The notes under the pieces are model-generated. The model was not told the origin of the DNA. It made no database searches and worked only from the letters and a program-made list of their open reading frames with translations. Source: Candidatus Altiarchaeales archaeon (lineage in GTDB: Archaea > Altiarchaeota > Altiarchaeia > IMC4 > SCGC-AAA252-I15). From it: DNA of 64,000 bases. The position numbers and the translations under genes were made by a program. Positions 1 through 64,000 of the stretch are shown here, in pieces. Position 1 is the first letter of the stretch. Every line of letters starts with the position of its first letter. The DNA is taken from the NCBI GenBank assembly GCA_014727915.1, contig WJMO01000009.1:32001-96000 (forward strand), read 5' to 3'.

Positions 1-54
1 GACCTCACGCAACACGGGGAGGAAGCCTATCCTGAGATGGAGATACCAAGCTAA
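1..54 (+). CDS. amt: Ammonium transporter, C-terminal fragment (runs off window)
   Basis: Frame 1 reads DLTQHGEEAYPEMEIPS*, matching the Amt C-terminal (G)LDxxxHGExAY motif; directly upstream of P-II. Confidence 0.8.
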   Translation, partial: DLTQHGEEAYPEMEIPS

Positions 55-68
55 TGGAGGTGATGGAT

Positions 69-410
69 ATGAAGTTGATAATGGCTTACATACAGCCAGA
101 ACGGTTCAAGGAAGTGAAGAAGGAACTATACAAGGCGGACGTCAAGAAGATGTCCGTGGTGAAAGTCAGGGGATGCGGTCAGCAGATGGGCTTCACAGAG
201 GTCTTCAGGGGGGCGAGCCAGGAGGTCAACCTGCTGCCTAAGATCCGCATAGACATCGCAGTGAACGAGGACTTCGTCGAACCCACCATCGAGGCCATAA
301 TGAAGGGCGCGAGGACCGGCGAAGTCGGCGACGGGAAGATATTCGTCGTCACATTGGCCGAGTGCGTGAGGATACGGACCGGAGAAAGAGGAGGCAAAGC
401 CATAGGATGA
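69..410 (+). CDS. glnK: P-II family nitrogen regulatory protein
   Basis: MKLIMAYI, GCGQQMG T-loop, LLPKIRI, RTGEVGDGKIFV, RIRTGERG. Start placed at 69 after GGAGGTGA (56-63). Confidence 0.95.
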   Translation: MKLIMAYIQPERFKEVKKELYKADVKKMSVVKVRGCGQQMGFTEVFRGASQEVNLLPKIRIDIAVNEDFVEPTIEAIMKGARTGEVGDGKIFVVTLAECVRIRTGERGGKAIG

Positions 411-643
411 AAGAAATGGAGAAGTTCAAGGTCGAAGACAAGGGCCTGTTGGATGAGCTGAAGTTCTGGGGTCTCAAAGAGGATGAGATACTCAGGGAAT
501 CCCTTGAGTACATCATGTGGGCGACCATAAGGCGCAGGACCGACAATCGCTGCAGGACATGCAAGAAGGTGGTCAAATCCACGGTTCCCCCGGAGATGCA
601 GGTCAAGAACAGCTACCCCGACGGATTCTGCGAATGCGATTGA
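407..643 (+). CDS. Small hypothetical protein with CxxC...CxC, putative Zn-binding
   Basis: ATGA overlap with the glnK stop; CRTC and CEC near the C-terminus. Confidence 0.65.
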   Translation: MKEMEKFKVEDKGLLDELKFWGLKEDEILRESLEYIMWATIRRRTDNRCRTCKKVVKSTVPPEMQVKNSYPDGFCECD

Positions 644-743
644 AGACGCGTGTTCTGGGGGGATGGCATGGGTGCAGCGTCGTAATCCTGCGCTCTAAAC
701 CCAGTGGTTACATTTTTATACTGGATATTCCATACTTCATAGG

Positions 744-1151
744 ATGAAGAAGGATGAGCCTATGTCTGCGGAGGAGTTCTGCCCCATACGGCAGACGATA
801 AAGCTTTTGGGGAAACGGTGGACCATACTAATAGTGAAGGAGATATACTTTGGGAAGGGCAGGAAGCTGGGTTTCATGGAGCTGCGCAGGAGGCTTCCCG
901 ACGTGAGCACCAAGGTATTGTCAGAGCGTCTAAAGGAGATGGCGGAGGCGAAGCTGGTTCGCAGGAAAGAGCATAGGGACTCCAAGCCTGTGCGGGTCAC
1001 CTACACACTCACGGATAAGGGAAAGGACGCGTGCGAAATACTCAAAGTCTTCAAGGGCTACGGCCTTAAATGGGGGGGCAAGGACACATTCAACTGCGGC
1101 GACATAGACTGCGAATTGTGCCCCCGAAGATCGGAGAACGAAGAAGACTAG
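744..1151 (+). CDS. HxlR-family winged-helix regulator with C-terminal Cys cluster
   Basis: CPI...LGKRWTILI, STKVLSERLKEM, VTYTLTDKG; tail CGDIDCELC. Confidence 0.9.
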   Translation: MKKDEPMSAEEFCPIRQTIKLLGKRWTILIVKEIYFGKGRKLGFMELRRRLPDVSTKVLSERLKEMAEAKLVRRKEHRDSKPVRVTYTLTDKGKDACEILKVFKGYGLKWGGKDTFNCGDIDCELCPRRSENEED

Positions 1152-1570
1152 TGCTGCTCTGGCTCTGGGGCCAGCTTCATCTTAAGAGCTAGGAAAGCCA
1201 TCGCAGCCACCCCATACATCAGGAGTACGAGCTCTGGCGGGTCGACGAATCTACCTACTATCCTGACCACCGCATATATTATGGCTACCATGCCGGTCAT
1301 CAGAATCACGGCTTCGACGATGGCTTCGAAGAAGGCCTTTTTCACTGCATAGCCCGTCCTGACGGCCTCCTCCCTTATCTCATCGACCCGTTCGGCGGTC
1401 TCCTCCTTTATCTCCTCGACCTTCTCTTCGACCTGGTACCTCTGGGCGAAGTATTTCATGAGGAATCCGCCAACCCCTTCAGCCACTTCAAGGGCCGAAC
1501 CAAGAGGCACGCCTCCCAGCGGGCTTGACGCCTTTTTCCTCTTCCTCTTGGTTTTGCCCTTAGGAGCCAT
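1148..1570 (-). CDS. Membrane protein with basic N-tail and two C-terminal TM helices (YqjE/holin-like architecture)
   Basis: Two hydrophobic helices; 6 bp downstream of the YqjD-like gene on the same strand. Confidence 0.7.
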   Translation of the reverse strand: MAPKGKTKRKRKKASSPLGGVPLGSALEVAEGVGGFLMKYFAQRYQVEEKVEEIKEETAERVDEIREEAVRTGYAVKKAFFEAIVEAVILMTGMVAIIYAVVRIVGRFVDPPELVLLMYGVAAMAFLALKMKLAPEPEQH

Positions 1571-1576
1571 ATCTGT

Positions 1577-2209
1577 CTATCTTTTCTTGAGCATTGACAT
1601 CAGGAACGCTCCGGCCATGGCTCCTACCGCGGTAACGGCTACGGCAGCGCCTGCTGGGTTCTTCCTGACCTCTTTTTCGATCTGTTTTTGAGCCTTAGCA
1701 ACGTCTTTCTTGACTATTCTCTCGTATTTCTTGGATTCTTTCTTCCAGTCCTTCCCGGACATGTTGACCGCCTTCCTGTAGTTGGCTAGCATCTGCTTCT
1801 CAGCATTCTTCACAGCACCCTCTATCTGCCTTACCTGCTTTTTGCTAAGCATAGGCGAGGATCTTCTCCTCGCCGTTTTCCGCTTAGCCTTTTTCTTGGC
1901 CGGCTTCTTCTTCACGGTCCTTTTTTTGGCTTTTTTCTTGGCCGGCTTCTTCTTCACGGTCCTTTTTTTGGCTTTTTTCTTGGTTGTTCTCTTTTTGGCC
2001 GTCTTTTTCTTTTTGGCTGCTTTTTTCTTTACTGTTCTTCTTTTCGCAGTCTTCTTCTTGGTTGTCCTTTTCTTGGCCTTTTTCTTGGCCGGCTTCTTCC
2101 TTGCTGTTCTCTTCTTCGTCGCTTTCCTCTTGGCTGTCTTCTTCTTCGAACTCTTCCTCTTTACCCCTTTAGCCTTCCTTTTCGCTTTCTTCTTTGCCAT
2201 ATAGTTCAC
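1577..2209 (-). CDS. Histone H1/Hc2-like Lys/Arg-rich protein with ElaB/YqjD-like C-terminal tail anchor
   Basis: About 110 aa of KKKAKKRTxKKKPA-type repeats; C-terminus VRKNPAGAAVAVTAVGAMAGAFLMSMLKKR. Confidence 0.8.
   Translation of the reverse strand: MNYMAKKKAKRKAKGVKRKSSKKKTAKRKATKKRTARKKPAKKKAKKRTTKKKTAKRRTVKKKAAKKKKTAKKRTTKKKAKKRTVKKKPAKKKAKKRTVKKKPAKKKAKRKTARRRSSPMLSKKQVRQIEGAVKNAEKQMLANYRKAVNMSGKDWKKESKKYERIVKKDVAKAQKQIEKEVRKNPAGAAVAVTAVGAMAGAFLMSMLKKR
1891..1974. repeat. Perfect 42-bp tandem duplication inside the histone-like gene
   Basis: ttttcttggccggcttcttcttcacggtcctttttttggctt x2 (1891-1932, 1933-1974), a 14-aa unit. Confidence 0.9.
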
Positions 2210-2246
2210 CTCGCTGTAATAGAATTAAATAGAATCGAATAAAAAC

Positions 2247-2771
2247 CTATTCTGCGGAAATAATTGCTCTGTCTCTGCCGCCGTCGACTTCACGGAGCTT
2301 TATTTTTATCTTCTCCTTCACCGATGTCAGCACAACCGACCCTACATAGTCTGCCGTTATCGGGAGCTCCCGGTGTCCCCGGTCAACCAACACCGCGGTT
2401 TTTATGCTCTTGGGCCTCCCTACCTGTGTGAGCGCGTCCATTGCAGCCCTGATGGTTCTCCCGGTTGACATGACGTCATCGACCAGGACCACGTTCCTGC
2501 CGTTTATGTCGAATGGGATGTCTGTCAGGTCCTCTTCCAGGTCTTCTGTGACATCGTCCCGGTAGGGTCTCGTGTCGAGGGAGCCTACGCCCACGTTATT
2601 CCCGGATTCCTTCTTTATCCTGTTCTTCAGCCTTTTGGCCAGGGTGACTCCCCTGGTGATTATGCCGACGAGGACCAGGTCCTCCGGGTTCTCGCCTTCC
2701 AGTATCTGCTCCAGGAGCTTGTCCTCCGCCTCCTTTACCTCGTCTTCCCCCATGATCTGCGCTGTGTTCAT
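2247..2771 (-). CDS. pyrR: PyrR-family phosphoribosyltransferase (UPRTase/regulator homolog)
   Basis: GIITRGVTLAKRL, LDTRPYRDD, VVLVDDVMSTGRTIRAAMDAL, GRP, VDRGHRELPI. Confidence 0.9.
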   Translation of the reverse strand: MNTAQIMGEDEVKEAEDKLLEQILEGENPEDLVLVGIITRGVTLAKRLKNRIKKESGNNVGVGSLDTRPYRDDVTEDLEEDLTDIPFDINGRNVVLVDDVMSTGRTIRAAMDALTQVGRPKSIKTAVLVDRGHRELPITADYVGSVVLTSVKEKIKIKLREVDGGRDRAIISAE

Positions 2772-3406
2772 CTTCTTGTCTTTCGTATGAGGCTCCTGAC
2801 CACATCTACCGCCTTAAGCGAGTCCTTCTTGTCGACTATGATGATGGTGTTGTCGTAGCTTGAAGTTACCTCTATCAAGTTTATCTTGTTCCCGCCGAGC
2901 GACATCATCAGCTGGGCTATGACGCCTGGCGTGTCGACGATGTCCTCCGGGCTGGCTATTATTATCGCGCTTAGGTTGCTTATCTTCTTTAGCAGGTCCT
3001 CCCTTTTATACTTCACGCTCTCAATACCTCGGTCGTCGACCATCAGGGTGGTGGTGCCTATTCCCTGTATCCTGACGTAGAAGCAGTCTTTACACTCCTC
3101 CGGCTCTTTGAGCTCTGGGTTCCCTCTCAAGTAGAGAATGTTTATGTCGTCGAGCATCTGCAATCTGCTCTTCCCGAATATGTCGTTGTATTTCGTGTCC
3201 TCATCCTCATGTATCCTCGATCCGATCCGCTGAAGCGTCACTGCTATGGTGCTCACTTTCGTGTTGTATCCTGTCAGCCGGCTCACGTCCTTTTGGATGT
3301 GCTGTGCGAGCCTTCGGTTGTTGGTTATCCCCATGCGCAGGGCATCGTATACTCTCATGTCGGTCTTTATGGCTTCCTCCACTGCAGACGCCACGCTAGC
3401 CATCAT
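2768..3406 (-). CDS. Archaeal ACT-domain amino-acid-responsive regulator (N-terminal helical domain + C-terminal ACT)
   Basis: DALRMGITNNRRLA N-terminus; C-terminal DTPGVIAQLMMSLGGNKINLIEVTSSY ACT motif. Confidence 0.8.
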   Translation of the reverse strand: MMASVASAVEEAIKTDMRVYDALRMGITNNRRLAQHIQKDVSRLTGYNTKVSTIAVTLQRIGSRIHEDEDTKYNDIFGKSRLQMLDDINILYLRGNPELKEPEECKDCFYVRIQGIGTTTLMVDDRGIESVKYKREDLLKKISNLSAIIIASPEDIVDTPGVIAQLMMSLGGNKINLIEVTSSYDNTIIIVDKKDSLKAVDVVRSLIRKTRR

Positions 3407-3420
3407 ACACTATTGTATTA

Positions 3421-3470
3421 TATTTAAATATTATTTAAATATTGTTTTAAATAAAACAAATGGTTTTATT
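3421..3470. promoter_or_regulatory. Divergent promoter with palindromes: TATTTAAATA x2 and AATAAAAC-N5-GTTTTATT
   Basis: TATTTAAATA at 3421-3430 and 3432-3441; inverted repeat 3450-3457/3463-3470, between the ACT regulator and the arg operon. Confidence 0.55.
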
Positions 3471-3508
3471 TTTGTAACATTATATGTGTATGTGGAGGAT
3501 ACACTAAA

Positions 3509-4801
3509 ATGGAACTGGAAGAGATACTCAAAAAGATAGAGGAAACACCCAAACCAAAGGTCAAGAAGGCATGCATCGCATACTCCGGAGGCCTTGACTC
3601 CTGCCTCGGAGTCGAGTTCCTGCGCAAGGTATACGGCGCAGAGGAGATCGTGGCAGTAACACTGGACGTCGGACAGGGAGAGGAGGAGATTAAGGACGCG
3701 GACGAGAAAGCCAAGAAACTGGGTATCGACCCGATACTCATAGACATCAAGGACGAGTTCACGGAAGTGTGGATGTCCAAGGCGATACAGGCGAACAGCG
3801 ACTACAACGGATATCCGGTGTCGACTTCGATGACACGCCAGCTGGTAGCGGCGGTGGTCGCGGAGCAGGCGGTCAAACACGGCTGCGACTCCATACTCGA
3901 AGGCTGCACCGGGAAGGGCAACGACCAGTACAGGATGCACAACGTTATCAAGTTCTTCGCACCCGACATAGAGATACTGCAACCGGTGAGGGACTTCGAC
4001 CTCACCCGACTAGAGGAGAACGCTCTGGTGGAGGCCTGGGACATACCGGTCAACGAGCAGGTGACCGGCGGAGACGACAAGACCCTGTGGTGCCGCTCAA
4101 TAGCATCCGGCGCCGTTGACCTGAACCAGCCGCTGCCCGATGACATCTGGATGTGGCTGGTGCCTCCGGAGAAGGCGCCCGACAAGCCGACTATCGTCGA
4201 GCTGGAGTTCGAGAGGGGCGTTCCCGTGGCCATGGACGGAAAGCATATGAAGCTCGGCGACCTGGTCATGGAGTTGAACGTCATAGCAGGGAAGAACGGA
4301 GTGGGTAAGATAGACATGTTTGAGGACGGGATAATGAACATGAAGAGCCGCGAGATATACGAGGCCCCCGCCGCACACGTGATACTCAAGCTTCACCGTG
4401 ACCTGGAGCAGTGGTGCCTCAGCAAGGACGAGATACAGTTCAAGAAGTCAGTGGATTCCAAATGGGCTTACCTCGTATACCACGGCCAATGGTATCACCC
4501 GCTCAAGGACGACCTCGACGCGTTCATATCCAAGAGCCAGGAGTGGGTGAACGGCAGATACAAGGCGAAGCTTTACAAGGGCAACATCGACATCATCGAG
4601 CGCCACTCCGACACGGGACTGTTCAGCCCTGAGATGCGGTCAATAAAGACCCGTGGATTCGACCAGCGCTGGGCGGTCGGTTCGACAAAGGTGGAGACCC
4701 TCCAATGGATGATAATGGCCAAGGCGGGGCGGAAGCCCCAGCCCAAGGTCGAGATCAAGAAGGACCTGAAGAAGGCGGAGAAGGTGAAGGCCAGGAAGTA
4801 G
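3509..4801 (+). CDS. argG: Argininosuccinate synthase-like paralog with divergent substrate-pocket motifs
   Basis: AYSGGLDS, GCTGKGNDQYR, KSREIYEAPA. Confidence 0.85.
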   Translation: MELEEILKKIEETPKPKVKKACIAYSGGLDSCLGVEFLRKVYGAEEIVAVTLDVGQGEEEIKDADEKAKKLGIDPILIDIKDEFTEVWMSKAIQANSDYNGYPVSTSMTRQLVAAVVAEQAVKHGCDSILEGCTGKGNDQYRMHNVIKFFAPDIEILQPVRDFDLTRLEENALVEAWDIPVNEQVTGGDDKTLWCRSIASGAVDLNQPLPDDIWMWLVPPEKAPDKPTIVELEFERGVPVAMDGKHMKLGDLVMELNVIAGKNGVGKIDMFEDGIMNMKSREIYEAPAAHVILKLHRDLEQWCLSKDEIQFKKSVDSKWAYLVYHGQWYHPLKDDLDAFISKSQEWVNGRYKAKLYKGNIDIIERHSDTGLFSPEMRSIKTRGFDQRWAVGSTKVETLQWMIMAKAGRKPQPKVEIKKDLKKAEKVKARK

Positions 4802-4853
4802 ATTCCTGCCACTTCCCTCATTTATTTTAGGAAATCGAATAGGTTAGGGTACG

Positions 4854-6359
4854 ATGGCGAAGCTATGGGGAGGACGGTTCGAAAAGGACCTCACGGAGAG
4901 CACCGAGGACTATCTCCAGTCCATAGAGGTGGACAAGGAGATGGTATTGGAAGACATCTGGGGTAGCCAGGCCCATGCAATAATGCTCTCCAAGCAGGAC
5001 ATCATCTCCAACAAGGATTTGAAGGAGATCCTCCACTGGCTTGAAAAGGCGAAGAAGGACTACTTGAGCGGGAAGCTGGTCTTAAGCAAGCAGGACGAGG
5101 ACGTTCACATGAACGTCGAGAAATACCTCATCCGGGGGGCCGGCCCCGAATACGGGGGGAAGCTCCACACTGCTCGAAGCCGGAATGACCAGGTATTGAC
5201 GGATGCGAAACTCCACATACGGCACAAGATACTCGACATAAAGAAGAAGATATTGAGCCTGCAGAATGTCTTCATAGAACTTGCCGAGGAAAACCTCGAG
5301 ACTCCTGTTCCAGGCTACACGCACACCCAGGACGCTCAGCCGATAACATTGGCCTACTGGGCTACCGCCTATGTGAGCGCTTTCATGCGGGACCTCAAGC
5401 GTCTCGACCACGCCTACGCGAACGTAGACACCAACCCGCTGGGCTCGTGCGCTCTTGCAGGGACTTCATTTCCCATAGACCGCCGCATGACCGCGAAGCT
5501 TTTGGGGTTCACCGAGGTCCACAAGCACAGCCTGGATGTCATATCAAGCCGGGACTTCATAGCTGAGACATTGTGCGCGCTGACGATACACATGAGCAAC
5601 CTGAGCAAGCTCGCGGAGGAGATGGTCTACTGGAGCACCTACGAGTTCGGCATACTCGAGTTGGACGACAGCTACACCGCAGGCTCATCCATCATGCCCC
5701 AGAAGAAGAACCCCTGCGTGGCTGAGCTGACCCGCGGCCGGACTGGCCGAGTCTACGGAGCTCTAATGCAGCTGCTCACCATGATGAAGGGCATACCCAT
5801 GGGCTACAACCGTGACCTACAGGAGGACAAGCCACCCCTGTGGAACGCCTTCGACATCGTGGGCAAAACGCTCGACGTCACCATCGGGATGATAGACACC
5901 ATGAAAGTCAACGAGGAGCGGCTCGCTGAACTGTCCGGGGCGAACTTCACGACTGCCACGGAGCTGGCTAACCACCTGGTCCGGGAGCACGGGCTCAGCT
6001 TCCGTGAATGCCATCATATAGTCGGGAGCCTGGTGGGAGAGCTCCACCGGAAGGGGAAGAACTTCATGGACTTCGACGAAGTCGACAAGATACTGTCCGG
6101 TCAGGGAGTTAAGGTCAGCTTCGACGAGATGCGCAACATCTTCGACCCGCGCAAGAACATTCACACCTACAAGAGCCTCGGCAGCACCTCCCCCCGGGAG
6201 GTCTCCAAGATGATTCGGGAGTTCAAGAAACAGATGGACTCTAACATAAGACGCATAAAGTCCCAGGAGGAGCGTATTGAGTCCGCGCAGAAGCTCACGG
6301 AGAGCATAGTCTCGAAGGTGCTTGAAGGAAAGGACATAGGGGGGATAAAGATAAAATGA
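4854..6359 (+). CDS. argH: Argininosuccinate lyase
   Basis: [43 protein letters not shown]. Confidence 0.97.
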
Positions 6360-7570
6360 AGAAGAAGGTAGTGTTGGCTTACTCGGGGGGTTTGGACACG
6401 AGCGTGATACTGAAGTGGCTCATCGACAAAGGCTATGATGTCATAGCATACGTGGCGGACGTCGGCCAGAAAGAGGACTATGAGGCCGTCAGGAAGAAGG
6501 CCCTCGAATGCGGAGCTAGCAAAGTCTACGTTGAAGACCTGAAAAAGGAGTTCATAACCGACTTCGTGTTCAAGGCTTTGAAGTCCAATGCGGTATACGA
6601 GGGAAGATACCTCCTTGGAACGTCGATAGCCCGGCCCGTGATCGCGAAACGCCACATAGACGTGGCCCGGAAGGAGAAGACCAACATAGTCTCCCACGGT
6701 GCCACCGGAAAGGGCAATGATCAGGTCCGCTTCGAGCTGACCTACATCACCTTGATGCCCGAGGTCGAGATAATAGCTCCCTGGAAGGACGAGGAGTTCC
6801 TGTCCAAGTTCCAGGGCCGGAAGGACATGCTGGAATATGCCGAGGAGCATGGCATCCCGGTAGAGGCCACGACTAAGAAGCCCTACAGCTCCGACGAGAA
6901 CATAATGCACAAGAGCTACGAGGCGGGGGTCCTGGAGGACCCGCTCAAACCAGCTGATGAATCCATGTTCACCATGACCGTTTCCCCGAAGGACGCCCCC
7001 GACGAGAAGACAAAGGTTTCAGTCACCTTCAAAGCGGGTGTCCCTGTTAAAGTCGAGTCCAACGGCACCGTCAAGTCTAAGCCTGTGGAGATGCTCCAGT
7101 TCCTGAACAAGATAGCGGGCGAGAACGGCGTGGGCCGCATAGACATCGTGGAGAACCGGTTCGTGGGTATGAAATCACGGGGCGTCTACGAGACACCCGG
7201 ATACACTGTGCTGCGCGCCGCTCACATGGACCTGGAGGGGCTGACGGTGGACCGTGAGGTGATACACCTCCGGGACATGCTGACACCCAAGATATCGGAG
7301 CTCATGTACTATGGGTTCTGGTATGCGCCCGAGATGTACTTCCTGATGGCAGCAGTCGAAGAGAGCCAGAAGCACGTTTCAGGCACGGTGCACCTGTCCC
7401 TATACAAGGGCAACGTGATTGTGGAAGGACGCGAGTCAGAGGACAGCCTATACGACGAGGACGTGGCCTCAATGGATGTCCACGGCGGATACGACCAGAA
7501 GGACGCTACCGGATTCATAAAACTGAACGCGTTGCGCCTGCGCATATGGGCCAGAAAACACGGTAAATGA
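6356..7570 (+). CDS. argG: Argininosuccinate synthase (canonical)
   Basis: [63 protein letters not shown]. Confidence 0.97.
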
Positions 7571-7600
7571 TTTATTTAGGCGATTTCCCCTATATCTTAC

Positions 7601-7810
7601 ATGGTGAATCATAGGGTTTTATCCTATCTGTTGCTGGCTTTGTCGCTCCTTCCCGGCAACTCATGTGCTTACATAGACCCTGGAACGGGCAGCATGTTAT
7701 TCCAACTTGTAATAGCCGCCTCTGTGGGGGTCATGTTCCTTATCAAGTCTAAGGTAAAAAACCTTATATCGGGTATACAAAAGGCATTGTCTAAGTCTGA
7801 TGATGGATGA
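7601..7810 (+). CDS. Small membrane protein with AYIDPGTGS motif
   Basis: Signal-like N-terminus, AYIDPGTGS, then a TM helix; overlaps the next gene. Confidence 0.75.
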   Translation: MVNHRVLSYLLLALSLLPGNSCAYIDPGTGSMLFQLVIAASVGVMFLIKSKVKNLISGIQKALSKSDDG

Positions 7811-9179
7811 GCGTAGGGTTCCCTCTTCTTTCAGGGACCCCAACGGATTTGTCTTCACTGAGGGTGGCGAGGTATTTCGCCAGGTTAACATCTCTTACAA
7901 AAGGCAATATGAGAAACTGATGTTCTCTGGCTTGTATGACGACCTGGTTTCTGATGGCCTGATTATTCCCCACATCGAATCGGACCATGAACCTTTGAAA
8001 AATCATGGCGCATATAAGGTATTGAAGCCCGATATTGTTCGTTTCACATCCTACCCCTATGAGTGGTGTTTCTCACAGTTAAAGGACGCTGCTCTGACGA
8101 CCCTCTCGATACAGATGAAATCCCTCGAACACGGGATGACACTAAAAGATGCCAGCGCATATAACATACAGTTCAACAGGGGGAAGCCTGTTCTCATAGA
8201 TACTCTATCCTTCGAGGTCCTGGACCCTACTGTCCCCTGGGTGGCCTATCGTCAATTCTGCCAGCACTTCCTAGCGCCGCTGGCGCTGATGACCTACATC
8301 GATCCAGGGCTGAACAGCCTCTTAAAGTCCCATCTAGACGGCGTTCCTCTTTCCATGGCCTCAAATATGCTGCCCAGAAGAACATACCTGAACTGGGGGC
8401 TACTTGTCCATTTACACATGCACTCAAAGAGTCAGTCACGTCTGATCAGGCATAGAGACAAGATGGAGGACAGGGCAATTAGCCTTAACTCCCTCAAAGG
8501 CCTTGCGGACAATCTGATGTCAACTGTGAAAAGCCTGGTCTGGAAGCCTGACAAGACAGTATGGAGCGAATACTATGGGGTTGAAAGTAACTATGATGAT
8601 TCGTCATTCGATGCAAAAAAGAAGAGGGTCGGAGAGCTAATAGAAAAGGCAAATCCGGCCAGCATTTGGGATATTGGGGCGAATACCGGCCTTTTCAGCA
8701 GGATGGCCTCTGAGAGGGGAGTACCGACCCTTTCGTTGGACTATGATAGGTCCTGTGTTGAGGTCAACTACTTAAGGGTCAAAAAGGACGGTGATGAAAA
8801 TCTGCTGCCCCTACACTCTGATATCACAAATCCAGCCCCGGCGATCGGATGGATGAACCAAGAGAGGAAGTCACTTCTTGAAAGGGGCCCAACAGACACT
8901 GTGCTTGCGTTAGCGTTGATACACCACCTGGCGATAGCAAACAACCTGCCCCTTGCCATGGTAAGCTCGTTCTTCTCAGGAATATGCAAAAAGCTAATAA
9001 TCGAATTCGTGCCCAAACAGGACTCCAATGCGCAGAGGCTTCTGCAGTCTAGGGAAGACATATTCCCTGACTATAACCTGGAGGAATTCGAAGGTGAATT
9101 CTCAAGATATTTTAAAATCGATTCCAAATTGCCAATACCCGGAAGCGATAGGGTGCTATATCTGATGGTGAAAGAATAA
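7800..9179 (+). CDS. NoeA-like protein (kinase-like N-domain + SAM-dependent methyltransferase)
   Basis: SSFRDP, SYPYEWCFSQLKDAA, LKDASAYNIQF, WDIGANTG, LALALIHHL. Confidence 0.85.
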   Translation: MMDERRVPSSFRDPNGFVFTEGGEVFRQVNISYKRQYEKLMFSGLYDDLVSDGLIIPHIESDHEPLKNHGAYKVLKPDIVRFTSYPYEWCFSQLKDAALTTLSIQMKSLEHGMTLKDASAYNIQFNRGKPVLIDTLSFEVLDPTVPWVAYRQFCQHFLAPLALMTYIDPGLNSLLKSHLDGVPLSMASNMLPRRTYLNWGLLVHLHMHSKSQSRLIRHRDKMEDRAISLNSLKGLADNLMSTVKSLVWKPDKTVWSEYYGVESNYDDSSFDAKKKRVGELIEKANPASIWDIGANTGLFSRMASERGVPTLSLDYDRSCVEVNYLRVKKDGDENLLPLHSDITNPAPAIGWMNQERKSLLERGPTDTVLALALIHHLAIANNLPLAMVSSFFSGICKKLIIEFVPKQDSNAQRLLQSREDIFPDYNLEEFEGEFSRYFKIDSKLPIPGSDRVLYLMVKE

Positions 9180-9180
9180 G

Positions 9181-10707
9181 ATGCACAACTCCCCTAGGGT
9201 GATCCTACACCCTCTCCTGCTAGCAGCATATCCTGTCCTCTTCCTCTATGGCCAGAACCTCGGGGAAGTCGCATTAGAAGGGCTCGTCATCCCCCTCACA
9301 TTTGCGTTCGCCGTTCTCTCCGTCTCCTATTCCCTGTTCTTTCTCCACTTCAGGGAAATGGAAAGAACGTCCTTGATGACGTCCCTGTTTCTCGTTATCT
9401 TCTTCTTTTCGGGTATTTTCGCCGAACTGCTGTCTAAATACGCTCCCTTACTATACCTTGGTGAAACTGTAATACCCCACCAGTTCATCCTTGTTTTTTT
9501 CAGCGCTGCCTTCTTGACACTCTCCCTCTCTCTTCTTTCAGGGCATAAAGGGGATTTAAAGCCAATAACCTTCTATTTTAATCTTCTAGCATCCACTCTG
9601 GCGTTGTTGAATCTTCTTACTGTCGTTCCTTTTTTGCTTTCCACCAGCCTTAACGGTTCCCAGTCCTCCCCGACAGGCTTGCATCCTGAAGCCGAATGCA
9701 CTGGAGCATGTCCAGACATATATTACATAATCCTGGATGCATACCCGCGAGACGACGTTCTGAGGGAGAGTTTTGGGTTTGAAAACGGGCCCTTCATAGA
9801 CTCCCTATCCTCCAGGGGATTCTATGTCGCGTCCGACTCGAGGAGCAACTATGCAAATAGCTATCAGTCCCTATCATCCTCTCTAAACATGGATTATCTG
9901 GATGCACTAGTCGATAGCATGAAAAGCGCTTCTATGAACCGTTATATGGTCTATGAGATGATCAAGGAAAACAAGGTCCAGGGTTATCTAGAGTCCAAAG
10001 GCTACGTAATCATCAATTTCAGGTCTGGCTGGGGTCCAACGGATGATATGGGCGATTCAGACATTCAGCTAAGCCCTTTTGACTTCCGCGAGAACAACGA
10101 ATTCTTTGTTGTTCTGCTGCAAAACACTGTTTTGGCCCCTGCAATAGAGCAGGTTATATGGGACTCTAGGAGGGAGAACATCTTATACGCTTTCGATAAC
10201 CTAGGCGGAGTTGCTGACATGCCTGAATCCACCTTCACATTTGCTCACATACTCTGCCCGCACCCTCCCTTCCTATTCGATGAGGATGGCAGTCTCCCCT
10301 CATCAGATGCTGGTTTGAGCCTCGATGATCTCATGGCGGGTCAGGTGTCCTTTGTCAACAGGAAGGTCTCTGATGCTGTTGACGAGATACTGTCCAAGTC
10401 GGATGAGCCTCCGGTGATCATCTTGCAGGCTGATCACGGTACCGGACTGCTCGGATCAAACAGTGTTTGCATGTTAAAACCTTCAAGCATATATTCTGTG
10501 AATGAGAGTGAACTGGAGGACCGGATGAAGATATTGAACGCCTATCTTCTGCCTGGGGGCGGGAGCGAAGGGCTGTACGAGTCTATCTCTCCCGTGAACT
10601 CTTTTAGGGTTGTTTTCAACCGCTACTTCCATGAGAACCTCACTCTCCTGGAGGATAGGAGCTTCATATCCTGCGACAGTGACACTTTCAATTTCAGAGA
10701 ACTATGA
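9181..10707 (+). CDS. Membrane-anchored alkaline-phosphatase/sulfatase-superfamily protein, paralog 1
   Basis: About five N-terminal TMs; PDIYYIILDAY, HILCPHPPF, IILQADHG, SPVNSFR. Confidence 0.85.
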   Translation: MHNSPRVILHPLLLAAYPVLFLYGQNLGEVALEGLVIPLTFAFAVLSVSYSLFFLHFREMERTSLMTSLFLVIFFFSGIFAELLSKYAPLLYLGETVIPHQFILVFFSAAFLTLSLSLLSGHKGDLKPITFYFNLLASTLALLNLLTVVPFLLSTSLNGSQSSPTGLHPEAECTGACPDIYYIILDAYPRDDVLRESFGFENGPFIDSLSSRGFYVASDSRSNYANSYQSLSSSLNMDYLDALVDSMKSASMNRYMVYEMIKENKVQGYLESKGYVIINFRSGWGPTDDMGDSDIQLSPFDFRENNEFFVVLLQNTVLAPAIEQVIWDSRRENILYAFDNLGGVADMPESTFTFAHILCPHPPFLFDEDGSLPSSDAGLSLDDLMAGQVSFVNRKVSDAVDEILSKSDEPPVIILQADHGTGLLGSNSVCMLKPSSIYSVNESELEDRMKILNAYLLPGGGSEGLYESISPVNSFRVVFNRYFHENLTLLEDRSFISCDSDTFNFREL

Positions 10708-12161
10708 TGAAAAATGAGAAAAGCGATTAGGACTATCATTCACCCGATAATATTCGGTTTGTACCCTGTCCTGTTCCTCTACGGCGAGAACCTAGGGGAG
10801 GTCGCATCATACGATCTGCTGCTTCCCCTGGCTTTCTCGTTGGCCCTCGTCATCTCCTTTCTCGGGTGTTTTTGGGTTCTCTTAAGGGACATGGACAAGT
10901 CTGCGGCTATGTCCTCATTGTCTCTGATATTCTTCTTCTTCTACTCGGGGTTTTCCGAATTTGCATCATCACATCTGCCTCTGATAGTCAGCACCAACAT
11001 AGTATTGCACCCCTACTACATCGTGAACTTTTTCAGCGCTGCATTCTTGACCCTGTCCTTTATCCTGTTGAGGGATTACAAGGGGGGGCTCGGACCTTTA
11101 ACAACATTCTTCAATGTTATAGCATCTATTCTGCTGGTTTTCAATCTGATCGATGTTGTCCCGTTTATTCTGTCTGAGGATGTCCGGAGGGGAGTCGATA
11201 ACCCCGGGGATGTCCACGTTATATCTGGCAAATCCATGCCTGACATCTACTACATCATCTTGGACGGCTATTCCAGGGATGATGTCCTGTTGGAGTCCCT
11301 TGGCCACAACAACAGCGGATTCTCAGACGAGCTTCGGGCTAGGGGGTTCTACGTTGCTGACAAGTCAATGAGCAACTATGCGACCACTTTCCTCTCATTG
11401 CCGTCCTCCCTGAACATGAAATACATCGATCACGTCTCTTCGAACACAACTCGTCTCCCTCATGATCTTAGCATGGCCTACAACCTGATAAGGGACAATG
11501 AAGTTCAGAAATATCTTAAGTCAAAGGGCTACACGATAGTCAATTTTCGTTCCAGCTGGGGTCCGACAGATGACATTAGAAGTGCGGATTTGCAGCTGAG
11601 CTTCTCGCAATTCAGAGAGAACAACGACTTCTTCCTTGTTTTGCTGCAGACCACTGCCTTATCACCGTTTATTGAACACATCATCTGGGATTTTAGACGT
11701 AATAACATACTCTACGTCTTTGATGAGCTGTCCGATGTCGCTCTCATGCCCGAGCCCACATTCACGTTATCTCATGTCCTATGCCCCCATGCTCCCTTCC
11801 TCTTTGACCGTGATGGGGGGGTGCCTGTCCAAACTATGGACTCTCGCGAGCTCTATGTGGGACAGCTCGTATACGTGAACAAAAGAGTATTAGGCGTTGT
11901 TGACGAGATACTGTCCAAGTCGGATGAGCCTCCGGTGATCATCTTGCAGGCGGACCATGGCGCAGGCATATTGGGGTTCAACAATGCATGTGTGAACAAC
12001 CCGTTAGATAACAGAAACTATGACGATAAAATGGTCGAGGACCGGGTTAAGATATTGAACGCCTATCTTCTGCCTGGGGGCGGGAGCGAAGGGCTGTACG
12101 AGTCTATCTCTCCCGTGAACTCTTTTAGGGTTGTTTTCAACCGCTACTTCCATGAGAACCT
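10377..12161. repeat. Identical blocks shared by the two paralogs: 54 bp (10377-10430 = 11898-11951) and 113 bp (10528-10640 = 12049-12161)
   Basis: Direct base comparison; both blocks at the same 1521-bp offset. Confidence 0.9.
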
Positions 12162-12243
12162 TACGATGCTCGAGGACCGGAGTTATTTCTCATGTGGTCG
12201 GAACCCATTCGACTTCAGGGAGGTGGAGCACACAACTGCCTGA
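10714..12243 (+). CDS. Membrane-anchored alkaline-phosphatase/sulfatase-superfamily protein, paralog 2
   Basis: Same architecture; PDIYYIILDGY, HVLCPHAPF, IILQADHG. Confidence 0.85.
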   Translation: MRKAIRTIIHPIIFGLYPVLFLYGENLGEVASYDLLLPLAFSLALVISFLGCFWVLLRDMDKSAAMSSLSLIFFFFYSGFSEFASSHLPLIVSTNIVLHPYYIVNFFSAAFLTLSFILLRDYKGGLGPLTTFFNVIASILLVFNLIDVVPFILSEDVRRGVDNPGDVHVISGKSMPDIYYIILDGYSRDDVLLESLGHNNSGFSDELRARGFYVADKSMSNYATTFLSLPSSLNMKYIDHVSSNTTRLPHDLSMAYNLIRDNEVQKYLKSKGYTIVNFRSSWGPTDDIRSADLQLSFSQFRENNDFFLVLLQTTALSPFIEHIIWDFRRNNILYVFDELSDVALMPEPTFTLSHVLCPHAPFLFDRDGGVPVQTMDSRELYVGQLVYVNKRVLGVVDEILSKSDEPPVIILQADHGAGILGFNNACVNNPLDNRNYDDKMVEDRVKILNAYLLPGGGSEGLYESISPVNSFRVVFNRYFHENLTMLEDRSYFSCGRNPFDFREVEHTTA

Positions 12244-12253
12244 GCCAATCCTA

Positions 12254-12832
12254 TCACTCTTCGTCGTAGTCTGTGTCGTCCACGACGCATCCTTCTCCTG
12301 GCACGCACCTCTCCTGGTCCGTGCATTTCCTTATTATCTTCTGCTCCTGCTTGACCTTGCAGCAGCTGTCATCGCATATGGGCGTTGATTCGATCCGGTA
12401 CATGCCGTTGCTGCTGCACTTGAACTCGCTGTACTCGGGCTGTCCGCAGTCGCTGTCCGCGGTGCACGGGTCGCATTTCGGAACGTGCAATGTGGTTGTG
12501 GTGACGGCCGCGCCGCCGTCGTCGCTGAGCCCGCACTGTATCTTGCACTGGTCGCAGTCGCATTTCCGGTATATGAAGTCTGTCTTATTGCATGGGGGGC
12601 ACACTACCTGGCTCTCCCCGTCAGCTTCCGATATGATCGGGCACTCGTCCTTGCTGTCCTTGGTGGTGCCGTCCGAGCACACGTACTTGTTCACGGTCTT
12701 CTCCACCACCTGGTCCTTTCCTTCCGGCTTGAGGAACCAGACGCTGGACCCACCGAACAGTATGCCCAGTAGGAGGGCGATCACGATCAGAACCGCCACT
12801 AGCATGGCCTCTACTTTCGACATCTTAGACAT
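12254..12832 (-). CDS. Membrane-anchored Cys-rich extracellular protein
   Basis: N-terminal TM; YVCSDG motif, many Cys, short Thr linker. Confidence 0.75.
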   Translation of the reverse strand: MSKMSKVEAMLVAVLIVIALLLGILFGGSSVWFLKPEGKDQVVEKTVNKYVCSDGTTKDSKDECPIISEADGESQVVCPPCNKTDFIYRKCDCDQCKIQCGLSDDGGAAVTTTTLHVPKCDPCTADSDCGQPEYSEFKCSSNGMYRIESTPICDDSCCKVKQEQKIIRKCTDQERCVPGEGCVVDDTDYDEE

Positions 12833-12860
12833 AGATATAAGCCTAATACCTTAAAAAATA

Positions 12861-13490
12861 CTATCTCCTAATGGCCTCTACTATCCTTCTGCCGTATTCT
12901 TCGGCTGCCTGAGGGCCTGAGGCGGTTATGACCTTCCCATCAGTTACAACGTCCTCTTTCACGTATTCGGCGCCGCCGGCATCCAAAGCCTGGACGGTCT
13001 CCGGCGTCTCGAAGACGGTGGCTTTCCTGCCGTCCAATACGCCGGCCTTCGCCAATACCGCGCCTGAGAGGCATATGCCTGCAACGACCTTCCCGTCGTC
13101 ATATGACCCTTTCAGGATGTTCCTCAGGTCTGTGTCGTCCCAGAGGTATTCCCTGCTGCCTCCCCCGCCCGCGACAACTACCGCATCATAGTCTGCTGGG
13201 TTGGCATCGCCTATCCTCAGGTCCGCTTCGACCTCAGCTCCTAACATGCCGGTGGACACGCCCCCCATGGGGCTTGCTGTAACAACCTCCGCTCCAGCAT
13301 CCTCAAGAATGTCCTTTGGGACCAGGTACTCCTCGTCCCGGAAGTTCTCCTGCGCTATAACATACAGTACTCTCACTTCTATCACCTCATCAACTTCTGA
13401 AAGCTCAATCGATCCGGCGTCGTCGACCTTGCTAGCTGCTGTCAGGCACCCGCATACCAGGCAGGCTAAGACCACGATCAACGCTTTCAT
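12861..13490 (-). CDS. DJ-1/PfpI family protein with lipoprotein-like signal
   Basis: FRDEEY, YDAVVVAGGGG, AGICLSG, VITASGP; N-terminal LVCGC. Confidence 0.9.
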   Translation of the reverse strand: MKALIVVLACLVCGCLTAASKVDDAGSIELSEVDEVIEVRVLYVIAQENFRDEEYLVPKDILEDAGAEVVTASPMGGVSTGMLGAEVEADLRIGDANPADYDAVVVAGGGGSREYLWDDTDLRNILKGSYDDGKVVAGICLSGAVLAKAGVLDGRKATVFETPETVQALDAGGAEYVKEDVVTDGKVITASGPQAAEEYGRRIVEAIRR

Positions 13491-13525
13491 ACATTATATA
13501 TGCCTTTAATAATTGTAATAAGACA

Positions 13526-14224
13526 GTGGACCGGAGTATCGCTTTCACCTTGTGGATCGTGTCGGGCGTCATATTGGCTGCTCTGGTCTTCACAGGACAT
13601 GAGGAGGCTGTCGAGATGAGCTCAGATTCGGATGATATTGTGCTTCCCGAACCCGCCAGTTCAGGGAGCGTCTCAGTGGAAGAGGCAATCGCGAAAAGGC
13701 GTTCTGTGCGTAAATACAGCGGAGAACCCCTGTCACTCTCCGAGCTCTCGCAGATGCTATGGGCCGCCCAGGGAGTAACCTCACAGTGGGGCGGGCGGGC
13801 CGCCCCCTCGGCGGGCGGGACATACCCCCTTGAAGCCTACGCGGTCGTCGGAGATGTTGAAGGAGCCTCGCCCGGAGTCTACAGGTATGTGCCCGGGGAG
13901 AAAACCTTAAGGCTGGCGGTTGACGGCGACGTCAGGTCCGAGCTTGCGGAGGCAGCCCTCGGCCAGTCCATGATCTCAGAGGCGCCTGCGATCATCGTGA
14001 TATCCGCGGTCTATGAGAGGACTACTGGGAGGTACGGGGATAGGGGCGTGATGTACGTGCACATGGAAGCAGGCCACGCGGGCCAGAACATCTACCTCCA
14101 GGCCGAGTCCCTGGGATTGGGGACGGTCGCAGTAGGCGCATTCAGGCCCCGCCAGGTCTCCCAGATACTGGGACTCCCAGAGGATGAGGAGCCGATATAC
14201 ATGTATCCCATAGGCAGAAGATAG
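13526..14224 (+). CDS. SagB/ThcOx-family nitroreductase-like dehydrogenase
   Basis: KRRSVRKY, LWAAQG, RAAPSAGGTYPLE, EAGHAGQNIYL. Confidence 0.9.
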   Translation: MDRSIAFTLWIVSGVILAALVFTGHEEAVEMSSDSDDIVLPEPASSGSVSVEEAIAKRRSVRKYSGEPLSLSELSQMLWAAQGVTSQWGGRAAPSAGGTYPLEAYAVVGDVEGASPGVYRYVPGEKTLRLAVDGDVRSELAEAALGQSMISEAPAIIVISAVYERTTGRYGDRGVMYVHMEAGHAGQNIYLQAESLGLGTVAVGAFRPRQVSQILGLPEDEEPIYMYPIGRR

Positions 14225-14248
14225 ACAGGAGCTGATCGACAGTAAACC

Positions 14249-16135
14249 CTATATGAGCCTTATGCTGTCCAGGTTCTTCGGGGCGGTGGCCTCAAAGCCG
14301 AACATGTCATACAATGTCATGGACAGGTTCATGGTCTTGCTGGCCTCGCCGTGCATGATGATCGCCCTCTTGGGCTTGGGGTTTATCTTCTTCGAGTAGC
14401 CCAGCAGCTGCCGCCTGTCCGCGTGGCCGCTGAACCCGTCCACGGTCTGAACGTTGAGGTTGACTTTTATGCCGCGCGTCTTCCCGCCGTCCTCCAAGGC
14501 CACCTCGTTAACCCCGTTCTGTATCCTCCGGCCCAGGCTGCCCTCAGCCTGGTATCCCACGAAGGCGATGGTGTTCCTGTTATCCTCTGCGAAGGCCTTG
14601 AAGTACTCCACACTCGGCCCTCCGGTCATCATGCCTGATGTCGCGAGTATAACGCAGGGGTCGGGGTTCTTTATGATGTCCGGCCGCTTCTTATGCTCGA
14701 CCTTCTCGAACGCGTCCACGAGGAACGGGTTGTAGCCGTTGAATATCCTGTGCTTGATGTGCTTCTTCAAGTACTCAGGGTATGAAGTGTGTATGGCAGT
14801 TGCCTCCCAGATCATCCCGTCAAGGTATACTGGAACGTCCAGGTCTCCGAAGCGGTAGGCGTTCTCCAAAACCATCATCACCTCCTGGCTCCTGCCCACG
14901 CTGAAGACCGGGATCAACACCTTCCCCTTCCTGTTTATGGTCTTCTTGATCGTGTCGATTAGAACGGTCTCCGCGTCGCGCCTCTTGGGCTGAGTGTCAT
15001 ATCTGCCGCCGTAGGTCGACTCCATGATCAGGGTCTCAACCCTGGGGAAGTCGTAGTTTGCGGCCTCCAAAAGCCGGGTGTCTCCGAACTTGAAGTCCCC
15101 GGTGTAGACCATGTTGTGCAAGCCCTCGCCGATGTGGAAGTGGCAGACGCTCGAACCCAAGATATGCCCCGCGTTGTATAGGGTAAGATGTATGTCTGGT
15201 GTGATGTCCGCGACCTCATTGTACTCCAAGGGGATGGTGTGCTTTATCATCTCCCGCACCTCCTTGCTCCCGAAGGGAAGCTCGTTCTGCCCCTTAACGC
15301 CGATCTCGACCGCGTCCAACACCAGCAAAGCCATAAGGTCCCTCGTCGGCTCGGTGCAGTAGATGGGACCGTCATAGCCGTACTTGTACAGGTAGGGCAC
15401 GAAACCGCAGTGGTCCAGGTGGGCGTGTGAGACGACAACAGCGTCCAACTCGCTTATGGCCAGCTTGACAGCCCTGAAATCGGGGAAACGGTCCGTATCA
15501 GAGGCTGCGACGTTTATGCCGCAGTCTATGAGCACGTTGCTAGCCGGCGTCTGCAACAGCACACACGACCTGCCGACCTGCTGGGCGCCTCCCAATGGGG
15601 TGACCCTTATCCAATCACAGTCGGCGTCCGGCTTCCGGTATATCTTCTTGCCCACGTTCCGGAGTATCTTCTGCCGCTCCTTGCTGTTGTCGAACAATGT
15701 CTTACGTATGCTCCTAACGGTCTCAGACTGCAAGGGCGGCTTCCTCAACAGCTTGGGAGTCCACCGAATCCTCTTTGTGATCTCCTCAAGGGTGTTTCCG
15801 TGCTTGCCGATCACAAGGCCAAGCTTCTCAGCCTCTATCCTCACCTCTCCGAAGTTCTCGTCGAACTCGATATCGACGATGTTGGCCTCTTCAGGTATGA
15901 TCTCCTCTATTACCTTCTTGGCTTCCACCGGGTCCATGACGGAATCCGGGGTGCTGCGCACTATTATCCTCTTCTTGAGGGATGTGGCCAGGTTCCTCAC
16001 TTCGCTGCTGTTCTCAACGAAATATGTCATGTCATTAGTGTATAGTATGACCTTGGGGCCTTCCACGTCAACCTTAACGATCTTGCCTTCAGGCGCTGTC
16101 TCGTCTACTATCGCCTGTATCTCCTTGAATTCCAT
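14249..16135 (-). CDS. fttA: Archaeal KH/beta-CASP ribonuclease aCPSF1 (transcription termination factor FttA)
   Basis: KH domains, SHAHLDHCG, AGHILGS, ESTYG, GFSGH; conserved pairing with psmB. Confidence 0.95.
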   Translation of the reverse strand: MEFKEIQAIVDETAPEGKIVKVDVEGPKVILYTNDMTYFVENSSEVRNLATSLKKRIIVRSTPDSVMDPVEAKKVIEEIIPEEANIVDIEFDENFGEVRIEAEKLGLVIGKHGNTLEEITKRIRWTPKLLRKPPLQSETVRSIRKTLFDNSKERQKILRNVGKKIYRKPDADCDWIRVTPLGGAQQVGRSCVLLQTPASNVLIDCGINVAASDTDRFPDFRAVKLAISELDAVVVSHAHLDHCGFVPYLYKYGYDGPIYCTEPTRDLMALLVLDAVEIGVKGQNELPFGSKEVREMIKHTIPLEYNEVADITPDIHLTLYNAGHILGSSVCHFHIGEGLHNMVYTGDFKFGDTRLLEAANYDFPRVETLIMESTYGGRYDTQPKRRDAETVLIDTIKKTINRKGKVLIPVFSVGRSQEVMMVLENAYRFGDLDVPVYLDGMIWEATAIHTSYPEYLKKHIKHRIFNGYNPFLVDAFEKVEHKKRPDIIKNPDPCVILATSGMMTGGPSVEYFKAFAEDNRNTIAFVGYQAEGSLGRRIQNGVNEVALEDGGKTRGIKVNLNVQTVDGFSGHADRRQLLGYSKKINPKPKRAIIMHGEASKTMNLSMTLYDMFGFEATAPKNLDSIRLI

Positions 16136-16205
16136 CGTCTATTTCAGTTAGCAAAGCATGTGTTTTTTTTACAGTCGAGGAATCGACTCGAAATGCCTAT
16201 TTAAA

Positions 16206-16853
16206 CTATTTTCCCAAGAACTTGTCAGACAAGTCCTTCACTTCCTTCTCACTGAACTTCTTGAAACCCGCATCTGTGATGGTCACCAGTTCCATCCCAT
16301 CTCCAGAGTGCGAATCCCTGCTCAACGCAGCCGACAACGCCTTCAACGCGACGGGTATGTTCTCCTCGACGGTCTTGTCCTCCTTGTACTCCAATTCCAT
16401 GACACCGTATGCCATGGGGCTGCCACTGCCTGTCGCAGCCATCTTCTCCTCGATAAGGCCGCCAATCGGGTCCAATGTGAAGATTCTCGACTCACCCTTA
16501 GAGTATCCTCCGATTATCACCTGCACGAGGTAGGGGAATATCTTGTTGCCCTGCAGTATGTTGGCCAAGAGCACGCTAACGGACTCGGTGCCCATCTTCT
16601 CGCCGTTATTCATCTCATAAAGCCGTGATTCCGCCTGGATAAGCCTCATAAGGCTCTCAGCGTCTCCAACGCTCCCGGCTATGGTCGCTCCGACGTTGTC
16701 GTTGATGTTGAAGCTCTTCCTAGCCCTCTTACTCGCTATGAACCCGCCATAACTGGCCCGCTTATCCGTAGCAAACACCACGCCATCACTGCATGTCAAA
16801 GCAATGGTCGTAGTGCCTTTCAAAACCTTAGATTCCAAAGAAACCGCCTCCAA
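16206..16853 (-). CDS. psmB: Proteasome subunit beta
   Basis: LKG|TTT propeptide junction, DKRAS, AGSVGDA, ATGSGS, RDSHSGDG. Confidence 0.95.
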   Translation of the reverse strand: MEAVSLESKVLKGTTTIALTCSDGVVFATDKRASYGGFIASKRARKSFNINDNVGATIAGSVGDAESLMRLIQAESRLYEMNNGEKMGTESVSVLLANILQGNKIFPYLVQVIIGGYSKGESRIFTLDPIGGLIEEKMAATGSGSPMAYGVMELEYKEDKTVEENIPVALKALSAALSRDSHSGDGMELVTITDAGFKKFSEKEVKDLSDKFLGK

Positions 16854-17050
16854 TTAGAAAAAGGCTTGTCTAAAAGACTTGTACAACTATATGTCAACCA
16901 TCCTTTAAAAACATGATGGTGGTGTGATGGGAACCAGAAAAACAGGGATTATGCCTTATTACGGGCCACAGGAGATTTAAAAAACCCCGATCGCTACCTG
17001 AACTGCTTTATTAGCGTCTGATATCAATAGTTTCCATACGATATGGTGTT

Positions 17051-18118
17051 TTGCCGATGTCCAAGTCACCTGGCAGGTCCAAGAAGGCGGGTCTGCCCCC
17101 AGGGTCTCCAGTGCATGTGGGAGAGAGCAAGCCGGGCAAGGTCAAGATCACGGTCTTCGACTACAACGAAACCCATCTGAAAGAGGAGGTGGCGTCGAAG
17201 GTCGAGGAATGCGCACCCTTCAAAAAGGGGAATACTGTCACCTGGATCAACATCGACGGCATACACGACGTCAAATCCATCGAGGCTATGGGGGTGGAAT
17301 TCGGACTGCACCCCCTGCTCGTCGAGGACATCGTGAACACGGACCAGCGTCCTAAGATCGAAGACCATGGAGACTACCTCTTCATAGTCTGCAAGATGCT
17401 ACACCCCGAACCCAAGAATGGCAGGTTCTTATGGGAGCAGGTCAGCATCATATTCGGCTCAAGCTATGTTCTGTCCTTCCAAGAGCATGAAGGGGACGTC
17501 TTCGACCCGATAAGGAACAGGCTCCGGGAGGGAAAACCCATGAGCAGGAAGTCAGGGGCGGACTACCTGGCATACTCGCTGTTGGACGCGATAGTCGACA
17601 ACTACTTCATACTATTGGAGGAACTGGGGGAGCGCATAGATAACCTGGAGGCGAAGGTTGTTTCAGACCCCACTCCAAAGGCCCTGCGGGAGATACAGAA
17701 GCTTAAGAAGGAGATGATATTCCTCCGCAGGAGCGTATGGCCCATGCGAGACGTCATAAGCGGACTGGACCGCAGCGAGTCCAATCTGATACACAAGCCG
17801 ACGAAGGTCTATCTCCGGGACGTATACGACCACACCATACAGGTTATAGACACGATCGAAACATACCGGGACATACTCTCTGTGACTATGGACATATACC
17901 TGTCAAGCATAAGCAACCGCATGAACGAGGTGATGAAGGTGCTGACGATTATAGCCACGATCTTCATACCCCTGACTTTCATCACAGGCTGGTATGGCAT
18001 GAACTTCAGGCACATGCCGGAGCTGGAGTCCCCACTCGGCTATCCGATCGTCTTGGCAATGTCCCTCGTGGTTGCCGTTTCGATGTACCTCTACTTCTAC
18101 AAGAAGAAGTGGCTTTAG
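17051..18118 (+). CDS. corA: Magnesium/cobalt transporter CorA
   Basis: GLPPG, LHPLLVEDI, QRPKIE, YGMNF motif, two C-terminal TMs. Confidence 0.95.
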   Translation: MPMSKSPGRSKKAGLPPGSPVHVGESKPGKVKITVFDYNETHLKEEVASKVEECAPFKKGNTVTWINIDGIHDVKSIEAMGVEFGLHPLLVEDIVNTDQRPKIEDHGDYLFIVCKMLHPEPKNGRFLWEQVSIIFGSSYVLSFQEHEGDVFDPIRNRLREGKPMSRKSGADYLAYSLLDAIVDNYFILLEELGERIDNLEAKVVSDPTPKALREIQKLKKEMIFLRRSVWPMRDVISGLDRSESNLIHKPTKVYLRDVYDHTIQVIDTIETYRDILSVTMDIYLSSISNRMNEVMKVLTIIATIFIPLTFITGWYGMNFRHMPELESPLGYPIVLAMSLVVAVSMYLYFYKKKWL

Positions 18119-19749
18119 GCCTGCCTATCCCGGTTCTCATAGACCACGTAATGGTGTTCCACTCTTCCCTCCCCGCCTGCCAGGCCGAGCATCCAAGCTC
18201 CGACACCGTCTCCAGCTTCCCTGAGGACATGCACCTCATAGGTCACCTCCCAGTCTTTGAGCGGGTCCACAGCATCATAGTATCCCCTCTGTGACAGCTC
18301 CTCCAACAGCCCGTCCGGCAAAACCATGAAATCGATGTCGTCCGGAGCATGGCTGAAGTAGAACTCGCCCGGGCTATAGTGTCTCCTTAGGTATCCGAAT
18401 CTATGGCCGTTGTAGGCCATGTACTGCACGAACAACGCCGGCCTGGCTTTGAGACCAGCTGCCATGTAAGTGAAGGTCACGACCACATCATCCTCGCTCG
18501 TTACCTCGTTCAGAAAAACGTTCATAGCGCGGATCTCATCACCGGGGGCGGGGGGCAGACCCCCAAACGCAAAGGCTTCCAAGTCGGCGTAGAATGTGAG
18601 CGCGAAAGGCAGGATAGCCAACGCAATCAGGTGTCGGGGCCTGTCTCGGAGGTATTCGCCGGTTTTCTTGAGGATGAAGGGCGACCCCGACACGAGCATA
18701 TAGTGCAATGGTATGCTCATGTGATCCCACCTGTTCAATGCGACCAACATCATGAAATAGGACATGGGATAGGATATGAGGATCGTCCTAGCCCGGACAT
18801 CGGAGATGAACAACAGCCCGAACATGGAGAGCATCATCAGAGCGGACGGAACCCTGCCGCTGAACATAAAATCCGTGTTCAAGGGCATCAGGGCCAGAAG
18901 GCTCAAACCCACTACCACGATGTACTCCGCCGGGGTGCTTCCACCCACACCATAGTATAATGCCCCAATGCCGTCCCTGATTCTCTCTGATACCCTGGGG
19001 AAGACCAGTGCACCCAACACCACGAAGGGAACGCCAAGGGGGTAGAGCCCGAAGTGCCCCATGAAATCCCTTGCGAACCCCTCCCCGTCTGCTGCGACCA
19101 TGAAGGACGCGAACAGGACTAGCGGAGCAGCAGATGCCAACACGGCAGTTCTGACATGTCTCCTGTCATGCCAGTATACGACAACGGCCATCGATATTAT
19201 GAACACGGTGGCAGTGTACTCTACCAGGCAGTTCAACCCGGTCAAGCCAGCGCAAGCCAGCAGATGCGTCCTGTCATCTGTTCTCACGTACCTGTGGAGG
19301 CAGTAGATTGAAGCCAGAGCCAGTACGCCCACGAGGTTGTTCGCATAGCCCAGGCGGTTCCAGAACACCATCTCAGGATAGAGGGCATAAGATAAACCCG
19401 CAACCAACCCGTACCTCTCACCCACTATGTCCCCCACCAGCCGGTATGCTATCAGCAACCCGGCCGCGGAGCAGAGCACGGAGAAAACGCGCAGAGATAA
19501 TATGCTCTCCCCCAACAACCTGACAAGGGGCGATGCCATCACGTAGTAGGCGGGTGGGTGGGCTATGAAATGGTACCTATAGCCGAAGTGCTGCGCACGG
19601 CCCTCCAGCAGGTTCGCCGCGGTGTTCAGGTTCCCCCCCTCATCCCACATCCACATGGGCGTGGACTCGAGGTTGACGGATCTCAAACCCAGGAAAACCA
19701 GGAATATCAAAGCCAGCTCCCATTTGACGCTAACACCCAAACCCTTCAC
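18115..19749 (-). CDS. GT-C fold (ArnT/PMT-like) glycosyltransferase, paralog 2
   Basis: WMWDEG, HPPAYY, polytopic membrane protein. Confidence 0.85.
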   Translation of the reverse strand: MKGLGVSVKWELALIFLVFLGLRSVNLESTPMWMWDEGGNLNTAANLLEGRAQHFGYRYHFIAHPPAYYVMASPLVRLLGESILSLRVFSVLCSAAGLLIAYRLVGDIVGERYGLVAGLSYALYPEMVFWNRLGYANNLVGVLALASIYCLHRYVRTDDRTHLLACAGLTGLNCLVEYTATVFIISMAVVVYWHDRRHVRTAVLASAAPLVLFASFMVAADGEGFARDFMGHFGLYPLGVPFVVLGALVFPRVSERIRDGIGALYYGVGGSTPAEYIVVVGLSLLALMPLNTDFMFSGRVPSALMMLSMFGLLFISDVRARTILISYPMSYFMMLVALNRWDHMSIPLHYMLVSGSPFILKKTGEYLRDRPRHLIALAILPFALTFYADLEAFAFGGLPPAPGDEIRAMNVFLNEVTSEDDVVVTFTYMAAGLKARPALFVQYMAYNGHRFGYLRRHYSPGEFYFSHAPDDIDFMVLPDGLLEELSQRGYYDAVDPLKDWEVTYEVHVLREAGDGVGAWMLGLAGGEGRVEHHYVVYENRDRQA

Positions 19750-21359
19750 CTCCCAGGATTCTCCAATACGACATAGTGCTGCTCGCTCTTAGCGGACCCC
19801 CCAAGCAGGCCGATGACTTCAGAGAGCATCCCCGGCTCCCTCCTATGCGTTGTGCGCAACTCATAGACTGTCTGCCAATTGTTGAACTGGTCTGTGAAAC
19901 CGCTGCCTCCACCGTCTTCGAACTCATCGAACAGCCCATGAGGGACTATCATATAGTCGATGTTATCCGGTGTTAGATCCAGCACAAACTCGTCCCTCCC
20001 GTATGCCCTCTTCCAGTAGCTGAACCCGTAACCATTGTAGGCTAGCACCTGCGAAAACATAGAAGATTCGGCGTCGACCTGGTGTCCAAGGTAAGTGAAG
20101 GTGATGACCAAGTCATCATATCGGGTGTTCTGGTTAACGAAATAGGCCATGTCCCTGAACCCCTCAACCGGCGACGGGGCCAGACCGCCCAATGCGAAGG
20201 CTTCCACGTCCATGTACAGGGTCAAAGCCAATGGCACGACAGCCACCAGGGCGAGCTTTCGCCTACCCCTCAGGGATTCGACGGCCTTCTTGAACAGGAA
20301 TGGCATTCCCAATCCCATGACATAATGCAGTGGTATCACCATGTGGTCGGACCTGTTCAAACCCATCAGCAGCATGAGGTAGAATGTAAAGTAGGGCAGT
20401 ACCGTCCTCTTGAAGCTCTTGTCCTCGATGAACAACAAACCGTTCAACGACATGAGGAATATGGCGGAGGGAACCCTGCTCGTGACCAGGAAGTCCCAGT
20501 TCAGCGGGACAATGGCAGCCAAGCCCAATAGCATGTAAACGCCGAACTCAGCAGGCAATCCTACATCCACGCCCACATAGACCGACTCCACAAATGACCT
20601 GGCCCTGTCCGACCACTTCACAAAAACAGGAGCCAACACGGCCAAAACTAAGACCGAGAGCGGGTACAACCCGAAATAGTTGAGGAAATCCTTGACGAAA
20701 CCCTCTGCCTGTGTTGCCAGCATCATGGCAGTGAAGAAGGCTAACGGCGCGGAAGAAAAAACCAAGCTTTTCAAAGCGTCTTTTGGCCTGTGCCAGTATA
20801 CCACGACGGCAAAAGCCAAAATGAACGCCACTCCCGTGTATTCGACGATCGGCATCAGCCCCGTCAGCGCCAAACCACCCCAATAGTATCTCCTGTCATC
20901 GGTCTTCAAATAGTTCTGCAGGCAGTAGATGGAGGCCAACGCCATCACCCCCAAGAGGTTGTTCGCGTAGCCCAGCCGGTTCCAGAAGACCATCTCAGGG
21001 AATACCGCATAGGATGCGGCCGCCACGATGCCATAACCCTCCCCCAAGACGTCCCTGACTATGAGGTAGGAGAGGATGAGGCCCACGATAGAGCACATCA
21101 CCGAGAACACCCTCACGGTAAGTATCGAAGCACCTAACAACTCCACCAAAGGAGCTAAGAGCATGAACTGAAGGGGGGGATGGGGTATGAAATGGTATTT
21201 GTAGGCAAAGAACCTCACCTCCCCCCTCAAAAGGTTGGTTGTATAGTTGAGGGTGCACCCCTCATCCCACATCCATACCGGGGTTGACCCGAGGTTAACG
21301 CACCTCAACGCAACGGCTAACAGTATTACGGCAGCCAGCTTCCAGTTCAACCTCATCAT
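19746..21359 (-). CDS. GT-C fold (ArnT/PMT-like) glycosyltransferase, paralog 1
   Basis: WMWDEG, HPPLQF; PEMVFWNRLGYANNL shared with the neighbour. Confidence 0.85.
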   Translation of the reverse strand: MMRLNWKLAAVILLAVALRCVNLGSTPVWMWDEGCTLNYTTNLLRGEVRFFAYKYHFIPHPPLQFMLLAPLVELLGASILTVRVFSVMCSIVGLILSYLIVRDVLGEGYGIVAAASYAVFPEMVFWNRLGYANNLLGVMALASIYCLQNYLKTDDRRYYWGGLALTGLMPIVEYTGVAFILAFAVVVYWHRPKDALKSLVFSSAPLAFFTAMMLATQAEGFVKDFLNYFGLYPLSVLVLAVLAPVFVKWSDRARSFVESVYVGVDVGLPAEFGVYMLLGLAAIVPLNWDFLVTSRVPSAIFLMSLNGLLFIEDKSFKRTVLPYFTFYLMLLMGLNRSDHMVIPLHYVMGLGMPFLFKKAVESLRGRRKLALVAVVPLALTLYMDVEAFALGGLAPSPVEGFRDMAYFVNQNTRYDDLVITFTYLGHQVDAESSMFSQVLAYNGYGFSYWKRAYGRDEFVLDLTPDNIDYMIVPHGLFDEFEDGGGSGFTDQFNNWQTVYELRTTHRREPGMLSEVIGLLGGSAKSEQHYVVLENPGR

Positions 21360-21480
21360 GTATGTATTGGCATACGGGCATTTTTATAATCCAAAAAAAT
21401 CTCTACTTGGGTATGGGCTTGAGATGGGATCCCAGGTTCGGCGTAGCATTGGCGCTTCTGTCGACCCTCATCCCCTATAC

Positions 21481-22554
21481 TCAAGCATCCTTCTTCTTCC
21501 TCTGGGCCTTAAGCTCCTCGTAGAACTCTCCCGGCTTGTCCTCTGCAAGGGGTATGAGCTCGTCAGCGGCGAGCGTCAGCTTGTGCCTGCTCCCCTGCAT
21601 CGTACCCCTCTCCCCGAGTTTCTTCTTAACCATGGGGGTGACGATGTTCCGGTACGTGTTCCACTCGGGGGCGTGCTTTATCTCCAATCCGCAGTCCTTG
21701 CTGAGCCTCTGAATCAGCACGTAGGGGCTGAGGTGCTCGAGGAAGTCAGCCACCAGGTTAACGTATTCCATGAACCCGAGGCTCTTGTAGCTACCGCCCT
21801 CCCACATCCTCGCGAGCTTGGTGTCCTTCATAACCACCAGCGGGTATATCTTAACCGCGTCCACTCCCATCGCAGATATAACCCTGGCAGTCTCCATCAT
21901 CTCATCGTGCGACTCGCCGGGCATCCCAAGTATTATGAAGGACAGCAGGGGTATTTCGCGGGCGTGGCATTCGTCGACCGCTCTTATGAGCTCCGCGAGG
22001 CCGTGCTGGCGGTTCATCTCCCTCAGCGTGTGCTGGTGTGTGGTCTGCTGCCCCGCCTCCACCCAAACCTCATAGCCGGAGCTCCTGTACTCGCCGAGGA
22101 GGTCCAGCACCTCTTCCGGGAGGCAGTCCGGCCTGGTTCCAACGGTGAATCCGATAACGTCCTCGTGGGCGCTGACGGTCTCGTCCAGTATCTGCCTCAG
22201 CTTCTCCACGGGCGCGTAGGTGTTTGTGCCGAAGGCTATGTAGACCAGCCCCTTCTCGCCGGCGCCTACGGACTTGTAGTGTTCCACGTTATGGCGTATC
22301 TGCTCGGTGAAGCCCTTGTCTATGACCTCCCGGAAGTTCTGGTAGGTGAACTGCTTGGCGTGTGACGGGCAGAAGGCGCAGCCGTCCTCGCTCAGCCTCC
22401 CATCCCAGTTGGGGCAGACGAAACGCGCGTTCAACGGGACCTTGAAGACCTTATACCCATGGGCTTTCCGCTCGTATAGGCCGTAGGCTGAATACAACTC
22501 CCCCTCACCGTACAATTCGTCAACGAACTCCCGGTTTACTATCTGGGCTCCCAT
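21481..22554 (-). CDS. TIGR01212 (YhcC/YtqA) family radical SAM protein
   Basis: FVCPNWDG...GCAFC, TNTYAP, GTRPDCL, VWVEAG. Confidence 0.9.
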   Translation of the reverse strand: MGAQIVNREFVDELYGEGELYSAYGLYERKAHGYKVFKVPLNARFVCPNWDGRLSEDGCAFCPSHAKQFTYQNFREVIDKGFTEQIRHNVEHYKSVGAGEKGLVYIAFGTNTYAPVEKLRQILDETVSAHEDVIGFTVGTRPDCLPEEVLDLLGEYRSSGYEVWVEAGQQTTHQHTLREMNRQHGLAELIRAVDECHAREIPLLSFIILGMPGESHDEMMETARVISAMGVDAVKIYPLVVMKDTKLARMWEGGSYKSLGFMEYVNLVADFLEHLSPYVLIQRLSKDCGLEIKHAPEWNTYRNIVTPMVKKKLGERGTMQGSRHKLTLAADELIPLAEDKPGEFYEELKAQRKKKDA

Positions 22555-22590
22555 AGGCCTTAACCTACTACGCTTTCAACGCTTAAAATC

Positions 22591-23370
22591 ATGACTGTCC
22601 TAGTCCTATACATGGGCGTGTTGAGAAACCCGGAGGACCCTCGAATAAACACCCTGATGGCTCCGGAACCTCTTGGCTTCGGCGGTGGGGAAAAGACGGT
22701 AGTGGGCTATCACATGGTCCGGAAGGATGCGCCCACTAGGATAGTGGGGCAGGTCCACGGCCTGGCCGACTTTGACATGCGCGAGAAACACCCCAACCCG
22801 ATCGTAGACTTGATAGGGGATAGGGCGATACTCTCGCCCGCCAGGCAGGGTTGGGCGGCGTCGGGCAGACGGCAGATGGAAGGCAATTTCCTGACAGTCC
22901 GTGAGGCGGTCCTCCGCCACATGATGGGCGAGGGGGAAAAACGCCTTCTAAGGCTCAGATCCGACGGAGTGAACATCGTCGACTACATCGACCAGCATGG
23001 GCTGTTCGAGGACGTTCAAGGTCCCGCGGGCGAGCTGCTGACAACACGGTGGACGGACTTCAAGAGGGCACTAACGGACAATGGCCTCCACATCGAAGAT
23101 GACGGGGAGAACTTCCTGCGAAGGCACACTGTCGGATTATGCCCTGAACGTCCTGTAGTGCAAGCTGCCAGGACCCATGGCTTCTTTGAAGTCACCCTGC
23201 CCCTGTCCGAGACTTGCAGGTTCGGAGGCCACCTGCTTACACCTGGCATGGTGCCTCTCGAGAACGCCCAACGCCTTACGATAACGGACCCGAAGGACGA
23301 ACAGCTGATACGCCAAACCCTCTCAGACAACGGACTCGAAAGCGTCAAACTGGAGATGCTGGGCAAATGA
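22591..23370 (+). CDS. Hypothetical protein, possible ADP-ribosyltransferase/Tpt1-like fold
   Basis: Fills the intergenic gap; GYH...ILSP...HTVGL...FEV...VPL pattern (fold call is weak). Confidence 0.6.
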   Translation: MTVLVLYMGVLRNPEDPRINTLMAPEPLGFGGGEKTVVGYHMVRKDAPTRIVGQVHGLADFDMREKHPNPIVDLIGDRAILSPARQGWAASGRRQMEGNFLTVREAVLRHMMGEGEKRLLRLRSDGVNIVDYIDQHGLFEDVQGPAGELLTTRWTDFKRALTDNGLHIEDDGENFLRRHTVGLCPERPVVQAARTHGFFEVTLPLSETCRFGGHLLTPGMVPLENAQRLTITDPKDEQLIRQTLSDNGLESVKLEMLGK

Positions 23371-23382
23371 AGCTAAAATGCT

Positions 23383-24057
23383 TCAGAACTCGATCTTCCA
23401 TCCTACGCCGCCTTCCCTTGTGGCTTCAGGGTATCTTTCTCTTATCTCCAGCCTGTGCTGTGTGCAGTGGGTGGGGACGATCAGCTTCAGCCCTTTGAGG
23501 ATGTCGTAGTCGCTGAAGCCGTGGAAGCCTCCTATGATGCCGTATAATTCGCCGTGGTCACGTGCAGCCTCCATTATCCTGTCCACGCCGCAGTGGCTGC
23601 ACCCCGCCAATGCGACTACTCCCTTGGAGGTCTTCAACACCAGGCTCTGCTCGCCGATAAGCTCCCCCTCGTGCGTGCCCGGCAGCTCTCCGGTGGACCA
23701 GACTGAATCGGTTATCCTGACTGCGTCCTTGACTTCCACGACATCCGCATGCTTTCCCACCTCTTCCATGTAGTGCCGTGAGAAACCCGAGGGTATGTAG
23801 GCTCTCAGGCCCTCTCCGTTGCTGAGTATGCAGGGCAGCCCTCCTATGTGGTCCCAGTGGGGGTGTGACAGCACCACCGCGTCGATGTCTCTGATCTTGA
23901 TGTCCAGGGCTTCCATGTTCCTCTTCAGGTCGCTTCCCTTCCATCCTGTGTCGAAGAGTATGCTCTCCTCCGCTTCCACGAGGCAGCTGAATCCCCAACC
24001 TTCCGCCAGGCCTTCCTCGACGCTGTTGTTGTCGTATGCGATGGTCAGCCTCATCAC
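23383..24057 (-). CDS. MBL-fold metallo-hydrolase
   Basis: WGFSCLVE, LFDTG, SHPHWDHIGG, GCSHCG, GGFH, PTHCT. Confidence 0.9.
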   Translation of the reverse strand: MMRLTIAYDNNSVEEGLAEGWGFSCLVEAEESILFDTGWKGSDLKRNMEALDIKIRDIDAVVLSHPHWDHIGGLPCILSNGEGLRAYIPSGFSRHYMEEVGKHADVVEVKDAVRITDSVWSTGELPGTHEGELIGEQSLVLKTSKGVVALAGCSHCGVDRIMEAARDHGELYGIIGGFHGFSDYDILKGLKLIVPTHCTQHRLEIRERYPEATREGGVGWKIEF

Positions 24058-24169
24058 TTAACATATCCCCCCTCCAAATATAAATAATACAAATATTTTT
24101 TTAAATTATCATTGTTTTTTTCAAAACTATTTATAATCTGGTTTTATTGGTTGTTTTTCAATATGTTAT

Positions 24170-24757
24170 GTGGACATCGGTGTTCGCGGCCAGGGCGGCA
24201 TGGAATACCTCATGACCTACGGGTGGGCGATACTCGTGGTTGCCATAGTCGGCATAGTGCTCTGGCAGCTGGGATTCCTGAAATCCGGATCCACATCCAT
24301 CACCTCTACTGGCTTCATAAAGATCAAACCCCAGCTGAGCGCCACGAGCCTCACCGCAACCGGGATATTCACAACGGTATTCACCAACACGCTTGGCGCG
24401 GACCTAACAGTAACGGGCGTGAAAGTCTACGACCTGAACTCGGGAAGCTTGCTCTGCTGCTCCCACGACATACCCGGGGACTGCATGAGTGCAGGCGTGA
24501 TCGGGGCAGCATCCGACCTGGGCGGGAAGAACCACATGCAACTGAACGCTGGCGAGTCCGTGGACGTCTCCAAGGGCAGGAACGTGAAGGTGGAGATGGG
24601 GAACCTTGCTGGCGGCGCGGTCACAGCTTGCATGATAGCCGGCGGCGAAGCCGACGACTCCTACAACATACGCGTGGTCCTGCTGTACGACCTAGACCTG
24701 GGCGGTGCGACCGGATCCCACACGGAGTTGGGCACCTTCAGGGGCACCCTGGAGTAG
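24170..24757 (+). CDS. Class III signal peptide (type IV pilin-like) protein
   Basis: RG|QGGMEYLMTYGWAILVVAIVGIVLWQLG. Confidence 0.85.
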   Translation: MDIGVRGQGGMEYLMTYGWAILVVAIVGIVLWQLGFLKSGSTSITSTGFIKIKPQLSATSLTATGIFTTVFTNTLGADLTVTGVKVYDLNSGSLLCCSHDIPGDCMSAGVIGAASDLGGKNHMQLNAGESVDVSKGRNVKVEMGNLAGGAVTACMIAGGEADDSYNIRVVLLYDLDLGGATGSHTELGTFRGTLE

Positions 24758-24761
24758 GTGC

Positions 24762-25055
24762 TCATAGCAGGTCCTTCATATAGTCGCATTCCTTGTCTCC
24801 ATCGGCGTCTACGCAGCAGTATTCGGGGTGTCGGGGGTCAGGCATCTCCGGCGGCCGGCACTTGCTGGAAAGGTATTCCCCTGCATCTCTCACCGCGTCT
24901 TCGGTGTCGCAGAGGCCGTTGTGGTCGTAGTCTAAGCAGCAGCTTCCGGCGACGAGCATGTAGTCTTCAGGGCAGGATTCCGCTTCTTTCTTCTCCGCCA
25001 GGATGCACCCGGAGGCCATGAGGCAGAGGATCATGGTTAGGTGCAGTGCCTTCAT
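24762..25055 (-). CDS. Small Cys-rich lipoprotein with CCxDxDxxGxCD-like (Ca-binding type) repeats
   Basis: ASGC lipobox; CCLDYDHNGLCD and CCVDADGDKECD. Confidence 0.7.
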   Translation of the reverse strand: MKALHLTMILCLMASGCILAEKKEAESCPEDYMLVAGSCCLDYDHNGLCDTEDAVRDAGEYLSSKCRPPEMPDPRHPEYCCVDADGDKECDYMKDLL

Positions 25056-25135
25056 GGTTTACATTTTCCTGTTTGGCGTATTTATATCCGTCATGTTTTA
25101 GTCTATCTTCATAGCGTTATTGCGGAGGTTTTGGC

Positions 25136-25825
25136 ATGTTCGACGTGGTTGTTATGTTGTGGATGGTGTTCCTGCCGCTCCTGTTCTCGCTGCCCTTTCT
25201 GCTGGCCGTGCTTATACTGCTGAAGGACTCGGAGTCGCTCCACTATTTCCTTTTCGTCTTCGTCGCGACAGTTGCCTTCCTCATAGGCGAGGTCGTGTAC
25301 GGGTATGTGTTCAAGACTTCCATATACACGCCGGAGAGCCTCAGGTGGGTTTTCAGCACCATCGCCCAGGGCTATGCCGCGCTGATCGGCATATTGGGAT
25401 CCTTTCTCATCTACCACCTGCAGACCTTGAAGGAGTTCTCCCGGGAGGTGAGGAAGGGCGTCGTCAAGGGCATACCCGACTTCGACTTCTCGAAGATAGT
25501 CGTCGACGACAAGAACTTCGTATCTTATCTGAAGAGGGTCAGCGAGGGTAACAGGAGCGATGAGGTCAGGTATGCCATGTATTTCCTCGGTGTTCTCCTT
25601 GAGGAGAAGAACGAGGTCAGGTACATGATAAAGAACCAGTTCATGCTCTTGTTCACCTCAGTATTCCTCTCATTGGCCATATTGTTGGTGGTGGACGGTT
25701 GGTTCCTGGTCTATGGCATTTTCTTCAAGGTGTTCGTGTATCTGGTGTTCTCCATATCAATGGCGGCCCTGCTTTCCACGGTAAGGGGTGTTTTTAAGCT
25801 GACGCATTCTGCCAGCTTCCAATAA
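25136..25825 (+). CDS. Hypothetical polytopic membrane protein
   Basis: About five hydrophobic helices; fills the gap. Confidence 0.65.
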   Translation: MFDVVVMLWMVFLPLLFSLPFLLAVLILLKDSESLHYFLFVFVATVAFLIGEVVYGYVFKTSIYTPESLRWVFSTIAQGYAALIGILGSFLIYHLQTLKEFSREVRKGVVKGIPDFDFSKIVVDDKNFVSYLKRVSEGNRSDEVRYAMYFLGVLLEEKNEVRYMIKNQFMLLFTSVFLSLAILLVVDGWFLVYGIFFKVFVYLVFSISMAALLSTVRGVFKLTHSASFQ

Positions 25826-25828
25826 GGA

Positions 25829-25871
25829 AAATATTACTCATTTTAGGGTAATATTTCATTTTTAAGTAATA
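25829..25871. promoter_or_regulatory. Candidate operator upstream of the riboflavin operon
   Basis: AAATATTAC-N10-GTAATATTT inverted repeat (25829-25856) plus an imperfect 18-bp direct repeat TCATTTTnnnGTAATA. Confidence 0.55.
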
Positions 25872-25888
25872 ATTCCTATTCTCATTGG

Positions 25889-26961
<1,073 letters not shown>

Positions 26962-26974
26962 GAGGTAGAATACG

Positions 26975-27424
26975 ATGAGCGGTTTGAAGTTGGGGTTCGT
27001 TGTTGGCGAGTTCAACGCCGACATAACGCACCTTATGATGGAGAGGGCCAGGGCCCACGCCGAGTTCCTGGACTGTGAAGTGACGCACATAATAAGGGTA
27101 CCAGGGGCTTTTGATGCGCCATTGGCCATTAAGAAGATGATAGAAAGGAGCGACGTTGACGCGGTCGTCACATTGGGCGCTGTCATAGAGGGCGACACAG
27201 AGCACGACCAGGTAGTCGCCCAGCATGCGGCCAGGAAGATGATGGACCTGGCGTTGGAGCACGGTAAGCCGGTTTCCCTGGGCATCTCAGGGCCTGGCAT
27301 GACCCGGGCGCAGGGTCAGGCGAGGATAGACGAGTACGCGAGGCGGAGCGTTGAGGCTGCTGTGAAGCTTGCCAGGCGCACCAGGGAATTGGGGAAGAAG
27401 GACGCTCCTGCGGTGATCGGGTGA
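26975..27424 (+). CDS. ribH: 6,7-dimethyl-8-ribityllumazine synthase
   Basis: EFNADIT, VPGAFDAP, LGAVIEGDTEHD, GISGPGM. Confidence 0.95.
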   Translation: MSGLKLGFVVGEFNADITHLMMERARAHAEFLDCEVTHIIRVPGAFDAPLAIKKMIERSDVDAVVTLGAVIEGDTEHDQVVAQHAARKMMDLALEHGKPVSLGISGPGMTRAQGQARIDEYARRSVEAAVKLARRTRELGKKDAPAVIG

Positions 27425-27996
27425 TGGAATCTTCGGAGGAGGCGCTGCTGCCCACAAGCCACGGCAATTTCAATGCTCGGTCGTTCCGCGACGCTGATGG
27501 CAGGGAGCACCTTGCAGTCTACAAGGGGGATTTGAAGCGTGAGAACGTGCCCGTCAGGGTTCATTCCAAGTGCACTACCGGCGACACGTTCCATTCTCTC
27601 CGCTGCGACTGCGGGGAGCAGTTGGCCAGGGCGCTCGAGCATATAGAAAAGGAGGGCTTCGGCGTTCTCGTGTACTTGGACCAGGAGGGCCGGGGCATAG
27701 GCCTGTTAAACAAGGTCAACGCCTACAGGCTGCAGGAGAACGGCTCTGACACCGTGGAGGCTAACGAGGAACTGGGTTTCCCATCGGACATGCGAGACTA
27801 CCGGGTCGCGGCTGATATACTCAAGTCACTGGGCGTTGTTTCGGTTTTGCTGATGACCAACAACCCGGGGAAGATCAAGGGGTTGGTGGAGCATGGCGTC
27901 ACCGTCTCGGACCGGATGCCTCTGAAGGTGGAGCCCAACGACTTCAACCGCAAGTACCTGGACACGAAGAAGCTGAGGATGGACCAGCTCCTATGA
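27421..27996 (+). CDS. ribA: GTP cyclohydrolase II (bacterial type)
   Basis: VRVHSKCTTGD, SLRCDCG, QEGRGIGL, LMTNNPGK. Confidence 0.95.
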   Translation: MMESSEEALLPTSHGNFNARSFRDADGREHLAVYKGDLKRENVPVRVHSKCTTGDTFHSLRCDCGEQLARALEHIEKEGFGVLVYLDQEGRGIGLLNKVNAYRLQENGSDTVEANEELGFPSDMRDYRVAADILKSLGVVSVLLMTNNPGKIKGLVEHGVTVSDRMPLKVEPNDFNRKYLDTKKLRMDQLL

Positions 27997-29033
27997 AAGA
28001 CGAGGATTACATGCGCAGGGCCCTTGAGCTTTCGCTGAGGGGGAGACCGTCACCCAACCCCTACGTTGGCGCGGTTGTTGTGAAGGACGGCAGGATAGTC
28101 GGCGAGGGATATCATCGGAGGGCGGGCGGATGCCATGCTGAGGTTGATGCGCTGAAGGACGTCACCGACTCTGGCACTGTATTGTATGTTACGTTGGAGC
28201 CTTGCAGCCACCACGGTTGCACGCCCCCGTGCGTCGATGCCATAGTCGAAGCGGGCGTGTCGGAGGTGGTCTACGCCGTTGACGACCCGACGGAGAAGGT
28301 CTGCGGTAGGGAGCGGCTGGAAGAGGCGGGTGTGAAGGTCAGGTCGGAGGTGCTGGCCGGCGAATGTCGCAGGGTCAACGAGGCCTTCTTCAAACACTCG
28401 GTTACCGGCAGACCCTTTGTGGCGTTGAAGGCTGCCATGACATTGGACGGCCAGATAGCTTCATCTACGGGGGAGAGCAGGTGGATAACCTCCGAAGAGT
28501 CTTTGAATAGGGTTCATGAGCTACGGGGCAGATATGATGCTATACTCGTGGGTGTCGGCACAGTCCTAGCCGACGACCCGAGGCTGACGTGCAGGGCTGG
28601 GGGAGGCCGCGACCCCCTCCGGGTCATACTCGACAGCACCCTCCGCACTCCGGCTGATGCCAGGGTGCTGGCGGATGATAACGTCCTGGTCGCAGCCGGT
28701 GAAAGGGCAGACATCGCCGGATGGGAGGGTGATGCTGAGGTCATTGTGCTGGGAGACGGCAGGGCGGGATTGGACATGCTTCTAGAAGAGCTTGGCAGCC
28801 GGGGTGTGACCTCCGTTCTGGTAGAGGGCGGGGGAACGGTCAACTACTCGTTCGTGAAGCAGGGTTTGGCGGACAAGTTCTACCTGTTCTTCGCGCCGAA
28901 GCTGATGCTCGGCTCTAACACGCCGGCATTCAAAGGGAAGGGGATCACGAAGCTGGAGGATGCGGTGCAGGTCGATATAGCATCCGCGGAGAGGGTCGGC
29001 CCTGACCTCCTGATAGAAGCCTACCCTAAATAG
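27993..29033 (+). CDS. ribD: Bifunctional deaminase/reductase RibD (bacterial type)
   Basis: PNPYVGAVVV, HAE, TLEPCSHHG.TPPC, TLDG, SRWIT, VLVEGG. Confidence 0.95.
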   Translation: MKDEDYMRRALELSLRGRPSPNPYVGAVVVKDGRIVGEGYHRRAGGCHAEVDALKDVTDSGTVLYVTLEPCSHHGCTPPCVDAIVEAGVSEVVYAVDDPTEKVCGRERLEEAGVKVRSEVLAGECRRVNEAFFKHSVTGRPFVALKAAMTLDGQIASSTGESRWITSEESLNRVHELRGRYDAILVGVGTVLADDPRLTCRAGGGRDPLRVILDSTLRTPADARVLADDNVLVAAGERADIAGWEGDAEVIVLGDGRAGLDMLLEELGSRGVTSVLVEGGGTVNYSFVKQGLADKFYLFFAPKLMLGSNTPAFKGKGITKLEDAVQVDIASAERVGPDLLIEAYPK

Positions 29034-29087
29034 CTTTATTTTTGAACTTCCTATTGTTTTCTATTTGATATCTTCGGGGTTTTTACG

Positions 29088-29762
29088 GTGTCTGTCATAG
29101 AGAAGGATAAGGTTCGGCTATTCCTGCAGGCTGGCAATAACTCTCCTGTGTTCGGACCGCCTGATCCTGCCAGGCGGGAGGCTGTCGGCAGGCATCTGGA
29201 GATGATGCTTATTGGCCATGATTTCACGCTTGAAGATGTTGGCGAGCTCGCTGACGGACTTAAGCGGCTGAGGAGCGGTGCTGGCAGGGACCCCCGGGTT
29301 TGGAGCCGATACGCTGTCGTAGCAGCCCAGTGGATGGCCCGGGCTGACGCTCCACAGCTTATAGAACCCCTGGCTCAGGGGCTTACAGACCCTGATCCTG
29401 GGATAAGGTCCCACGCGGCCAGCGGGCTCTGCACAGCCTCCAGCAGGGTAAGGGCTACTGGTAGGCCCAGGCACAGGCTTCCACCGAAGGTCATGCGCGG
29501 GTTGGCCTATGCGCTCGGAGACAGCGAAGACCATGTTCCTCTCACTGCGGAGCTGGCGTTGACCCGCCAGGCTGACGGATACCCTGACGATGTGGAGTCT
29601 GCTGTCAGGGAAGTGAGGGCCAGCGTGGTAGAAAACCCCGGTCGTGTCAGCGACCTTGAAGAGTTCGAACACAGGTCTGGGGTGGTTCTCACCGAGGCTG
29701 AGAGAAAGCGTAGGCGACTTGCCCAGAAGATGGAACGCTTGGGGCCGGACACGGTCAAATGA
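29088..29762 (+). CDS. Hypothetical HEAT-repeat-like protein
   Basis: LIEPLAQGLTDPDPGIRSHAASGL and LAYALGDSEDHV...AELAL. Confidence 0.6.
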   Translation: MSVIEKDKVRLFLQAGNNSPVFGPPDPARREAVGRHLEMMLIGHDFTLEDVGELADGLKRLRSGAGRDPRVWSRYAVVAAQWMARADAPQLIEPLAQGLTDPDPGIRSHAASGLCTASSRVRATGRPRHRLPPKVMRGLAYALGDSEDHVPLTAELALTRQADGYPDDVESAVREVRASVVENPGRVSDLEEFEHRSGVVLTEAERKRRRLAQKMERLGPDTVK

Positions 29763-29763
29763 G

Positions 29764-30903
29764 CTATCTTCTCCTGCTCCAGGCGTAGTAGACGTATGCG
29801 AGTCCTAGCAGAGCTATGACCATGGCAGCCCACGCCCACACTGCGGTGTAGACTATCCTGGTGGTGTTGTTCACCGCCTTGAACACCTTCTCCTGCACGT
29901 CTTTGAACGTCTTCTTTACGTCTTCTGCCCTTGGCAGCCTAAGGTTGAAGAATGGAGTCTTTATGATCGTCGGCTTTATCACATTGACGGTGCTCTGGTT
30001 GGAGGCAGCATTCAGGTCCCGGTTGTCCCTGACATTGACTTCGAGAGTGTATCCCCCCTCGGAGACGCCGTCTCTCACGCCCACTTCAAGCTCTAAATCC
30101 CGCTCCAAACCCTGCTCTAACCTGACTTCCCTCACGGTGCGTTGCTTGCTCTCGAAGCCTTCCGGCAGCCTGATGTCCAGAAGGTAGGACCCTGACTGGT
30201 TGGACTTGACCTTCACCTCCAAGGCCATAGTGTCACCGGTCTCGACCTCCTCCTCGTTCTCAAATCTCACACTTACATCCGGCAGCTGGCATCTCCCGCA
30301 CGGCCCTCCGCAGTCTATCCAATCCTCTCCCTGGTTCATCATCCCGTCATCGCAGGACGGTTCGGGCTCAGTCGACGTGGTTGTAGTGCTCGTGGTGGCA
30401 GTTGTCGACGTGGTTGCTGTGCTGGTTGTTGTTGTCGCCAGCGTAGATGTGGTCGTCGTTGGTGCGATGTCCCCTGCACTGGGGTATGGGTAGTTCGTGG
30501 TTGTCGTGGTGGACGTGCTCGTATCCCTAGGAGTGAAGGGCCGGGTGGTCGACGTCTGCATTGTCGTGGCTGTCGTGCTCGTCTCGCATGGTGGCAGATA
30601 GCATTTCAGCGTGATGTCGTCTACGCAGCACCCGCAGCTCATGCACTCGCCGGGGCTCTGGCAGCTGCAGTCCCTGCAGCATTCGAACATGTCATAGTCC
30701 TCTCTTGGGACGCACCCGGATGTCGTCCACATGCAGACCATGCAGCGCTCGCACTGGTCCTGCGTCGAGCAGTGGCATCCGACGCAGCATCCGTCCCCCG
30801 ACTCTGTGGTGGTCGTGACGTTCGGGAGAGTCCTGATTATATAAGCCGCTGAGACGGTCGTGGCCAAGAGGGCCAAAGCCAATAAAGTGATGGTCCTGTT
30901 CAT
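29764..30903 (-). CDS. Cell-surface protein: signal peptide, Cys-rich domain, Thr-rich linker, CxDG...DCGGPC module, Ig-like domain, C-terminal TM
   Basis: Direct reading of the ORF composition and motifs. Confidence 0.8.
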   Translation of the reverse strand: MNRTITLLALALLATTVSAAYIIRTLPNVTTTTESGDGCCVGCHCSTQDQCERCMVCMWTTSGCVPREDYDMFECCRDCSCQSPGECMSCGCCVDDITLKCYLPPCETSTTATTMQTSTTRPFTPRDTSTSTTTTTNYPYPSAGDIAPTTTTSTLATTTTSTATTSTTATTSTTTTSTEPEPSCDDGMMNQGEDWIDCGGPCGRCQLPDVSVRFENEEEVETGDTMALEVKVKSNQSGSYLLDIRLPEGFESKQRTVREVRLEQGLERDLELEVGVRDGVSEGGYTLEVNVRDNRDLNAASNQSTVNVIKPTIIKTPFFNLRLPRAEDVKKTFKDVQEKVFKAVNNTTRIVYTAVWAWAAMVIALLGLAYVYYAWSRRR

Positions 30904-31526
30904 TTCCCCTCTTTTTCCCTTATCCTCGCCTCGATCTCTATGAGCTTCTTCTGCTCGTCCCTGTTGATCTCCCTGTAGCTCTCCTCGTCTATCTCCCTCC
31001 GGTGATATTTGGACTTTATCATCGATATCATCCCTGTTATCTGGTCCCGTTCCTTTCTCAGCTCCTCCAGGGAAGGCTCCTTCTCGCTCTTCTTGAGGAA
31101 CACTTGGTCCAACACTATTACTGCAATTACCAGTGCCGCGACTGCCGCCACGATCCAGAACCCGTATCTTTCCACGACCACGTCGGTGTAGTTGGACTCG
31201 GACGCTATGTTGAAGTTCAGGGGGTAGACGGCGTTGGCTGCCGCGGCTTCGCTTGTACGCTGGTTGGGGTTGGTGTCTCCAACTCTCAGGTAGACGTCAT
31301 AGTAGCTTCCGGGGGGGACGTCAACGGCGTAGAATCCCCGTTCGTCCGTCTTTGTGGCGGCTATGGTGTTCGAGTGGTCGTCGCTCCGGTACACGTCCAC
31401 CTTCAGGCCTTCGATGCTCTCTCCGCTGTTGCCATCCCTGACATAACCCTGTATTGTCGCGTATTCCTGGGCGACTGCGGCTCCTGCCGTGAGGATCAGC
31501 AATGCTAGGGCGTAGTATGGTCTCAT
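30900..31526 (-). CDS. Carboxypeptidase-regulatory-like (Cna-B) domain membrane protein
   Basis: Signal peptide; IQGYVRD...TKTDERGFY...PPGSY; TM followed by a coiled tail. Confidence 0.75.
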   Translation of the reverse strand: MRPYYALALLILTAGAAVAQEYATIQGYVRDGNSGESIEGLKVDVYRSDDHSNTIAATKTDERGFYAVDVPPGSYYDVYLRVGDTNPNQRTSEAAAANAVYPLNFNIASESNYTDVVVERYGFWIVAAVAALVIAVIVLDQVFLKKSEKEPSLEELRKERDQITGMISMIKSKYHRREIDEESYREINRDEQKKLIEIEARIREKEGK

Positions 31527-31560
31527 GCCATGGAAATATTACCTTTCACCGCATTAAAAT

Positions 31561-32784
31561 CTAGTAGTCTGAGAGGGTCTTCTGCCCGCCCTTGTAGTAT
31601 CTGTCCCTCTCACCGTCCAATGTGGGGTGGCCGTACATCCCCCCTCCTCCTGCCACGTACTTCATACGCCCCTCACGGAACATCTTGATTATGGCTCCCA
31701 CCTCCCTGTCCTCCCTGATTATCTCTTCGATGTCCTCGTCCACTAGCACGTTTATCTCTGTCTTGAACTTCCCAACCAGCGCATCCCAACGTTCCTTCAC
31801 CTTCTTGCTAGTGATGGTCCGTGTCCTGGTAGCCAATGCTATCACCTCTGCGAGGGGGAGTATGTGTATGTAATGTGGCCGGTGGGTGGGGTGCCTTGGC
31901 TCCTCCCATGTTGCCAGTTCATCTATCCGCTCGGCCACGCCCTTCTTGATGATGCCCCTGCACTCCGGGCACCTCCTCTTCAGCTTCATGGCCTCCTCCC
32001 ATTTGAACTTCAGGTAGCATCGGCTGCAGGCGGTCACATGGTACTTCCCCTCCAAAGGCTTCAAGCCCACGTTCAGGGTGAACTTCCTACCATGATCCCG
32101 GGATATGGCTTTCCTCATTTCCTCGAAGGTCAGCTCCTTCACCTCCACCCTGTTGAATTCCCTGCCGAGCCGGTGGGGCCATGGGCTGTGGCAGTCGCTG
32201 TTGGTCATGTAGGTTAGGTCCTGCAGCTCTTCTATCCTGTCGGCTGCGTAGGTGTCCGCGGACAGCCCGAGTTCCAGGAACCGCACGCGCTTCAGGTTGT
32301 CTCCGTAGCATTCCTTCAGAGAGTCGTATTCCTTGTAGACTGCCGTCCAGGGAGTGAACGCGTGTGAGGGGCCGATCAGCCCGTTAACGTCTTCCACATG
32401 GTCTGCCAGCTCTTCCCCGTTCAACCTGACATTGGGCCTCCCGTCCGACCTCAGGTTTGGGCTGTGGGGCTTCAGGGCTTCCGCGAGAGAGTCAGCGGCA
32501 GAAAGTGAGGGTAGTAATATGACGTGGTGGACGCGTTTCACGTCCTCGACTTCTGCCTGCACGATGAACCGGGTCTTGGAGTGCCTTGTGGTGTAGAGCC
32601 CCTCCTCGTCTATCAGGTGCTCTCGCAGGTGCTTCCTCCACATTGGGTGCAGCGCGTCGCTCGTGGCGACCACGTCCAACCCCTTCAGCGGAGCCTGCTC
32701 AGCTATCAGGGGGACTGTCATGTCCTTTGAGGTCCCGCCGGAGTACTTGCCGTGTATGTGGAAGTCTACGTTAGCCTCTAACAT
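31561..32784 (-). CDS. TIGR00375 PHP-family protein (EndoQ-like endonuclease)
   Basis: DFHIHGKYS, PSHAFTPW, ELGLSAD, TNSDCHS, LGREFN, GKYH..AC..C, C..C. Confidence 0.9.
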   Translation of the reverse strand: MLEANVDFHIHGKYSGGTSKDMTVPLIAEQAPLKGLDVVATSDALHPMWRKHLREHLIDEEGLYTTRHSKTRFIVQAEVEDVKRVHHVILLPSLSAADSLAEALKPHSPNLRSDGRPNVRLNGEELADHVEDVNGLIGPSHAFTPWTAVYKEYDSLKECYGDNLKRVRFLELGLSADTYAADRIEELQDLTYMTNSDCHSPWPHRLGREFNRVEVKELTFEEMRKAISRDHGRKFTLNVGLKPLEGKYHVTACSRCYLKFKWEEAMKLKRRCPECRGIIKKGVAERIDELATWEEPRHPTHRPHYIHILPLAEVIALATRTRTITSKKVKERWDALVGKFKTEINVLVDEDIEEIIREDREVGAIIKMFREGRMKYVAGGGGMYGHPTLDGERDRYYKGGQKTLSDY

Positions 32785-32814
32785 GATAAGAAAGCATATG
32801 GAATAGGGGTTTAA

Positions 32815-33702
32815 CTATGAGTGTGGCGAGTGGGGCCTGCTTTCAACGCCGTAGACCACTCCAATCTTCTTGACGCGCTTCTCTCCCATGTCGCTCTTGC
32901 CTATCCCCCTCTTTCCGTCCATCATATCCACGATCAACCCTATAGTCTCATCCTCTACCTTCAGTTTTGAGGCTTCCTCCATGTCCTTCTCCTGGGCCAG
33001 CTCTGCTATGGCTTCCTCCCGTCTGGCCTGCAGACTGTCCCTCACCCTTCCCCGTTCGTCCCCCACTACGGGCCGGAAGCTGAACTGCTCGTTCTCTATG
33101 TGCCTTGCAGTAACTGAGACATTATTGGGTGCGCCCTCCTGTATCCTCACCTGGTATTGTGTGCCGTCCAATACTAACTCCAGGTTTCCGCTCTTACCCT
33201 CATAGTGGACTCCCTCTCCCATGGTGGTCGCTCTTGCGTTGTTGTTGTATCCTCTGTGCTCTGATGGCATTTCATCGTGTCTGAGCGTAAGGTACTCGTG
33301 CATTCTCGCCAGCGCCATTATATGCCCTCTCTTGCTGGTGTGGTTAGTGTCTTCCTCGTCAAGTATCCTCTTCTGGAGGTCGCTCAGGTCTGACATCCCG
33401 CTTCGTATTTCCTCCTTGGTTGGCTGGCGTTCACGCATCCTGCCGCCTTCGACGCTTAGGACGCAGCATTCGATGTCGTCTCCTGTTTTCCGGACTGTCA
33501 GGATGCCCCCTCCGGTCTTGCCTCCTCCGAGGCCTGTTTTGAAGGTGTATGACTCCACCAGCTCATCCGATCCCGGTATGGGGTCCTGGGTCCTTATGAT
33601 GTCCGTGGAGATGGGCATGGGCTCGACATTCTTCTCCCCGGGTTTGGGGGCGCTTTCCGGGCCTGCCGCTATAACCCCTCCTTTGACCGTCTTCTCAGGC
33701 AT
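32815..33702 (-). CDS. Hypothetical soluble protein
   Basis: 295-aa ORF filling the gap; no recognised motif. Confidence 0.6.
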   Translation of the reverse strand: MPEKTVKGGVIAAGPESAPKPGEKNVEPMPISTDIIRTQDPIPGSDELVESYTFKTGLGGGKTGGGILTVRKTGDDIECCVLSVEGGRMRERQPTKEEIRSGMSDLSDLQKRILDEEDTNHTSKRGHIMALARMHEYLTLRHDEMPSEHRGYNNNARATTMGEGVHYEGKSGNLELVLDGTQYQVRIQEGAPNNVSVTARHIENEQFSFRPVVGDERGRVRDSLQARREEAIAELAQEKDMEEASKLKVEDETIGLIVDMMDGKRGIGKSDMGEKRVKKIGVVYGVESRPHSPHS

Positions 33703-33771
33703 TTTGGTCTGCTTTTCTTATGTATAACCTTAAGAATCGCTTTTATTTATCTATGGTATCCTACTGGTTTC

Positions 33772-35535
33772 TCAGTTTTCCTCAACGGCTTCTACCATCA
33801 TCTGCCTCTGCCTTGGCTCCAGTTTGAAGAGGGTTGTGGTGTACTTTGACTGGTCCAGGTCCGCGTGGTGCCAGTCTTCGGTCTCCATGGAGAAGACGAT
33901 GGTCGACTTGTACCTGTTGAACAGTTCCAGCCCGTATAACCCCGACGGTGGTATCGGCGATCCTGTTTCGGCGTCGACGAGCATCCCGTTCTCCTTGTCG
34001 TAGACTATGTTCATGTAGGGTTTCATGTTCATCCTGTTGACTGGCACCATAAGCTCCGGGTCGAACTGTATGGCTCCCCGCTCGATAAGCCCCTGGAGGT
34101 TGATTGGCTCGTAGCTGAGCCCTGCGGTGGTTATGTAAACTGCGGTCCCGTTGGACATGTAGTCGTCGAGCATCTTCATATGCTTTGTCATCTCGTCCGT
34201 TTGGAAGGGGTTGGGGTGTCCCAGTCCCATTATGGGGTGGCCGTAGTATTCGTAGTGTCTGGTCTCGTCCATCCCTATCACAACATACCGGCCAGGAGCC
34301 ACTTCGGCTATCCTCTTGCTGAACTCGCAGGGGCCGCACTCCATCCTCCGGTAGTCGAGGACGGGTTTGAAGCCTATGAACATCCACGCAACCAACAGTA
34401 TCACCACAATGTTGGCGATGTTGCCCCAGTTCCTCTGCAGGTACTCGAGGCCCCAACCCATCATCATGACCGCTGGGGGGAAGGCGTGGAAGAAGAAGTA
34501 AGGGGAGGCTCCGCTGAAGTTCCCGAATATCATGAAATAGAGCGTCATCCATGCGACCAGCACCAGCCAGACCCCCCGTCTGCCCCTCCCGTAGTTGACG
34601 ACTATCGAGCCAATGAGAACCAGCCACCCGAGGTATGTGAGGGTCTTGGTGGCCCAGGGTATCGAATATCTCGTGAACGTTTCGGTGAAGAGTCCTACGC
34701 CCGCCTGTCCCTGGGCGGAGCCGGCGCTTCTTATGGCCTCAAAAAGGCTGAAACCCGGCTCGTGCATCATCTTGGGCACGTAGAAAAGCACGAACACGAC
34801 AAGCCCTGTCACCACTATGATCGACACGTCGCGTATGACGTCGAAGGGGTCTTCCATGAGGCTGAACTTCCAGCCTCCTCTCCTCTTCCTCTTCAGCTCG
34901 AATGGGGGGCTGTCATGGTAGTAGAAGAGGATGAGGGGCGCCAGGAAAAGTAGTTCCTGGTGGCGTACCGCGATGGCGAAGCCCCAGAGCGCGCCTGCCA
35001 GCACCTTCAGATGTGTGGTGTCCTCCTCCCTGGCTTTGATCAGCGCGTATGCGGTGGCCATCAGCGCCGCCGAACCCAGCACCAGGTCTTTGAGGTATGT
35101 GGAGAGGGAGAGGTGCAATGGTAGGAAGGCCAGTATTATCCCGGCGTATATGCCTGCTTCCCTGCTTTCCGTGAGCTTGACGGTCAGATAGTATATGAGG
35201 ACGCAGCCTAACGCGCCAAGCAGCGCGTTGGTGAACAGGAGCACGCCTTCGGCGCTGTCGCTCCCCGTGGCAGTATGCCATATGAGGTAGATTAGCGTGT
35301 TGAAGGCTGCGAAGCCCCCGTACCCGACGTCGCCTTGGAGGTAGTGGAGCCTGCCCTTTTCAACGGACCGTTCCGCCTCCTGGGCTGCGATGACCGAGTC
35401 CGTGTGCCACAGCCCCGGCTGCAGGTAGTAGAGCCTGAGGGAGAAGGCGATTATGAACAGTGCGACGATGGCCAACCTGGCTTGTTGCTCGTCCAGGACT
35501 CCGAACAGCTTCTTCGGCTTCTTCTTCCGCTTCAT
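33772..35535 (-). CDS. GT-C fold (ArnT/PMT-like) glycosyltransferase
   Basis: SLRLYY..GLWHTDS, about 11 TMs, C-terminal soluble domain. Confidence 0.8.
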   Translation of the reverse strand: MKRKKKPKKLFGVLDEQQARLAIVALFIIAFSLRLYYLQPGLWHTDSVIAAQEAERSVEKGRLHYLQGDVGYGGFAAFNTLIYLIWHTATGSDSAEGVLLFTNALLGALGCVLIYYLTVKLTESREAGIYAGIILAFLPLHLSLSTYLKDLVLGSAALMATAYALIKAREEDTTHLKVLAGALWGFAIAVRHQELLFLAPLILFYYHDSPPFELKRKRRGGWKFSLMEDPFDVIRDVSIIVVTGLVVFVLFYVPKMMHEPGFSLFEAIRSAGSAQGQAGVGLFTETFTRYSIPWATKTLTYLGWLVLIGSIVVNYGRGRRGVWLVLVAWMTLYFMIFGNFSGASPYFFFHAFPPAVMMMGWGLEYLQRNWGNIANIVVILLVAWMFIGFKPVLDYRRMECGPCEFSKRIAEVAPGRYVVIGMDETRHYEYYGHPIMGLGHPNPFQTDEMTKHMKMLDDYMSNGTAVYITTAGLSYEPINLQGLIERGAIQFDPELMVPVNRMNMKPYMNIVYDKENGMLVDAETGSPIPPSGLYGLELFNRYKSTIVFSMETEDWHHADLDQSKYTTTLFKLEPRQRQMMVEAVEEN

Positions 35536-35578
35536 CTTTCTGAACTTATGGAATCCGTTGGTTTTAAACGTTCAGGGG

Positions 35579-36982
35579 TCACGTTATGCCTGTCTTCCTT
35601 GCTATGAGGCTCCGGCCCATCACGTACATCTTCCTCAGTCCGAACATCCCATGGCGGTATGCCATCTTGAACGGGTAGGTGGGCCTCAGGTAGAACCTTT
35701 TTATTATGTTGTTCCACTCCCTGGTTATCTCGTCGCCTGTCATGCCGCTGTCGTATAGGAGCTTTTTAGCCATGAAGTCGTGGCGGTAGGCCATCCAGTC
35801 GTCGTCCACCAGCCCCTGCCGGTCGAGGAGGTCGTAGAGCCTGCTTCCCGGGTAGGGTGTTATCACTCCCAGGCTGAGCTGGTCGACGTCCAGGTCCAGG
35901 GCGAGCTCCAGCGACTTCCGCTCAGATTCGACCGTGGACCCGGGCAGTCCCATCACGAAGAAAAGCCCGATGTAGAAACCGTAGTCTTTAGCGAGCTTAA
36001 CAGCCTCCCGTATCTGTTCTATGGTCTCGCCCTTGTCTATCCTCTCTAGCACCTTGCCGTCTCCGGATTCCACGCCGAAGAATATGCAGTATACGCCGGC
36101 GTCCCTCATCTTCCGGAACAGTTCCGGAGTCACCCTGTCGGCCCGTATGCCGTTGGGGAAGGCGATTGAGACGTCCCAACCCCTCTCTTTTATGCCGTCG
36201 AATATCCTCCCGGCCCGGTCCATGTCCAGGGTGAACGTGTCGTCGACGATGTGTATCTCCCTGTACCTGTACTTTGATTCCACCAGCTCCTCCACTTCTG
36301 CCAGGACGTTATCCGGGCTACGATCCCTGAACTTGCTGCCGAACGTGGCTTTGCAGCAGAAGATGCACTGGTGTGGGCAGCCCCTGCTGGTTATGATCGA
36401 GGCCATGGGCTTCCGCTTCACCTCCACGGCTTTGGTGTCATATTTGCGAAGGTCGAATATGTCCCTCGCGGGGAAGGGTATGGCGTCCAGGTCTTCTATG
36501 AACGGCCTGTCTCCGTTGCGGACGATTTTTGTCTTTCCCCTGTAGACGACGCCTTTCACGCCCATCATGCTGTCGCCGTCGCTGAGCCGCTGGGCCAGCT
36601 CCTTGATGGTCTCCTCTCCCTCCCCCACCACCCCGTAGTCTATCCACCCGAACTGTTTCAGCGTGTCCTCCGGCAGGGCTGATATGTGGGCTCCGCCCAG
36701 TATTGTCTTAACTCCGGGGTGGGCCTCTTTTATCTTCTTTAGCAGTCCGATGTTGTCGCTGATGTCGAAGGTTCGAGAGGTCGCCAGCACGGCGTCCGCG
36801 CGGGAAATTCCCACCTCATCAACCACTCTGCTGTCCGGGTATCCGTTTACTCTGCCGTCTATGACCTCCACCTCATGTCCCTCCCCTCTGAGAACGCTGG
36901 CCAGGTACCCCACACCCAATGGGAGGTACTGGATTTCGCTCCTGCGTTCTATGGATTTTGGGAGGGCGAAGGCGAATTTCAT
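35579..36982 (-). CDS. B12-binding domain radical SAM protein
   Basis: PLGVGYLASVL, GGAHIS, GEGEET, TSRGCPHQCIFC, GVESG, PYPGS. Confidence 0.92.
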   Translation of the reverse strand: MKFAFALPKSIERRSEIQYLPLGVGYLASVLRGEGHEVEVIDGRVNGYPDSRVVDEVGISRADAVLATSRTFDISDNIGLLKKIKEAHPGVKTILGGAHISALPEDTLKQFGWIDYGVVGEGEETIKELAQRLSDGDSMMGVKGVVYRGKTKIVRNGDRPFIEDLDAIPFPARDIFDLRKYDTKAVEVKRKPMASIITSRGCPHQCIFCCKATFGSKFRDRSPDNVLAEVEELVESKYRYREIHIVDDTFTLDMDRAGRIFDGIKERGWDVSIAFPNGIRADRVTPELFRKMRDAGVYCIFFGVESGDGKVLERIDKGETIEQIREAVKLAKDYGFYIGLFFVMGLPGSTVESERKSLELALDLDVDQLSLGVITPYPGSRLYDLLDRQGLVDDDWMAYRHDFMAKKLLYDSGMTGDEITREWNNIIKRFYLRPTYPFKMAYRHGMFGLRKMYVMGRSLIARKTGIT

Positions 36983-37039
36983 CTTAGCCTATATTTATTG
37001 GCTCACCGGTTAAATAGAGCTAAACTTATAATAGACCAC

Positions 37040-38230
37040 ATGAGGGTCTTGTTCTTGAGCAACGAGCAGTTCCTCCCCCTCTCGGGAGGTGGGAGTGTGG
37101 GCAACTACCATCTGGTGAGGAAGCTGGTGGAACGCGGCCATGAGGTCACCGTGGCCACGCCGATCTACCTGGGTTCGGAGGAGGTTCGCCGTGTGGAGAT
37201 GGAGAACAACATAGTGCTGAAGCCGTTCTCCCCCTTCTACCTGCACAGGAACATATCCTTACGGGGGCCCAAGTACGTCCTCTACGGTTTCCTCTATACC
37301 TTCCACCTTCTGCGGCTTCTGCTGTCCGGGAGATACGATGTGGTGTTCGTCAGGAACTGTCTCCTGGCCTTCCCGGCTCTGCTCTTGAGGCCTTTGGCGA
37401 AGTGCTTCTACGCGCTGAGCATGACCGACTTCCTGACAGGGTTCCTCCACAACAACAAGAGCTACCCTGCGAAGGCGGTTGAGCTGTTGTTCAAGATGGA
37501 GCGGTCGACTGCAAGGCACTTTGACATAGTCTATGTGATAACCCCGGAGATGAAGCGGATGCTCGCCGCCGCCGGATGCCATGCCAGCAAAGTCCATGTG
37601 TCCCATGATGGCGTGGACACGGCCCTCTTCGACCCTTCCAAGGTGGATGAGAAGGAGGTCAACGACATACGGTGGAAGGTGGGCTTGGAGAAGAGGATCG
37701 TCCTATTCCACGGGACCGTCGACGGCCATGCGAAGGAAAAGCTGGCCGAGATAATCAGGGGCGTGACCTCCCGCAGCGAGGACATGGTGTTCATCCTGTT
37801 GGGCCAGGGCAAGAAGTACGAGGAGCTCAGGTCGGAGCTGGAATCCGACCGGGTCATGTTCCCAGGGTATGTGCCCCATGAGGAGATTCCCAAGTATGCT
37901 CTCGCCGCCGACATAGGGATAATACCCTACGAGCACACGTTCAACAGCAACATCATCATAACCTTGAAGCTGTTGGAGTATCTGGCGATGGGGCTGCCGG
38001 TGGTGTCGACCAACCTGAAGAGCATCGACGAACTGTTCGGAGCCTACGAGTTCGTCCGGCTCTCCCCCACCACCGAGGACTTCATCGAGAAGGTGTTGTC
38101 CGCAGGGTTCCAGGAGAAGTCCGGGGAGGCGGTGAACTACATCAAGGAATTGTACAGCTGGGACAAGGTGACTTCCCGGATGGTAGACGCGTTGGAAGAG
38201 AAATACGGCAAGGAAGTGGATGTTGTGTAG
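37040..38230 (+). CDS. Glycosyltransferase family 4
   Basis: MRVLFL...GGG...RGHEV; KLLEYLAMGLPVVST. Start placed at ATG 37040. Confidence 0.9.
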   Translation: MRVLFLSNEQFLPLSGGGSVGNYHLVRKLVERGHEVTVATPIYLGSEEVRRVEMENNIVLKPFSPFYLHRNISLRGPKYVLYGFLYTFHLLRLLLSGRYDVVFVRNCLLAFPALLLRPLAKCFYALSMTDFLTGFLHNNKSYPAKAVELLFKMERSTARHFDIVYVITPEMKRMLAAAGCHASKVHVSHDGVDTALFDPSKVDEKEVNDIRWKVGLEKRIVLFHGTVDGHAKEKLAEIIRGVTSRSEDMVFILLGQGKKYEELRSELESDRVMFPGYVPHEEIPKYALAADIGIIPYEHTFNSNIIITLKLLEYLAMGLPVVSTNLKSIDELFGAYEFVRLSPTTEDFIEKVLSAGFQEKSGEAVNYIKELYSWDKVTSRMVDALEEKYGKEVDVV

Positions 38231-39244
38231 TCAGTGTCTGGTCCTGCATGCGAACTCCTTTATCACATCCAGGGGGTGGTCTATGAGGAGTGAGGGTTCG
38301 CCGTAGCATGCTATGAAGCAGGTCCGGTCGCATCTGAACTCGTCCCTTTGGAATCCTTCTATGAGCTCCTCGTAGCTGTCGTGCTCCAGGAGGTTCCCGG
38401 ACTTCTCTTTGAGCACCTCGCAGGGGTGGAAGACGTCTCCGTTGCTGAATATCCTGGGTATGATGAAGGGCCTGCACTTGAAGGGCTTGAAGTCCCTTAC
38501 TGTCTCAAGGAAACGGAGGCTCGTGTTTATGGGGTACCCCTCCCTTTTCATCTCTATTATCCGGTCCATTATCCTCTTGTACTCCTCGTTGTCCTTCAGG
38601 TATTCCGGTGCTGCTCCCCTCTCCACAACAGGTCCTATGCTGAGCCCGCAGTTGTTCTCGAACACGAAGCCCGCCACCTCCGACACGTTGTCCATGTTAT
38701 GCTCTCCTATGACGCAGTTGACGTTTATGGTGAAACCCCTCTCATCCTGGAGCTTCGAGTACTTCACGATGTTGTCCATTATCTTCTTCGCCGAGCCTTT
38801 GACGTTCGTGAGCTCGTCGTATCTGTCGTCCACCCTGTCCAGGCTGGTTGACACGATGTCCACATACTCCAATACTTCCTCCTTGCTGTCGAGGAGGCTG
38901 AGGTTGGTGAAGAGTATGATGGGCTTGAACTTGAGCCTCTTTGCCTCCTTCAGTATCTCTATGATGTCCGGCCTCAGCAGCGGCTCCCCACCAGTCAACG
39001 TTATCCCCGGGGTTACCCTCCTTATCTTCCCTAGTATCTCCTTGGTCTCCCCGGTGTTCAGGCCCTTGTCGTTGTTGTCTCGGAAGGCGCAGTAGCCGCA
39101 TCGGAAGTTGCAGTTCCGTGTTATGTAGAAGCCGGAGAGCATGGGCTTGAGGTTCCTCTCGTCCCCCAGCACCTTTATCCTGAACAGGTTCTCCAGATAG
39201 GCTGCCACGGCCTTTAGGGGTATGTCCCTGAAACCGTATCTCAT
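38231..39244 (-). CDS. Radical SAM protein with C-terminal Cys-rich (SPASM/twitch-like) extension
   Basis: CNFRCGYC, TGGEPLLR; C-terminal C...PC...C...C..C. Confidence 0.88.
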   Translation of the reverse strand: MRYGFRDIPLKAVAAYLENLFRIKVLGDERNLKPMLSGFYITRNCNFRCGYCAFRDNNDKGLNTGETKEILGKIRRVTPGITLTGGEPLLRPDIIEILKEAKRLKFKPIILFTNLSLLDSKEEVLEYVDIVSTSLDRVDDRYDELTNVKGSAKKIMDNIVKYSKLQDERGFTINVNCVIGEHNMDNVSEVAGFVFENNCGLSIGPVVERGAAPEYLKDNEEYKRIMDRIIEMKREGYPINTSLRFLETVRDFKPFKCRPFIIPRIFSNGDVFHPCEVLKEKSGNLLEHDSYEELIEGFQRDEFRCDRTCFIACYGEPSLLIDHPLDVIKEFACRTRH

Positions 39245-39293
39245 CCCTACCTATATTGTCGACAGGATTAAATACCCTCCCCTCCATTATCCT

Positions 39294-39938
39294 ATGATGG
39301 AGTTCAGGACGTCCCTTGCCGTGTCGGCTGCGCTTGTGGTGTTGTCTTTGGCGTCCTCGGGATTCCTATACGGGCAGCTGCCTCATACCATGGCGTCCCA
39401 CTGGAACGCGTCCGGGGAGGTGGACGGCCGCATGGGCCGGGGGGTGGCGGCGTTCATGCTCCCCGCCATACTGGCGGTCCTGCTGGTGTTCTTCGCGGTC
39501 ATACCCCGCATCGACCCGTTGAAGAGGAACATCGAGGAGTTCAAAGGCTACTATGGCGGGTTCATAGTTGTCTTCACGTTGTTCATGATGTTCGTCCACT
39601 TTCACATGCTGCTGTGGAACGTCGGGGTCCGGTTGAGTACGAACGTTGTGGTGCCCGCTGGCGTCGGTCTTCTGTTCATCTACATAGGCTACCTGCTGCC
39701 TCACACGAGGAGGAACTGGTTCATAGGGGTGCGCACGCCCTGGACCCTATCCGATGACCGGGTCTGGGAGAAGACGCACAGGGTCGGGGGAAAGCTCTTC
39801 ACAGCATCCGGGTTAGTTGCCTTGGCGGGCGCCCTGGTGTCGGACCAGGCGGTGGCCTTCATCATAGTCCCGGTCCTGGCCTCAGCCGCATACCTCATAC
39901 TATACAGTTACCTGGAATACAGGAAACTTGGGAAGTAG
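39294..39938 (+). CDS. SdpI/DUF1648 family immunity-type membrane protein
   Basis: LP..MASHWNASGEVDG, RNWFIGVRTPWTLSDDRVWEKTHR. Confidence 0.9.
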   Translation: MMEFRTSLAVSAALVVLSLASSGFLYGQLPHTMASHWNASGEVDGRMGRGVAAFMLPAILAVLLVFFAVIPRIDPLKRNIEEFKGYYGGFIVVFTLFMMFVHFHMLLWNVGVRLSTNVVVPAGVGLLFIYIGYLLPHTRRNWFIGVRTPWTLSDDRVWEKTHRVGGKLFTASGLVALAGALVSDQAVAFIIVPVLASAAYLILYSYLEYRKLGK

Positions 39939-39944
39939 ATCGGG

Positions 39945-40607
39945 TCACAGTCTCCTGTAGTAGAGGTGCATGTTCCTAGTCTTTCCCTCTTCATAGGAGC
40001 ATCCAACCGGTTTTTCTACTCTAATGTAACCGTGTTTTCGCAGTAGTTCCGTGCTTGGTGTGTTGTCCTCGTAGGCTCTGGCTATCATCACAGTGGCTCC
40101 CCTGGCTCTCGCGTGCTCTTCCGCCTCTTCCAACAGTGCGGTGCCTATGCCCTGCCTGAGAAGATTGACCTCGCCCTCCTGTCTACTGTAGGGGTATGCT
40201 ATCCTGTAGTTGACTTCCGCGACTTCCCCCTCCGCTGGTATGTCCACCATCTCGCTCCGGAGTGATTGTCTTGTTCTCCTCATCACTGTGGCTTCTCCGA
40301 GTATGGGCCTGTGAACGTCCGATCCCATTCCGTGTATCTCATCCTCGAAGAGCACGTTCTGCTGTTCTCTGTCATCCTTTGTCACTTCAACTCTGAGCTC
40401 CCTCCAGTCATCTTCCCTCCTGCTCACCGGCAGAAGATATAACCTGGCGAAGGACCCGCCCCCCAGGTCTCCATGGTATTTGAACCCGACCAGCTGCCCG
40501 TGGAGTGTGAACACCTTCGGGAACTCCCCCGAACCAGTGTTGGGGATGGCCTTCAACCTCTGGTCTTCGATGCCCTCCCCCTCTTTGACAACCTCTCTAG
40601 CTACCAT
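39945..40607 (-). CDS. GNAT-family N-acetyltransferase
   Basis: RQGIGTALLEEAEE, N..S..L.RKHGY. Confidence 0.8.
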   Translation of the reverse strand: MVAREVVKEGEGIEDQRLKAIPNTGSGEFPKVFTLHGQLVGFKYHGDLGGGSFARLYLLPVSRREDDWRELRVEVTKDDREQQNVLFEDEIHGMGSDVHRPILGEATVMRRTRQSLRSEMVDIPAEGEVAEVNYRIAYPYSRQEGEVNLLRQGIGTALLEEAEEHARARGATVMIARAYEDNTPSTELLRKHGYIRVEKPVGCSYEEGKTRNMHLYYRRL

Positions 40608-40610
40608 CTT

Positions 40611-41777
40611 CTATCCTAGCCTGTATTTTTTCCCCTTTTTCTTCTTGGGCTTGCATCTTCTCCCTTTTATCTTGTACAGGGTTTCCGTGGGTGTGATCTT
40701 CAGGCTTATCGATGAGATTATGGACGAGATTAGTATGGTGCTGAGGGCTGCGGTGTAGAGCACCTCGTCTATTATGCCCTGGCGGAATCCGAGCAGGACT
40801 ACGATTATGCCGAATGTGAGCCTGTAGTTGAAGAAGAGGGCGGATAGTCTGCTTCCCCTGCCTAACACCCTCTTCACCGAGACCCTGGTGCTTATGTACT
40901 TGGATCCGAACGCTACTATCGTCAGGATGCCGGTGACTTTCAGGGTTTCGAGGTTGAAGTGGGTGAGGTCCATGAGATACCCGCTCTGGAAGAAGAATAT
41001 GGGGCCCATGAAACCGTATACTATGCCCCTGAGCTTGTTCTCGAGTTCCTCGTGGTTTTCGAGGAGGGATGACATGGATATTCCAATGAGGTATGCGAGC
41101 ACGGCTGAGTGGATGCCCACGGACTCGGATAGGAAGCTCAACCCGACCAGGGTGAGCATTATGAACCGCAGCTCCACTTCGACCATGTTCTCGCAGTATC
41201 TCTTGAAGAACCACTGCCCCACATGGGGTAGGATGTATAGGGCGCCCACGATGAACACTATGAAGAGGAGGGTTCCGATGCTCAGTCCCGTGAAGAAGAA
41301 CGAAAGGGAGAACATGCTCATGAGGTCGACGAACATGGCGGATGCGAAGAGTATCTGGCCTATCTCCATCTTCAACAGTCCCTCCTCCCTTAGGTAGGGG
41401 AATACGAGGGCTAGGGAGGTGGTTGACATCCCTATGGACATGAGTATCGCTGCCGTTTGGTCGAGGCCGAGGACCGTGGTTGTGACGGCGTATGTTAGGA
41501 TGAAGGGCACGGCAAAGGATGGTAAGGCGATCTTGAGGCTTTTCTTGTAGTACTTCTGGAGTACGCGGACTTCTGTCTCGAAGCCTGCGAAGAACATCAC
41601 CCCTAGCAGGCCGAAGTTGGCCAGGAAGTCTATCCAGAACACCTCCTTGAGCCCGAAGTAGTTGGAGGCGATAACCCCCGATACTATCTCCAGTATGGCG
41701 GTAGAGAAACCAGCTTCCACCGACACGATGCCGGCTAACAGTATCAATGTGACGATGGATACTCCGGATTGGTCCAT
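40611..41777 (-). CDS. Cation:proton antiporter (CPA2)
   Basis: GLLGVMFFAGFE, STTS, D, PIFFFQSG; about 12 TMs. Confidence 0.9.
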   Translation of the reverse strand: MDQSGVSIVTLILLAGIVSVEAGFSTAILEIVSGVIASNYFGLKEVFWIDFLANFGLLGVMFFAGFETEVRVLQKYYKKSLKIALPSFAVPFILTYAVTTTVLGLDQTAAILMSIGMSTTSLALVFPYLREEGLLKMEIGQILFASAMFVDLMSMFSLSFFFTGLSIGTLLFIVFIVGALYILPHVGQWFFKRYCENMVEVELRFIMLTLVGLSFLSESVGIHSAVLAYLIGISMSSLLENHEELENKLRGIVYGFMGPIFFFQSGYLMDLTHFNLETLKVTGILTIVAFGSKYISTRVSVKRVLGRGSRLSALFFNYRLTFGIIVVLLGFRQGIIDEVLYTAALSTILISSIISSISLKITPTETLYKIKGRRCKPKKKKGKKYRLG

Positions 41778-41812
41778 TATAGGATTATTGGAGGACTAGT
41801 ATATCTACCTTG

Positions 41813-42007
41813 TCATTCCTCGAAAATGAAAAGCTCCTCTATGCTGGCGTCCAATGCCCTGCTGATGTCGTAGGCGAGCCTCAGGCTGGGGTTGTATCTG
41901 CCCTTCTCCAGGAAGACTATGGTCTCCCTTCGGACGCCGACTTTCTTGGCCAGGTCCTCCTGTGTCAGGCTGTGCCTGGCCCTGTATTCTTTGATCCTCG
42001 TCTTCAA
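41813..42007 (-). CDS. XRE-family HTH regulator
   Basis: [32 protein letters not shown]; TTG start. Confidence 0.92.
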
Positions 42008-42384
42008 CTGACATCACCTTTCCATGCCAGGACCCACCTGAACGCGAGCATGGAGAATGACATGAACATCACTATCGTCCCGTATATGATCTCCGGCTGC
42101 AGTTTCAGAATGTCGAGGTAGTCTAGCCAGTATAGTATGGAAGTTGCCATTAACGTGGCGAACCAGCTGTATGTGGCAGCCCAGGCTCCCAGCTTCCTAG
42201 TGCGCTCATCGCATTTCAATGCTTCTTCCCCGTGCCTCCTTAACCTGACGCCCCTTAGTATGAGTATGAGGCCGCAGGTCATGACGGTCGCGTTCACTGA
42301 CGGGTGAACGTCCCCTGCTGCGAGACCGAATCCGCTGAACAGGAACAGCACCCCCAATCCCATGTATGTTGTCGGCTTCATCAT
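42004..42384 (-). CDS. DUF2178-like membrane protein
   Basis: [16 protein letters not shown]. Confidence 0.8.
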
Positions 42385-42390
42385 CCTTTG

Positions 42391-42804
42391 TCACTCCATT
42401 GGTTTTTTCAACGTGAAATATAACAATACCCATGCTAGTCCTGAGACCAGGACTACTGTGCCTAGGGATTCCACCGCCGTCAATGGTGTGAGCCCCAGCT
42501 TGTCCGATATTAGGGTGTTGTACCATACGAGGGCGACGCACACCCATATTGTCGTGTAGTAGCTCCACGCCCCCACCTTGTTGGCGTGCTTTCTGCTGAG
42601 CTCGTCCTCCACTGGCATCCCAGCATTGACTTCTCGCATGTTCTTGGCTACGATGTACGTGACTGCCGCTGTTATGATGGCTGTCAGGGCTATCATCATA
42701 TGGTCGATTTGGCTCCCGCTGCCTCCCATGTAGAACATGATCACTACCAGGAGGGCGAGTCCCGCCACCGCGAATCCCATGTATGCTTTGGCTTTGTCGT
42801 TCAT
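42391..42804 (-). CDS. DUF2178-like membrane protein
   Basis: GMPVEDELSRK...GAWSY; start MNDKAK overlaps the upstream stop (ATGA). Confidence 0.8.
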   Translation of the reverse strand: MNDKAKAYMGFAVAGLALLVVIMFYMGGSGSQIDHMMIALTAIITAAVTYIVAKNMREVNAGMPVEDELSRKHANKVGAWSYYTTIWVCVALVWYNTLISDKLGLTPLTAVESLGTVVLVSGLAWVLLYFTLKKPME

Positions 42805-43202
42805 TCTCCTTTCACCTTCATTACTGCTAGCACTATGAAGTATGTGGCACATGACAGTAGCAGGACGGCGGTGGCTCCGTGCCGTGGCATCATGCCTGGT
42901 ATGTCGTCTATGAACCACCCGACTATGAGGCAGAGGTAGATGGTTATCATCCACGTGTAATACCCTGCCTTGTGGACTATCTTCACGGTCATCTCATCCC
43001 GCAACGGCTCTCCTTTCTTCATGCTGTCCCACATGCCCAACACCACCACCAAACCTATCAACACTATCGTGAACGCAATCCCGATACCGCCCACTTCCAC
43101 CATGTCCAGCGGCCACGCACTAACCGCATACAAGCCCAGGCTGGCGGAAACCGCCGCCACCAAAGCCAAAACCAACACAATCCTCAACCTCACATCCATC
43201 AT
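42801..43202 (-). CDS. DUF2178-like membrane protein
   Basis: GEPLRDEMTVKIVHKAGYYTW. Confidence 0.8.
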   Translation of the reverse strand: MMDVRLRIVLVLALVAAVSASLGLYAVSAWPLDMVEVGGIGIAFTIVLIGLVVVLGMWDSMKKGEPLRDEMTVKIVHKAGYYTWMITIYLCLIVGWFIDDIPGMMPRHGATAVLLLSCATYFIVLAVMKVKGE

Positions 43203-43216
43203 CTACACCTCACGAA

Positions 43217-43257
43217 TGTTAACTAAATCAAACAATATGTTAGAAATAATTAACATA
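43217..43257. promoter_or_regulatory. Tandem TGTT-N10-AACA operators upstream of the DUF2178x3-XRE operon
   Basis: Sites at 43217-43234 and 43238-43255 (21-bp phase), between TTTAAA (43262-43267) and the start codon. Confidence 0.65.
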
Positions 43258-43378
43258 CGGGTTTAAATACTTAACGTTGGTGTCTCTAATACATGTAAAT
43301 GGTCTTTACGGATGTATATTGTACACTAGTGCCAACTTTTTTATATGTGTAGCGCCTATTTCTTCATAGAATAACCAC

Positions 43379-43420
43379 CCCATCCTTAGCTGGCACTATC
43401 ACACGCCAGCTAACGATGGG
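43379..43420 (+). promoter_or_regulatory. 16-bp stem-loop in the NYN gene leader
   Basis: cccatccttagctggc-N10-gccagctaacgatggg, one mismatch, 12 nt before the ATG. Confidence 0.7.
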
Positions 43421-43432
43421 TCCAAAAATTAA

Positions 43433-44014
43433 ATGACTAGAGTAATTGTGTTCATTGATGGTAGTAACTTCTATCACACCTGCAAAAACCACCTTGGCAC
43501 CTCAGATATTGAGTTCCGTGCGTTCTGTGATAAACTAGCAGAGAATAACACCATTGTAGAAATTGGGTATTATACTGCTCCAGTTAGTCAACAGACTTTC
43601 CCTGAACGATATCAAACCCAACAAAAATTCTTTTCTAGGATTCGTAAAATACCTCATCTTAAACTCATACTTGGGAAGCTCAGACCACGGAATATAACTT
43701 GTCCTCGGTGTCGTAAGATCATTCCACTATGTCCTGAATGCAAGCGTAAAATTGTATCTCATGTGGAGAAGAAAACAGATGTTAATTTTGCAGTGGATAT
43801 GGTGGCTTTGGCTTTTGAGGATAAATATGACACTGGTATAATAGTCACAGGAGATGGAGATTTCACCAGCGCGGTGAAACTAGCTCAGAAGCTAAATAAG
43901 AAGATAATTATTGCTCATTTTGCCAGGGGCTACTCGTCAGAGCTCAATCAAACTTGCGACAGTGAAATCATCTTAGATGCTGACTACATGGAGGGATGCT
44001 ATCTCGACTACTAA
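43433..44014 (+). CDS. NYN (LabA/DUF88 PIN-like) ribonuclease with Zn-ribbon insertion
   Basis: FIDGSNFY, EKKTDV..AVDM, VTGDGDF, ELNQTCD; CPRC...CPEC insert; AT-rich. Confidence 0.9.
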   Translation: MTRVIVFIDGSNFYHTCKNHLGTSDIEFRAFCDKLAENNTIVEIGYYTAPVSQQTFPERYQTQQKFFSRIRKIPHLKLILGKLRPRNITCPRCRKIIPLCPECKRKIVSHVEKKTDVNFAVDMVALAFEDKYDTGIIVTGDGDFTSAVKLAQKLNKKIIIAHFARGYSSELNQTCDSEIILDADYMEGCYLDY

Positions 44015-44128
44015 AACTAAAATCTACTTGTGAGAATATCAAATATCACTCATAAATTGTTTTTATCTAATAACGGCTATTTTAATTTACTCGTATTTTT
44101 TTCTTAATTATTTTAACTTTTCTTTTGA

Positions 44129-44389
44129 TTATTTGATTAGTTGTATGTTTTTGAGTTCTTGGATGGATTTGCTTATGAGTTCTGTTGTTATGAGGTCTTT
44201 TTTGATGTTGAGTTTGTCGGTCATTTCTTGGCGTATTTCGTCTATGGTTCGTTGGCCGTTGCAGAGGCTCCAGAGGAGTATTGTGGTGTTTTCGGCTGCC
44301 AGGGTCTTGTTGTCCCCTGTTAATAGTGTCTTCCGCCCGTCTTCTTCGACCAGCTTTCCCTGCTTCATTGGCTTGTATTCGTCTTCCAT
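44129..44389 (-). CDS. PqqD-family (RRE-like) small protein
   Basis: TILLWSLCNGQRTIDEI...; follows a radical SAM gene. Confidence 0.7.
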   Translation of the reverse strand: MEDEYKPMKQGKLVEEDGRKTLLTGDNKTLAAENTTILLWSLCNGQRTIDEIRQEMTDKLNIKKDLITTELISKSIQELKNIQLIK

Positions 44390-44440
44390 CTTTTCTCTCC
44401 CTCCCCCGGGCGCAAGCCATTAAGACCAGACTAATAAAAG

Positions 44441-45892
44441 TTATCCGCCCTTCAACAGGTAGCTGGTCTTCTCGATGATGTTGTCTAACACGGCTTTGGC
44501 GCCGCCGTAGCCGTATATCATCTTCAGATATTGGATGTTCTGGCGGGGGTTCAACGCCACCTTCAGCATGATCCTCTTACGGGCCTTGTGCATGGTCTCC
44601 GCGATCTCAGCCCCGGACAGGTTCGGGTACTCGATCACCGGGTTCTGGCCTGTGAAATCGCTCCAGTCCCCTGCCTTCAACCACCCCTCCCGCTCCGCCT
44701 GCTCGTAGAACTTCGTCCCCGGGTAGGGTATGGCCATGGAGAACTGGGCCGTGTCAGTGCCAAGCGAAAAAGCGAACTTCAATGTCTTCTCCATGGTCTC
44801 ACGGGTCTCGCCCGGCAAGCCGAACATGTACGTCGCATGGGATTCGATGCCAATCCTCTTAAGCAGCTGGACGACCCGCCGTACTTCCGACAGGTTCACG
44901 TGCTTGTTGATGTTATCGAGTATCCTAGGGTCGGCACTCTCCACCCCGAACTTGATGGCGATGCACCCGGCCTCCTTCATCGCCCTCAATGTCTCCTCCG
45001 TCAATTTAGCGTCCGCCATACAAGACCAGTAAACCTTCAAACCCCTCTTCACAATCTCCCCGCAGATGCTGCGGACACGCTCCTGGTCGACGCTGAAGCT
45101 GCTGTCGTCGAAGTAGATCTCCCGGGCCCCGTAGCTCTCCACAAGATACTGCATCTCGTCCACGACGGACTCGGGCGACCGGGCGCGGTAGCTTCGCATC
45201 CCATAGAAAACCCACGGCTCCAGGCAGTAGGTGCACTGGTACGGGCAACCCCTGCTGCTCCACATCTGCGCGTTCGGCGCGTGCTTGCAGAAGGGGTCTA
45301 TGTACTTCTCCATCGGCAGCTCCTCACGCAACGGATAGGGCATCTCGTCCACGTCAGCCAACGGGGCCTTCCCGTTCACCACCGGCTTCCCACCCTCCTT
45401 GAAACCAAGGCTCTTTATCTCTGTGAAGTCTCCATCCACCCCCAACGCGTTCACCAATTCGAGCAGCGGGTACTCGTATTCGTAGGTGATAATGAAATCC
45501 ACATACTCTTCCCTCAGCAGTTCTTCGCCCTTGGCCGTCGCATGCGGCCCGGTCAACACGGTCTTAGAACCCAACTCTTTGGCCTTGGACGTCCACATGA
45601 GGTCGTTCCCTATGGAGGGCGTGGACGTCTCGAACACGGCGACATCCGCGCTCTCATTTTTCATGTATTCGAGGAATTCGACGTCGGTCATCTCCTCCGC
45701 GATGCAGTCCTTTATCAGCACCTCATGCCCTCCTTCCCTGAGGACTGCGGCGGCGTAGGCCAGGAAGAACGGGAATGGATAGTAGGGGAGCTGCTCCTTC
45801 TTGAGCTTCAGATGGGGCCACCTGCTGCCAGCCCTCAAGCCCACCTTCTCGCTATCGCTTATCCACGGGAGATTCGCCAACAGTACCTTCAT
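44441..45892 (-). CDS. B12-binding radical SAM protein, HpnJ-like
   Basis: AGSRWP...PFPFFLAYAAA N-terminus, SSRGCPYQCTYC, FDDSSF, PYPGT. Confidence 0.88.
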   Translation of the reverse strand: MKVLLANLPWISDSEKVGLRAGSRWPHLKLKKEQLPYYPFPFFLAYAAAVLREGGHEVLIKDCIAEEMTDVEFLEYMKNESADVAVFETSTPSIGNDLMWTSKAKELGSKTVLTGPHATAKGEELLREEYVDFIITYEYEYPLLELVNALGVDGDFTEIKSLGFKEGGKPVVNGKAPLADVDEMPYPLREELPMEKYIDPFCKHAPNAQMWSSRGCPYQCTYCLEPWVFYGMRSYRARSPESVVDEMQYLVESYGAREIYFDDSSFSVDQERVRSICGEIVKRGLKVYWSCMADAKLTEETLRAMKEAGCIAIKFGVESADPRILDNINKHVNLSEVRRVVQLLKRIGIESHATYMFGLPGETRETMEKTLKFAFSLGTDTAQFSMAIPYPGTKFYEQAEREGWLKAGDWSDFTGQNPVIEYPNLSGAEIAETMHKARKRIMLKVALNPRQNIQYLKMIYGYGGAKAVLDNIIEKTSYLLKGG

Positions 45893-46853
45893 CGTGTACC
45901 CTAACCTTTCGATTCCAAGCTATTAAATATCCTGCGATAACCTGTGGCGTCGTGGACAGCAGCAGGATCATTGCGCTCATCGCCACCAGCGGCTCCCGCT
46001 CGATGCCCATCTGGGTGAACAGGAACAGTATGGTCGCGTCGCGTGTTCCCACTCCCATCACCGACAACGGCAGCACCTCCGCGATGGAGATTATGGGTAT
46101 GAAGAGGATGTAAACCCAGAGTTCCGCGTCCACTCCCACCGCACGCCCGAAGAAGTAGGGGCGGGCGAATATGGTCAGCCATCCCAGGAGGGTCAACGCC
46201 ATCACCGTCCATTTGTCCCCGCTGCCTTTGAAACCTGACACCACCTCATGGAACGCCTTGAACAGTTGCTTGGTGTTGTCCCGGAAACGCTCTGGTATGA
46301 GGAAGTTCTGCAGCGGCCTTAGAATGAGAGTGGACAGGCTCTCGTTCAAGGCGACCGCCAGGGCTGCCACCGTCGCCAAGATAGGCGCTAGCAAGGTCAC
46401 GACACCAACCTCCCCGCCGGTGAACATGAAGGCCACCAGTGCCGTGCAAACCCCCGCGGAGACGAACAGCACGATGAAGTTGATTATCCTGTCCAACACC
46501 CCCACAGCCAGCGCCTTCAACGAGGTCATGCCCGTCTTGTCCCGCAGGTCCGTGACCTTCACCAGGTCCCCTGCCCTCCCGGGTGTGGATGAGCCGAAGG
46601 CTATGCCGATCATGTAGGTCTGCAGCGCGTCCGCCAACCTGTAGCCGTGGGCGTAGATGCTCGCGAAAACCTTCCAGTTCAGGCCGCGGATGACCGTCTC
46701 GACCAAAACGAGCAGGATGGCCAGGAGTATGAACCTCAGGTCCGCACCCGCTATTATGGCAACTGTCTCCCCCAGGTCGATGGTAGCCAAGATGAAGGCG
46801 AACAGCAGCAGACCCACGACCGAGAGGTATTTAAGCATGTGCATCTTTCCCAA
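45852..46853 (-). CDS. Lysylphosphatidylglycerol-synthase TM / flippase-like (UPF0104) protein
   Basis: TPGRAGDLVK, LDR, LPLSVMGVGTRD. Confidence 0.88.
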   Translation of the reverse strand: MGKMHMLKYLSVVGLLLFAFILATIDLGETVAIIAGADLRFILLAILLVLVETVIRGLNWKVFASIYAHGYRLADALQTYMIGIAFGSSTPGRAGDLVKVTDLRDKTGMTSLKALAVGVLDRIINFIVLFVSAGVCTALVAFMFTGGEVGVVTLLAPILATVAALAVALNESLSTLILRPLQNFLIPERFRDNTKQLFKAFHEVVSGFKGSGDKWTVMALTLLGWLTIFARPYFFGRAVGVDAELWVYILFIPIISIAEVLPLSVMGVGTRDATILFLFTQMGIEREPLVAMSAMILLLSTTPQVIAGYLIAWNRKVRVHDEGTVGESPVDKR

Positions 46854-46876
46854 AACTATTAAGGCTTCCGTTTAAA

Positions 46877-48049
46877 TTAAATCCACGAGACCATGTTCGC
46901 CTGGAACTCTATCATTATCACTGCCAGGAACATGAACAGGGACGAGAAGAAGGCCACGTCCATCCTGTCCAAGGCTCGCCCGTAGTAGATGAACAGGGGC
47001 CAGATGACTCCGAGATACCGTCCTATGCTCCCCCCGGTGCCGAAGACCAGCATGTGGAAGGCCAGGTAGGCGAGGGAGTAGAGCATCAGCTCCCCGTCCA
47101 CGCCCTTCAGGTAGTAGCCGGCGAGGAAGGCGAAGTAGGTGAAAAGCACGGCGACCGCTCCCGTGCCCACCAGACCCCCTAAAACCACATACTTGTATCC
47201 TGCGCACAATGCGGTTATCTCCGTGAGTGCATACCCTGTCAATGCTGGCACCTTTACGTACATCCAGTAGAGTATGGGGGCTGCGTAGACGTTGAGGGAG
47301 ACCAGTCCGCCAGCCAACCTCCTACTACCCCCTCTACGGTTCTTCCAACCATATAGTATCGTGTATATTGGGTAGAGTATCATGCCAGGGAATCGGGTGA
47401 AGGAGGCGAACATCACAGCAACCCCCGCCAAACCCATCCTGCCCCTCTTGTAGCTCATCCAGGAGATCAGCGCGAAAAGCAGGAAGAGGGGTTCGCTGTA
47501 GGCGGTCATCCACACAGTCAGGTTATAGGGGAACAATGCCATCAACAGAGTGGCCTTGAAGGCATCATCGGGTTTCAGCCACTCCAGTGCTATGTTGTAG
47601 AACAGGACTATCACGGCCAGTGATGCCAGGTTGGAAACCGCCAGCGCGGCAGCCTTCACGCTCATCAAGTTAGCGAATGTCCATATGAACGCGGGGTACA
47701 TGAACAGCCAGTTGTAAAGGCATGGGGCCCTCTCCATCTCCCTGTTGTTCGGCTTTAGGTAGGGTGTGTCTTCGCGGCGGAACACGTATCCTTCCCCGGC
47801 GATGTTGACGAACCACCTGCTGTCGAAGGTGTAAGCGAGCTTGTCGACTAATGGTCTGCTGTCGTATTCCATGCCCACGACACGCCAGTTCTCGCTGACG
47901 TACTCGTAGCTTATGCCGAGGAAAGCTCCAACGTCCTCGACGGGTACCGTGGCAAGGACCAACACCAGGAACAGTTTGGCGAGTATGTTAGCGGACAGTA
48001 GTATGGTGAGGTGTTTCCTGGTCGTGTCATCTTTGGGCTTCAAGGTCAT
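46877..48049 (-). CDS. GT-C mannosyltransferase (PIG-V/GT76-like)
   Basis: FDSRWFVNIAGEGY, FMYP, LFP, AYSEPLFL, TRFPG. Confidence 0.82.
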   Translation of the reverse strand: MTLKPKDDTTRKHLTILLSANILAKLFLVLVLATVPVEDVGAFLGISYEYVSENWRVVGMEYDSRPLVDKLAYTFDSRWFVNIAGEGYVFRREDTPYLKPNNREMERAPCLYNWLFMYPAFIWTFANLMSVKAAALAVSNLASLAVIVLFYNIALEWLKPDDAFKATLLMALFPYNLTVWMTAYSEPLFLLFALISWMSYKRGRMGLAGVAVMFASFTRFPGMILYPIYTILYGWKNRRGGSRRLAGGLVSLNVYAAPILYWMYVKVPALTGYALTEITALCAGYKYVVLGGLVGTGAVAVLFTYFAFLAGYYLKGVDGELMLYSLAYLAFHMLVFGTGGSIGRYLGVIWPLFIYYGRALDRMDVAFFSSLFMFLAVIMIEFQANMVSWI

Positions 48050-48052
48050 GGT

Positions 48053-48982
48053 CTAGACCCTGGCCCGCCAGTGTTCGAGGGTGTCCTCGAGGGTCTGGTC
48101 TATCCTGATCTTTGGATTGTAACCTGTCCGTTTCACCAGCTTCGAGTTGTCCCCCATTATGATGGGCTCGTCGGTGGGCCTCATCAGCGCGGGGTCCTGC
48201 TCGGTACTCACTTCCCCGCCGCTCATCTCCACCAGCTGGTCCAGGAGGTCCTGTATCTTATGCACCTTCATGGAGCAGAGGTTGTAGACGTCACCGTAGT
48301 CCGCCTTCTCGCAGGCGTGCAAAGCCCTCACCTGGTCTCGCACGTCGGTGATGTCTCGCTTGGCCTCCAGGTTACCGTGGGTGACGGTCTTCCTCTTCCC
48401 AGCCTCGCACTCGGCTACCCGTTTCGCGAAGTCGCTCACCACGTCCTTCACCTTCCCCGGGCCTGTGGTGTTGAATATCCTAGCCCGCACTCCCTTAACC
48501 CCGTTGTTCTTGAAATACTGGTATGTCAGCAGGTCTTGGCCGACCTTGCTCACCCCGTAGGGGTGGAGGGGCTCCAGCCGGTGCGTCTCCTTCACGGGGA
48601 CCTCGTCCTCGGTGACGAAACCGTACTCTGCGGAGGAGCAGGCGACGACGACAACAGGGTCCAGGTTGTGCTTTAGGATCGATTCGAAGAGGTTCGCAGT
48701 GCCGACGGTGTTCGTCTCCAAAGTCAGCTGCGGCTGCTCCCATGAGACTGTAGGGTAGCTCTGGGCTGCCAGGTGGTATACTACGTCTGGCGCGGACTTG
48801 CCCACTGCGTCGTTGACCTCCTCCATCACCCGGACGTCGCATTTCACGAAGTGGTCGGATTCCATGTCCCTGGCGTACTCCTCCTCCTCCACTGAAGCCC
48901 ATACCTCATACCCTTCCTTTCTGAGGAATTCTATCATGTGCCGTCCTATGAACCCTTCGCTGCCGGTTACCAGAGCCCTCAT
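48053..48982 (-). CDS. GDP-4-keto-6-deoxy-sugar reductase / GDP-mannose dehydratase-like SDR (Rmd-like)
   Basis: TGSEGFIG, HLAAQS, SSAEYG, PYGVSK, FNTTGP, RDITDVRD. Confidence 0.88.
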   Translation of the reverse strand: MRALVTGSEGFIGRHMIEFLRKEGYEVWASVEEEEYARDMESDHFVKCDVRVMEEVNDAVGKSAPDVVYHLAAQSYPTVSWEQPQLTLETNTVGTANLFESILKHNLDPVVVVACSSAEYGFVTEDEVPVKETHRLEPLHPYGVSKVGQDLLTYQYFKNNGVKGVRARIFNTTGPGKVKDVVSDFAKRVAECEAGKRKTVTHGNLEAKRDITDVRDQVRALHACEKADYGDVYNLCSMKVHKIQDLLDQLVEMSGGEVSTEQDPALMRPTDEPIIMGDNSKLVKRTGYNPKIRIDQTLEDTLEHWRARV

Positions 48983-49980
48983 TTGAACACCCCCTCATGC
49001 TCCATCGTCCATTCGGCGATCCTCCTGACGCCCTCTTCCACGCTGACCTGGGGCTTCCAGCCCACGGCCTTCTTTATCTTCCGCGTGTCGCTTATGTAAA
49101 CTTTCTGGTCTCCCATCCTCCACTCGCTGTGGTCCACCTCGGACCTCCTGCCTGTGACGTCCTCTATCATGTCCAGCAGCTCGAACAACGATACCGTGTA
49201 GTCGGTCCCCCCGCCCAGGTTGAACGCCTCTCCGTTCACTTTTCTGATGTTCTCCGCTAGGGCTTCGAATGCCCGGTTCTGGTCTGTGATGTACAGCACG
49301 TCCCGGACCTGCTTACCGTCCCCGTAGATGGTTATGGGCTTGCCAGTTACCGCCGCGATGGTGAACCACGCGACCCACCCTTGGTCTTCGTTTCCGAACT
49401 GGCGGGTACCGTAGATGCAGCTCATCCTCGGTTTGGCCACCTTCAAACCGAAGCTGCTGTGGTATGTGTCCAATATGGTCTCCGCCACTATCTTGCTGCC
49501 CCCGTATGGGCAGTTGCTCTCCAGGGGATAGGACTCGTCGATGCCCTCGATCTCGCTGTACCTGTACCTGCTGTCACCCTCCTCGACCGGCAGCTCGAGG
49601 TCTCCGTAGACCTTGTTCGTCGAGCAGAAGACTATCGCAGGGTCGCAGTTGCTCTGCCGCACGGCCTCGCAGAGGTTGAACGTCCCGGTGGCGTTCGTCT
49701 CATAGTCCAGGCGAGGGTTCTCGATGGACGTTGTCACTGCGACCTGCGCCGCACAGTGATATACTATGTCAATGTCGTCCGTCAGGCCTTCGAATGCCTT
49801 TGGGTCTGCGATGTCGGCCTTCTTGAACACCATCTGGGGGTATTCCTCCCCCAAGTATCTGATGTTATGGTCTGTCCTGCTAAGGTCGTCGATGACTGCA
49901 ATGTCATCCCCTTTCTTCAGATGATGTTCTGCAAGATGGCTGCCGATGAACCCGCCGCCTCCTGTCACAAGCACCTTCAT
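48979..49980 (-). CDS. CDP-paratose 2-epimerase (RfbE)-like SDR
   Basis: AAQVAVTTS, STNKVYG, RMSCIYGTRQFGNEDQGWVAWF, GDGKQVRD. Confidence 0.9.
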   Translation of the reverse strand: MKVLVTGGGGFIGSHLAEHHLKKGDDIAVIDDLSRTDHNIRYLGEEYPQMVFKKADIADPKAFEGLTDDIDIVYHCAAQVAVTTSIENPRLDYETNATGTFNLCEAVRQSNCDPAIVFCSTNKVYGDLELPVEEGDSRYRYSEIEGIDESYPLESNCPYGGSKIVAETILDTYHSSFGLKVAKPRMSCIYGTRQFGNEDQGWVAWFTIAAVTGKPITIYGDGKQVRDVLYITDQNRAFEALAENIRKVNGEAFNLGGGTDYTVSLFELLDMIEDVTGRRSEVDHSEWRMGDQKVYISDTRKIKKAVGWKPQVSVEEGVRRIAEWTMEHEGVFK

Positions 49981-49981
49981 C

Positions 49982-50689
49982 CTATGCTCCCCCAACCTTA
50001 AGTCTTAGGTTGAGGTGGTTTAAAATGTTTCGAAGTATCTTGTTAAAAGTGATCTTTGACTTGCCCGCCGCCCGCTCCCTGAAGGTTATCGGTATCTCCT
50101 TCATCCTGAATCCCTTCCTGGCTATCCTCAGCAGCGTCTCCGGGCCGTCGTAGATGTTCCGGTCCGACCTGTAACCTTCTAAGTCCAGGCTCTTCAGCAC
50201 TTCCACCCTGAACATCTTGAAACCTCCCGTGCAGTCCCTCAGCTTCAACCCCAGCAAAGCACGAGCATAGGCGTTGGCAACCCCGCTGATCAGCTTGCGT
50301 ATGGGGCTCCAACCCTCGGCGCCTCCGCCCTCCACGTAACGTGAGCCGACGACCACGTCACAGTCCACTATCTCCTTCAGGAATTCCTTTATGACTTCGG
50401 GGTCGTGGCTGAAGTCAGAGTCCATCTCGACAAGGTAGTCGTAGCCTTTTTCAACCGCCCACTTGAACCCCCTGAGCCCCGCGGTACCCCTCCCCCTTTC
50501 CTTCCGGTGTATTATGTGGACTCTGGGGTCCTCCGATGCCATGCGGTCGACTATCTCTCCGGTCCCGTCGGGGCTGCTGTCGTCGACTACCAGAACCTCA
50601 AGGCTGGGGTCCTGTTCCAACACCGCCTCTATGATGCCCCTTATGTTCTCCCTCTCATTGTAGGTGGGGAGCATGACTATCGTGTTCAT
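49982..50689 (-). CDS. Polyprenol-phosphate mannose synthase-like GT2
   Basis: PTYNERENI, VDDSSPDGT, MDSDFSHDP, GSRY, DCTGGF. Confidence 0.92.
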   Translation of the reverse strand: MNTIVMLPTYNERENIRGIIEAVLEQDPSLEVLVVDDSSPDGTGEIVDRMASEDPRVHIIHRKERGRGTAGLRGFKWAVEKGYDYLVEMDSDFSHDPEVIKEFLKEIVDCDVVVGSRYVEGGGAEGWSPIRKLISGVANAYARALLGLKLRDCTGGFKMFRVEVLKSLDLEGYRSDRNIYDGPETLLRIARKGFRMKEIPITFRERAAGKSKITFNKILRNILNHLNLRLKVGGA

Positions 50690-50734
50690 ATGGTTTTAGA
50701 ATTTGTCTTATTCGGTTAAATCTGGATAGGAGCA

Positions 50735-50777
50735 ACCCGGTAGGAGGGGGCGTGGGTCAGTTACCCCCTCCTTGGGT
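50735..50777. promoter_or_regulatory. GC-rich hairpin in the leader of the GT2/SDR/radical SAM operon
   Basis: aggaggggg (50742-50750) pairs with ccccctcct (50764-50772), extended by accc/gggt. Confidence 0.5.
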
Positions 50778-50882
50778 GGTCTAATTACGGTTTAACTTTT
50801 GTTTTGGTTCCGGAAAACGATATTTTAATAAAGCCCATATATTTAATTAAGTATTCTGGTTTCCGCCAGGAAAGTATTTATC

Positions 50883-51197
50883 ATGGAATTGGATAGTGGG
50901 GAGGGGGATATCATCGAGTTCCTAGCGTCGAAGAAGTGGATACTGCTCGTGCTGACGGAGCTGCACTTCCACGGGACTCAACGGTTCAACGAGCTGTTGG
51001 AGAACATGCGGATGGTCAGTCCGAAGATACTTTCCAAGCGACTCAAGGAACTTGAGGAGCGTGGCCTGGTTTCGAGGCAGAAGTTCAACGAGATACCTCC
51101 AAGGGTCGAGTACTCGCTCACGGAAAAGGGCGGGGAGCTTGTGAAATCCTTCAAGGACATCGGCAAGTGGGCCATCAAGTGGGAGAGGAACCGGTGA
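50883..51197 (+). CDS. HxlR-family regulator
   Basis: KKWILLVL, RFNEL, SPKILSKRLKELE, PPRVEYSLTEKG. Confidence 0.92.
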   Translation: MELDSGEGDIIEFLASKKWILLVLTELHFHGTQRFNELLENMRMVSPKILSKRLKELEERGLVSRQKFNEIPPRVEYSLTEKGGELVKSFKDIGKWAIKWERNR

Positions 51198-51720
51198 TCT
51201 CAAGGGCCTCCTGGAACTGGGGCGTCCAGTCAACCTCTAAAATAGGCTTTCCACCGTGCTCCAACCACTCCTTTATCTCCTCAACGTCCGCGCCGCTGGT
51301 GTTGTCCACCTCCAACACGTTCTCGCACAGTCCAAGGCTCTCGTATAGTATAACGCCGGTGTATTCCGCCTCCAGGTTCTCCACTATCTTTTCTCTGCTG
51401 TAGCCGCGTTCGACCATCCTCTGGTATAGGGTTAATGGGTTGCATCTCAGCACGAGTACGTGTGTGACGTCCAGGTGATGGCTCAGCAGCCCGTCCAATA
51501 TCATGTCTCCGTTGGTGTTCTCTGACAAATGCTTTCTTAGAAGTTCGACGTCCACGGTCTTCGTGTCCCGCATTTCATCGTAGCTCTCGCAGAGCCCCCG
51601 CTCTTCGACCTCCCTGGTGAGGTCCAAAACCTTCATCCTAAGTCGTTCGCCCAGCTCCCGGGACAGGGTCGTTTTCCCTGTGCAGGGGACTCCTGTGACG
51701 GCTAGCACGGTACGCTCCAT
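51175..51720 (-). CDS. Adenylate kinase, AK6/Fap7 type
   Basis: TGVPCTGKTT, LSHH, VLRC.P..L..R...RGY...KI.EN.EAE. Confidence 0.9.
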   Translation of the reverse strand: MERTVLAVTGVPCTGKTTLSRELGERLRMKVLDLTREVEERGLCESYDEMRDTKTVDVELLRKHLSENTNGDMILDGLLSHHLDVTHVLVLRCNPLTLYQRMVERGYSREKIVENLEAEYTGVILYESLGLCENVLEVDNTSGADVEEIKEWLEHGGKPILEVDWTPQFQEALEITGSSPT

Positions 51721-51779
51721 ATTCGTTTTTTAACCATTGAATTGAATAATTTACTATATCTATTATCCGGAGGAATTAT

Positions 51780-52124
51780 ATGAAAATTAAGAGCTTGATT
51801 GCGGCTTACGTCCTGTTTGCTATTATACTCTTCTCCACCTACGTTACTGCGCCAAGTCCTGCAGGCACCAACTACATGAAGGACGTCGTCTGCAGCATAC
51901 TATCGAACATACAGTTCGTATTGGATTCCATAGGCCCCGGCTTCGTGATAGTCATGTTCACCTACGGGGGCATAAAGTACGTCTTCTCCGCGGACGACCC
52001 CCAGGGCAGGAAGTCGGCCAAGAACACGTGCATACACTCGCTCATCGGCGGAATCATCCTGATAGTCGCGCATCACGTCGTCGGCCTATTGGGCATGACG
52101 AACAACTGCACTGGAACACCATGA
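51780..52124 (+). CDS. TrbC/VirB2-like pilin paralog 1
   Basis: Signal peptide; two hydrophobic helices around YGGIKYVFSADDPQGRKSAK. Confidence 0.75.
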   Translation: MKIKSLIAAYVLFAIILFSTYVTAPSPAGTNYMKDVVCSILSNIQFVLDSIGPGFVIVMFTYGGIKYVFSADDPQGRKSAKNTCIHSLIGGIILIVAHHVVGLLGMTNNCTGTP

Positions 52125-52495
52125 AGTCGCATGAGGTATTGAAGTTGGATGGGAGGATGAGAAGGCATTTGCTGGTTGTCCTGACTTTGTCATATCTCTC
52201 TACCACGGCTTTGGCGGTCACGAACTTCATAAAGGCTGTGCCCTGCAGCATCCTGAATATGATACTCGGAACCTTGAATGCTGTTGTTCCCGCTCTTGTG
52301 ATAATATTCTTCCTATACGGGGGCGTGAAGTACATTTTCTCCGCGGACGACCCGAAGGGCAGGGGCCAGGCCAAGTCCATACTCATCAACGCCTTGATAG
52401 GTGGCATCATATACATGGTATGGACTGCGATCAACACTATGCTTTCAACGGTCTCTGGCGGATCAGGGCCTACTGGTATGTGGGGTGTCTGCTAA
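52121..52495 (+). CDS. TrbC/VirB2-like pilin paralog 2
   Basis: ATGA overlap (alternative start 52157); YGGVKYIFSADDPKGRGQAK; ends in C. Confidence 0.75.
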   Translation: MKSHEVLKLDGRMRRHLLVVLTLSYLSTTALAVTNFIKAVPCSILNMILGTLNAVVPALVIIFFLYGGVKYIFSADDPKGRGQAKSILINALIGGIIYMVWTAINTMLSTVSGGSGPTGMWGVC

Positions 52496-52496
52496 A

Positions 52497-52760
52497 ATGT
52501 CTTACAGCACAATCTCAAATGTGCCCTGCACATTCCTATTATGGATATGGGAGGCGTTAAAAGCGATAATACCCACTATGATCGCCATCATGTTCATATA
52601 TGGGGCTGCAAAATATATCTCGTCAGCCGACGACCCAAGCGGAAGGCAGAAGGGCAAGCAGATATGCATGCACTCGGTAATCGGGGCTTTGATATATATC
52701 CTATCAGTTTCAGTGATGTTGGCGGTTGGATTAACCCAGGCTGATGTATGCCATAATTAA
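52497..52760 (+). CDS. TrbC/VirB2-like pilin paralog 3 (no evident signal peptide)
   Basis: ATG 1 nt after the previous stop; YGAAKYISSADDPSGRQKGK. Confidence 0.72.
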   Translation: MSYSTISNVPCTFLLWIWEALKAIIPTMIAIMFIYGAAKYISSADDPSGRQKGKQICMHSVIGALIYILSVSVMLAVGLTQADVCHN

Positions 52761-52770
52761 ACGCGAAAAA

Positions 52771-53103
52771 ATGGATTTAAATTCGGATCTGCGGAGGGGG
52801 GGAATAACAGTCTTGGCCTTAATAGTGTTCTCACAGTTTGCTTCTGCGAGCACTTACCTCCAGCCAATAATAGACTTCGTTGAGCAGGGTTTGATAACGG
52901 CACTCAAGAGGGTGGGGAATACCATCGCTTTCATAATGTTCATATACGGGGCTGCAAAGTACGTTTACAGCGCCGACGACCCCGCCGGCCGGAAGACCGC
53001 CATGGGCGTGTGCATCGCCGCGGTAGTAGCCTTCCTGTTCATCCGCATAGCGGACAACGTAATATACCAGATGTGCGTGGCCATGCCCGCATGCACACCA
53101 TAG
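52771..53103 (+). CDS. TrbC/VirB2-like pilin paralog 4
   Basis: Signal ending ASA; YGAAKYVYSADDPAGRKTA. Confidence 0.75.
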   Translation: MDLNSDLRRGGITVLALIVFSQFASASTYLQPIIDFVEQGLITALKRVGNTIAFIMFIYGAAKYVYSADDPAGRKTAMGVCIAAVVAFLFIRIADNVIYQMCVAMPACTP

Positions 53104-53107
53104 GAAA

Positions 53108-53419
53108 ATGAACGTCAGAAGAATAGCACTGGGTTTCCTGGCCTTGTCTGTGATAGCCCAGCCTGCGGCAGCGGCGAACGCGGCCGAGCTAATAGCCTCG
53201 GTCATATGCGGGCTCGTCCCCGAGGTCATCCGCCTCGCGCGGTGGCTTGCAGTCCTCATGTTCGTCTACGGCGGCGCGAAATACGCCTACAGCGCCGACG
53301 ACCCGGGCGGCCGGAAGGCGGCGAGGGCCATAGCTATCAACGGCATAGTAGGATTCCTGATAGTCGGGTTGGCGAAGGACCTGGTGGACGCGATAGCCGG
53401 AGCCACGATCTGCCCCTGA
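53108..53419 (+). CDS. TrbC/VirB2-like pilin paralog 5
   Basis: Signal ending AAA; YGGAKYAYSADDPGGRKAAR; ends in CP. Confidence 0.75.
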   Translation: MNVRRIALGFLALSVIAQPAAAANAAELIASVICGLVPEVIRLARWLAVLMFVYGGAKYAYSADDPGGRKAARAIAINGIVGFLIVGLAKDLVDAIAGATICP

Positions 53420-53469
53420 ATGCAGTAAGAATGCTATTGCAGCAAGATTGCTAATGCGGTGAGAATGCA
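53419..53469. repeat. 3 x 17-bp imperfect tandem repeat
   Basis: AATGCAGTAAGAATGCT / ATTGCAGCAAGATTGCT / AATGCGGTGAGAATGCA. Confidence 0.8.
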
Positions 53470-53470
53470 G

Positions 53471-56377
53471 TCATGAAATTATCGTCTCATCCGAGGCTTC
53501 AGTCGTTGTGCTGAACCCGCCGTAGTCTATCTCATAGGACCTCACGTAGCCCCAGCTGAACTCCCCGTCTTCCATGCCGTCGCCGTCGTAGTCTGGGACC
53601 AGCCTGAAATGCTTCAACGGCTTGACTTCCCTGCTGTACAGCCCCAGAGCCTTGTACTCGTCCAGGTATTTGCCCAGGTAGAGCCGGGTCATCATGAAGT
53701 CGTTGAACTCCTGGGGCACGTACACGAGGGTTGTGAACTGGGGAAGCCTGCATATGCTGCTGCTGTCCACGTTGTTCCAGTTCAGCGCGCACATGAGTAT
53801 GCTGGGAACCCTCTCCTCGTTCAAACCCACCAGGGGCTGCACCCCCAGCAGGGACGAGTCCTGCGAGTTCTGCCAGTCAATCCATGAGATGTGCGTCCCG
53901 TACCCGTCGATGACGTTGACGCCTGTGATCTCATCGCCTTCAACCTCTATGTAGACGCCGGCGACGTAGTTACGGCACTGGAACACGACCCTCTTAACCC
54001 TCTTGAAGCTGCCGTCCTCTCCCACCTCCAGCTTCTCCTCCAACTGGCTGAGGTCCGGCCGGAACGAGCAGGTCGCGTAGTTCTTCCAACCCCACTCGGG
54101 CGGGGCGGGGGTCTCGGTGTCGATGTCGCCGTTGGCTATGTAGTGGAGCGCGCTTCCCTTTGGTATCATCGTCCAGTCGATGGAGACGTACTTCAGCTCC
54201 CTGCCGTGCTCCCGGTACACGTCATTGTAGGCTTTTACTATCTCGAAGGCCTCCTCCTCGCTTGTCTTGTTGACGAAGAACCGGGCGACGTCCTGGATCT
54301 CATAGTAGTCCGCCTGCAGGTTGTCTATTAGGACCGGCCTGTGGCTGTAGCTGCTGTACCAGTGGCCGTAGTCCCACCAGGTCATTATGGCATCCCCCGG
54401 GTCGGTGTGGTCCCTGTGCCAGACGAGAGCCTCCTCCCAGTAGTAGCGGTCGCCGCTGGGGCCCATGTGCATGACCTGGTAGCCGATGAACTTCCTGTAG
54501 AAGTCGTAGTCGACGAAGCCGAAGGTCGGAACGTAGAAGACGGGTATCGCCACTAGCATGACGGCCCCGATCACCCGAAGGCTCTCGAAGTCCTCCTTCC
54601 TCACGATCGAGAACAAACCGATGGTCGACCCCAGCGCGGTTATCGAAGCGCTCGAGGCGAATATCCACGCGCTCTTATGGTATGCCCCGTACATCATCGG
54701 AGCGCTCCACGTGAGCAGGAAAAGCGCTCCTATGCTCCCCCTGCTGTAGACCATATATGCGAGTACGGGTATCATGAGCACCCCGAACAACAGGGCTAGC
54801 CCGTAACGGTAGTATCCCTCCCTGAGGAAGGTGTTGAAGTTGTCGGCTAGCGGGTTCTGCTCCGCGACCGTCTGGTGTACCACGCTCTTCTCGGTGGCGA
54901 CCCGCAGGCTGTTCTTGGCGAAGTCCACGATGTCCGCCGGCGACTTGTACAGTGTGAAGGCTCCAACCCCCAACAAAAGGGCGACAACACCCAACGCGGT
55001 TATGTTCTTCTCTATCCAGTCAGCGGACCTGCCCTCCAGGCTCTTCTCTCCCGTCAATTTCATGGGGTTCGAACGTCTCCTGACCATCTCGAGTATCACC
55101 GGCAGACCCAAAGCCCCCATCATAGGGTAGATGGCATTTGGGGGGAGCTCCTGCACCACAGGCAGACCGCCCCTCGCGTGGAGTATCAAACCGCTGAACT
55201 GGGCGATTACCGAGGGTATGACTATGTATGGGAGGTGTTCGGCCGCGTTCTTGTCCTGGAGGAACCTGACCACCGCATACAATGACCCGAACACTCCGAT
55301 TGTGGTGAACACGTAGACGCTACCTCCCCAGGCCATCCGCAACGTCATGAACGTAAGTCCCGCGAGCACCGAGTATTTGAAGCTGCGCCGGTTGTAGGAT
55401 GCGAAGAACAGGTAGAGTCCTGCGACCATGAGGAACATTCCCAGTGCGTCGTCCTCGCAGTTGGTCGCGACCGACTTCATGGCGAAGGCCGGGCTTAGCA
55501 TGAGCATGAATGCGGCAGCGAAGCCAGCCACCTTGTTGTAAGGTTCCATGTCGGCGAATAGCTCCTTAACCAGCAGGTAGATGGCCACTATCGTGAACCC
55601 TGCTATCACGCCTGGGAATACCATCGCCACGTCGTGGAGGCTCACGTCGAAGGGCTTCAGCACCAGGCCCAGGACCGCGTAGGAGACCGGGGTCATCATC
55701 GGGGTGTTCCTCTGCTCCAGCCCGTAAGTGTGGCCCTTGTCCCCTATGTAGCTGGGGTCGTCATGACGGCTTAGACCCCCGTACATGGGGTAGACTAGGT
55801 CGTCGAACTCCGGCGGGTAGCCTTCATTGTACACCCCCTGCATCCACTTGTAATGCCAGTATGGGTCCAATGCCGCCAGGTAGTCGCTTTGGGCGGGTGC
55901 CAGGTGGGTCAATAGAGTGGAGGCGAACAATGCCAGCACCAATGCGACCTCTGTCCTCAGGATACCATAGTATGATAGTGCGTAGAATGTCAGGAATATC
56001 CCCGCCATCAGGCTGAAGAAGAGATAGTCCTTTGTGAAGGGCATGGGATACCTGTTCGAGTAGTGTGAGAACAGTGCAGCCAACAGTATCAGCGCGGGTA
56101 CTCCATAGCTCCAAACGTCCCTTCGCAGATGCTTGCTGTTGTATACCTGATAGGCTGATAAGAGCGACAAGCCAAACAACATCAGCGGCGTTCCTGTCTG
56201 GAAAAGGCCCTCATTGTAGCTCGCCTTTACGGCGGTCAGAAACAAAGCTGCCACGGAGGCCAGGAACAGCGGTTCCCCCAACTTCCCGCCTATCCTCTCT
56301 AATGAACCCAGTGAGAAGCTGATCGACGCCTCCTCTTTCCTCTTTCTCTTCTTTCTTTTCTTCTTAGAAACCATCAC
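53471..56377 (-). CDS. aglB: Oligosaccharyltransferase AglB (STT3 family)
   Basis: LDPYWH, TVAEQ, WWDYG; polytopic N-terminal half. Confidence 0.93.
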   Translation of the reverse strand: MMVSKKKRKKRKRKEEASISFSLGSLERIGGKLGEPLFLASVAALFLTAVKASYNEGLFQTGTPLMLFGLSLLSAYQVYNSKHLRRDVWSYGVPALILLAALFSHYSNRYPMPFTKDYLFFSLMAGIFLTFYALSYYGILRTEVALVLALFASTLLTHLAPAQSDYLAALDPYWHYKWMQGVYNEGYPPEFDDLVYPMYGGLSRHDDPSYIGDKGHTYGLEQRNTPMMTPVSYAVLGLVLKPFDVSLHDVAMVFPGVIAGFTIVAIYLLVKELFADMEPYNKVAGFAAAFMLMLSPAFAMKSVATNCEDDALGMFLMVAGLYLFFASYNRRSFKYSVLAGLTFMTLRMAWGGSVYVFTTIGVFGSLYAVVRFLQDKNAAEHLPYIVIPSVIAQFSGLILHARGGLPVVQELPPNAIYPMMGALGLPVILEMVRRRSNPMKLTGEKSLEGRSADWIEKNITALGVVALLLGVGAFTLYKSPADIVDFAKNSLRVATEKSVVHQTVAEQNPLADNFNTFLREGYYRYGLALLFGVLMIPVLAYMVYSRGSIGALFLLTWSAPMMYGAYHKSAWIFASSASITALGSTIGLFSIVRKEDFESLRVIGAVMLVAIPVFYVPTFGFVDYDFYRKFIGYQVMHMGPSGDRYYWEEALVWHRDHTDPGDAIMTWWDYGHWYSSYSHRPVLIDNLQADYYEIQDVARFFVNKTSEEEAFEIVKAYNDVYREHGRELKYVSIDWTMIPKGSALHYIANGDIDTETPAPPEWGWKNYATCSFRPDLSQLEEKLEVGEDGSFKRVKRVVFQCRNYVAGVYIEVEGDEITGVNVIDGYGTHISWIDWQNSQDSSLLGVQPLVGLNEERVPSILMCALNWNNVDSSSICRLPQFTTLVYVPQEFNDFMMTRLYLGKYLDEYKALGLYSREVKPLKHFRLVPDYDGDGMEDGEFSWGYVRSYEIDYGGFSTTTEASDETIIS

Positions 56378-57085
56378 TCACCTACCGTACCTGCGTTCCC
56401 TGCTGTTGAAGTCGTCGAGTATCTCCACAAGGTCTGGCTGCTGGAATTCCTGCCACAGTTTCGGGACGAAGTAGATCTCGCTGTATGCGCTCTGCCATAG
56501 GAGGAAGTTGCTCAATCTGTCCTCGGAGGTCCTGATTATCAGCTCCGGATAGCTCTTCACCCAGAGGTTGTCCTTGAGGTTCTCCTCGTTTATCTCAACA
56601 CCCTGGTCCACCATAGACTTCACGGCGTTCAACACCTCCTGCCTTCCCCCGTATCCGATGGCCAGGTTCAAGGTGAACTTTCCATAGTCCCTTGTGGCGT
56701 CCTCCAGCTTTCCGAGGTTGGTGATCATCTTCTCGGCCAGTTCGGTGTTTTGGCTGTGGTTGAGTATGTAGTCCCTGTCGCCGCAGACGTTCACCCTCAC
56801 CTCCTTCTCATGGAGGGTCTTGTCCTTCACCCCCTTCTTCGCGTGCCTGTTGAAGACCTTGAAGAGGGTGTCTATCTCCCTCCTGTCCCGGTTCACTATG
56901 TTCTCAAGTGATAGCGCGTATATGGTGACCTCCCCCACTCTCAGGTCATAGCACCACTCGAGGAAGTCGTAGAACTTGTTTATGCCCATGTCATAGGATT
57001 TCAGCAGGTTCCTGATGTGCTGTTTGGCCATGAACCTGCGGTTCCCGTCCGGAATCAAACCAACATGCATTTTGCCATCTGCCAT
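56378..57085 (-). CDS. uppS: cis-prenyltransferase (polyprenyl diphosphate synthase)
   Basis: HVGLIPDGNRR, YALSLEN, YGGRQE, IIRTS..RLSNFLLWQSAYSE, RRYG. Confidence 0.95.
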   Translation of the reverse strand: MADGKMHVGLIPDGNRRFMAKQHIRNLLKSYDMGINKFYDFLEWCYDLRVGEVTIYALSLENIVNRDRREIDTLFKVFNRHAKKGVKDKTLHEKEVRVNVCGDRDYILNHSQNTELAEKMITNLGKLEDATRDYGKFTLNLAIGYGGRQEVLNAVKSMVDQGVEINEENLKDNLWVKSYPELIIRTSEDRLSNFLLWQSAYSEIYFVPKLWQEFQQPDLVEILDDFNSRERRYGR

Positions 57086-57129
57086 GAACTGATGTCTAAA
57101 ATATGTACAAACATATAAATTAATATACT

Positions 57130-57615
57130 ATGACGGATCCAAAGCGCGTCTTGGACGTGTCTGGGGTGCTTAGGAGCAGCCTCGACTTCACGGGAGGCGG
57201 CTACCTCATCCCAGACTCGGTACTCTCTGAACTCCGTGATGAGACCGCGAGGACCGCGGTTGAAGAAGGAATACGAAATGGCAGCATAAAAATAGCCAAA
57301 CCAGCCTTTGAAGCTGTCAACGCGGTCACAAAGGCGGCATCCGAGACTGGGGACGACCATTCCCTCAGCGTAGCGGACGTTGACGTCCTCGCAGTCGCAT
57401 ACGAGCGGTCGGCGGTAGTAATATCAGACGACTACGCCATACAGAACACGGCCTCCAGAATGGGCTTAGAATATGAGACGACGTCCGCGGACGGCATAGG
57501 GAGGGAGATAACATGGCGTTGGATATGCGCCGGCTGCAAGCGTGAAATGAGCGGGCCTGGAGGATGCGAGGTTTGCGGGCATCAAGCCAGGAGAAGGCCT
57601 GAAGGCAAAAGCTAA
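57130..57615 (+). CDS. nob1: Nob1-family PIN endonuclease (rRNA maturation)
   Basis: VLD, LSVADVDVLA, SDDYAIQN, C..C...C..CG. Confidence 0.9.
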   Translation: MTDPKRVLDVSGVLRSSLDFTGGGYLIPDSVLSELRDETARTAVEEGIRNGSIKIAKPAFEAVNAVTKAASETGDDHSLSVADVDVLAVAYERSAVVISDDYAIQNTASRMGLEYETTSADGIGREITWRWICAGCKREMSGPGGCEVCGHQARRRPEGKS

Positions 57616-57621
57616 CCCGCC

Positions 57622-59010
57622 CTACCCGAACCAGCGCTCTTCCGTAGCCACCTTCATGTAGTCCACGTTCTTGTCCGTCGCCGCCTCCGCGGCCTTCAAA
57701 CCCATGTGTATGCTGTGGTCCATGTTGTTGTATCTGAAAAGTCCGTTGCGGCCGAAGAAACGCAGGTTGGCGAAGCCTTTGAGGTAGTCGATGGCCGTGT
57801 CGAGGTTCTCCCTGTATGTTAGGTCGTATACGGGGTATGCGTGCTCCATCTTCCGAACCGTTGAGTCGATGTACTCTCCCTCCTCGACCAAACCGATCCC
57901 CACCATGTCCTTGAGAACCCGTTCGCTCAACTCTTCCTTGCTTGCGTTCCAGGTTTCATCCCCCATCTGGCAGGTTATCTCCGCCCCCACGATGGTCTTC
58001 CCGTCGGGGGTGTTCCCCGCGTTGAAGTTCTTCGACTCGCTCACTCGGTTGGCCTTGTACTTGAGTTCCGGCAGGTAGATCCAGTGGTCGTGGCTGACCC
58101 TGTCCCGGTCGAACTTCAAGTAGACGAAGACAATGGACCTGAACCTGAGCCTCTCGTTCGCCTCCAAAACATCGTCTGGAGGCTTCGGGCTGACGCATCT
58201 TATGAAGTCTGTTATGGGTATCGTATTGAATACGATGTCGTCATCCCCGACCTTGATCGTTCCGCCGTCATACCCTATCCCTGTTATCCGGCCCCCGCTG
58301 GCCGTCACCTCCTTGACCGGAGAGCTAACCCTGATCTTCCCCCCTCTATCCCTTATCCCCCTCTCGTAGGCCTCGCTTATCCTGCCTATGCCATGGCTTC
58401 TAGGGTAGTGGAATCTGCTCACGTATGTCCGGGGCGTCTCCCCGATACTCAAAGTCTTCACCAGGGTGTCCCATAGGCTTAGGAGGCTTATCCGCTGGGC
58501 GGCCCAGTCCGCGGAAAGCTCGGTGCAGGGTATCCCCCACGTCTTCTCCGTGTATACCTTGAAGTATATCTCGTAGAGCTTCCGACCGAACCTCGACAGC
58601 ACCCACTCCTCGAAGTTCCCGTCCTCCCCTCCGCCCAGGATGTTCCTGAGCTTCATGGTCGTGTAGTCGAGCATTATCCTGGCAGTGGTCGAGGGCGGCA
58701 TGTTGAAGAACGCGTTACCCACCTTAAGCGGGTAGTCGAAGAACCTACCCTCTAACAGTATCCTCGAAACCCTCTCCTTCTCGTCCAGGTCCCCATCCAA
58801 CAAACGGTTGACGTGTTCGACAAGGCTGTCTTCCTTGGTGTGGAACCGGTGGGGTCCCAGGTCATATGTGAAACCTCCTTCAGAATGGCTTTTGGCCATG
58901 CCTCCTACGCGGCCTTCCTTCTCCAGCACGGTCACATCCACGCCCTTTTTGGCCAGCTCGTAGGATGCGCTCAAACCGCCGAGGCCCGCGCCCAAGACAA
59001 CCACCTTCAT
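57622..59010 (-). CDS. FAD-dependent oxidoreductase (HemY/UDP-galactopyranose mutase-like, glycan-locus type)
   Basis: GAGLGGL, DLGPHRF, WAAQRI, AYPVY, GRNGLFRYNNMDHS. Confidence 0.88.
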   Translation of the reverse strand: MKVVVLGAGLGGLSASYELAKKGVDVTVLEKEGRVGGMAKSHSEGGFTYDLGPHRFHTKEDSLVEHVNRLLDGDLDEKERVSRILLEGRFFDYPLKVGNAFFNMPPSTTARIMLDYTTMKLRNILGGGEDGNFEEWVLSRFGRKLYEIYFKVYTEKTWGIPCTELSADWAAQRISLLSLWDTLVKTLSIGETPRTYVSRFHYPRSHGIGRISEAYERGIRDRGGKIRVSSPVKEVTASGGRITGIGYDGGTIKVGDDDIVFNTIPITDFIRCVSPKPPDDVLEANERLRFRSIVFVYLKFDRDRVSHDHWIYLPELKYKANRVSESKNFNAGNTPDGKTIVGAEITCQMGDETWNASKEELSERVLKDMVGIGLVEEGEYIDSTVRKMEHAYPVYDLTYRENLDTAIDYLKGFANLRFFGRNGLFRYNNMDHSIHMGLKAAEAATDKNVDYMKVATEERWFG

Positions 59011-59060
59011 GTTCAGAAAGTATATTATAAACGATACCTACTATATATCTCTATTCTGAC

Positions 59061-59771
59061 ATGAAAGCTGTCGTGGTGATGCCCGCGTACAACGCGGGCA
59101 AGACAATAGAGGACGTGTTCAAACGGCTTCCAGGGGAGGCGGTCGACCGGATTGAGGAATACATCATAGTCGACGATGGGAGCAGAGACGACACACAAGA
59201 GAGGGTGAGGAACCTCTCCGGGGAATACAACATCAAACTGCTCGTGCACGAGAGGAACCGTGGCTACGGCGGCGCGCAGAAGACCGGATTCGACCAGGCC
59301 CTGGAGGACGGAGCAGACCTGGTGGTCCTCTTGCACAGTGACGGCCAGTACGCTCCGGAGAAGATACTGGAGATGATGAAGCCCATCGAAGACGGCGTGG
59401 CGGACGTGGTCGGCGGCAGCAGGATACTAGGCGGCAAGGCATTGGAGGGCGGCATGCCCTTGCACAGGTACTACGGCAACATATTCCTGTCCAAATTGGA
59501 GAACATATTCTTCAAACTGGACATCACAACCTACCATTCAGGCTACAAGGCCTACAGCAGGAAGGCGTTGGAGCGCATACCCTACAACAGCTACAGCGAA
59601 TCGTTCTACTTCGACAGCGAGATGCTCGTCGGCACCAAGCGGGCCAACCTCCCGATAACCGAGATACCGATCCCCACAAGGTACGCCGGCGAGAAAACCT
59701 ACCTGAATTCCTTCACATACGGCATAGGAGTCTTGGGCGTGATTGTCAGGTATTTATTGAGGAAAATCTAA
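59061..59771 (+). CDS. Glycosyltransferase family 2
   Basis: MPAYNA, VDDGSRD, NRGYGGAQK, HSDGQY, FDSEML. Confidence 0.92.
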   Translation: MKAVVVMPAYNAGKTIEDVFKRLPGEAVDRIEEYIIVDDGSRDDTQERVRNLSGEYNIKLLVHERNRGYGGAQKTGFDQALEDGADLVVLLHSDGQYAPEKILEMMKPIEDGVADVVGGSRILGGKALEGGMPLHRYYGNIFLSKLENIFFKLDITTYHSGYKAYSRKALERIPYNSYSESFYFDSEMLVGTKRANLPITEIPIPTRYAGEKTYLNSFTYGIGVLGVIVRYLLRKI

Positions 59772-59781
59772 AGTCTCAGCC

Positions 59782-60894
59782 ATGAGCAAGATCCTGGTGA
59801 CCGGCGGAGCGGGCTTCATAGGCTCCCACCTCGTTGACGCGCTAGTCTCCGAAGGCCATGAGGTAGTCATCCTCGACAGCCTCGAAGAGCAGGTGCACAA
59901 GGGCAGGGAACCCGACTACCTGAACCCCGCGGCAGAGTTCATAAAAGGCGAAGTCTCCGACCGGGAGATGTTGCGGAAGTCATTGGACGGCGTGGAAATC
60001 CTATACCATGAGGCTGCCGCAGTCGGTGTGGGCCAGAGCATGTACATGATAGAGGAGTACATGGGCAAGAACACAATGGCAACATCCGTGCTGATGGACC
60101 TTCTCGTCAACGAAGAGCACAGCCTGAAGAAGCTGGTCGTCGCGTCGAGCATGAGCATCTACGGCGAGGGCGCCTACGAGTGCGGCGAACATGGTATATT
60201 ATATCCTCCGTTGAGGCCGACAGAGCAGTTGAAATCCCACAGGTGGGAGGTCATGTGCCCCGACTGCGGCAAACCCTGCAAGCCGGCTCCGACCACCGAG
60301 GAGAAGCCGGTACGCCCCACCTCTATCTACGCGCTGTCGAAGCGTGACCAGGAGGAGCTGTGCCTGATAACGGGGATGAGCTATGGGCTGCCGACGGTCG
60401 CGTTGAGGTATTTCAACGTCTACGGCCCACGGCAGAGCCTCAGCAACCCATACACCGGTGTAGCGGCGATATTCAGCAGCAACATAAAGAACGGAAACCC
60501 GCCGATAATTTTCGAGGACGGAAACCAGACTCGGGACTTCGTGTCGGTCAAGGACATAGTCCAGGCCAACCTGCTGGTCATGAATTCGTCGAAGGCGGAC
60601 TACCAGGCCTTCAACGTGGGCAGCGGAAAACCGACTTCGATACTGGGGGTGGCGGAGATGCTGGCCGAACTCTACGGTAAGAATTTGAAGCCTGACGTTC
60701 AGAACAAATACCGTGTGGGGGACATACGCCACTGCTACGCCGACATATCAAAGCTGAAGAAGATAGGCTACATGCCTAGCGTCGACATCAAGAACGGGTT
60801 CAGGGAACTGGTGGAGTGGGGTAAGACCGCGGAGGCGGTTGACGAGAGCAAGAGGGCGGCCCAGGAACTCAAAGAACGAAACCTCGTAGAATAA
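59782..60894 (+). CDS. NAD-dependent epimerase/dehydratase (WbiB-like)
   Basis: TGGAGFIGS, AVGVGQSMY, YALSK, SLSNPYTGV, FEDG.Q.RDF. Confidence 0.9.
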   Translation: MSKILVTGGAGFIGSHLVDALVSEGHEVVILDSLEEQVHKGREPDYLNPAAEFIKGEVSDREMLRKSLDGVEILYHEAAAVGVGQSMYMIEEYMGKNTMATSVLMDLLVNEEHSLKKLVVASSMSIYGEGAYECGEHGILYPPLRPTEQLKSHRWEVMCPDCGKPCKPAPTTEEKPVRPTSIYALSKRDQEELCLITGMSYGLPTVALRYFNVYGPRQSLSNPYTGVAAIFSSNIKNGNPPIIFEDGNQTRDFVSVKDIVQANLLVMNSSKADYQAFNVGSGKPTSILGVAEMLAELYGKNLKPDVQNKYRVGDIRHCYADISKLKKIGYMPSVDIKNGFRELVEWGKTAEAVDESKRAAQELKERNLVE

Positions 60895-60927
60895 GGATTA
60901 ATGATATTATGTCGGCTTTTCCATCAA

Positions 60928-61629
60928 CTATTTTGAAATTATCCTCTTTAGTTTGAAAACGTACTTTAGGAGGCTCCAGTCCCTGTTCAACTTCACGGTC
61001 GTCCCACGGCGTTCCACCCAGGAAACTGGGAACTCCCTTATCATGTATCCGTGCCTCTGTGCTCTCAGCAGTATCTCGGTGTCCCAGGACCACCCCCTGT
61101 CTCCGCTCTCGTCGTATCCTGCCTCATCGACCAACCTCAATATCACATCTCTCCTGAAGGCTTTCAGCCCGCACTGGTGGTCCCTCAGCCGCGACCCGAA
61201 GTACGCTCTTATGAAGCCATTTGACAGGTGAGTGTACGCCCTCCTTAAGACGCTCCTCCCTATCCTGGACTCAGGGTGCGTCCTGCAGCCCATGGAGATG
61301 TCATACTCCCCGAGGTCTTCGGCCATTCCAGGGAGGTAATGTGCCGCCTCTCCCAGGTCGGAGTCGATGAACGCAACGTACTCTCCCTTTGCCTGCTTGA
61401 AGGATGTCGCCAGGTTCTCCCTCCGGCTGGGCCCGTTCTCATAACGCAGGTGCCTGACCCTCATGTCTTCGCTCTCGAGTTTTCTGCATATCTCCGGCGT
61501 CCCATCCGCTGACCCGTCATCGACTATGAAGAGCTCATAGTCCAAGCCCTCCAAAGCCTTCATGATATCCCTCACATTCCTCTCTAAACCCTGTTCTTCA
61601 TCGTATGCGGGCGTGAAAACAGACAGCAT
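60928..61629 (-). CDS. GT2, dolichyl-phosphate glycosyltransferase-like
   Basis: PAYDEE, VDDGSADGT, DSD, DHQCGLKAF, WDTEIL, FPVSW. Confidence 0.88.
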   Translation of the reverse strand: MLSVFTPAYDEEQGLERNVRDIMKALEGLDYELFIVDDGSADGTPEICRKLESEDMRVRHLRYENGPSRRENLATSFKQAKGEYVAFIDSDLGEAAHYLPGMAEDLGEYDISMGCRTHPESRIGRSVLRRAYTHLSNGFIRAYFGSRLRDHQCGLKAFRRDVILRLVDEAGYDESGDRGWSWDTEILLRAQRHGYMIREFPVSWVERRGTTVKLNRDWSLLKYVFKLKRIISK

Positions 61630-61684
61630 CTTTTATACGGCACCACCTAATCTAATACCATTTACACTTTTCAGGGTTTATAAC

Positions 61685-63565
61685 ATGAGGAGAAAACAGG
61701 CGGTTGAAGAGGAAGAGCTCATAATGCTGGCAGTGTTCCTCCTCGCGTCCTCGGTATTCTTCGCGTCGACCTACGGGTTCTACGGGTCCAACACCGGCAG
61801 CCACTACGCGCTTGTGCGGGCGGTGGTGGAGAACCAGTCTTTCAAGGTCAACTCGTTCGTCCGCTACACGGGGCTAATAGACTATGCGGTATACGAGGAC
61901 AACGCATACAGCGACCGGGCGCCGGGCCTCGCTTTCGCTGCCGCGCCCTTCTACCTCACAGGCAAACTGGCCTCCTCTGTGCTCCCGCTTGCCGCATACT
62001 ACAGGGGATGGGACCCCGGAAACCCCGCGGGCTTCACCACCTTGCTATTGCCAGTAATCGCCGGCGGTCTGTCGGTCGCCCTCCTCTATCGTATATGCCG
62101 GGAGCTCGGCGGCAGCGTGTACGCGTCGCTGATAACGGCCTTCACCCTGGCATTCGCGACGATCTTCTGGAAGCATTCGACCATGTTCTTCTCCCATGTG
62201 TTATCTGCGTTCCTTCTCCTGCTTGGATTATGCCTGGCGTTGACGTTGAAAAGCCTAAAGAAACAACGGTCCCATGCCTGCGCGATGTTCTTCGCGTTGG
62301 GATACATGGTGGTTGTGGAATATGCCAACATACTCCTGACGGCCATAGTTGTGTCATACCTGTTCGCATCCCGGAAGATGACGGTTAAGGATGTGACGTC
62401 CATGAAGAAGGAAATCCTCCACCCCATCCTATGCCTGATAGTCCCCCTCCTCATCATCCCGTTCTACAATTCGATCAACTTCGGGGATCCGATGACCACC
62501 GCCTACAAGTACTCCCCCCACCACGGTTGGGTGGGCGACCTCGGAGAGGCGCTCTCCACTCCATTGTCCGAGGGCGTGCCTGGCCTTCTGTTCACTGGCG
62601 AGCAGGTGAACGGCGGGCTGTTCCTCGTATCTCCCATATTGCTGCTTTCTATCTGGGGTCTGAAATACATGTACAGGAGCCGCAAGCCCGAGTCAATGCT
62701 GGTCGCTGCCTTGTTCCTGGCTCACCTCCTGTTCTACGGCAAGTACAAGACCTGGGGTGGCGGGGGCATCTCAGACACCCGCTACCTGATAACAGTCACT
62801 CCCATCATTGTTCTTCCCTTGTATGCGTGGGTCGACGGCTTCCTGCTGAAGCGGAAGCACGAGTTCGAGAAGGCGTTCTACACGCTTCCGCTGCTGGTCT
62901 TGTTCGGCATGTCCGTCGTGAACGTCATGGGAGACATAGCCACAGAGGAAGGCCATGGGACTAGGGAGTTCATCTTTCCTGCGGTGAAGGCGGGGGAGAT
63001 TTCCATGCTCTTCGACAATGTATTCGGCAACATTGGCAGGCTGCCAGCCTACCTTGGCATAGTCGCGATACTCTACTCTCTCGCGTCTCTGGCGTTGAAG
63101 AGGACGGTCGGCATAGCATATGTCATGGGCGAGGACCAGAATTTCGTTGCCATAGTGTTGGGTCTGGCGGTCGCGGGCTTCATAGCAGCAATCGCTTTCA
63201 GCGGGACCTCATCCGTCCCCGCGGAGCTGAAGGGGTGGAGCTACTCATTGGACGGGTTCCACTGGAGCAAGGTCGAGCCGCCCTATGGCTTCGAGGGCGG
63301 CGGCAGGCTCTTTGTGAAAGGGGTACTGGACGTTCCCGGACCATCCTCTAACTCGGTTATCGGGGTGATGGCAGAGGATTGTGTTTCGAAGGTGTACGTC
63401 AACGACCGGCTGGTGTCCGAGGTGTCCAACTGCACGGCCTGCATGCACTGCGATGGAGTCCGGATGGACCTGGGGCCGCTGGTGCAGCCCGGGCTGAATC
63501 CAATATGGTTCGAGGTGACGGGTTCGGGCGAGGCGGTCAAGTTCACAGCCCAAAAACTGGAATAG
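61685..63565 (+). CDS. Polytopic membrane protein, GT-C-like, with C-terminal beta-domain
   Basis: YSDRAPG, GLFLVSPI, WGGG...RYL; start placed at ATG 61685. Confidence 0.75.
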   Translation: MRRKQAVEEEELIMLAVFLLASSVFFASTYGFYGSNTGSHYALVRAVVENQSFKVNSFVRYTGLIDYAVYEDNAYSDRAPGLAFAAAPFYLTGKLASSVLPLAAYYRGWDPGNPAGFTTLLLPVIAGGLSVALLYRICRELGGSVYASLITAFTLAFATIFWKHSTMFFSHVLSAFLLLLGLCLALTLKSLKKQRSHACAMFFALGYMVVVEYANILLTAIVVSYLFASRKMTVKDVTSMKKEILHPILCLIVPLLIIPFYNSINFGDPMTTAYKYSPHHGWVGDLGEALSTPLSEGVPGLLFTGEQVNGGLFLVSPILLLSIWGLKYMYRSRKPESMLVAALFLAHLLFYGKYKTWGGGGISDTRYLITVTPIIVLPLYAWVDGFLLKRKHEFEKAFYTLPLLVLFGMSVVNVMGDIATEEGHGTREFIFPAVKAGEISMLFDNVFGNIGRLPAYLGIVAILYSLASLALKRTVGIAYVMGEDQNFVAIVLGLAVAGFIAAIAFSGTSSVPAELKGWSYSLDGFHWSKVEPPYGFEGGGRLFVKGVLDVPGPSSNSVIGVMAEDCVSKVYVNDRLVSEVSNCTACMHCDGVRMDLGPLVQPGLNPIWFEVTGSGEAVKFTAQKLE

Positions 63566-63569
63566 TTAT

Positions 63570-64000
63570 TTATCCCCGGAATTCTGCATAGTCCTTCAGC
63601 ATCAGGTAGTTGGCCGCGTATTCCGGCAGCTTAACTTCCTCTCCTGCGTTGTAGGGTCCGTATCTGTTCTCCATCATAGTCCACGTTCCCACATCCGATG
63701 TTATCCTAGCCGTGACCTCTCCGTCTTTGAACGCTATCGCATCCATGAGGGGGTTGAAAGAGTCAATGTCCTTGACTTTCCTTGCCAGTAATCCGCTGCC
63801 TCCGTGTATGGTGTCCGGCAGCCTTATCAGCCGGGACGTGTCTAATGTGACCTGCTTGTCCGCGTCCTTTATCTCAACGGCCTTGGAGTATATCAGGTTC
63901 TGTATCGGGCCTTTGAGCCTGTCGAAGAGCGCGTCCCACCGTCCCTCGCGCAGGAACCTGAGGTTCATCTCACGGTCTGCCGCGTGCTTCTCGGCCGTGG
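63570..64000 (-). CDS. priS: DNA primase small subunit, C-terminal part (frame open to window edge)
   Basis: DKQVTLDTSRLIRLPDTIHGGSGL matches the archaeal PriS D..VT.D..RLIR.P.S.HG motif. Confidence 0.85.
   Translation of the reverse strand, partial: TAEKHAADREMNLRFLREGRWDALFDRLKGPIQNLIYSKAVEIKDADKQVTLDTSRLIRLPDTIHGGSGLLARKVKDIDSFNPLMDAIAFKDGEVTARITSDVGTWTMMENRYGPYNAGEEVKLPEYAANYLMLKDYAEFRG

Follow-up and report, generated by a model that had tools for sequence, protein, structure and literature searches.

Arrays of pilin genes that go together with a chromosomal, relaxase-less T4SS have, in the papers on which we draw here (PMC12102498, PMC12857230), so far been described for the Patescibacteria. 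There they consist of 2–11 VirB2-like genes with a mean identity of 25% (PMC12102498). The array of Ca. Southlakia epibionticum is reported as essential (cited in PMC12102498, Quinonero-Coronel et al. 2025, and in PMC12857230), and such arrays are interpreted in both papers as an adaptation to epibiotic life. Among archaea, the Ced and Ted systems are crenarchaeal DNA-import pili, and the signal peptide of the pilin TedC is removed by cleavage (Beltran et al. 2023, PMC9905601). The archaeal section of a T4SS review from 2025 deals with conjugative plasmids only. Among the titles and abstract beginnings listed for the literature on VirB4, T4SS or pilins in Altiarchaeota and on VirB2 in DPANN, we found no paper on a pilin array or VirB4 of the Altiarchaeota.

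The array described here is located at positions 51780–53419 of the window, by which we mean the whole analysed stretch of 64,000 nt. Its host is an Altiarchaeota archaeon (related loci are titled Candidatus Altiarchaeota), with FttA, the proteasome and AglB as archaeal markers in the window. Altiarchaeota are usually grouped near or within DPANN. The genome is about 1.8 Mb in size and 90.6% complete, and the window holds genes for arginine and riboflavin biosynthesis. Five tightly packed genes on the plus strand, all with intact reading frames, code for helix-loop-helix proteins of 87–124 aa. These genes and their immediate neighbours are:

51175..51720, minus strand: AK6-like kinase gene (PF13238 AAA_18, 83.7 bits), divergent from the array.
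51721..51779, plus strand: divergent intergenic region upstream of the array, 59 bp, A/T-rich, with TATA-like runs (by eye).
51780..52124, plus strand: pilin paralog 1, 114 aa; passes the cut-offs of PF18895 (42.9 bits) and PF04956 (28.8 bits); signal peptide, terminal Cys pair, a third Cys behind the loop, sequon N-C-T.
52121..52495, plus strand: pilin paralog 2, 124 aa; passes the cut-off of PF18895 (33.8 bits) but misses that of PF04956 (24.3 bits); signal peptide, terminal Cys pair; start codon overlapping the stop codon of paralog 1.
52497..52760, plus strand: pilin paralog 3, 87 aa; passes the cut-off of PF18895 (27.4 bits), no match to PF04956; starts 1 nt past the stop of paralog 2; without signal peptide; lowest GC3 (0.545).
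52771..53103, plus strand: pilin paralog 4, 110 aa (119 aa from an alternative ATG at 52744); misses the cut-offs of PF18895 (15.2 bits) and PF04956 (18.7 bits); match to the paralog profile at 1e-46.
53108..53419, plus strand: pilin paralog 5, 103 aa, end of the array; passes the cut-offs of PF18895 (29.6 bits) and PF04956 (29.4 bits); signal peptide; Cys34 and Cys102 kept in 7/7 orthologues; highest GC3 (0.769).
53471..56377, minus strand: AglB oligosaccharyltransferase gene (PF02516 STT3, PF22627 AglB_core), convergent, with a gap of 51 nt to the array.

Within the array the spacing ranges from a 4-nt overlap to a 10-nt gap, and by this layout the five genes are one predicted operon. Its probable promoter and ribosome-binding site lie in the region 51721..51779, where a GGAGG is seen by eye at 51769–51773, 6 nt ahead of the first ATG. 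A hydrophobic N-terminal stretch followed by a small-x-small site was recognized by inspection in four of the five proteins, the same number for which signal peptides had been noted from the letters alone; paralog 3 is the one without, unlike its orthologues in relatives, which possess signal peptides. At a genome median of 0.718, the GC3 of paralog 5 is the highest of the five, as had been proposed; the further suggestion that paralog 5 could be the major subunit finds no support in this value. Four of the five values lie inside the genome's 5th–95th percentiles and that of paralog 3 lies just above the 5th.

The sequence-only reading had described five ORFs with a strict common loop motif, and both points were confirmed. 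The alignment has 13 invariant columns (M1, F60, Y62, G63, K66, Y67, S70, A71, D72, D73, P74, G76, R77), and the pairwise identity to paralog 1 is only 25–40%; the loop is invariant, the flanks are variable. The assignment to T4SS-type (TrbC/VirB2-like) pilins was likewise upheld. With the curated Pfam cut-offs of 26.6 bits for PF18895 (T4SS_pilin) and 27.9 bits for PF04956 (TrbC/VirB2), four of the five paralogs are above the former and two (paralogs 1 and 5) above the latter. The E-values for PF18895 in these four, 5e-11 to 4e-6, exclude a chance likeness. Paralog 4 is a clear family member judged by the paralog profile, and by these profile matches the array proteins belong to the TrbC/VirB2 – T4SS_pilin superfamily. 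At E<=1, PF18895 finds matches also in 11 of 14 control genomes, but its curated cut-off is reached in only one of the 14.

The AF2 model of paralog 5 (pLDDT 89.1) has a separate helix at residues 3–16, corresponding to the signal, and a hairpin of helices 25–61 and 66–97. In the ESM Atlas the nearest clusters comprise PF18895 pilins from Minisyncoccota (0.91) and, at 0.89, archaeal TrbC/VirB2 proteins. Helical hairpins resemble many unrelated folds in structure searches, and the match to the solved pilin CedA1 (PDB 8dfu) was not above that of unrelated hairpins. A profile of 39 array pilins retrieved no solved pilin among PDB chains, the best hit being a designed coiled coil (E 0.46). A complex prediction for mature paralogs 4 and 5 (7-row alignments) scored 0.00 against a mark of 0.32, which counts neither for nor against a contact between the two.

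Cysteines near both ends are a frequent feature. Both are present in 33 of 40 array pilins, and five of the seven exceptions belong to the class of paralog 4 (three start-less frames in L023, L025 and L026 and one weak L026 frame were left out of the tree and of the Cys and sequon counts). This class is distinct: it is devoid of the N-proximal Cys, and its 7 aligned orthologues all have a Cys behind the loop and, in helix 1, the residue pair G-N. Within the array of the window only paralog 1 carries a sequon, as had been stated, but only 6 of the 40 array pilins contain any N-x-S/T, which speaks against the suggested link to N-glycosylation.

The neighbours named before, AK6, AglB, UppS and Nob1, were recovered by the families AAA_18, STT3/AglB, Prenyltransf and PIN_6 (Nob1-like). 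Their order around the array, AK6-array-AglB-UppS-Nob1, is kept in 7/7 related loci, either completely or up to the contig end, in which AglB is 49–60% identical. By tblastn the AK6-like gene is located beside the array in L020, L021, L022, L025, L026, L030, L035 and L036, and AglB adjoins it in L020–L026, L030, L031 and L037. Thus, AK6 is a conserved upstream synteny marker outside the pilin system and AglB a conserved downstream one; because its gene is convergent, AglB is not co-transcribed with the array. Ten further loci of family f1 have tandem copies beside AglB (4, 4, 5, 5, 5–6, 6, 9, 11, 14 and 14). The variation in copy number among relatives (4–14) mainly concerns the upstream positions, which are not resolved into orthologous clades in the tree. 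Positions 4 and 5, the last two, are one-to-one orthologues; the one-per-genome clades have SH-aLRT supports of 89 for position 5 (7 rows), 94 for position 4 (8 rows) and 91 for position 3. Judged by synteny and phylogeny, the array is chromosomal and vertically inherited. A scan of 67 ORFs of the window at E<=1e-5 revealed no member of the VirB4, relaxase or integrase families, in line with what had been noted. The array had also been called domesticated, which is fair since the same synteny is found in 7/7 related loci and the distribution is order-wide.

The sequence-only reading had made itself dependent on a VirB4-like ATPase or a channel in the genome. Such genes are present elsewhere, at C3:63-77 kb, where genes for a VirB4-like ATPase and a PrgI/VirB3-like protein lie together with those for candidate VirB6-like proteins and for four more pilins. 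The ATPase (768 aa; PF19044 with 92 bits, AAA_10, DUF87) matches the solved VirB4 4ag5 at 1e-31. Its best NCBIfam model is conju_CD1110 ('VirB4-like, CD1110 family'; 1.8e-87, 294.4 bits vs a cut-off of 325), and it reaches 53 bits with CedB (cut-off 700) and 52 bits with CedD (cut-off 600). The best plasmid matches come from Actinomycetota and Bacillota, with 26–31% identity. PF03135 (CagE_TrbE_VirB) yields only 13.3 bits in this genome, the ATPase having been identified via the other models. Beside its gene, PF12666 (PrgI) was found with 36.8 bits vs a cut-off of 27, and a match to the TrsD model is weak (26.8 bits vs a cut-off of 200). Also adjacent are a protein of 682 aa, whose 7 hydrophobic segments include a hairpin resembling a pilin, and a 1665-aa paralog. 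PF04610 (TrbL/VirB6) has no match in the genome; these proteins are VirB6-like candidates by architecture, that is, a pilin-like hairpin plus 6–7 hydrophobic segments next to VirB4. In the 90.6% complete genome no match to PF03432, the sole relaxase family searched, was obtained, and the profiles for coupling proteins and FtsK gave 21 bits over 42 positions (PF02534) or stayed below cut-off (PF12696, PF01580). As the array is on contig C6 and the machine on contig C3, their functional link is based on family membership and on the relatives.

Across 61 genomes of the phylum, pilins and VirB4 are both present in 44, pilins only in 3, VirB4 only in 1 and neither in 13. This co-distribution follows the phylogeny, with whole families present or absent, and therefore is not independent evidence. 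In 14 genomes among the matches listed, a pilin match and the VirB4 orthologue share a contig at a distance of 1–16 kb, and in L033 (family f2) a 4-copy array is located immediately upstream of a VirB6-like giant. The VirB4 orthologues are 59–85% identical across the phylum, that is, by sequence VirB4 is as conserved as a housekeeping gene. This conservation, together with the breadth of occurrence, suggests a machine with a more general role in the cell envelope or in exchange. In the sister family f6, single ORFs combine one signal peptide, 5–6 pilin hairpins in tandem and a C-terminal domain rich in Cys: the protein of L027 (871 aa) contains six PF18895 stretches (168.7 bits), those of L028 and L029 contain five repeats each. 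For the first 580 residues of the six-hairpin protein, AF2 with a 3-row alignment gave a pLDDT of 52.9, so that only the secondary structure is usable, a signal helix and 12 helices. The idea of a pentamer, in which the five paralogs make up one five-fold layer, was dropped as unsupported: relatives have 4–14 copies and the fused proteins 5 or 6 repeats.

With a probability of roughly 60%, in our estimate, the locus is an operon of differentiated VirB2/TrbC (T4SS_pilin) subunits that are exported and then assembled by the chromosomal T4SS-like machine of this genome into a pilus-like filament or tube. The sequence-only reading as a whole is partly supported, its filament and its DNA exchange being still proposals. 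For four of the five pilins, export would run through Sec, with processing by signal peptidase I. Each would be a two-helix membrane hairpin with both ends outside and the K-Y-x-x-S-A-D-D-P-x-G-R loop in the cytoplasm, and a Cys near the mature N-terminus and the C-terminal Cys probably staple the two ends together. The apparatus at C3:63-77 kb, with its VirB4-like ATPase, the PrgI/VirB3-TrsD-like component and the candidate VirB6-like polytopic proteins, would draw the hairpins from the membrane into a pilus-like filament or an envelope-spanning tube. With the solved conjugative pili as a model, the lumen would be lined by the conserved loop, in contact with lipid head groups, and the variable ends would face outward. 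Since neither a relaxase nor a coupling protein was found with the profiles tried, plasmid conjugation is not the expected task of the machine. By analogy its most likely role is in cell-cell contact or in the uptake or exchange of macromolecules, in which it would resemble the T4SS of Patescibacteria or the crenarchaeal Ced/Ted importers. More speculatively, the paralogs may even be obligate partners, stapled ones (1–3, 5) and an unstapled one (4) co-assembling as neighbours in a set order to give a heteromeric filament or ring of the VirB2 type, with the fused f6 proteins as the covalent version. We regard this extension as rather doubtful; if true, it would be the first heteropolymeric conjugative-type pilus and an order-wide archaeal envelope organelle, the best-studied member of the lineage being described as having two membranes (PMC4460559).

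Different explanations have to be weighed against the assembly of a filament. The hairpins might reside permanently in the membrane, within the secretion machine or another envelope complex (a ring, or a platform such as the pilin-like N-terminus of VirB6/CedA), and no external filament would then exist. The N-termini of VirB6 and CedA are homologous to pilins according to Beltran et al. (PMC9905601), the large polytopic proteins of this genome hold a pilin-like hairpin as well, and the five or six hairpins fused in single f6 ORFs could equally mean an action inside the membrane. On the other hand, every known VirB2-type pilin is a free hairpin of 100–125 aa with a signal peptide. Both ends of a VirB2-type hairpin point outward, so a fused chain also fits neighbouring filament positions, and the fold of the fused protein was not obtained by modelling at the pLDDT given above. 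We consider such a membrane-resident arrangement unlikely. The array could also be a store of interchangeable major pilins, used one at a time or as a random mix, for surface variation against viruses or epibionts, as proposed for the VirB2 paralog arrays of Bartonella, Anaplasma and Patescibacteria (PMC12102498). The copy number that varies chiefly upstream, the upstream copies without orthologous clades and the variable flanks around an invariant loop speak for such a store. However, translational coupling in one operon makes co-expression the likelier mode, each genome keeps a single stable orthologue at positions 3, 4 and 5, and the paralog-4 class with its own invariant residues and no Cys pair points to fixed, different roles; nor was an invertible or recombination element noticed in passing. 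A store of this kind appears distinctly improbable to us.

That the five genes are left over from an integrated conjugative element or plasmid, without function for the host, is close to refuted. The pilin family is typical of conjugative systems and contig C4 carries an integrase-linked VirB4 fragment. Nevertheless, the frames are intact, the chromosomal neighbourhood is the same in 7/7 loci despite the divergence of AglB, with a fixed position and no integrase, relaxase or coupling-protein family in the scanned window ORFs, the GC3 values are those of the genome as detailed above, and among plasmids the VirB4-like protein reaches only 31% identity in its best match. It is also very improbable that we deal with small two-helix membrane proteins unrelated to secretion, for instance holin-like or bacteriocin-related ones, whose Pfam matches reflect composition. 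The many control matches at E<=1 and the likeness of helical hairpins to unrelated folds would be in keeping with this. It is contradicted by the curated cut-off, passed by four paralogs vs a single control genome, by the agreement of two independent pilin families and by close paralogs adjoining VirB4 and VirB6-like genes here and in 13 other genomes among the matches listed.

With these results, T4SS-type pili in archaea are no longer confined to Ced and Ted of the crenarchaea, and the same gene set as in Patescibacteria spans an order of archaea whose genomes are much larger. Concrete, testable structural hypotheses follow from the stable orthologues at the array positions, from the Cys pair and from the proteins with several fused hairpins. 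Natural, nearly pure biofilms of Altiarchaeum exist, which makes filament proteomics and cryo-EM feasible.

Among the described systems, the VirB2-like pilin array of Patescibacteria is the closest analogue, as far as it is portrayed in PMC12102498. Common to both are the families PF18895 and PF04956, divergent tandem paralogs (here five genes with 25–40% identity, 4–14 in relatives) and the chromosomal location. The T4SS of Patescibacteria is relaxase-less; here PF03432, the one relaxase family covered, had no match in a 90.6% complete genome. The partners here look most like those of the monoderm MPF-FATA type, with a VirB4 that fits the CD1110 model best (below cut-off), PrgI/VirB3 and a weak TrsD. 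In contrast to the ultrasmall epibiotic bacteria, the array belongs to an archaeon with a genome of about 1.8 Mb and with biosynthesis genes. Its array is away from virB4, fixed between AK6 and AglB, and differs further in the last three positions being stable orthologues, in the terminal Cys pair (33/40) and in the missing VirB6 profile match.

With CedA1 of Aeropyrum pernix (PDB 8dfu) and TedC of Pyrobaculum the array shares the archaeal host, chromosomal genes, VirB2-like hairpins, a VirB4-like ATPase and a VirB6-like channel (here a candidate), and with TedC also the signal peptide. However, Ced and Ted have a single pilin next to CedA/TedA, whereas here five array genes and the machine are on different contigs, and the ATPase found here, at 53 bits with CedB (cut-off 700), performs far better on bacterial monoderm VirB4 models. 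Paralogs 1 and 5 match PF04956 above cut-off like the family of Agrobacterium VirB2 (T-pilin) and RP4 TrbC, and the signal peptide, the two hydrophobic helices and the short charged loop are common features, too. The VirB2 and TrbC pilins undergo head-to-tail cyclisation; by analogy, the Cys pair of the array may achieve by a disulfide what cyclisation does there. Unlike the array, these systems have one pilin gene in a plasmid-borne operon with relaxase and coupling protein. Finally, tandem amplification and divergence are also known from the VirB2 arrays of Bartonella and Anaplasma (cited in PMC12102498). Those T4SSs are bacterial, host-associated and effector-translocating, and PMC12102498 presents their arrays in terms of antigenic variation, whereas here the orthologous positions are conserved, and this in environmental archaea.

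The array comprises five plus-strand ORFs (51780–53419) of 114, 124, 87, 110 (or 119) and 103 aa, just as the sequence-only reading had described it. The ATG of paralog 2 overlaps the stop codon of paralog 1, paralog 3 starts 1 nt past the stop of paralog 2, and paralog 5 starts 4 nt past that of paralog 4. Read by eye, a GGAGG lies 6 nt ahead of the first ATG and a 59-bp A/T-rich region separates the array from a divergent AK6-like gene. Judged by this layout, the five genes appear to form a single, translationally coupled operon. GC3 is lowest in paralog 3 (0.545) and, as had been suspected, highest in paralog 5 (0.769; genome median 0.718).

Paralogs 2–5 share only 25–40% identity with paralog 1. 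Thirteen alignment columns are invariant across all five and form F-x-YG-x-x-KY-x-x-SADDP-x-GR, which bears out the strict motif claimed earlier. An N-terminal hydrophobic segment with a small-x-small site at its end supports the signal peptides proposed for four of the five. Paralog 3 (52497–52760) has none; its orthologues in relatives have one. The gene may be decaying, or its product may insert with no Sec cleavage. The proposed TrbC/VirB2-like membership agrees with the Pfam matches above cut-off, to PF18895 (T4SS_pilin) in four paralogs and to PF04956 (TrbC/VirB2) in two. Despite scores under the cut-off for both models, paralog 4 is evidently a true array paralog, as judged by its match to the array profile (1e-46). 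For paralog 5, AlphaFold2 with 39 array sequences as input gave a model (pLDDT 89.1) with a signal helix (3–16) and a hairpin (25–61 and 66–97); in the ESM Atlas it lies beside PF18895 clusters from Minisyncoccota (0.91) and a TrbC/VirB2 cluster of archaeal origin (0.89).

FttA, proteasome, AglB and a Nob1-like PIN domain mark the window as archaeal. Seven related loci came out of a degenerate-pattern scan across 185,579 species genomes, five titled Candidatus Altiarchaeota and two 'uncultured archaeon'. Each of them has 4–9 copies in tandem and, as far as the contigs reach, the order HxlR, AK6, array, AglB, UppS, Nob1; AglB is 49–60% identical along the full length. Genera further removed within the family (loci L030, L031, L037) have arrays of 11 and 14 copies that still adjoin AglB; in L036, also of this family, AK6 is kept and no AglB lies within 8.5 kb. 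In a quick IQ-TREE run on 40 array proteins, with four frames left out, the last array position forms a one-per-genome clade (7 rows, SH-aLRT 89), as do the second-last (8 rows, 94) and paralog 3 (5 rows, 91); the last and second-last positions are joined at 97, and the upstream copies do not resolve. Together, the shared neighbourhood and the one-per-genome clades point to an old, vertically inherited and internally differentiated array, in which copy number changes mainly at the upstream end.

A cysteine 20–30 residues ahead of the motif and another in the last 12 residues occur in 33 of 40 array pilins. Of the seven others, five are members of the paralog-4 class, whose distinguishing marks are an invariant G-N and a Cys that follows the loop. 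Since a VirB2-type hairpin has both its ends on the outside, a disulfide staple between them, within or between subunits, is plausible. The suggested link to N-glycosylation found no support: sequons are rare (6/40) and the AglB gene is convergent with the array. Its adjacency is better read as retained synteny in a neighbourhood of cell-envelope genes (GT2, epimerases, UppS) than as a sign of pilin glycosylation. Elsewhere in the window, argininosuccinate synthase paralogs (430 and 404 aa) flank an argininosuccinate lyase gene (3509–7570), and consecutive ORFs of 459, 508 and 509 aa follow (7800–12243), the former two without a Pfam match and the third with only a borderline Sulfatase match.

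The window's genome (G000; 1.81 Mb, 13 contigs, 90.6% complete) has ten PF18895 matches above cut-off. The lack of any VirB4/CedB-like ATPase or channel had been named as grounds against the pilin reading; a VirB4-like ATPase is encoded in a chromosomal type IV secretion (T4SS)-like locus on contig C3 (63208–77427; L012, L013), between SepRS/ThrRS genes and eRF1.

Genes of the T4SS-like locus (C3:63–77 kb)
three pilin genes
VirB4-like ATPase, 768 aa (PF19044 92 bits, AAA_10, DUF87)
PrgI-family protein, 305 aa
proteins of unknown kind, 398 aa and 155 aa
polytopic protein, 682 aa (7 hydrophobic segments; pilin-like hairpin)
polytopic protein, 1665 aa, paralog of the 682-aa protein, with a pilin-like hairpin
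fourth pilin gene

With VirB4 of known structure (4ag5) the ATPase has a match at 1e-31. Of the NCBIfam models, 'VirB4-like conjugal transfer ATPase, CD1110 family' fits it best (294 bits, under the cut-off of 325), and its closest plasmid relatives are proteins of Actinomycetota and Bacillota (26–31% identity). The PrgI protein shows a weak TrsD match and a match to a mycoplasma ICE VirB4, in that protein's N-terminal part. No protein of this genome matched the TrbL/VirB6 profile; by architecture alone the two polytopic proteins are candidate VirB6-like proteins, in line with the homology of VirB6/CedA N-termini to pilins described in PMC9905601. PF03432, the only relaxase family searched, had no match in the 90.6% complete genome, and the profiles PF02534, PF12696 and PF01580 yielded no convincing coupling protein.

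Further genes of related kinds are scattered over the genome. A second VirB4-like ATPase (593 aa, without the N-terminal part, 1e-119 to the first) at C3:190576–201935 (L014) adjoins secreted proteins of 690 and 569 aa and a 1701-aa phosphodiesterase/CARDB protein; its paralogs in relatives are open frames of about 1100 aa (33–35% identity). At C4:3100–8730 (L015) a tyrosine integrase, a Vsr endonuclease, a C-5 cytosine methylase, an HATPase_c_3 protein and a 218-aa VirB4-like ATPase fragment probably represent a decayed integrated element or a defence island. Pairs of giant membrane proteins, surrounded by housekeeping genes, lie at C12:243850–252905 (1570 and 1450 aa) and C12:50829–61936 (1443 and 2241 aa) (L016, L017). 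Three of the four (1570, 1450 and 1443 aa) are weakly paralogous to the VirB6-like proteins on C3, and the 1570-aa one has a pilin-like hairpin; the fourth (2241 aa) opens with a Peptidase_M23 domain. Away from arrays and T4SS genes, two orphan members of the pilin family are encoded at C12:33004–33387 (minus strand), near a mannosylglycerate-hydrolase-like gene, and at C3:891–1403 (minus strand).

Among 61 genomes of the phylum, 47 match the array profile (E<=1e-5) and 45 the VirB4-like protein (E<=1e-10): 44 have both, three only the pilin, one only VirB4 and 13 neither. Twelve of these 13 belong to families f8 and f9, outside the window's order; the thirteenth, of family f7, lies inside it. 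Because the pattern tracks phylogeny, what it shows is a core trait of the whole lineage, not that the two occur together independently. The VirB4 orthologues are 59–85% identical. Among the matches listed, at least 14 genomes have a pilin match on the VirB4 contig, 1–16 kb away from that gene, and L033 (family f2) has an array of 4 copies immediately upstream of the gene of a VirB6-like giant. Through these linkages the pilin family is tied to the machine, though the window's own array sits apart, on another contig.

In three genomes of the sister family f6, a single ORF encodes a signal peptide, 5–6 pilin hairpins in tandem and, at the C-terminus, a Cys-rich domain.

Fused multi-hairpin ORFs of family f6
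L027:6409–9021, minus strand, 6 PF18895 stretches, 168.7 bits
L028:1050–3251, minus strand
L029:1687–3384, plus strand

The L027 ORF adjoins genes for ribosomal protein S27a/S24e, Rpo7 and H+-PPase. The AlphaFold2 model of a fused protein was too poor for use. That f6 naturally joins them in one chain speaks for different hairpins being placed next to one another; the fusion is equally open to a filament and to a membrane-embedded assembly, and does not decide between them.

The overall interpretation offered by the sequence-only reading is partly supported: the T4SS-type pilin family stands, and the genome has a VirB4-like ATPase, but the glycosylation link is unsupported. We regard the array, its members being predicted pilins, as an archaeal form of the known T4SS-type pilin arrays. 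Our literature search found no published treatment of such pilins in Altiarchaeota. Among described systems, the chromosomal T4SS of Patescibacteria comes closest; PMC12102498 presents it as mostly relaxase-less, with VirB4, TrsD, PrgI/VirB3 and VirB6, and with arrays of 2–11 VirB2-like genes detected by the same two Pfam models. According to PMC12857230, the array of Ca. Southlakia is essential. From Ced/Ted, the crenarchaeal DNA-import systems, the present one differs in its ATPase, which is not of their kind (only 53 bits on the CedB model for the 768-aa protein). Compared with the system of Patescibacteria, this one belongs to an archaeon, its array is separated from the machine and has stable orthologous positions, the pilins carry a Cys pair, and relatives possess fused multi-hairpin proteins.
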